Under the pieces are notes generated by a model. It saw only the letters and a list, made by a program, of their open reading frames with translations. It had not been told where the DNA came from and made no database searches. Positions 1 to 32,000 of a stretch of DNA of 32,000 nucleotides are shown here, in pieces. Source of the DNA: Candidatus Saccharimonadota bacterium (lineage in GTDB: Bacteria; Patescibacteriota; Gracilibacteria; BD1-5; UBA6164); the NCBI GenBank assembly GCA_963677765.1, contig OY782392.1, forward strand, positions 330,001 through 362,000. The letters run 5' to 3'. Every line of letters starts with the position of its first letter. The first letter of the stretch is position 1. The translations under genes and the position numbers were made by a program.

Positions 1-290
1 TTTAAAGAATTATAGTAATTTTTATTAATCAAATTATCAGGAAGATAATTAAGTCAATTTTTTGCTAACTCTAAAATCCTTGCTGAAACAACCGAGTCTA
101 TAACTCAGTTTACTTCAAATTTATTTTTTAAATCAATATATTGATCAGTTATTCTATATCTATATTCGTTAAACGTATTTAGATCAGAAGGAGTAATTGT
201 CGTATACTCAGTATCAGCAGCACTAACATAAGTTGGTGCTATAGCAGATATAATCAATATAAATAATGTAGTTAGTACTTTTTTAAACAT
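1..290 (-). CDS. Secreted hypothetical protein, partial (runs off left edge)
   Basis: ATG at 290. N-terminus MFKKVLTTLFILIISAIAPTYVSA|AD looks like a Sec signal peptide with an AxA-type site. The track ORF 105..290 ends at TGA (105-107); read as Gly, the frame stays open to position 1. Confidence 0.6.
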
Positions 291-447
291 ATTATTGTTC
301 TTAACAAATAGTTTTCTAACATAATATTAGCATAAATAAAAATTAAGAGCAAAAATATAACTAGCAAATAAAAGTATTTTAACTTGACTTTTAATCAATT
401 TATGACGACCAAATATATACTTTATATATACTTTTTTCTATTTTTTC

Positions 448-975
<528 letters not shown>

Positions 976-978
976 TCA

Positions 979-1005
979 AAAATCCAAGCCTTTAGCTTGG
1001 ATTTT
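979..1005 (+). terminator. Rho-independent terminator after ssb
   Basis: 11-bp perfect stem aaaatccaagc / gcttggatttt, loop cttta, ending in a T-run. Confidence 0.7.
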
Positions 1006-1086
1006 ATTAATCTTTACAAATTAAATATTTTTCATAAAATTATTTTACAAATAAAGTTATTATTTATATTTTTAATAATTAATTAA

Positions 1087-2181
1087 ATGGATTTATATAG
1101 TGTCTTATGAGTTGATAAAAATGCAAGTAAAGAAGAAATAAAAAAAGCTTACAGAAAAAAAGCTATGGAATACCATCCCGATAGAAATCCTGGTAATTCT
1201 GAAGCAGAAAAAAAATTCAAAGAAGTTGGTAGTGCTTATGAAGTATTATCAGATGACCAAAAAAGAAAACAATATGATATGTTTGGTTCTACATGATGAC
1301 AATCTTGATCTAATCCATTTGGATGAGCAGGAGTAGATGTAGATTTATGAGATATTTTTGAATCATTTTTTTGATGAGGTTTTTGATCTTGATCTAGAAA
1401 AAGAAGAACTGAATTCCCTTGAGAAGATTTAGAATACAATATAAATATAGACTTAAAAACTAGTATTTACTGATGAAAAGAAAAATTAAGTTTCAATAAA
1501 AAAGAAACATGTAATACATGTAATTGAGAATGATGATCAAATAAAAAAACATGTCCTAAATGTAATTGAAGATGACAAGTTACAAAAACTAGTCAAAGTA
1601 TGTTTTGAATGATACAACAAACTGTAACATGTGATGAATGTTCTTGAAGCGGAGAAATTTTTGAAAGCATATGTAATGATTGTAATTGAGAAAAAAGAAA
1701 ATTTATAAAAAAAGAAATAGATTTAGATATACCTGCATGAATTGATGATTCTATGGTTATAAAACTAACTTGAGAATGAAATCATTGAGTATGAACATCT
1801 GCAAAATGAGATTTATATGTTAGATTTAATGTAAATCTTGAAGAAAAATGATTAACAAGAGAATGAGTAGATTTATTTTATAGTATAGAAGTTGAAGTAG
1901 TTGAAGCTGTATTATGAACAAATAAAGAAATAAATATACCTATATTATGAAAAAGGAAAATAGAAATTAAATCATGAACAAATCATTGAAATATTATAAA
2001 AATACAATGAGATTGAGTAAAACATATAGATAGTGATAAAAAATGAGACCTTTATATAACTATCGAAATAAAGATACCTAAGAAACTTTCTAAATCTGAA
2101 AGAGATTTATATGAAAAAATAGCAAAAGAGAAAAAAATAAATGTAAATAAATGATGAGTATTTGAAAAAATATTTTGATAA
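1087..2181 (+). CDS. dnaJ: Molecular chaperone DnaJ
   Basis: 364 aa. J domain [36 protein letters not shown] with HPD. G/F-rich linker. Four CxxCxGxG zinc-finger repeats (first at 1510-1536: tgt aat aca tgt aat TGA gaa TGA TGA) whose glycines are TGA. TAA stop. Confidence 0.93.
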
Positions 2182-2190
2182 TTACAATCT

Positions 2191-2219
2191 CCTAATTTAC
2201 TTTTTAAAAGTAGATTAGG
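2191..2219 (+). terminator. Rho-independent terminator after dnaJ
   Basis: 10-bp stem cctaatttac / gtagattagg (one G-U pair), 9-nt loop, followed by ttattttt. Confidence 0.6.
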
Positions 2220-2239
2220 TTATTTTTAAATATAAAAAA

Positions 2240-3286
2240 ATGAAAAATAAAACAATTTGAACAATATTTTTTATATTATTTTCTATATATGGTGCAATAT
2301 TCATGTCAGATGAATATATATCAAATATAAAAAATATAGAATCTGAAACTAAAAATCACTTATATATTCAAGAAGAAATAGAAAAATTTGATATAAATGA
2401 TTTAAAAACAATAGAAAAAACAGATATTTTTTATACTCCATATAAAAATTTACTTGATGAAATAGTTAATAATATAAATGAAGCCAAAGAAAGTGTTTAT
2501 ATATCTAGTTATATTTTTACTGAGAAAAGAATTAAAAATGCTAGTATAAATGCTCATGAAAGATGATTAGATGTAAAAATAATAATGGAAAAGAATCCAT
2601 ATATGGCATACAATATAAATAATAATTTTTATAACGAATTTCAAAAAAAATGAGTACAAGCAGTATGGTCAAATACAAATAACTATTGATTAAATCATGC
2701 AAAATTTCTTTTAATTGATGATTTATCAATTATATCTACATGAAATATAAGCTATTCAACTTTTACTACAAATAGAGATTTTTTTGTAATAACAAAAGAT
2801 GAATCAATAAACAAAAAATTATATGAATTATTTTTAATAGATTTTGAATGAAAAAAAGAAGATATATATCATCCTAATCTAGTTCTATCCCCTAATTATT
2901 CAAGAAAAAAAATATTTGAATTAATAAATAATTCTAAAAAAGAAATAAAAATTTATATTCAATACTTTAATGATACAAAAATAGTAGAGGAATTAATAAA
3001 TATAAAAAAAGAAAAAAATATAGATATAACTGCTATTATTGCGGAATCCTCAATAAACGATGAAAACACAAAAAAACTAATAAATAACTGAATTAAAATA
3101 AAAGCACTTGAAAAAAATAAAATGCATTCAAAAGCAATATTAATAGATAATGATATATTATTTATAGGTTCGGTTAATTTTTCTAAACAATCATTTGATG
3201 AAAATAGAGAGTTATGAATTTTATTAAAAGATAAAAATATAATTAGTAAATTCAATAATCAGTTCAATAAAGACTTAAAAGACTAA
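2240..3286 (+). CDS. Phospholipase D / cardiolipin-synthase superfamily protein with two HKD motifs and an N-terminal membrane anchor
   Basis: 348 aa. N-terminus MKNKTIGTIFFILFSIYGAIF is hydrophobic. HKD motif 1: LNHAKFLLIDD...STGNISYSTF. HKD motif 2: MHSKAILIDND...IGSVNFSKQSF. Track ORF 2303..2566 is an internal fragment ending at a TGA. Confidence 0.75.
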
Positions 3287-3347
3287 AAATCTTTACAAAT
3301 CTTTTAAAAAAATATAATAAAGTCAATAAATCTTAATAAAAATTATA

Positions 3348-6128
3348 GTGTTTTGAATCAATAAAATTATAGTTTTCATAATTAGTATGATGATTTTTAT
3401 TATACTAATATATTCAACATATTTATGAAATAGTTATTCAAGCTTTGAAACTCCATTTTATCAAAATAATCAAAATGGTGTATTTTCATTGGATTTGGAA
3501 AGTGATAGTTTAACAAAAGAGTTCTTTGATGAAAGTGATAATGTAACAATAAAATACATAAATAGTTTTGATAAAATTCTAAGCTATAGATGAGATGTTA
3601 ATTATCAAATAGAAGAATGAACAAAAAAGATAATACTTTGAAACTGAGTTTATCTTATAAGCATAACTGAACTTAATAGTAAATATGAGATAATATGAGA
3701 TTGAATAAGATTTACAAATAATTGACCAATTAATATATTTTATGATTGAACTAATCAAAATAGAAAAACTATTTTTTCTCTAAATAATAATCTTGAAGTA
3801 GATTTATTAGATAGTCAGTGATCTATTTCAAATAAAATATATTTATACCCTCATATGTACTTGAAATATAATCCAAATTATATTAATGAAGTAAAAAACT
3901 GAGATATATTGAGAATTAAACAATGGTTTAGTCTTGATTATTTCTGAGAAAAAATAATCGTAGATAATGATATTAATCCTAATTTTATACAGAATATAAT
4001 TTGAAATAGTGATGAAAATATAAAAAATATATTTTTATACATAAAGCTAAAATACGAAAAAGAAGAAAAAATACTAAATGATTTTTTAGATAAAAATATT
4101 TGAACAATTATATGAGAATGACTTATAAAAAAACATACTGAATTGTTTTTGAATGATACAAAAAAAATAGTATATTATAAAAACCTATCAATAAGATATT
4201 TAGTAGATATAATAAAATCAAACAAAATAGAAAAACAAAAAAGTAGAGAGTTAGTAAGCCATATAAATGATATTAAAAATTATAGTGAAAATGACTATAA
4301 AGATATAAAAGAAATAATTGATTACTATACTATGTTGATAGTAAATTGAAACAAACAAGATGTTGAATCAAAAATTAATTTATCAAATATATATAATGAC
4401 TTGAATTGAACAAATTGAAATTTTGATAATCAATTATTATTAAACATAAATAACATATATTTCAGCTATGATTTTGAAGATAAAAATGATTTATACCAAA
4501 ATATTTGAAATAATTTAGAGTTATATGTAAAAAATGTAAAAAATGACGAACAAAAATCATATTTAATATTATATTTAAATAGCCTTATAAAAGAATGATT
4601 TATTGAGTTATCAAAATCAGATAATGTAGCTATGGAAGACATAATAAAAATATTTAACACATATGCTGACTTAAGTATATTATATTATGATATAAATGAT
4701 AGTACTAGAACAATAACTTGATTAAGAGAATATATAGATATATTAAAAAATATATCTTCTGAAATACAAAAAAACTTTTTTAATATAAACGATAGAAAAT
4801 TATTAGAACTAAAGAAAACTGTTAATATAAATAATCAAGAAATTGAAAAGTTAGAAAAAAATATAAAAAAAATAATAAGTTTTTACAATAAAAATAAAGA
4901 ATCCATAGATGACACTCCTAGAAATAAAGGTTTAAAATGATATTTTGAACTAATAGAATCTGATTTCAATAAATATTTTCTAGCTATAAAAGACTACAAT
5001 ACATATATAGCGACATATGATAAAGCAAGTAAAGATTTAATACAATGAGAAACAGTTAATCAGTGAAACTCAGAAGACTTATCATTAAGTGAAGAAAAAG
5101 CTATAAATTACTTAAAACAATTTAATATGCTAGATTTATCAAATATAAAAATAAGCATACAAAATTTAAATTATTGTCAAAATCAAAAAGAAGAATTCAA
5201 AGATCAAGAGTTATATAATCCATATTGCTATTTGATTGAAAATTTATGAATATGAAGAGGTATAAAATTGAGCTTTATATTAAGCCCTTACGAATACAAT
5301 AATATAAGTAATTTTATAATTAATGGTGACCCAAATATAAATAGATGATCATATAAATTAGATAATGAAAAAATGTCTTTAGAAGAGAGAATTCAAACAG
5401 CTCAAACAACAGAAGAAGCTGAAAAGTTTAAATTTGAAAACTTTTTCTTAATTACATTTAATCCTAGCGAAGAAACAAATACAGAAATTACTCAAGAAAT
5501 TGTAGATAATAATGAAGGGAGCCAAGAATCATCAATTGTAAGAGTTTTTAAAAGAAATAAACTATTATGAGTAAATTGAGATTTCAAAAGTTTGGATTGA
5601 TTCTTAAATATATTATATGATGATATTGAAGTTACAGAAGCTTGAGAAAACATATGAGAAGAAAACTATAAAATATTTATAAACGACTCTAGATTTATAT
5701 ATAATGAAAGAAATATAAAATACTATTGAACACTAAGTTGAGAATATAATTTTTTACCAAATCATAGTTTTATAAATCCTATAATTAAATTCACAGACCA
5801 AAATTGAAATCCATTATTAAACTGAAACAAAATAGAATTAACTTGAGTCTATCCTGTAGTAGAAATAAAAAGTGAAATTATAAAATTCTTTGATAAATAC
5901 CAAGTATTAAACACGATTCTTATGAGCTTAAATGACAAATTTTATCAAAGAGAGTTTGATATAAAATATCAAAATGATAAAGATGCTTTATATATAAAAA
6001 ACGATGATATATATATAGTAACTCAATGAGATATAATAAAAGTTTTTAGATACCAATGAAAAAATTATGGTAACTGAAATACAAAAATTATAGATATTAC
6101 AAATATTTTAGAAACAATTAATAATTAG
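3348..6128 (+). CDS. Large membrane-anchored hypothetical protein (about 926 aa), Asn/Lys/Ile/Tyr-rich, no recognised domain
   Basis: Continuous frame from the stop at 3327-3329 to TAG at 6126-6128 when about 50 TGA are read as Gly. Candidate starts are GTG 3348 (gives a full TM helix, FGINKIIVFIISMMIFIILIYSTYL) or ATG 3387. Track ORFs 4143..4349 and 5373..5570 are in-frame fragments. No catalytic motif recognised by eye. Confidence 0.65.
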
Positions 6129-6131
6129 AAA

Positions 6132-6380
6132 ATGAAACAAAATAAATTTGCAAAATTAATGGCTATTTTAGCACTATTATGAATAATTATATCAATTATT
6201 TGAACTTGATTATTAGCTATAATTGGTGATAATAACAGTCAACAAATAGAGTTAAGTCCTGAACAAATACAACAAATACAAGATATGATAAACTCTCAAA
6301 CTTGAACTACTGATAGCTCAAGTTGAGAAATAATTAATATAGAAAATTTAATTGAAGAACAAAATATAGAAACTAACTAA
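6132..6380 (+). CDS. Small membrane protein (82 aa), hypothetical
   Basis: MKQNKFAKLMAILALLGIIISIIGTGLLAIIG (one TM helix) followed by a Q/E/S-rich tail. ATG lies 3 nt after the upstream stop; TAA stop lies 6 nt before the next ATG. Confidence 0.5.
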
Positions 6381-6386
6381 TAAATA

Positions 6387-8051
6387 ATGAATTTAAATAC
6401 TAGAATAACATGAGCTGCCTGAGCTTGAGTTAACTCTACTGTAGATATAATTGCTGAACTATATGCAGAATTAGGTTATGATTTGATTACTGATATAGAA
6501 TATGAATCAAGAATTAAATGATGAGTGAACTTTTTTGATGTAAATATATCAGATGAAAAAGAGTACTTTCTTACAAAATATGTTGATATTATCTTAGCTT
6601 TTAATGCTGAAAGTCTAGAAAAACAATTATCTAGTCTAAAAGATTGAGCAACAATTATTATCAACTCCAAATGGGTGAAAAAACTGGAAGAAAAATGAGT
6701 ATCTTTGGAAAAATATAATTTACTACAATTAGAAATAGCTGATAAATATGACAATACTTACCTATTATGAATTTATGCTAAATATTTAAATTTAGATATA
6801 AATATAATATTAGAAAAAATTGAAAAAATATTTCAAAGAAAATGAGAAGATACAGTTAATCACAACAAAGAAATAGTAAAAAATATATTTGAAACATATG
6901 AAATAAATAAAGCTAGTGAAATTCAAATAAAAAGAATATGAGAAGCTAAAACTTCTATATTTTGAAATAAATCATTAGCTAAATGAGCTATAGAAAACTG
7001 ATTAGAGTTCTATAGTGCATATCCAATGACACCAGCTTCTACTGTACTATCAGAAGTGATTAAAGACTGAAGAGTTAAATATATTCAAAATGAAGATGAA
7101 ATAGCAGTAATAAACTCTGCATTATGAGCAAGTTTTACTTGAGCAAGAGCTATGAGTGGTACTAGTGGTGGTTGATTTGCATTGATGAGTGAGGCTCTAA
7201 GTTTTGCTGTACAAGCTGAATTTCCTATTACAGTTGTATTATCTCAAAGAGCTGGGCCTAGTACTTGAACTCCTACATTTCATGAAGCATGAGACTTAAA
7301 TTACGCTTTAAATCCTACATTTGGTGATTTTGATCATGTAGTAATGTATCCTAGTAGTCTGGAAGAAGCTTATTATTTTGGTTGATTAGCTTTAAACATT
7401 GCTGATAAATACCAAACTCAAGTTATATTACTTATGGATAAACAATCAAGTGAATTACTTTGAACAGTAGATGAGTTAAAAACTCCTTGAATTGAAAGAT
7501 GAATTATTTTAGAAAATCCTCCAGTTGACTACAAAAGATATGAATTAAATGATTCATGAGTATCTCCTAGAGTAAAAGTCTGAACAAAAGATTGAGATTT
7601 TATAGCTACAAGTTATGAACATGATGAATTCTGAGCTACTACAGAAGACCCTGAAATGAAGAAAAAAATGACTGAAAAAAGGTTTAAAAAACTAGAAAAT
7701 TTCTTTGAAAAAGAAAAAATTTCTTGATATGAAGTAATAAATCCAGATGCTAAAAAAATGCTTATAGTTACTAGTTTTACTAGTTATACAGCTAAACATT
7801 TTGTAAAAAATAATCCAGATTTTGGTTTAATTATAATAAAAATATTAAAACCATTAGACGAAGAACTTAGAAAAGAAATAGAAAACAAAGAAGAAATTAT
7901 ATTCATAGAAAATAATTTTTCTGGTCAACTGGAAAAATACTTAACAAATGAATTTGGTCTAAAATATATTACTTGATTAAAAATATCAAGAATGAGAAAA
8001 TATGACCTATTCCCTTTTTATATAGAAGACTTTAACGAACTAAAAAAATAA
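6387..8051 (+). CDS. 2-oxoacid:ferredoxin oxidoreductase, fused gamma-alpha subunit (KorA/PorA-like)
   Basis: 554 aa. N-terminal gamma-like domain MNLNTRITGAAGAGVNSTVDIIAELYAELGYDL...YESRIKGG. Alpha core GNKSLAKGAIENGLEFYSAYPMTPASTVLSEV...[63 protein letters not shown]. TAA stop. Confidence 0.85.
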
Positions 8052-8054
8052 AAA

Positions 8055-8657
8055 ATGAGATCTTGATTAAATAATATACAATGGTGTGCTTGATGTTGAG
8101 ACACACTAATAATAGGAGCAATAAAAAAAGCTTTTGCAGAATTATGAATTGAATCTCATAATAGAGTAGTTGTTTCATGAGTAGGTTGTAGCTGAAAAGC
8201 AAGTCAATATATTGATTGATATGCAGCTGAAACTCTTCATGGTAGAACTCTTCCTTTTGCTACTTGAGTTAAAATGGCTAATCCTGATTTAACAGTATTA
8301 GCTACTGGATGAGATTGAGATGGTTATGGTATTTGAGTATGACATTTTGTACATGCTTGTAAAAGAGATTTAGATATAACTTATATAGTTATGGATAATG
8401 AAAACTATGCATTAACAACATGACAAGCAAGTCCTACTACTCCAGTATGAGCAAAAACAAAAACTACTCCAGATGGTAATACTTCTGCTCCTTTTGATCC
8501 TATAGCAATAGCACAAAATGCAGGATGTAGATTTGCAAAAACAGCTGATTCTATAAAATTCGTAGAAATGAAAGATATTATAAAAGAAGCTATTCAACAC
8601 AAAGGTTTTTCACTTGTAAATATACATCAAGCTTGTCCTAGTTTTAAAAGATGGTAA
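8055..8657 (+). CDS. 2-oxoacid:ferredoxin oxidoreductase, beta (TPP-binding) subunit, short form
   Basis: 200 aa. IQWCAGCGD (8082-8102; both Gly are TGA). TPP motif [48 protein letters not shown]. ATG lies 3 nt after the alpha-subunit stop. Confidence 0.85.
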
Positions 8658-8685
8658 AAAAACACTAATAAAAATAGTGTTTTTT
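8657..8685 (+). terminator. Rho-independent terminator after the OFOR operon
   Basis: Stem aaaaaacacta / tagtgtttttt, loop ataaaaa, T-run. Confidence 0.6.
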
Positions 8686-8741
8686 TTGATTTTATTTTAA
8701 TTATATGATTTAATATTATTAATAAATTTAATTTGAAGAAA

Positions 8742-8966
8742 ATGCTTAGAAAAGTAATAAAAAATTATTATAAATTATTTGATGAAAAAATTAATAATTG
8801 ATCAGTTATTGTTCTTATTATTTGATTTATGATTGCATGAGTTTGAAATATCGCAAACTGATATGAAACTACTTTTAATTATGCAAAAGCAAATACTATA
8901 GAATCAAAAATTGAATTAAATCAATATATTGAAGTAAATTGAAAAACATATAAATTAGTAAAATAA
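8742..8966 (+). CDS. Small membrane protein (74 aa), hypothetical
   Basis: MLRKVIKNYYKLFDEKINNGSVIVLIIGFMIAGVGNIANG... with one TM segment. ATG start, TAA stop. Confidence 0.4.
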
Positions 8967-8967
8967 A

Positions 8968-9010
8968 AAAGCCCCAAAACTAATGGTAATAACCAAAAAG
9001 TTGGGACTTT
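8968..9010. terminator. Possible bidirectional terminator between convergent genes
   Basis: aaagccccaa / ttgggacttt, 10-bp stem with one mismatch and a large loop, flanked by A-run and T-run. Confidence 0.35.
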
Positions 9011-9014
9011 TTTA

Positions 9015-9290
9015 TTATAAAAATTTTAATTCAAAATTATAATCATTCATTTCTATATACTTAATTTTATTATAAAAACTATCATATATATCATCATATA
9101 ATATTTTTGCTTCTGCATTTAAAATTGGCTTATTAGTCTTTATTAAAAGTGTTTTTCATCTAATTTGTACAGATACCATATAATCAGAAACATCTATAGA
9201 TTTTTTTTGCTTAAAAACATCAATAAAAGAATTCCATATTGATGTTTTTATAAATAACTCTTTTTTATCTTCGCTTAAATTTAATTTCAT
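9015..9290 (-). CDS. Small protein (91 aa), possibly DUF721/DciA-like
   Basis: MKLNLSEDKKELFIKTSIWNSFIDVFKQKKSIDVSDYMVSVQIRGKTLLIKTNKPILNAEAKILYDDIYDSFYNKI. The pattern (strand, G-x-L-x-I, then helix) resembles DUF721, but the match is weak. Starts 8 nt after the rsmI stop. Confidence 0.35.
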
Positions 9291-9297
9291 ATATATA

Positions 9298-9975
9298 CTA
9301 AAATAATACAACAAATTCTCATTTTACCTTTCAAGGATTAGACTCAAAATAAGTTAATACTTCTTCTACAGTTCCCCTATTAAATTCTTCAAATTTTTTA
9401 GTAAGTTCTCTAGCAACAACTATATTGTGGTCAGTTCAAAAGTATTCTCAAATTTCTCTTATAGTTTTTAATATTCTATGTACTGATTCATATATAACAA
9501 TAGTCTCTCATCATCATTTTGAATTTTTTCTATCTACAAGTGAATTAAAAAGTGTCTGTCTACCTTTTTTTAATGGTAAAAATCATAAATATAAAAAATG
9601 ATTCATTTGCATTCAACTTGCACAAAGAGCAGTGGTAAAAGCAGTAACTCATGGAATAGGAGTTATTTCTATCCCCTCTTGTAAAGCTTCTTTTATTAAA
9701 ACATATCAAGGATCACTTATTCAAGGAGTTCAAGCATCACTTATCAAAGCTATATTTTGTCAGTTTTTTAATTGTTCTATAATTTTTGTAGTTTTAGTTT
9801 TTCAAGAATGACTATGAAAACTTATAAGAGGTTTTTTAATATCATAATGATTAAGCAACTTTGAACTAGTTCTTGTATCTTCACAAGCTATAGAATCAAC
9901 TTCATTTAAAGTTTTTATTGCTCTATATGTAATATCATCTAGATTTCAAATTGGTGTAGCAACTATATATAACAA
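9298..9975 (-). CDS. rsmI: 16S rRNA (cytidine1402-2'-O)-methyltransferase
   Basis: 225 aa. (L)[45 protein letters not shown]...ALISDAGTPGISDPGYVLI...[16 protein letters not shown]...[14 protein letters not shown]...[12 protein letters not shown]. No in-frame ATG near the N-terminus, so a TTG start at 9975 is inferred. TAG stop. Confidence 0.88.
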
Positions 9976-10035
9976 GATATTTATTATTAAAAAATATTAT
10001 TTATAATATTTTACAAAGAAAAAATATAAAATCAA

Positions 10036-10071
10036 TTAATAAAGCCCTAAAATTAATTAGGGCTTTATTAA
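10036..10071 (-). terminator. Strong hairpin in the rsmI-upstream spacer
   Basis: 15-bp perfect stem ttaataaagccctaa / ttagggctttattaa, loop aattaa. Confidence 0.55.
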
Positions 10072-10217
10072 AAGTATATTAGTCTAAATCTTTTTATGCT
10101 ATTTTTTAATATTGCTATGAAAAATAAAAGTAATATAAAAAAAGACTATTAAAATTAATAATCTTTTTTATTATACTTACACTATATTAAAATTTTATTA
10201 AAATTTTAGAGTTTTTT

Positions 10218-10994
10218 TTAGAAATCTACTACTCAAATATTTGCTAATTTATAAATAATACAATTTTTCTCTTTAAAGTTTCACATTAATAATAATCTTG
10301 ATTTTTTAACATCAGAAAAATCTATTTTTCAATTATGTCTTTTTTCTCAAAGTACTTTCATTTCAATAATTTTTTCAAATAAATCAAAAAAATCATCATC
10401 TAATAAAACCTCTTTTATAAAAATATTTGAATCTAAAAACTCCATAAAAGAATTTGATAAAAATCATAATTTTTCTCATTCTTTTATATTTTTAATTAGT
10501 TGAAATAATCTTCATAATCAAAGTATATATCAACTATTTAATACTTGACTTAATGATTTTTCAAGTAAATCATTCTCTAGTTTATAATTATTTTTATATT
10601 TAGAATTAAAATACTTTCTAAATGGTTTTGTTACTTGTTCTTCAATCAATATATCCATTGATTTATGGTATGAGCTTATAACTCATAATCAATCTGTTGC
10701 TTTGTTTTTTGAAATACTATAATAAAGTATTTCTCATGATATTATATTTTCTATAACATCTGCAGACATAGAAGCAATTACATATTCTCAAAAAAAATCA
10801 TATATAGATTTTTCTAATATTTCTTCTATATTTTCTGAAAAAAAACTATCTTTTTGATCTTTTAGATGATAAGAAAATCTATCTTTTGAGATTCTATTTA
10901 TATAGTTTTTTACTTCCCTCTGCATCCAAAATTCTGCGATAGAAAGTTTTTGTTTTAATATCTTATTTTCTTCTATGATTTTATTTATATCCAA
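10218..10994 (-). CDS. Hypothetical protein (about 258 aa)
   Basis: Open frame from 11027 down to TAA at 10218-10220 with TGA = Gly. The track start at 10994 is TTG; ATT at 10997 or an internal ATG about 23 codons in are alternatives. Coiled-coil-like N-terminus INKIIEENKILKQKLSIAEFW. No motif recognised. Confidence 0.5.
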
Positions 10995-11195
10995 AATATA
11001 AAAATTATATATTATTCTTAATATAAATTATATCATTTTTAAATTTTAAACACAAAAAAAGAGATAAAGAACAGTATAAAGTGAAAGGAGGAAACTTTAC
11101 ACCGTTGCGATACCTCATGTATATATTAAACTAAATTTTTCTTTTTTGCAAATTTTTTATAAAATATATGTTAATAAATTATTAAATCAAAAAAA

Positions 11196-12176
11196 ATGCT
11201 AAGTGTAAATCTAAATCAGGACTTTTCCAAAATAAATAAATACATTTCAAATACTCTTTTGAAAAATATAGATGAAAATATGAAAAACAATAAGAAAGTT
11301 ATTCTATATCTAAACAAAAGATGAGAATACTCTTCTCTTATTTGTAAAAAATGTAATCATCTACATAAATGTAAAAATTGTGATATTTCTATGAGTTTAC
11401 ACTGAGATAACATGATTTGCCATTCTTGTTGATACTCAAAAATAATAATTTCAAATTGTGAAAATTGTAAATCTAAAGAATTACAAAAAGTATGAGTTGG
11501 TACAAAACAAATAGAAGACGTAATAAAAAATATATACAAAGATAAAATAGTTTACAGACTCGATACTGATATAGTAAAAAATAAAAAAACAAAAGAAGAA
11601 GCCTTAAATAATATAGAAAAAGCTGATATAGTTATAGGTACAAAAATGATAACAACAGGTTTTAACTTTTTAAATGTTTGACTTATATGAGTAATACTTT
11701 TGGAACAAGAACTACAAATAGCCTCTTACAATACCGAAGAAAAAGTATTTTCGAATATAAAACAATTACTTTGAAGAGGTTGAAGATTATGACAAAAAAC
11801 AGATTTTATTATTCAAACATTTATACCTGAAAATCCTATAATACAATCTATAATAAACGATAATTACAAAGATTTTTTTATAAAAACACTAAAAGAAAGA
11901 AAAGATTTTAAATATCCCCCTTTTTGTGAATTAGCTACACTAGAATATAGAAACAGAGATCAAGAAAAAGCTAAAAAATTTATAGAAAAAATTTATAAAA
12001 AACTTCTAGATAATAAACAAGAAGACATAGAAGTAATTCTTTGAAATAATTATTTTAGAAGGTATAATCAATACTATTACAAAATAATAATAAAATGAAA
12101 AAACATAAGATTATTTTTAGAAAAAATAAAATCAGAAATATATAAAAATAGTGAATTAGTGGTTATATTTGATTAA
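11196..12176 (+). CDS. priA: Primosomal protein N' (PriA)-like, C-terminal half only
   Basis: 326 aa. VILYLNKRGEYSSLICKKCNHLHKCKNCDISMSLHGDNMICHSCGYSKIIISNCENCKSKELQKVGVGTKQIED (PriA Cys-rich Zn region), then IVIGTKMITTGFNF...QLLGRGGR...FKYPPFCELATLEYR. No Walker A/B lobe. In-frame stop at 11172-11174 just upstream. Confidence 0.7.
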
Positions 12177-12209
12177 TTAAAAGTTTTTAACAAAATAATA
12201 ATAAAAACC

Positions 12210-12237
12210 TTGTTTTATTAGCTATTTTTTCTATAAT
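12210..12237 (+). promoter_or_regulatory. Candidate promoter upstream of dnaN
   Basis: TTGTTT (12210-12215), 16 nt, TATAAT (12232-12237), 30 nt upstream of the dnaN ATG. Confidence 0.3.
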
Positions 12238-12267
12238 TTAAAAAAATATTCCTAATTAAAATTAAGC

Positions 12268-13392
12268 ATGAAATTTAGTATATCAACAGAACAATTAAAA
12301 AAATGATTAGATATTGTAAACCACGCAACAGCTTCGGTTACTACAACTCCAATACTAGAAAATATTTTGATAAAAGTAAACTATCAAAATATAGTATTAA
12401 CTTCAAATAATCTAGAAATGGCTATTGAATATGTTATTTATGATGATATTAACATTGAATCTGAATGATCTTTTTGTATACCAAGTAAATTATTTACAAA
12501 TTATATAAACTTAGTAAATGATGATCAAGTAAAAATAGAATTATTAAATGATGAAAGTATAAAAGTATCTACTTGAAGCTGAAAACTAAAAATAAAATGA
12601 GTAGAAGCTGATGAATTCCCTCTTATACCTACTATTAGAGAAGAGGTTAGCTTAAATGTAAGTTGAAAAATAATAAAAAAATCTATTGATAAAACTCTTT
12701 TTTCAAGTGCAGAATGAAATATTAGACCTACATTAGCTGGTTTATATGTAAATATAAAAAATAACGAAGTTATATTTGCTTCGACAGATAGTTTTAGATT
12801 ATCTGAATACAAAACTATTTTAAGTGAAGAAGTAACTAATGATTTTTCACAAATAATTCCAAGTAAAACTTGTAATCAAATAAAATCAATTCTTGAAGAT
12901 AATGAAACTGTAAAAGTAGTATCATGAGATAATCAAATTGCTTTCATAACTGGAAATGTAAAAATATTTTCTAGATTACTTAATGGTAAATTTCCTGATT
13001 ATGCATGATTTTTCCCTACTACACATACTACAAAAGCAGAAGTAAATAGAGTAGACTTAATATGAGCATTAAGAAAAATAAATTTAGTAAGTAAAGAAAA
13101 TAATTATTCTATAAAAATGAGCTTAAGTTCAGATAGATGAATAGAATTAGAAACTTCTGAAACACAAATTTGAGAATGAGACGTAACTCTTGTTTGAGTA
13201 GTAGAATGAGAAAATAATGTTGTATGAATAAATTCTACATACTTCTTAGAGGTTTTATCTGTAATAGAAACAACTCATGTAAGTATTAGATTTGAAAGTC
13301 CATTATCTCCTATAATGATTAGTCCTGTAATTGATCCTGAAAAACAAATCGATTATAGTTTTAAACATATAATAATGCCTTTAAAAATATAA
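12268..13392 (+). CDS. dnaN: DNA polymerase III beta sliding clamp
   Basis: 374 aa. MKFSISTEQLKKGLDIVNHATASVTTTPILENILIKVNYQNIVLTSNNLEMAIEY...RPTLAGLYVNIKNNEVIFASTDSFRLSEYK...SRLLNGKFPDY...IMPLKI. TAA stop. Confidence 0.9.
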
Positions 13393-13401
13393 AAAAGTAA
13401 A

Positions 13402-13920
13402 ATGGATAAAATAAAAGAGATAATAATAGAAGTAGAAAGATTAAAAGCAGAGCAAAAATTCACTAAAGCCATTTCAATAATTGAAGATGGTTTAGTTTCA
13501 TATAGTTCAGATTATAGATTATATGAAGAACTTGCTGATATTTATTTGTATAGATGAGAATTAGATAAATCTATAAAAGCAGTAGATTTTGCTTTAGAAT
13601 TAAATCCAGAATCAGCTACATGAAATTACCTAAAGTGATTTATTTTATTATCAAAAGATAAAGTAAAAGAATCAATAAGTTATTTAGAAAAATCAAATAA
13701 CTTAATATGAAATAATTCAGAAGTTTTAAGAAACTTATGATGGGCATACACTATGGTATGAAAAACAGATAAATGAATAGCTATATTAAAAAGAGCTCTT
13801 ATAATTGCTCCAAATGATGAATTAATTACTGAAGATTTAGCTATGGCACTTATCTGAATTGGAGAAATTTCTGAATGAAATTGATTATTAAAAAAAATTT
13901 GAAAGAAAAATATTTCATAA
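13402..13920 (+). CDS. Tetratricopeptide (TPR) repeat protein
   Basis: 172 aa. Repeated TPR-like helices: YRLYEELADIYLYRGELDKSIKAVDFALELNPESATGNYLKGFILL...LRNLGWAYTMVGKTDKGIAILKRALIIAPND. Confidence 0.6.
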
Positions 13921-13933
13921 ATAACAAAAAATA

Positions 13934-15139
13934 GTGAACTTCAAAAAAGAAAAAATAAAAGCTCAATATATATGAGTTATAGATATTTGAACATATAAAA
14001 CTAGAGTTGGAATATGTAAAATTCTAAACAGAGATGTAGAACTTATTTGATATTGAGAAAAAAGACAAGATATAAATGATATCTACTTGCAAGAAATAAA
14101 AAATTTATCGAATGTATGTGAAAATATAAAACAAGCTATAGAAAAAGCTGAGATTGATGCAAAAAGGAAAATAGATAATTACATAGTAAATATACCTACT
14201 TCTAACTTATTTTTTGAATCTAGTAGAATAAATCATATAAGAGAAAAACATGAAGTAGAAATAAATGAAAATGAATTATATTATATATTGAGAGATATTG
14301 AAACTCAGGCTCTAAGACACAACTATAAAAAAATCAAAAATAATACAGGTTATGATAAAAATGATTTAAAACTTATTATAAGCAGTATTTCAAATTTAAA
14401 ATCAGACTGAAAAATAACAAAAAATTTAATCTGAGATAACCCAAAAGAAATAAATATATCAATACTAAATATTTTTCTCACTGAAAATAAATATGATTTA
14501 AAAAATTATATTTCTAAATACATAAAAAAAGATATTGTTAGATTCGTTCCTAGTGAATTTGCTATATTATGACTTTTTAATGAGAAAAAAGATGTAGTAA
14601 TTATAGATTTATGAAACTCCCATACATCTATAATAGTAAAAAAAGAATGATATGTATTATGAGCTAAAAAATTAACTTTTTGAATAAATGATTTTATAAA
14701 ACATGTAAGAGATAATTATAACCTTACAAAAAGTGAAATAATAAAAAAAATAGATGAGGATGTTTTTGAACTAGAAAAAAAAGAATTCTTAGAAATATTT
14801 AAAGATGTTTTAGCATTAACTTTAGAAGAAATTTTATGAGATAAAATATGTCCTGAAAATTTCTTTTTAATTTGATGATGAGCAAACAAGTTTATAAAAG
14901 ATTTCTTAAAAAACACTAGCTTTCATGAATATGAGCTAAAAATGGCAAAAAAAATAAAATATGTATCTCCAAAAATTGATTTTATAGATGACAAAATTAC
15001 TGAAAACCCTGAATGGGTTGATTGAGTAAAATCAAATATAAATATATATGCTCTAATAAAAGCAACTCTAGATTTTATAAAAAAAGATAAAAATAAAATA
15101 GAAAGAACTATAAAAGAAATAATAAAAGAAATAAACTAA
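13934..15139 (+). CDS. ftsA: Cell division protein FtsA (actin-like ATPase)
   Basis: 401 aa. GTG start is required to include phosphate-1 GVIDIGTYKTRVGI. Also VVIIDLGNSHTSIIV and FLIGGGAN (14873-14881 = TGA TGA TGA). An FtsA-type 1C region lies between them. TAA stop at the foot of a hairpin. Confidence 0.75.
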
Positions 15140-15171
15140 AAAGAAACAAGCTTAATTGCTTGTTTCTTTTT
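15138..15171. terminator. Bidirectional terminator shared by ftsA (+) and the ABC ATPase (-)
   Basis: 14-bp perfect stem aaaaagaaacaagc / gcttgtttcttttt, loop ttaatt. The ftsA stop (15137-15139) sits at the left foot. The ABC ATPase stop (15152-15154) sits in the loop. Confidence 0.75.
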
Positions 15172-15874
15172 TTGTTGAAACTTTTTCTATAAAAAAATCT
15201 TCAAGACTAATATTTATATCAGAAACTAATTTATCTTGAACAATTATTTCTCAATGATTTATTATACTAATCCTATCACAAATTTCTTCTACGTCAGCTA
15301 ATATATGAGTATTAAAAAAAATAGTAGTACCTTCTTCTCTAAGAGAAACTATTAAGTCTTTTACCATTTTTCTTCAAATAGGATCTAATCAACTCATTGG
15401 CTCATCTAAAAATAATAATTTAGGTTCATTGATAATAGATTGAGCTAATCATACTCTTTGAAGCATACCTTTAGAATAATCTTTTAGATATTTATCTCAT
15501 GCATTTTCTAATCATACTCTTTTTAACAATTCATTAACTTTTTCATCAAGTTTTTGTCATTTTAGTCAAAAAAAACTTCAATTAAATCTTAGAAATTCTT
15601 TTCAAGTTAAATGTTTATAAAGATAAGTATTTTCTGGCATAAATCATATTTTATTTTTTGATTCTATTGTTAATCATTTTTTTCAAAAAATCATTATATC
15701 CCCAGACTCTGGTTCTATTAGTCATAAAATAGATTTCATAGTTGTAGTCTTCCCTGCACCATTTGGTCATAAAAAACCATATATAGCACCAGCTTCAACT
15801 GAAAAACTAACATTTTTTAAAACTTCTTTTTTAGATAATTTCTTACATATATTTTTAACCTCTAATATTTTCAT
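15152..15874 (-). CDS. ABC transporter ATP-binding protein (ABC-2/CcmA-like), no adjacent permease
   Basis: 240 aa. Walker [15 protein letters not shown]-loop, signature [12 protein letters not shown], Walker [14 protein letters not shown]-loop NTHIL. Confidence 0.88.
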
Positions 15875-16021
15875 CTATAAATAATTTATAAAATATAAAC
15901 CAATCCATATAGGATTTTATAAAAATAAACAATTAAGTAAAGCAAATATTTGATTTTTTAATTAAGCTAATTATAATAAAAAAATAACAGATTTATTTAA
16001 TTAATTAACCAAATTATATTT

Positions 16022-16570
16022 ATGTTAGAAAAAGCTCAGGAGTGAATAAAAAAAGCTATAAAACATTTAGAAGTAGAATATTCTAAACTACAATTAGGTA
16101 GAGCAAACCCAGCTATGGTAGAAGGGATATTAGTTGAACAATATGGTTCTATGCAACCGGTTCAAAATGTTGCTTCTGTTTCAAATCTAGATTCACAAAC
16201 ATTAAGTATAAAACCTTGGGATAAATGAGTTATTCATGCTATTGCAAAAGCAATAACTGACTCATGAATGGGTTTAAACCCTCAAACTATGGCTGATTCA
16301 GTTATGATAAAAGTACCTCCTTTAACAGAAGAAAGAAGAAAAGAAATATCAAAAGTAGCAAAAAATTTAGCTGAAGATGCTAAAATTTCTATAAGAAATG
16401 CTAGACAAGAATCTCTAAAAGTTATAAAAAAAGCTGAAGATGATAAGGAAATAAGTGAAGATATAAGAAAACAAAAAGAATCTGAATTACAAAAACTAAT
16501 CGAAGATGCAAACAAAAGTGTAGATGAACACTACAAACAAAAAGATGCAGATATTATGAAAATAAAATAA
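16022..16570 (+). CDS. frr: Ribosome recycling factor
   Basis: 182 aa. LEVEYSKLQLGRANPAMVEGILVEQYGSMQPVQNVASVSNLDSQTLSIKPWDKG...GLNPQTMADSVMIKVPPLTEERRKEISKVAKNLAEDAKISIRNARQE. Track ORF 16268..16570 is the C-terminal fragment. Confidence 0.92.
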
Positions 16571-16574
16571 AAAC

Positions 16575-16602
16575 TTGATTTATATATTATTTTTTATATA
16601 AT
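16575..16602 (+). promoter_or_regulatory. Candidate promoter upstream of rpmG
   Basis: TTGATT (16575-16580), 16 nt, TATAAT (16597-16602), 55 nt upstream of the ATG. Confidence 0.35.
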
Positions 16603-16657
16603 CTGCCAGTAACTCTTTCTTAAGAGATAATTTTTTATATATTAATTTAAGCTAAAA

Positions 16658-16840
16658 ATGGCTAAAGGTAAAAGAACTTATGTTGGATTCTATTCAACTG
16701 AAACTGGAAACCTTGTTCACGTAACAAATATTCAAAAAAGAAATTTTGAAGCTGGAAAAAAAGGTCCTGAATTAAGAAAATACAACAAAGTAACTAAAAA
16801 ACACGAAGTTTTAAAAATGAAAGAAATTAAAAAAGGGTAA
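16658..16840 (+). CDS. rpmG: 50S ribosomal protein L33 (cysteine-less form)
   Basis: 60 aa. MAKGKRTYVGFYSTETGNLVHVTNIQKRNFEAGKKGPELRKYNKVTKKHEVLKMKEIK follows the L33 pattern (..Y.T.KNKRN...LEL+KY.....KH..HKE.K) but has no Zn-binding Cys. Confidence 0.7.
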   Translation: MAKGKRTYVGFYSTETGNLVHVTNIQKRNFEAGKKGPELRKYNKVTKKHEVLKMKEIKKG

Positions 16841-16855
16841 GTTTTAAAAACTTAC
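16837..16855 (+). terminator. Terminator after rpmG
   Basis: Stem gtaagttt / aaacttac, 3-nt loop, followed by an 8-nt T-run. Stop codon lies inside the stem. Confidence 0.55.
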
Positions 16856-16873
16856 TTTTTTTTGTAAAAAAAT

Positions 16874-16903
16874 AAAAAAAGAGACTAATTAGTCTCTTTT
16901 TTT
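16874..16903 (-). terminator. Terminator after yebC-like gene
   Basis: aaaaaaagagact aatt agtctcttttttt, immediately downstream of the minus-strand stop at 16905-16907. Confidence 0.65.
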
Positions 16904-16904
16904 A

Positions 16905-17675
16905 TTATGATCTAAAGCTATGCTTTTCTATATAGTCATCTACTTCTTTTTGTAATTCATCAGAAATTATTTCATTACTAGAAACAATATTAACATCTTC
17001 ATCTTCATTAAAAGCTTCTATCATTTTCACAAATTTTAAAGCTTTTTCAAATTCTGTAATTTCAGTATCATTTTCTGGAACAAAATCTAATTTAGATTCC
17101 ATTAATTCAATATCATTTTCTTCAAAAAATTTCTCTACAGATGTAAAATCTTCAACATCTGTTATTATTTTTATATAAGAAGATTCATTTATTATATCTT
17201 GAGCTCATCATTCTATAGCTAATTCTTCAATTTTTTCATAATCATATTTACTAGGGTCTATAAATATAACTCCCTTCCTATGAAACATCCAACTTACAGC
17301 TCATGTTTCTCACATATTTCAACCATATTTTGAAAATATATGTCTTATATTAGAAACTGTTCTATTTTTATTATCACTTAAAGTTTGAACCATTAAGGCA
17401 ACTCATCCTGGAGCATATCATTCATAAATAATTTCTTCTATTCTAGCAGCCTCTTTATCTTCTCAAGTTCATTTTTTTATAGCTCTTTCTATATTATCGT
17501 TAGGAACTCATGCTTTTTTTGCAGTATGAATAGCTGAATACAAAGAAGGATTTTGATCAGGATCTCATCATTTTTGTGCTGCTATAGCAATAAGCTTAGC
17601 ATGAACAGAAAATATTTTTCATTTAACTGCATTAACTGCATTTTTTCTAGCTTGTACAACTGGACCTCTTCACAT
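16905..17675 (-). CDS. yebC: YebC/PmpR family DNA-binding transcriptional regulator
   Basis: 256 aa. MGRGPVVQARKNAVNAVKGKIFSVHAKLIAIAAQKGGDPDQNPSLYSAIHTAKKAGVPNDNIERAIKKGTG...[50 protein letters not shown]. Track ORF 16905..17102 is the C-terminal fragment. Confidence 0.9.
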
Positions 17676-17763
17676 AAATTATTAATTATCAAGTATTAAA
17701 TATATTTTATAAAAAAGTGTTTATTTGTAAAGATTAAAAGAATACAGCAATTATATAAATTAC

Positions 17764-18042
17764 TTATAATAATATGTAATTATTTAAAGATAAATCCCTA
17801 AATCAATTATCATAAGAAAAACAACTTGTAATATAAAATGTTAATCTATCATCATAATTATAAATAAAATAAAGAGATATTTTATAAATATCATTTACTT
17901 TGTAAATATTTTCTTGTGCTAAAAACCTTCATGATATATTAACTATTCTTGATACTCAATTTAAAGTAATACAAATTTTATATCAATCAAAACTATTTTT
18001 ATAAAAAGAATCCAATATTTGTATAGAATTATTCATCTTCAT
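17764..18042 (-). CDS. Small hypothetical protein (92 aa)
   Basis: MKMNNSIQILDSFYKNSFDGYKICITLNGVSRIVNISGRFLAQENIYKVNDIYKISLYFIYNYDDRLTFYITSCFSYDNGFRDLSLNNYILL. ATG start, TAA stop. No motif recognised. Confidence 0.4.
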
Positions 18043-18094
18043 TTAAAATATTTTATAAAATTATATTATAAGTGATTAATTAATAGAGTAAAAT

Positions 18095-18125
18095 AAAAAA
18101 GAACATTTTAAAAATATTCTTTTTT
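18095..18125 (-). terminator. Hairpin at the 3' end of the T5orf172-domain gene
   Basis: aaaaaagaacatttt a aaaatattctttttt, a long A/T-rich stem with one mismatch that begins at the stop codon (18124-18126). Confidence 0.4.
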
Positions 18126-19689
18126 ATTTTATTATTAATTTTAAGTCATTAATTTCATTATCATCTAAATCAAACCACTCGCCCCTAATCCTTTTCTCTT
18201 GATATGTTTTATGTAAAGCTTGCTCAAAGGCTAATGCAATTTCTCTATTAGGAAATTTTTTATTCGTAATCATTTCAATTGCTGGCTTTTCACTTTGTAA
18301 GGTTTTTTCTCTATATTCTGGTTTATTAGATATTCATATTTTATGATATCAATTAATATTATCAAACATTAAATAAACATAACATTCTTTCTTTTCTACT
18401 ATAGATTTAATATTATATATTTCCTTTTCTTGTAATGGTTTATAATTATTAATGTTATCTGAGATAACTTTAATATAATCAGAAAATAATACTTTAGTTA
18501 TATAAATTAAATTATTATTTTTAATTCATTGTATTTTATTTCAACTGTTTGAAAAATCAACTTGCCAATTTTTAATACCATATTCCTTAATAGATATTAT
18601 TTCATCATAAGTAATTTTAACTTTTGTTTCATATATATTCTTTTCTATTTTATAAGATTTCTCATTTATACTAAATTCTAATAATTCTCAATTTGATAAT
18701 AAAAAAGTTATCTTATCCATTAAATATAGTTTAATATCATTATTTAAATATCTAAAAATTAAATAATCATTATTATCTAAATAATTTATAGTGAAATACA
18801 AATTATTTTTTCAATTTAAATCTATAAAAGATGATAAATTACTTTTATCATTAATAAAATATCATGATATATAACTAAAAAAACGCACTTGTTTTCAACC
18901 TACAAATTTCCATTTTATTTCTTTTTTTCATGTAAATTCATCTATTTTAACAATAGGGATATTTCTATATCTTTTAATTTTTAATTCATTTAGTTCTTCT
19001 TTGGTTGGCTTATTATGAATAATAAATAATTCATTTCATTCTTCTAAATTTCAATTTAGGAAATTATCTGATAATTCAAAAATTCAGTCAATTCATGAAT
19101 AAATAGACTCATATCAAAGTATATTATTTTCATTATAAAATAAATCAGCTTGTTCATATCAATTTTTTATTTTCATTTCTCAAATTAAATCTCACTTTTT
19201 AACTACATCTCAAGTATTAAAAAATATTTTTATACTTTCTCAATATTTATTTCTGGTATATATAACTTTATTATCATGTAAAGTTATATTTAACAATCTA
19301 AAATTATAAAAATTATAAATATTTTCTAAATTTTTATTAAAAGATAGACCATTTTTATGTAAAATATATACTAAATCTCAAGCTTCATAATAATAATTTG
19401 AATAATTTCATTTTTTAGCTTTATTTATTATTTCAAGAAATCAAGAATAACGCGATTTTTCATCAAAGTAATATTTACCATTATCATATTTTAATAATAT
19501 ATCCCCCTCTTTAACATAACATCAATTTTTACTATAAAAATCTTTTAAACTATCGTTACTCAAATTTAATTTATTTGGTGAATTAAATTTATAAAAATCT
19601 CTTGTATCAATACTTTTATTATAATCTATAATAATATGTATTACATAAATAATAATAACTAAAAAAAATAAAATAATAAAATAAAGCAT
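18124..19689 (-). CDS. Membrane-anchored protein with C-terminal T5orf172/MUG113 (GIY-YIG superfamily) domain
   Basis: 521 aa. N-terminal TM helix MLYFIILFFLVIIIYVIHIII. Two V-K-x-G-D motifs (GCYVKEGDILLKY, TGDVVKKGDLIGEMK) resemble barrel-sandwich/lipoyl-like hairpins. C-terminus CYVYLMFDNINGYHKIGISNKPEYREKTLQSEKPAIEMITNKKFPNREIALAFEQALHKTYQEKRIRGEWFDLDDNEI matches the T5orf172 pattern (YVY..KIG.....R...L....P.....E..lH..f...r..gEWF.l). Confidence 0.7.
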
Positions 19690-19714
19690 ATAATTTTGAT
19701 AAAAAATAAAATAA

Positions 19715-21058
19715 CTATAAATCTCTCAACATATTTCTAAACCATAGTTTATCTCAAAACAAATAAGTTAAATCATAATGAGCTCTTTCAATACTAACTC
19801 ATCTATCTATAACTCAGTCTGGTATTTTTTGTTTTTCTACAACTTCAGTTATCAAATTTAGTTTATCATTATGATTTCTTCATCTAGTTGGAAATTTTAC
19901 AGTTTCTATATTTGAAAATTTTGAAAAAAACAAGTATGAATAAAGATTAAGATTATCACTTTTGGAGTATAAAGAAGCTAGTTCTTTAGCTTTTAATAAA
20001 GTTTCTCCTCATAATTTTTTAGATTGTTCAATATGATGAGTCATTCAAGTTTTTATAGAGCTTTCTATTTCATTTTTTAAATCACTATATTCGCTTTTAT
20101 TTAAGTATTTTAAAGCTTTTAGGTAAGTTAATATATTAACATTCCTTTTTGAGTTAATTCAATACATAGAATCATAAAATAAGTCTACCCTATTTTTAGA
20201 TATCTTTATAATTTTTTCTAAATCATTTTTTAATTCATTTTCATCTCATAATCATGTATCTATTTCTCTAAATATACTTTCTATATTTTGAAATATATCA
20301 AAATACGAATCATCCATTTTTTCAATAATAGATTCATTATCTAATCATGAATTAAGTATAATTTTTTTAAAATCTGCTCTAAATTTTCTTTTTATGATTA
20401 GATCATTTACTACAACTGTACAAATATCTTTTTCTCAATATTTATGCTCAGCATAACATAATCAATTATTATATCTACAAAAATCTCACTCTCAAAAAAC
20501 TTCAAATAATATATCTGGAAACTCTAATACAATTGACTCTATTTCTTTTAGAGTAATCTCTCTACTTAAAATAACTTTGTTTATTTTATAATTATCTAAC
20601 ATAAACCTAATTGATTCCTTATTGTATAAGGCTAATATTGTAGAAATATTTATTTTTCAAGTATAATTAATTGATTTTAAATATTCTAATATAGAAATAT
20701 TTCAACATATTATTCAATCAATTCAAATATCTATAAAACTAGATACCATATCTTTTATATATGGCATAGTTTCATCAGTATAATACCATGCATTTAGGTT
20801 TATAAACAATTCATATCAATGTTTATGAACTTCTTCACAAACAAGTTTCAAAGTTTCAAAGTCAGTAATTTGTTCATGTTCTGAAAATCTACCATTAGGA
20901 CTTACTTCAAATCAAAATCTTGTATGCCATTCTGGAGGATTATAACCTGTAAAAAACTCTGTAGCTCATCACTCTACAAGACTAGAAACATATTTAGAAA
21001 CATCTTTTGAATTTTTACCTTTTACTGAAAATCAAAGTCAAACTATCTTTTTAAACAT
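19715..21058 (-). CDS. Peptidase U32 family protein
   Basis: 447 aa. GIDGIICGNISILEYLK...INISTILALYNKESIRFMLDNYKINKVILSREITLKEIESI, and EVFGEGDFCRYNNGLCYAE, which fits the U32 signature E-x-F-x2-G-x2-C-x4-G-x-C. TAG stop lies 26 nt before the next ATG. Confidence 0.6.
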
Positions 21059-21108
21059 AATTATTATTTAGTTTTTATTTATATGATTATACTTTTTAAA
21101 ACAAAAAA

Positions 21109-21130
21109 TAAAAGCCAAAATTGGCTTTTA
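21109..21130. terminator. Terminator after rpsU
   Basis: taaaagcc aaaatt ggctttta, flanked by A-run and T-run. Confidence 0.6.
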
Positions 21131-21148
21131 TTTTCATAGCAAAGTTGA

Positions 21149-21349
21149 TTAAAAATAAACTTTGTTATTTAGCATTCTGTAATGTTCTCTAACGATTGCT
21201 GAGTGTCTGATTTTTTTCTTAGTTGGTTTACCAACTGCATATCTTTCTGCTCTTAATTTGTTTGCAATTCTAGATTGAAAAAACATTTTTTTATATCTTA
21301 GAATCATTTTTTCGTTAGTTTCTCAGTCATTTCTTACTGCGTATATCAT
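21149..21349 (-). CDS. rpsU: 30S ribosomal protein S21
   Basis: 66 aa. MIYAVRNDGETNEKMILRYKKMFFQSRIANKLRAERYAVGKPTKKKIRHSAIVREHYRMLNNKVYF fits the S21 layout (V.V...E....alrrFKr.....g.l.e.r.r..yekPs..rk). Confidence 0.7.
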
Positions 21350-21451
21350 GCTTTCTATCCCCTTGAAGGAATTAAAAAATAATTGCTTCTAGCAAGCTAA
21401 AAGTAACAAGATTATATTTATCAAATAACATTTGTCAAAATTAAATAATTT

Positions 21452-21477
21452 TGTATATTAATATATATTAATATACA
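21452..21477. repeat. Perfect 26-nt palindrome in the rpsU / rbfA divergent promoter region
   Basis: tgtatattaatatatattaatataca equals its own reverse complement. It ends 17 nt before the rbfA ATG. Confidence 0.8.
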
Positions 21478-21494
21478 TTAAAAACAATCAAATA

Positions 21495-21833
21495 ATGAAC
21501 AAAGATAGAATAAAAAAATTAGAAAGTTTATCAAGAGAAATACTATGAAATCTTATAATGGAAGAAGTTAATGATGTTCAAAGTGAATTTTGAATAATAA
21601 ACATAACAGATATAGTTATAAGTAGTGATTTATCATATTTAGATGTATGGGTAAGTTCATTTAAAAACAAAGATATATTAGCCAAAACTATTGCAAAACA
21701 TAACCATGAAATACAAAGAAAATACAACAAAGCTATAAATATAAGAAAACTCCCTAGAATTAGATATAGATATGATAACAAATGAGAAATCTGACAACAA
21801 GTATGTGATACAATTAATAATGTTACTAAGTAA
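21495..21833 (+). CDS. rbfA: Ribosome-binding factor A
   Basis: 112 aa. RIKKLESLSREILGNLIMEEVNDVQSEFGIINITDIVISSDLSYLDVWVSSF...IRKLPRIRYRYDNKGEIGQQV, the RbfA KH-like pattern (itit.V.vs.DL..a.V.vs; lR..P.l.F..D). Confidence 0.8.
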
Positions 21834-21841
21834 TCTAAAAA

Positions 21842-22810
21842 ATGTTAAAAAAATTTAATATAAAAATAAATGAAATAAAAGAAAAGATTCAGAAAATATC
21901 TAAAAAAAATAACAAAAAAAAGATAGAATCAAGACTTTTACTGAGTAAAATAGATCAAGTAAAATTTAGAAAAAAAAGAAAAAATATTAATATAAATTTT
22001 TCTAAATCAAAAATAAGTTTTCTAAATCAAAAAAAATATATTCCATATTTTTTAATTAGTATTATTGTTATAATAATACTGACTATAGCTACATTTTTAT
22101 GACCGTTATTCAATATAAAATATATTGAAATAACAAAAATGGATAATATTACAAATATGGATATAGCATATAAATCTGTTGAAGATTTTAGATGAAAAAA
22201 TATATTTAATATTAAAGAAATAGATATATTTAATAAATTAAAAAATTATCAAGATAACATAAGAAGTCTTGATATGACAGTAAAACTACCAAATACAATA
22301 AAATTAGAAATATGATCTTTTAAAGAGATATTTAATGTAGTTATAAATGAAAAAAATTATTCTATATTAGAAAATTGAACATTAATTCCAAAGAATAACT
22401 TTAATGAAGATTTAAAATTAATAAAATTAAAAAAAGATTTTAAAGATTCTATGTTCCTAGAATATAGAAAAATTCTAAATCCAGAATATTTATCAAAAAT
22501 AACTGAAATACAAAGACTTTTAAAAGATAATATAGTAGATCTAATAATAAAAGATATAATTTATTATGAAACTCAAAGAGAGCTACATATAACTACTGAA
22601 AATGATGTTATTATTATATTTACTCTAGATTGAAATATAAATATAGAAGAGCAAATAAAAAGCTTAGTTATATTTAATCAAGAAAGAGAGCAAATAAGTA
22701 AATCAAGTATTGTATATATAGATTTAAGAATAAAAAATAAAATATTTTTCTGTCCAAGTGAGAACTACAATAGTTGTCAAAGAAACATAAAAAGTATTTA
22801 CTGAGAGTAA
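21842..22810 (+). CDS. ftsQ: Cell division protein FtsQ/DivIB-like (TM + POTRA)
   Basis: 322 aa. Lys-rich cytoplasmic N-terminus, TM helix YIPYFLISIIVIIILTIATFLG, then a POTRA-like segment FNIKYIEITKMDNITNMDIAYKSVEDFRGKNIFNIKEIDIFNKLKNYQDNIRSLDMTVKLPNTIKLEI. Track ORF 21842..22102 is the N-terminal fragment. Confidence 0.55.
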
Positions 22811-22819
22811 ATACTTTTT
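22789..22819. terminator. Bidirectional terminator shared by convergent genes
   Basis: 12-bp perfect stem aaaaagtattta / taaatacttttt, loop ctgagag. The ftsQ-like stop (22808-22810) and the minus-gene stop (22818-22820) both lie in or at the right arm. Confidence 0.7.
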
Positions 22820-23342
22820 ATATTTTTGTTTTAATTCAAACTATTAATCATCAATTCACTGAGTTTTTAAAATATAGCCTATCAACTAGTTTTACTATTA
22901 TTAAAAATAATCATCTTCATCTAATAGAATTATGCCCAAAATATCATAATTTTAATTTATGAGCTCTCATTGTTTCCATATCTAAGGCAGTTTTTGGATG
23001 CTTTCAATTTCACATATCTTCTACTTCCAAATTAAAAAACCTTTCATTTTCTTCCATATGAGACTCAATTCTCATTATATTAAAAGATTCTGGAGAACTT
23101 CAATATTCTATAGAATTATTATTTAATTCATCCGCAATAAGGATAAATCTTCATTTTTGCTTATCTGAAAATCATAATTTCTCACAAATAATATCTACAA
23201 AGTCTCTTAAGTCCTTTGTATTTTCAAATTTTGATTGATAAATAAACTCTACAGATATATATGAATCACTATCTATTAATGATTCAACTATAGAAAATTT
23301 ATTGTGGTTATCGGCTAATTTATCTATGTAAATTTTATTCAT
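22818..23342 (-). CDS. Histidine-kinase-like ATPase, anti-sigma factor RsbW/SpoIIAB family (HATPase_c_2-like)
   Basis: 174 aa. ADELNNNSIEYG (N-box-like), NLEVEDMGNG (G1-like), IRGRGLFLIIVKLVDRLYFKNSVNGGLIVGIKTKI (G2 plus C-terminal strand). Confidence 0.5.
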
Positions 23343-23401
23343 AAATAAAAGTTGTATAATATAATCTATATGATTATAACATTAAAAACAAAAAAAAACA
23401 A

Positions 23402-23439
23402 AAAAAATGTATTTATCAATATTGATAAATACATTTTTT
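23402..23439 (-). terminator. Terminator after hup
   Basis: aaaaaatgtatttatcaat / attgataaatacatttttt, a near-19-bp perfect inverted repeat 12 nt downstream of the hup stop. Confidence 0.75.
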
Positions 23440-23450
23440 AATTTATAAAA

Positions 23451-23723
23451 TTATCTTACAGATTCTTTTAAAGTTTTACCAGCTCTAAATACAGGAGAAT
23501 TCATAGCAGGTATTTTAATTGGTTCTCTAGTTCTTGGATTTAATCCATTTCTAGCAGCTCTAGAAGAAACTTTAAATGCACCAAAACCAGTAATATTAAC
23601 TTCATTTCCAGCTTTTAATTCTGAAGTAATAACATCAATCATAGATGTTAAAGCTTTAGAAACAGCATCTTGGCTTAAACCAGCATCAGCAGCAACTGCT
23701 TTAATAAAATCTTGTTTTTTCAT
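23451..23723 (-). CDS. hup: DNA-binding protein HU
   Basis: 90 aa, intact even in the standard code. MKKQDFIKAVAADAGLSQDAVSKALTSMIDVITSELKAGNEVNITGFGAFKVSSRAARNGLNPRTREPIKIPAMNSPVFRAGKTLKESV. Confidence 0.93.
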   Translation of the reverse strand: MKKQDFIKAVAADAGLSQDAVSKALTSMIDVITSELKAGNEVNITGFGAFKVSSRAARNGLNPRTREPIKIPAMNSPVFRAGKTLKESVR

Positions 23724-23837
23724 ATTAACAAAATGTTATAAATATAAACACCCTTAATTTTAGCTATCTTTAAAGCAATTGCAAATTTTTTTTATAAAAA
23801 AATAGCTAAAATATAACAATTTTTAAAAACAAAAAAT

Positions 23838-23863
23838 AAAAATGGCTATAATTAGCCATTTTT
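23838..23863 (-). terminator. Terminator after the pseudopilin operon
   Basis: 11-bp perfect stem aaaaatggcta / tagccattttt, loop taat, 7 nt downstream of the stop at 23870-23872. Confidence 0.7.
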
Positions 23864-23869
23864 ATTTTT

Positions 23870-24679
23870 TTAATTACTATATATAGAGTATCTTAATATA
23901 TTTAAAAATTCATTATTATCTAATTGGGTATTTAAATTTTGCCTATAATCCCCTACTTCTCAACTAGATATTATATTAAGAATTGGTTTAGTAAAAAATT
24001 CACTTGAAGATATTGTTGAAATTTCATAAACAATTTCTCAAGAGTTACTAGTATTATTTAATATTAAATAATTAGTATTAGACATTCCTAAAAATGTTGA
24101 TATTTCCTTCTCTGAATAAACTAATTGTCATAATCAATCTAATTTTTTTTCATTTCAAGAAGTTGTTAATCATTTTCATGACAATCAAGAGTTAGATCAA
24201 ACTATATTCCATGATAAATTATTCTCATCTCAAGATAATATTGATATATTATAATTAGAAATAGGATATTCACTTGATTCATCTAAATAAAATAAAGGTA
24301 TTATATCATATCATAATGGTTTAATAGTACCTTCATAGCTATTTACTTTTCAATCATTACTATAAAAGATTTTTACATCTCTTTTAGGATGAAATAAAGA
24401 CTTATCTAATGGATTTTCAGATAATATAACTGATTTATCATTTACTGTATCAGAAATTTCTCAAGCATAACCATATCAATATTTTTTTATTCATAATAAA
24501 GCTAATTCTTGAGAAGATTCTGCTCATGCAAAAGATTTCATATAATCTCACATAGCTCTATTTATTTTCATTTCATTTAATATCAATCTAAAAATTCAAA
24601 TTGATAAAACTAGTAAAAAACCTATTAATAATAACGCTACAATAGTTGAATATCATTTATTATTTTTTATATTTTTCAT
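23870..24679 (-). CDS. PilX-like minor pilin / pilus assembly protein
   Basis: 269 aa. MKNIKNNKG|YSTIVALLLIGFLLVLSIGIFRLILNEMKINRAMGDYMKSFAGAESSQELALL. Prepilin-like leader without Glu at +5, followed by a helix, as in PilX_N family proteins. Confidence 0.55.
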
Positions 24680-24682
24680 AAT

Positions 24683-25258
24683 TTAAAAAGGTCTATAATT
24701 TATAGTAGTTTGAAAATTTAATGTATTTTCTTCTATTTGAGTAGATTTAACTCAAGACTTTGTAGTTGGCATTAAAACCATTGATATTGTAACTTTTTTA
24801 GAAAATGTATCAGTAACAATAAAATTCAATTTTTTTATAGAAACTAAGCTATTAGTTATAGGAACTCAATTTTTTACAATATAACAATGGTCTTGTATAT
24901 TTCAACAGTCTGCATTACTAACTCTTATATAAGAACCTCAATTAAATTTTGCAATATAATATTCATCTGATGAAATACATAATTTAGTTCAAACCTTATA
25001 ATTATTAGATCAAGTATTAAAATCACAAGAATCGATATATGAATTTGAAACACCATCTATTCAGTTATTTATAACATTTTCAGATATATCAGTAAATACA
25101 TTTTTAGTATTTTCATGCATAGCTCTATTAATATCTGACTTTAATGAAGTATCTGAAGCCAATATATATATAGCCATTACAGATATCATTATCATAGAAA
25201 ATATAGTTACTCATATAACAACTTCTATAAGAGTAAATCAATTATTATTATTTTTCAT
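24683..25258 (-). CDS. Prepilin-type N-terminal cleavage/methylation domain protein (pseudopilin)
   Basis: 191 aa. MKNNNNG|FTLIEVVIGVTIFSMIMISVMAIY is a canonical G|FTLIE site, and its Gly is a TGA codon. Several Cys in the C-terminal globular part. Confidence 0.8.
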
Positions 25259-25259
25259 A

Positions 25260-25874
25260 TTAAAATCTTTTAAAATCTGTAAATATATTATTTAATTCAA
25301 ATTCATTATATCATCTACTGTACCATATAACTTTAGATTTTACGTTAAATGCTCAATCAATAATTTTAGTATTTACTCACTCTTTATATTCTACTGGTTC
25401 TATAGATATATACCTATAAAATGGAGTTTCTTTATTTCATATACAATCAAAAGTATATAAATTTTGTGAATTTAAACACAACCTGTAACTTTGCATTTTT
25501 GTAGATATTTCTGATTCTCACTCAGCAAAATCAATAATCTCACTAACTCTTACTGGAAAATTATCTGGGTTAGTAGAGAAATTATTTTCAATTCTATAAT
25601 TTTTTCAAATTTCAAATTGATTTGAATGATTATCTGTAGATGGATTTATTTGGTTATAAACTTGTATTTTTTCATAATTACTATCTCTAATATTCCTAAC
25701 AAGCTCAACTTGTTCCCTAGCAAGATTTGCTGCTATTATATAGTTTTTATTATAATCATTTAATTTTAACGTAGTTATAATAAGAGAGTAAACACTTATT
25801 ATTCAAATAGAGAAAATAAATATACCTATCATTATTTCTATTATAGAGAATCACGATTTATTTATATTTTTCAT
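25260..25874 (-). CDS. Prepilin-type N-terminal cleavage/methylation domain protein (PilV-like)
   Basis: 204 aa. MKNINKSG|FSIIEIMIGIFIFSIGIISVYSLIITTLKLNDYNKNYIIAANLAREQVELVRNIRD. Stop lies 1 nt before the next ATG. Confidence 0.75.
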
Positions 25875-25878
25875 AATT

Positions 25879-26448
25879 TTATTTATAATCTATTATATTA
25901 GTATTTGTATAGTAATTAAGCCTTGATTTTAAACTATCACTAGATGAGTTTTTATAAGATATAGTTATCTCTAATATATCATCTATTACTTCTATTTTAT
26001 TTCAAGAATTAAAAGTATAAATTTTTGATTTTCATGTAATAGATTCATAAAAAAATAATAAATTATCATAAGTTCATAAATCAACAATAGATACTCAATC
26101 TTGTAATTTTTTTTCTTTTATTAATTCTGTAAATCATCAAACACTATTAGTTATATTAATTTCTTCTATATCATAAGGATAACTAAAAAAATTTATTGTA
26201 TTTGATGTTAAAGGATCAGTTGTAATATATAATCATACTGATTTATTTGAATTATTACTAGTTATTCATCAAGTAGCCATATTTTTAGATTCATAAAAAC
26301 TTTGACTAATTTCACGAGATGCTATTTTTATTTTTGCCTTATTTTGATAATGACTATAAGGAACATAAGTCATAAGAGTTAATAAAACTACTATAGTAGA
26401 TGCAACTAGAAACTCCATAAGAGTGAAACCTTTAAGATTTTTTTTCAT
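25879..26448 (-). CDS. Prepilin-type N-terminal cleavage/methylation domain protein (GspH/FimT-like)
   Basis: 189 aa. MKKNLKG|FTLMEFLVASTIVVLLTLMTYVPYSHYQNKAKIKIASREISQSFYESKNMA. Confidence 0.75.
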
Positions 26449-26487
26449 AAAATAAAATTATTTTTTATATATTTTTTATTATAAAGA

Positions 26488-26523
26488 AAAAAGCCAGAAA
26501 TTAAAAATAATTTTTGGCTTTTT
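26488..26523 (-). terminator. Long hairpin between pilC and the pseudopilin genes (terminator or attenuator)
   Basis: aaaaagcca g aaatta aaaa taattt t tggcttttt, a compound stem that overlaps the pilC stop (26522-26524). Confidence 0.5.
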
Positions 26524-27613
26524 ATCAAACAGTTTGTGTTACTTGTAATATAGCACCGAATATAGCAAAAGAAAACCATAAAATAAATACTCATGATATT
26601 AAAATTGCAATTGGTTCTATCCATTTAGTTAATCTTGCTAAAGAGTAATCAACTTCCTTTTGATATTGTATATTAATTTTATGACATATAGATTCTAAAC
26701 TAGCAGTTTTTTCTCAAACTGATAACATTTGCAAATAATCCGAAGTAAAATATTCTTTATTTTCATCTATTTCTTCTATTGCATGAACAATTGTATCACC
26801 AGATGATACTTTTGATATTATATCATCAAAAATTGACATATAAACAACACTATTAGTAGCTTTTCAAACTAAGTTCAAACTCTTTACTATTCATATTCAA
26901 GATCAAACTAAACTAGATAAATTTGCTGCTATATTAGCTAAGATATAATTTTTATATATTTTTCATATTAAAGGAAAACTAAGAACAAAATTCTCTAAAG
27001 ATTCTTTTCAAGATTTTGTATTTTTGTATATCAAAAATAATACAAATATTGTAGAAAAGAAAAGTATTAAAATCCAATAATTTTGTATTATAAAATCAGA
27101 AGTTCAAATCAAGGCTTTAGTTGCAACTGGAAGTTCTACATCTGAATCTATAAATAATGGCTGAATAGCTGGTATAACATAAGCTAGAACTATTACTAGA
27201 GCCAAAATTAAAAATATAAAAATAATTAAAGGATATGTAAGAGCTCATTTAATTTTATTTTTAAGTTCATGCATTTTTTTTAAATCATCACTTAATTTCA
27301 TAAGTGACAATGATAATTGTCATGTTGTTTCTCATGCTTCAATTATAGAAATTTCAGATGAATCAAAAACATTAGGAATTTTCTTCATAGATTTTGAAAA
27401 TGAATCTCAAGAAGAAATATAAGTTATTAACTCTTTTATTTTTTGCTTAAAATAAATACTAGAAATTTTAGATTCTACTGATTTTAAAGCATCTGTTACT
27501 CATACTCATCAATCCAACATAACAGAAATATATTCATAAAAATTATATTTATCGATAATTCATACTTTTTTTCTGAATACTATTTCTTTATTTATATTAT
27601 TTTTTTCTTCCAT
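26522..27613 (-). CDS. pilC: Type II secretion system F family / type IV pilus platform protein PilC
   Basis: 363 aa. Two GspF repeats: FYEYISVMLDGGVGVTDALKSV...SEISIIEAGETTGQLSLSL and ANIAANLSSLVGSGIGIVKSLNLV...DYLQMLSVGEKTASLESI. Three TM segments (ALTYPLIIFIFLILALVIVLAYVIP, etc.). Confidence 0.85.
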
Positions 27614-27617
27614 AATC

Positions 27618-28169
27618 TTATTTATAAAATATTTTTAAAGGAATATTAACATTAAAACTTGATCATGAGCTAATTTTTGGATAAACAAATGAATTTATAA
27701 AAAACTTATATTTAGATTCTTCTCATGTAAAAAAATCTAATATATCCATAAGTCTTTGTTCAGATGGTAATCTAAGACTTAAATTTAAAGTAGCCTCATT
27801 AAAACCAATTTCATTTATATCACCTTTTGTTATAGAAATATTTCTTACAACAGCAGCTCAATCATCATAATTTAGATTATCAGATTCAATTTTAGAATAA
27901 ATATATTCTAAAATTTCATCTTCTTTTATTTCCATTAAATAAGGGCTTACTTTTGTTGTATCAGCATCTTTTAACTTTTTTTCAATTTCATTTAACTTTG
28001 TTAATTTATTTCTAGAATCATTTTCTATATTAGAATTTATAGATATTTCATCTAATTTTAATTGAGCATCTGATATTTGGATTCTAGTAACTAATATTAA
28101 TATAAATATAGATATTAATATTATTATGTAACCATAAATCTTATTATTATTTTTGTTAAAACTTGTCAT
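27618..28169 (-). CDS. PilO-like pilus assembly protein
   Basis: 183 aa. N-terminal TM helix IYGYIIILISIFILILV, coiled coil, then a C-terminal alpha/beta part (ATLNLSLRLPSEQRLMDILDFFTGEESKYKFFINSFVYP...FNVNIPLKIFYK). Architecture and position resemble PilO. Track ORF 27858..28169 is the N-terminal fragment. Confidence 0.45.
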
Positions 28170-28191
28170 AGTATTTTTATTAGATTTAAAA

Positions 28192-28716
28192 TTATTTTAA
28201 TTCAAAATTTAAATTATATTTTATTATATCCATTCATTCAAATGAACTAATAAAATCTAAGTCAAATATAGCTGTTTCTGACAATCTATAATCTCTTATA
28301 AATTGGATAGTTTTAGATGAAGCAATTCATCATTCAGAGTTTGATTGAGCTATAGCAGTAGTAGAAATATTTCAATTATTATAATTAAATCAATCAAATG
28401 AAATATCATAATATTTTCAAACTTCTGAAAAATGTTTTATATATTCTGTAATTTTATTCCTTTTTTCTAACTCTCATATTATTCATTTATTCATTTCCAA
28501 AAGAGAATAAACTTGCACTTGTGGATTTTTCTCTATTTCATTTATTTTAGAATTAACATTATCGATTCTAGTTAATATATCTTGATTTTTATTATCTAAA
28601 TGGTTGTTATAAAAAAACATAGCTATAGTTAACACTAAAACAAAAACTAAAAATCATATAGATCAAACTGGAAGATTATTTTTATTATTTGAAATAATAT
28701 ATTTTTTTTCTGACAT
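28192..28716 (-). CDS. PilN-like pilus assembly protein
   Basis: 174 aa. Short cytoplasmic N-terminus with NNLPV, TM helix GSIGFLVFVLVLTIAMFF, coiled coil. Assigned from architecture and position immediately upstream of the PilO-like gene. Confidence 0.35.
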
Positions 28717-28784
28717 ATTTTATTATTAAAAATTATTTATACATAATAAATAATAGCATATTAAAAAATTAAAAACAAATAAAA

Positions 28785-28810
28785 AAATTGACTTTATAAA
28801 AAGTCAATTT
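28785..28810 (-). terminator. Terminator after the VirB2-like pilin gene
   Basis: 11-bp perfect stem aaattgacttt / aaagtcaattt, loop ataa, 1 nt downstream of the stop at 28812-28814. Confidence 0.7.
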
Positions 28811-28811
28811 C

Positions 28812-29228
28812 TTATATACTTTGAGTAAGAATTCAAATAACAAATTTAGTTATTGGTCAAGCTAAATATATTATTACTAATCAAATAATTGTAAAGATAA
28901 TAATTGTTTTTGATTTTTTTGATTTTTCCTCATCTCATGCAGATGTAAGAAGATTAAATCATGCATATATTATTATGATAACTGCTATAAGAGATAAAAA
29001 ACCTAATATATAAACAGTTATTCATTGAATATATTCTGATGCTTTACCTTCTGTTACCAATCAGTCAACTCAAGAGTTTTTTACTTGTTCAATTCATTGT
29101 TGTAAACCACAATCATTTCATTCACAATAAGGAATTTCACTATCTGAACCTCAAAATATAGAAGCAGAAGCTATAGGAGTTATTATTAGAAAAAATAAAC
29201 TAATAAATGTTAAAATAATTTTTTTCAT
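28812..29228 (-). CDS. TrbC/VirB2-like (T4SS-type) pilin family small membrane protein
   Basis: 138 aa. Signal peptide MKKIILTFISLFFLIITPIASA, then two TM helices flanking a short charged loop: YIQGITVYILGFLSLIAVIIIIYAGFNLLTSAGDEEKSKKSKTIIIFTIIGLVIIYLAG. This is the pattern of CPR-type T4SS pilin-family proteins. Confidence 0.5.
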
Positions 29229-29328
29229 ATAAAATTAAATAAGTTTTAAATTTTCTCTATTATAAAAAAAATTTTATTAAAATCAAAAAATAAATAAACT
29301 AAGAACACTTATTTTTAACAAAAAATTA

Positions 29329-30336
29329 ATGAATTATAAAAATATAATAACAATTATATTATTTTCCTTATTTGTATCTATAGCATATTATTTTAACTGA
29401 TTTATTTGAATACTAAGTTTTATAGTAAGTATATGATTTTACACAATTATATTTTATAGTTTTCATATAATATGGAAAAAATTAACAAAAAAAGAAATAA
29501 CTGATTTATATCAATATTGTAAATCATTTTTATTTAGATTATGATTATTTATATTTATTACTTCCTGAATAATTGGTTCATGGGCTTACTTATCAAATGA
29601 AGTATTCAAAGCTAAAATGCCTGAATACACAATAAGTAACTGAGAAAAAATTGTAAAGTTCCAAGCAATGGTTCACATATGAAGTGAAAGTTTTTATAAA
29701 GAAATTCAAAATAATTTAAAAGAATTTAAAGAAGAGTGATGAGTATATTTTTTTGAATGAGTAAGGCAGTGAACTCAAGAAAGTATGGATAAATTTAATC
29801 AAGCATTATGAATGAATTTTGATCAAGATCTATATAAAAATGTATCAAAACTTTATGGAGTACAATATCAAAATACTAACGATTTTTTGTGAATAGTTAA
29901 TGATTTAGATTTTAATATAGACTTAAATATAGATGAAATAATAAGTATATATGATGAGAAAGTTAGTAGTGAAAATAAATCAAATAATTCAAATGAAGTA
30001 ATAGATGCAAATAAACAAATAATTGATTTACTTAGCCAATTAAATGAGAAAGAATTAAAACTATTAGTATATATAAATCAAGCTATTTTAAATACAATAA
30101 TTTGAAATGAAGATATACAATCACAATTAAGTAAATCAATTTGAAAACAAGATATTTTTAGTGTTATAATTGATGATAGAGACTTGAATTTAGCAAAAGA
30201 AGTAAATAATTCAGAATATGAAAAAATATATATAACATACTGATTACTTCATTTTAAATGATTTTTCAACAAACTAAAAAGTATGGATGAAAATTGGGAA
30301 ATAGTAGAAGTAAAAAATCTATATCCTATAGACTAA
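29329..30336 (+). CDS. Membrane protein, possibly TraB/GumN family
   Basis: 335 aa. Three N-terminal TM segments, then KFQAMVHIGSESFYKEIQNNLKEFKEEGGVYFFEGV and a C-terminal YITYGLLHFKG. These resemble the two conserved His blocks of TraB/GumN proteins, but the match is weak. Confidence 0.35.
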
Positions 30337-30367
30337 AAAAAGAATTAGATAAACTAATTCTTTTTTT
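30335..30367. terminator. Bidirectional terminator shared by convergent genes
   Basis: 14-bp perfect stem aaaaaaagaattag / ctaattcttttttt, loop ataaa. The plus-gene stop (30334-30336) and the minus-gene stop (30367-30369) sit at the two feet. Confidence 0.75.
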
Positions 30368-31335
30368 TAATCGTTATAAAATATCGAACTAACATATAAA
30401 TACCCCCCTATAAAATATATAAATAAAACAAAACTAAATCATAAAGTTAAAAAAACATTAAAAATAGTATGAAGTAATATACTAACAACAAGTCAAAATA
30501 AAAATATTTTTAAATATGGAAAGCTTAATTCTTTTTCTCTATATAAAAGTAATGCTTTTGAAAAATAATAAGCTACAACACTACTAGCCAATATATGTAA
30601 AACAACTGAAAATGTAGAGCGAAAAAAGTATAGTTTTAATAATTCTCAATTTAATCAATATCATTGGTAATAATTGTATAAATATAATATATTTTCTACA
30701 AAACTAAATCATAAAGCTATAAATATAGAGTATAAAACTCAATCTTTTATAGATTTTATTTTAAAAACATCTGATTGTAAAAAATTGAAATGCTTAGCTG
30801 CCTCTTCTATAAATGCTACTATAAAATAATAAAAAATTATTAATTTAAATGTATCAAAAATTATAGATCAAAAGTTAATGGGGTTATTTATTTCAAAATC
30901 TATATATATTAATAAATAATTAAGAAAATATAAAAAAATACTTGATATAAATATAAAAAAAAGAAAAACTAATATATTTTTTATAAATATTTTTAATATA
31001 TTAAATTTATTCCTTAAAAAAGCTCATAAAATAAAAGAAAAAATAACTATCAATCACAAGAAAAAACTAAGAGACAATCAAAATTCAAAACTTGTTAATA
31101 TAGATTTTAACTCTGAAGCAAAATAAAAAACATTTAAATATTTAAAATCTAAAATATCCAATATTTTATCCATATTTAAAATTGGAAAAACAGCTAATGA
31201 TCAACCTAGAATTCATAAAATAAATCTTTTTTTATTTATAGGGTTATCATCTATATAAGTAAAAGAATAAGCCCAAATAACAATAGGAAAAAATGAAATA
31301 AGAGCTAAAAGTAAGTATAAAAAAATATCTTTCAT
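30367..31335 (-). CDS. PrsW family intramembrane metalloprotease
   Basis: 322 aa polytopic membrane protein with FIEEAAKHFNF (EExxK), ALGFSFVENILYLY (FxxxEN), FFRSTFSVVLHILAS and LLHTIFNVF, the conserved PrsW blocks. Confidence 0.65.
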
Positions 31336-31387
31336 AAGTTATTTTTATTTTGTTAATTAATTTAATTATAACATTTTTTATAACAAA

Positions 31388-31420
31388 ATAAAATAGAGTT
31401 TTTAAAAAACTCTATTTTAT
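31388..31420 (-). terminator. Terminator after the small membrane protein gene
   Basis: 13-bp perfect stem ataaaatagagtt / aactctattttat, loop tttaaaa, abutting the stop at 31420-31422. Confidence 0.65.
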
Positions 31421-31623
31421 TATTTTTTATTTCTATATATTTTATAATTTCAAAAACTTACATAATCTTCCCTATTTTCTTTATTTGATTTAAAAAATCA
31501 AAAAAAAGCTAACATATTAAGTCAAATAAATATGAAAAATCCTCAAATTAAAAAAACTAATATTGCAGGAAATGCTATTATAACTACTCAAAAGATAACT
31601 AATCAAATTGCTAAACCTTTCAT
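31420..31623 (-). CDS. Small membrane protein (67 aa, two TM segments; DUF3096-like)
   Basis: MKGLAIGLVIFGVVIIAFPAILVFLIGGFFIFIGLNMLAFFGFFKSNKENREDYVSFGNYKIYRNKK. Confidence 0.45.
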
Positions 31624-31641
31624 AAATTTTAATATTAATAA

Positions 31642-32000
31642 TTATTCTATTTCTTCTATATCAGCTCATAAAGATTTTAATTTATTTAAAAAATCTTCAT
31701 AACCTCTATATATATATTCAACATTTGTTATTTTTGTTTCTCATTCTGAAATTAATCAAGCTATAACCATAGCAGCTCAAGCTCTAAGATCCCAAGAAGT
31801 TACTGTAGCTCATCATTTTAAATGATTTGGTCAAAAAATTACTGCTTCATGAGGATTCATTATAGCTAAATTAGCAGCCATTTTTTCTAACTCAACTAAA
31901 AAGTTTAATCTTCATTCAAACAAAACTTCATGTATTTTACTTACTCAATTAGCTTGTGATAATAATATAGTAAATGGTGATTGCAAATCAGTTGGAAATC
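31642..32000 (-). CDS. murA: UDP-N-acetylglucosamine 1-carboxyvinyltransferase, C-terminal part (gene continues beyond right edge)
   Basis: FPTDLQSPFTILLSQANGVSKIHEVLFEGRLNFLVELEKMAANLAIMNPHEAVIFGPNHLKGGATVTSWDLRAGAAMVIAGLISEGETKITNVEYIYRGYEDFLNKLKSLGADIEEIE. TAA stop at 31642-31644. Confidence 0.9.

Follow-up and report, generated by a model that had tools for sequence, protein, structure and literature searches.

A membrane-anchored protein with a C-terminal T5orf172/MUG113 nuclease-type domain, inserted between the U32 and YebC genes of a code-25 Gracilibacteria genome: a candidate counterpart of SNIPE

What might a protein with a nuclease-type domain and an N-terminal membrane helix be doing among the housekeeping genes of a recoded bacterium? 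The DNA under study is a 32,000-nt stretch of a code-25 Gracilibacteria genome (the window). A sequence-only reading had singled out a 521-aa ORF behind a U32-family gene, described its combination of domains as one not known before, and suggested a membrane-tethered nuclease serving phage or DNA defence, or the processing of host or environmental DNA. When TGA was read as sense, ORF calling gave 38 long ORFs in the window (9264 aa), against 5 fragmented ones (466 aa) with table 11. TGA encodes the GG that is conserved in the 'KGGDP' motif of YebC, and it also stands at Gly 202 and Gly 452 of the 521-aa protein, two positions that are nearly invariant in its homologs. The ORF lengths and these conserved glycines establish that the genetic code of the window is code 25, with UGA read as Gly; tRNA and Rfam searches of the window had no matches, so that it holds no tRNA-Gly(UCA) to confirm the code. 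Code-25 ORF calling returned the same coordinates as had been given earlier for the U32, 521-aa, and 92-aa ORFs; these three genes and YebC all lie on the minus strand. The features of the locus are as follows.

19715..21058, minus strand: U32-family gene, 447 aa; core gene, upstream border of the insertion
19690..19714, minus strand: spacer between U32 and the 521-aa ORF, 25 nt, no hairpin
18124..19689, minus strand: 521-aa accessory ORF with 23 in-frame TGA (Gly) codons
18127..18381, minus strand: region coding for the T5orf172/MUG113 domain, aa 437-521 (Pfam, invariant columns, BFVD matches)
18090..18130, minus strand: A/U-rich hairpin with a 19-bp stem, overlapping the 521-aa stop codon
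18092..18065, minus strand: promoter-like TTTACT-16-TATAAT before the 92-aa ORF
17764..18042, minus strand: 92-aa orphan ORF with 4 TGA (Gly) codons, co-inserted with the 521-aa gene
17676..17763, minus strand: spacer before YebC, downstream border of the insertion
17731..17704, minus strand: promoter-like TTTACA-16-TAAAAT in the spacer before YebC
16905..17675, minus strand: YebC/TACO1-family gene; core gene, downstream neighbour of the insertion
23870..27613: type IV pilus / pseudopilin cluster (N_methyl and T2SSF matches in relatives)

In DNA as AT-rich as this, a frame would stay open by chance over 521 codons with a probability of 1e-22 and over 92 codons with one of about 1e-4. The 521-aa protein itself is laid out in six parts.

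aa 2-23: TM helix
about aa 50-115: lipoyl-like barrel-sandwich 1, with VKEGD at 59-63
about aa 150-230: lipoyl-like barrel-sandwich 2, with VKKGD at 163-167
about aa 244-390: beta-hairpin and Ig-like beta-sandwich
aa 392-412: long helix
aa 436-521: T5orf172/MUG113 nuclease-type domain

The C-terminal module proposed earlier was borne out by Pfam, with MUG113 matching aa 449-516 at 42 bits (cut-off 22.3, E 1.5e-10) and T5orf172 matching aa 437-516 at 33.3 bits (cut-off 20, E 7e-8); 72/72 scanned homologs matched both. In alignments of 72 sequences, Y439, K450, R460, E461, E489, H493, R502, E504, and W505 of the domain were invariant, and across the 72- and 92-sequence alignments YVY (437-439), KIG (450-452), R460, and E504 (in RGEWF) were invariant or nearly so. 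Y439, R460, and E504 are spaced as in GIY-YIG, where a Tyr of the first motif is joined by an Arg some 8 residues past the second motif and by a distal Glu, and YVY, KIG, R460, and E504 can be taken as a putative catalytic constellation. The fold of the domain matched viral MUG113/T5orf172/Bro-C models in BFVD (probability 1.00, rmsd 2.2-2.7 Å over 85-90 columns, 31-36% identity); in the PDB, neither sequence-profile nor fold searches turned up a solved GIY-YIG structure. T5orf172 is a GIY-YIG subfamily with recorded Glu-dependent nuclease activity (PMC10448857).

The single N-terminal TM helix and the two V-K-x-G-D motifs were present as had been described. The lipoyl-like fold read from those motifs stayed sub-threshold in the window protein (Biotin_lipoyl_2, E 4.6e-4, 20.4 bits vs a cut-off of 29.8) and is backed at the level of the family, in which PF00364 Biotin_lipoyl was matched by 21/72 members (best E 6.6e-8), Biotin_lipoyl_2 by 6/72, and PYNP_C by 3/72. 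A sequence-profile search of the PDB with the family profile recovered solved E2 lipoyl domains at E 2.4e-4 and no other matches. In the alignment, the DKA motif of the E2 domains falls opposite a variable insertion of the family, and since the family consensus has no conserved Lys for modification (DKA / MKM) at the tip of the hairpin, the lipoyl-like domains are probably structural or interaction modules, not cofactor carriers. In fold searches of the PDB, neither the full model nor that of a minimal family member (pLDDT 94) had a match at E <= 0.001; for the middle domain only generic Ig/FnIII/CBM sandwiches came up. The modelled window sequence (P0001) had Trp at the 23 TGA positions, which explains the low confidence of the N-terminal third of the model.

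This architecture is not unique to the window. About 420 cluster representatives, mostly from Bacteroidota, share a core of one or two lipoyl-like barrel-sandwiches, an Ig-like beta-sandwich, a long helix, and a C-terminal T5orf172 domain, and a TM + DUF4041 + T5orf172 protein is already known as SNIPE/PD-lambda-1, so the layout cannot be called undescribed. Only two code-25-type relatives of the 521-aa protein were found, with 57% and 50% identity, and the matches that follow them are from Bacteroidota, at about 40% identity; in a tree the three code-25 copies form one clade. TGA supplies 79% of the Gly codons of the 521-aa gene and its GC3 is 0.088, like that of the neighbouring genes, which indicates that the gene is a long resident of its lineage, fully adapted to code 25.

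On which side of the membrane does the nuclease-type domain lie? The 521-aa protein has no K/R ahead of its TM helix and 3-4 behind it, and anchored relatives likewise carry K/R on the core side. The positive-inside rule and comparison with the family thus predict that the protein is N-out/C-in, with a cytoplasmic nuclease domain. N-terminal TM anchors were found in 31/150 family representatives, some of which use DUF805 or two-TM hairpins, while 79% of the representatives have neither TM helix nor signal peptide. It follows that the family core is probably cytoplasmic and that membrane tethering does not define the family. These results bear on the earlier suggestion that the protein might process host or environmental DNA in an episymbiont, taken up here in the form of an anchored, outward-facing nuclease that would break such DNA down so that the cell can take it up and scavenge its nucleotides. 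Gracilibacteria rely on nucleotide scavenging, the window holds a type IV pilus / pseudopilin cluster, and barrel-sandwich domains occur also in periplasmic adaptors, with a weak EmrA-like match at aa 3-76 (E 4e-4). Against this, the N-terminus has no positive n-region, the K/R residues stand behind the helix, the bulk of the family carries no signal for export or anchoring, and in the two-TM hairpin relatives the core shares its side of the membrane with a K/R-rich N-terminus. The 521-aa gene is moreover absent from most Gracilibacteria and is therefore a poor fit to a core feeding function. We consider this reading very improbable; the environmental role is not supported.

The genomic setting of the gene was then given by three syntenic relatives (L086, L087, and L088), which share a backbone of pilins, HU, HATPase-like, FtsQ-like, RbfA, a 66-aa ORF, U32, YebC, and RRF. 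A candidate assignment of the 66-aa ORF as ribosomal protein S21 was without Pfam support. All three have YebC immediately behind U32, after 63-64 nt, and the 521-aa and 92-aa genes are absent from the junction. Because U32 directly abuts YebC there, the two genes of the window are an accessory insertion of roughly 2 kb (about 17736..19714 of the window, minus strand). The view of the locus as an accessory one among housekeeping genes was thereby upheld, as was the patchy occurrence of the 521-aa gene; the gene is no universal core gene at this position, the junction being empty in L086-L088, and the co-occurrence of U32 with the 521-aa and 92-aa genes did not hold in these relatives.

The genes on both sides of the insertion are core genes. 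The U32 protein matched PF01136 over aa 98-211 (E 4.5e-19; positions 1-112 of the 233 of the model only), had weak UbiU/TrhP-like NCBIfam matches, and shows, as EVFGEGDFCRYNNGLC, a motif that we take to be PROSITE-like for the family (E-x-F-x-x-G-x-x-C-x(4)-G-x-C). It has more than 100 full-length Gracilibacteria orthologues with 61-77% identity, and is thus a core Gracilibacteria gene outside the accessory unit. YebC matched PF01709 (E 1e-51) and PF20772 (E 9.5e-23), and the spacer before it retains the promoter-like TCTTTACAA...TATAAAAT found between U32 and YebC in L086-L088. Promoter calls are only suggestive here, since promoter-like sites were as frequent in the window as expected by chance (53 found vs 52.4 expected).

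Could the 521-aa protein be a functional operon partner of U32, acting for instance with a U32-type RNA or quinone hydroxylase? The spacer between the genes was said to have no hairpin, which proved right (fold dG -0.6 kcal/mol, z 0.22; no terminator-like site in a terminator scan), and to measure 26 nt, where we count 25. Read-through from U32 into the 521-aa gene is thus possible, and the adjacency of the two is kept in L002. Yet U32 normally abuts YebC, as in L086-L088, and no U32 gene was found near any of the 80 Bacteroidota homologs (0/80) or near locus L004; U32 is core and the 521-aa gene patchy. A functional pairing with U32 is effectively refuted by synteny and keeps next to no probability. 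For annotation, the adjacency is best regarded as an accident of the insertion site, not as an operon.

An insertion exactly between two core genes, absent from L086-L088, also recalls a selfish element of the homing type, in which the T5orf172 protein would be a free-standing homing endonuclease that cut the U32-YebC junction of a naive genome and entered it, along with the 92-aa ORF, through copying during repair, to no benefit of the cell. T5orf172 genes are abundant in phages as free-standing homing endonucleases that lie beside conserved or essential genes, are variably present, and are often frameshifted (PMC10448857). In L002/L003, the nearest relative, a 24-nt direct repeat of the U32 3' end stands on either side of the insert and two frameshifts split the homolog; variable presence between conserved genes, together with decay, is thus seen here too. 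The window copy, however, is intact, no flanking direct repeat was found around its insertion, and a second gene was inserted with it. Zn-finger DNA-binding domains occur in 87% of T5orf172 homing endonucleases (PMC10448857), whereas no Pfam match to a CapR/DUF723/DUF4397 Zn-finger, Bro-N, or KilA-N was found in the 521-aa protein, which has two Cys in total, or in the 72 members. A TM anchor is hard to square with the cutting of a chromosomal target, the non-nuclease core of roughly 280-360 aa retains about 40% identity between phyla, and only 1/80 kept loci with the full core lay on viral contigs. We therefore regard homing as an unlikely account of this gene, although among the alternatives to a defence role it is the strongest.

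The second inserted gene raises a further question, namely whether the pair is a toxin-immunity or addiction module with the 521-aa nuclease as toxin and the 92-aa ORF as antidote or regulator, the loss of which would be lethal. The two genes were inserted together, the 92-aa ORF has its own promoter-like site, and the pair co-occurs in L002/L003, the only other TM-anchored code-25 locus, where a homolog of the 92-aa ORF (36-40% identical) holds the same position. SNIPE is toxic when its TM helix is removed, which makes toxicity a known property of at least one T5orf172 nuclease. On the other side, the 92-aa ORF retrieved only its own record among 5.8 billion proteins, no homolog of it adjoins any of the 80 Bacteroidota loci (0/80), and L004 carries an unrelated 87-aa ORF in its position. 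When the 92-aa ORF and U32 were sought as neighbours in 85 loci, they were found only in the window's own lineage, and no partner is conserved across the family. A strong hairpin also stands between the two genes (dG -15.8 kcal/mol, z -4.71; 0/200 shuffles fold as well), confirming the one reported earlier; it is predicted to be terminator-like, and a strict GC-based terminator scan did not call it. An addiction module seems to us a rather poor explanation of the pair.

Direct signs of defence were sought with PADLOC. The three window proteins scanned had no match, the 521-aa protein none at E <= 1. Across the 72 members PADLOC found the candidate PDC-S57 in 33, CARF3 in 1, PDC-S02 in 1, and nothing else; the PDC-S57 matches were weak (best E 2e-5), and the nuclease domain common to both may be all that lies behind them. 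A Bacteroidales subclade adjoins an AbiJ-like gene and a PDC-M29A ATPase, and L004 has a RhuM-family neighbour; most Bacteroidota neighbourhoods showed no conserved partner or defence island. DUF4041 (PF13250) was not matched at E <= 1 in the window protein nor at E <= 0.01 in the 72 members, and in the model the middle region folds as a beta-sandwich and not as a coiled coil. A literature search found nothing on PDC-S57, or on DUF4041 together with T5orf172. NixI was considered as a T5orf172 nuclease for comparison and set aside, being an HNH nuclease.

The characterised system closest to hand is SNIPE/PD-lambda-1, an anti-phage TM + DUF4041 + T5orf172 nuclease (PMC13190303) from E. coli ECOR26 (RCP76574.1; PMC13190303, PMC9519451), in which HHpred placed T5orf172 at aa 357-448 and MUG113 at aa 373-449 (supplement of PMC9519451). 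Its N-out/C-in orientation was shown experimentally, and it cuts the DNA of phages as they inject it; homologues vary in the N-terminal region, 59% of them having one TM helix. By analogy we propose for the 521-aa protein the part of an accessory nuclease in conflict or defence, with a mode of action like that of SNIPE, and give this a probability of roughly 0.5. The single TM helix, N-out/C-in, would hold the whole soluble part, nuclease included, at the cytoplasmic side of the membrane. Such a tether would keep a non-specific DNA nuclease off the nucleoid and at the entry point of foreign DNA, and the non-catalytic domains could serve as a sensor or adaptor that licenses cleavage. Nuclease activity and the target DNA are what we infer; what the lipoyl-like and Ig-like domains do, and whether the 92-aa ORF contributes, is likewise conjectural. 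Of the functions suggested at the outset, a membrane-tethered nuclease for phage or DNA defence is still the best reading, to which the SNIPE analogy, the T5orf172 domain, and the defence-type neighbours in part of the family all point. Against it count the absence of PADLOC and DUF4041 matches in the protein, the weakness of the PDC-S57 matches, the 79% of representatives that lack an anchor, the many Bacteroidota neighbourhoods with no conserved partner, the frameshifted copy of the nearest relative, and the low confidence of part of the model.

If the SNIPE-like reading is true, membrane-tethered T5orf172 defence is broader than the DUF4041 family, its sensor modules are interchangeable, and the strategy reaches ultra-small recoded CPR bacteria, the immune repertoire of which is poorly known. 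More tentatively, and with considerable doubt on our part, the lipoyl-like + Ig-like + T5orf172 family as a whole may be an unrecognised and widespread single-gene anti-phage or anti-MGE system, a DUF4041-less counterpart of SNIPE with barrel-sandwich and Ig-like sensing in the place of DUF4041. In that event the window copy would be among the first candidate innate defences cleaving DNA at the entry point in a code-25 CPR bacterium, and would go back to one ancient transfer, with the membrane anchor gained afterwards. A family of about 420 clusters with a confidently modelled beta-sandwich domain is now defined, and it is experimentally accessible, as culturable Flavobacterium species carry it.

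How does the protein compare with known systems? With lipoyl/biotinyl carriers, HlyD/EmrA adaptors, and M23 peptidases it has the V-K-x-G-D hairpin signature in common; the modifiable Lys of the carriers is not conserved in its family. The phage T5orf172 homing endonucleases (ICP1 Gp53/121/130 and those of T5-like phages; PMC10448857) and Bro-C/MUG113 proteins have the same type of C-terminal nuclease domain, and the homing endonucleases are like it also in variable presence and in position beside conserved genes. They differ in being phage-borne and in joining the domain to a Zn-finger (CapR/DUF723/DUF4397), Bro-N, or KilA-N, whereas the window protein is without a DNA-binding module, has a TM anchor, and belongs to a cellular family. 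True homology links it to the unnamed Bacteroidota family annotated as 'GIY-YIG nuclease family protein' (e.g., P0039 of Flavobacterium yafengii, 479 aa, and P0006), at 31-47% identity over its residues about 36-520 or 160-520; lipoyl-like domain, beta-sandwich, helix, and T5orf172 follow one another there in the same order, and the nuclease motifs are invariant. The window copy is set apart from that family by its Gracilibacteria genome, recoded with 23 TGA (Gly) codons, by its single-TM anchor, and by the lineage-specific 92-aa ORF that accompanies it.

From SNIPE the protein differs in its middle part, which has two lipoyl-like domains and an Ig-like beta-sandwich where SNIPE has the short coiled-coil DUF4041, and in its relatives, as none of the 72 members matched PADLOC PD-lambda-1 or DUF4041 and most members of the family are soluble. 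Its host is a code-25 CPR bacterium, and the likeness known here is one of sequence and model. That likeness nevertheless extends over the whole plan of the protein: a single TM helix near the start, an N-out/C-in orientation (predicted here, experimental for SNIPE), a middle module without catalytic function, then a long helix, and at the C-terminus a GIY-YIG nuclease domain of the T5orf172/MUG113 type with its conserved Glu. Both are single-gene accessory loci, and in both the N-terminal region varies among homologues while the nuclease is the most conserved part.

The gene layout around the 521-aa ORF (the focal gene) is:

19715..21058, minus strand: U32 gene, 447 aa; 25-nt spacer to the focal ORF
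18124..19689, minus strand: focal ORF, 521 aa; 81-nt spacer to the 92-aa ORF
17764..18042, minus strand: 92-aa ORF; 88-nt spacer to YebC
16905..17675, minus strand: YebC, a core gene

At the window's composition, the chance of an open frame is ~1e-22 for 521 codons and ~1e-4 for 92 codons. The window has a GC content of ~21%; table 11 gives fragments only (5 ORFs, 466 aa), and reading TGA as a sense codon gives 38 long ORFs with 9264 aa in total. Its genetic code is code 25, since TGA encodes the two Gly of 'KGGDP', a conserved motif of YebC, as well as positions 202 and 452 of the focal protein, which are Gly in at least 90% of homologs. The HU gene (23451..23723, minus strand) has 0 TGA vs 6 GGN codons for Gly, the ribosome-recycling-factor gene (16022..16570, plus strand) uses TGA for just 43%, and the share is 70-100% in most other window genes; this may be avoidance of the reassigned codon under high expression.

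The C-terminal T5orf172 module proposed by the sequence-only reading was recovered in Pfam at residues 437-516, with MUG113 at E 1.5e-10 and T5orf172 at E 7e-8, both passing the gathering thresholds. Alignments of 72 and 92 homologs show no variation, or almost none, at YVY 437-439, KIG 450-452, R460, E461, E489, H493, R502 and E504-W505, and the spacing of the Tyr, Arg and distal Glu would fit the GIY-YIG pattern. T5orf172 is a GIY-YIG subfamily abundant in phages as free-standing homing endonucleases, and Glu-dependent nuclease activity has been recorded for it (PMC10448857; PMC8096241). The AlphaFold2 model, built from the alignment with a translation in which UGA was Trp and not the Gly of code 25, has a mean pLDDT of 75, with most of residues 240-520 above 90. 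It includes the expected N-terminal TM helix:

aa 2-23: TM helix
around hairpins VKEGD (59-63) and VKKGD (163-167): two beta-rich regions
about aa 289-390: beta-sandwich
aa 392-412: long helix
C-terminal: alpha/beta domain

The sole matches of this model among viral predicted structures were T5orf172/MUG113/Bro-C domains (rmsd 2.2-2.7 A over 85-90 columns). The hairpins had been read as lipoyl-like; they are present, but the lipoyl-like Pfam matches of the focal protein alone are sub-threshold. From profile comparisons, the assignment holds at the level of the family: Biotin_lipoyl matches 21 of the 72 members scanned, Biotin_lipoyl_2 six and PYNP_C three, and the family profile matches E2 lipoyl domains of solved structure (E 2.4e-4). 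Because no modifiable Lys of the domain is conserved across the family, it is probably not a cofactor carrier. A minimal family member of 288 aa was modelled at pLDDT 94, and a PDB fold search of the middle region with this model returned only generic Ig/FnIII/CBM sandwiches, none at E <= 0.001.

The focal protein is not a one-off. A first search found 305 homologs, mostly from Bacteroidota and labelled 'GIY-YIG nuclease family protein', with alignments over about residues 240-521 (the core common to all), in many cases 160-521 and in some 36-520. Among 1.84 billion cluster representatives, an exhaustive profile search gave 420 at E <= 1e-30, and a one-genome-per-species scan gave 80 loci, nearly all in Bacteroidota. 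Matches on viral contigs were nearly all confined to the T5orf172 module; as the core was spanned in just 1 of the 80 viral-contig loci kept, the family is essentially cellular. That locus, unique among them, lies on a putative viral contig (L089, 6001-6780; IMGVR_UViG_3300008150_000404) and matches the beta-sandwich and T5orf172 core (aa 241-519) at 31% identity.

N-terminal TM segments occur in 31 of 150 representatives (29 of 76 among those of at least 450 aa) as single helices, two-TM hairpins or DUF805 domains; the majority of family members have neither a TM helix nor a signal peptide. The focal protein has no charged residue ahead of its helix and 3-4 K/R in the 15-20 residues behind it, as in single-TM relatives, and two-TM relatives are K/R-rich on both flanks. 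By the positive-inside rule, this charge distribution predicts an N-out/C-in protein with its core, including the nuclease, in the cytoplasm. An outward-facing nuclease for DNA scavenging is very improbable.

The locus had been singled out as accessory among housekeeping genes, and synteny agrees. U32 orthologues, which assign the organism to Candidatus Gracilibacteria, are full-length in >100 Gracilibacteria entries (61-77% identity). Three Gracilibacteria genomes without the focal gene (L086, L087 and L088) keep the gene order of the window on both sides, with U32 followed by YebC after 63-64 nt, and a promoter-like TCTTTACAA...TATAAAAT from this spacer is still present directly upstream of YebC in the window. 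It follows that the focal gene and the 92-aa ORF make up an insertion of roughly 2 kb. The U32 protein itself matches the Pfam U32 model only over model positions 1-112 of 233; the last ~230 aa of the protein are without family assignment, yet highly conserved across the phylum. The adjoining cluster at 23870..27613 (minus strand), with four prepilin-type (N_methyl-like) genes and one T2SSF/PilC-like gene, codes for a type IV pilus or competence-like apparatus, and its gene order is kept in L086-L088.

Co-transcription with U32 had also been suggested. No hairpin lies between the two genes (fold dG -0.6 kcal/mol), and read-through from U32 is plausible, though as a mere consequence of where the insert landed; the link to U32 is incidental. 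The hairpin noted after the focal ORF was found as a strong, A/U-rich 19-bp structure over its stop codon (dG -15.8 kcal/mol, z -4.7). Strict terminator-like sites occur only at 21135..21104 (upstream of U32) and 16906..16871 (after YebC), and promoter-like matches are no more frequent in the window than by chance. Between RbfA and U32, a 66-aa basic ORF (21149..21349, minus strand) is conserved in all relatives, with a perfect TTGACA-16-TATAAT consensus upstream (21438..21411) and the strong terminator at 21135..21104 downstream; a Pfam search of it gave no match, and an S21-like impression is unsupported.

Co-occurrence of U32, the focal gene and the 92-aa ORF was not sustained. Neither U32 nor the 92-aa ORF neighbours the family gene in any of 80 Bacteroidota loci; a functional partnership with U32 is hardly credible, and a toxin-immunity pair formed with the 92-aa ORF is improbable. 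The order U32, homolog, small ORF is kept only in the closest relative (57% identity), seen in two assemblies (L002 and L003; 100% identity over 2130 nt), where the region that follows the small ORF is unlike that of the window. There the insert has a 24-nt direct repeat (23/24 identical), corresponding to the last U32 codons, on both sides, and the coding sequence of the homolog runs through three reading frames, broken in the same way in both assemblies:

L002 3775-3798 and 5739-5762; L003 74-88 and 2038-2052: repeat copies
L002 3820-5396 (same in L003): split homolog of the focal gene, conserved over its full length

The repeat resembles an att-type or target-duplication scar, yet no recombinase is encoded in the insert; in the window there is no second copy. 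In the relative, a perfect terminator hairpin stands behind the distal copy. One frameshift falls within a T-run of the TM-coding region; either the split gene is truly a pseudogene or both assemblies share a homopolymer error. A selfish homing-type element, which we consider rather unlikely, would be in keeping with the position at a gene junction, the L002 repeat and the frameshifts.

We favor, with a probability of about 0.5, an old accessory insertion encoding a T5orf172 nuclease that is tethered to the membrane, faces the cytoplasm and has a conflict or defence role like that of the anti-phage nuclease SNIPE (PD-lambda-1). A further code-25-type homolog (L004; 50% identity) lacks the TM helix, and its locus has no U32 gene, an unrelated small ORF and then a RhuM-family gene. 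The three code-25 copies group in a clade of their own, 79% of the Gly codons in the focal gene are TGA and its GC3 is typical; this makes the acquisition an old one, inside or into the code-25 lineage, and not a recent import from a code-11 organism.

The family's association with defence is limited and suggestive. The PADLOC candidate PDC-S57 weakly matches 33 of 72 members. In a rumen Bacteroidales subclade (L053, L056, L061, L065 and related loci; about 7600-10400), a gap of 7 nt separates the family gene from a downstream gene for an AbiJ/Abi_C-like protein of 252 aa. Next comes the gene of an AAA ATPase (AAA_15/AAA_21) that matches the PADLOC candidate PDC-M29A at E 2e-49, and the set may be a composite defence island. 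Other neighbourhoods hold unrelated housekeeping genes, IS200-like transposases and Fic genes.

The closest characterised system is SNIPE, whose N-terminal TM helix is N-out and whose GIY-YIG nuclease is C-terminal; between them, a DUF4041 domain binds both DNA and the tape-measure protein of the phage. SNIPE cuts phage DNA while it is being injected and is toxic once the TM helix is deleted (PMC13190303). The original screen's HHpred table (PMC9519451) lists the SNIPE nuclease as T5orf172/MUG113-type, so a membrane-anchored T5orf172 nuclease as such is already described. With this and the 420 family representatives, the view of the layout as undescribed falls; the observation behind the sequence-only reading was confirmed, its interpretation right only in part. 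DUF4041 is absent from the focal protein and from 72/72 family members scanned, and the PADLOC PD-lambda-1 model matches neither it nor the members scanned; judged by sequence, the focal protein cannot be recognised as belonging to the SNIPE family. The two differ in the middle module, and by analogy the focal protein plausibly works in a SNIPE-like mode.
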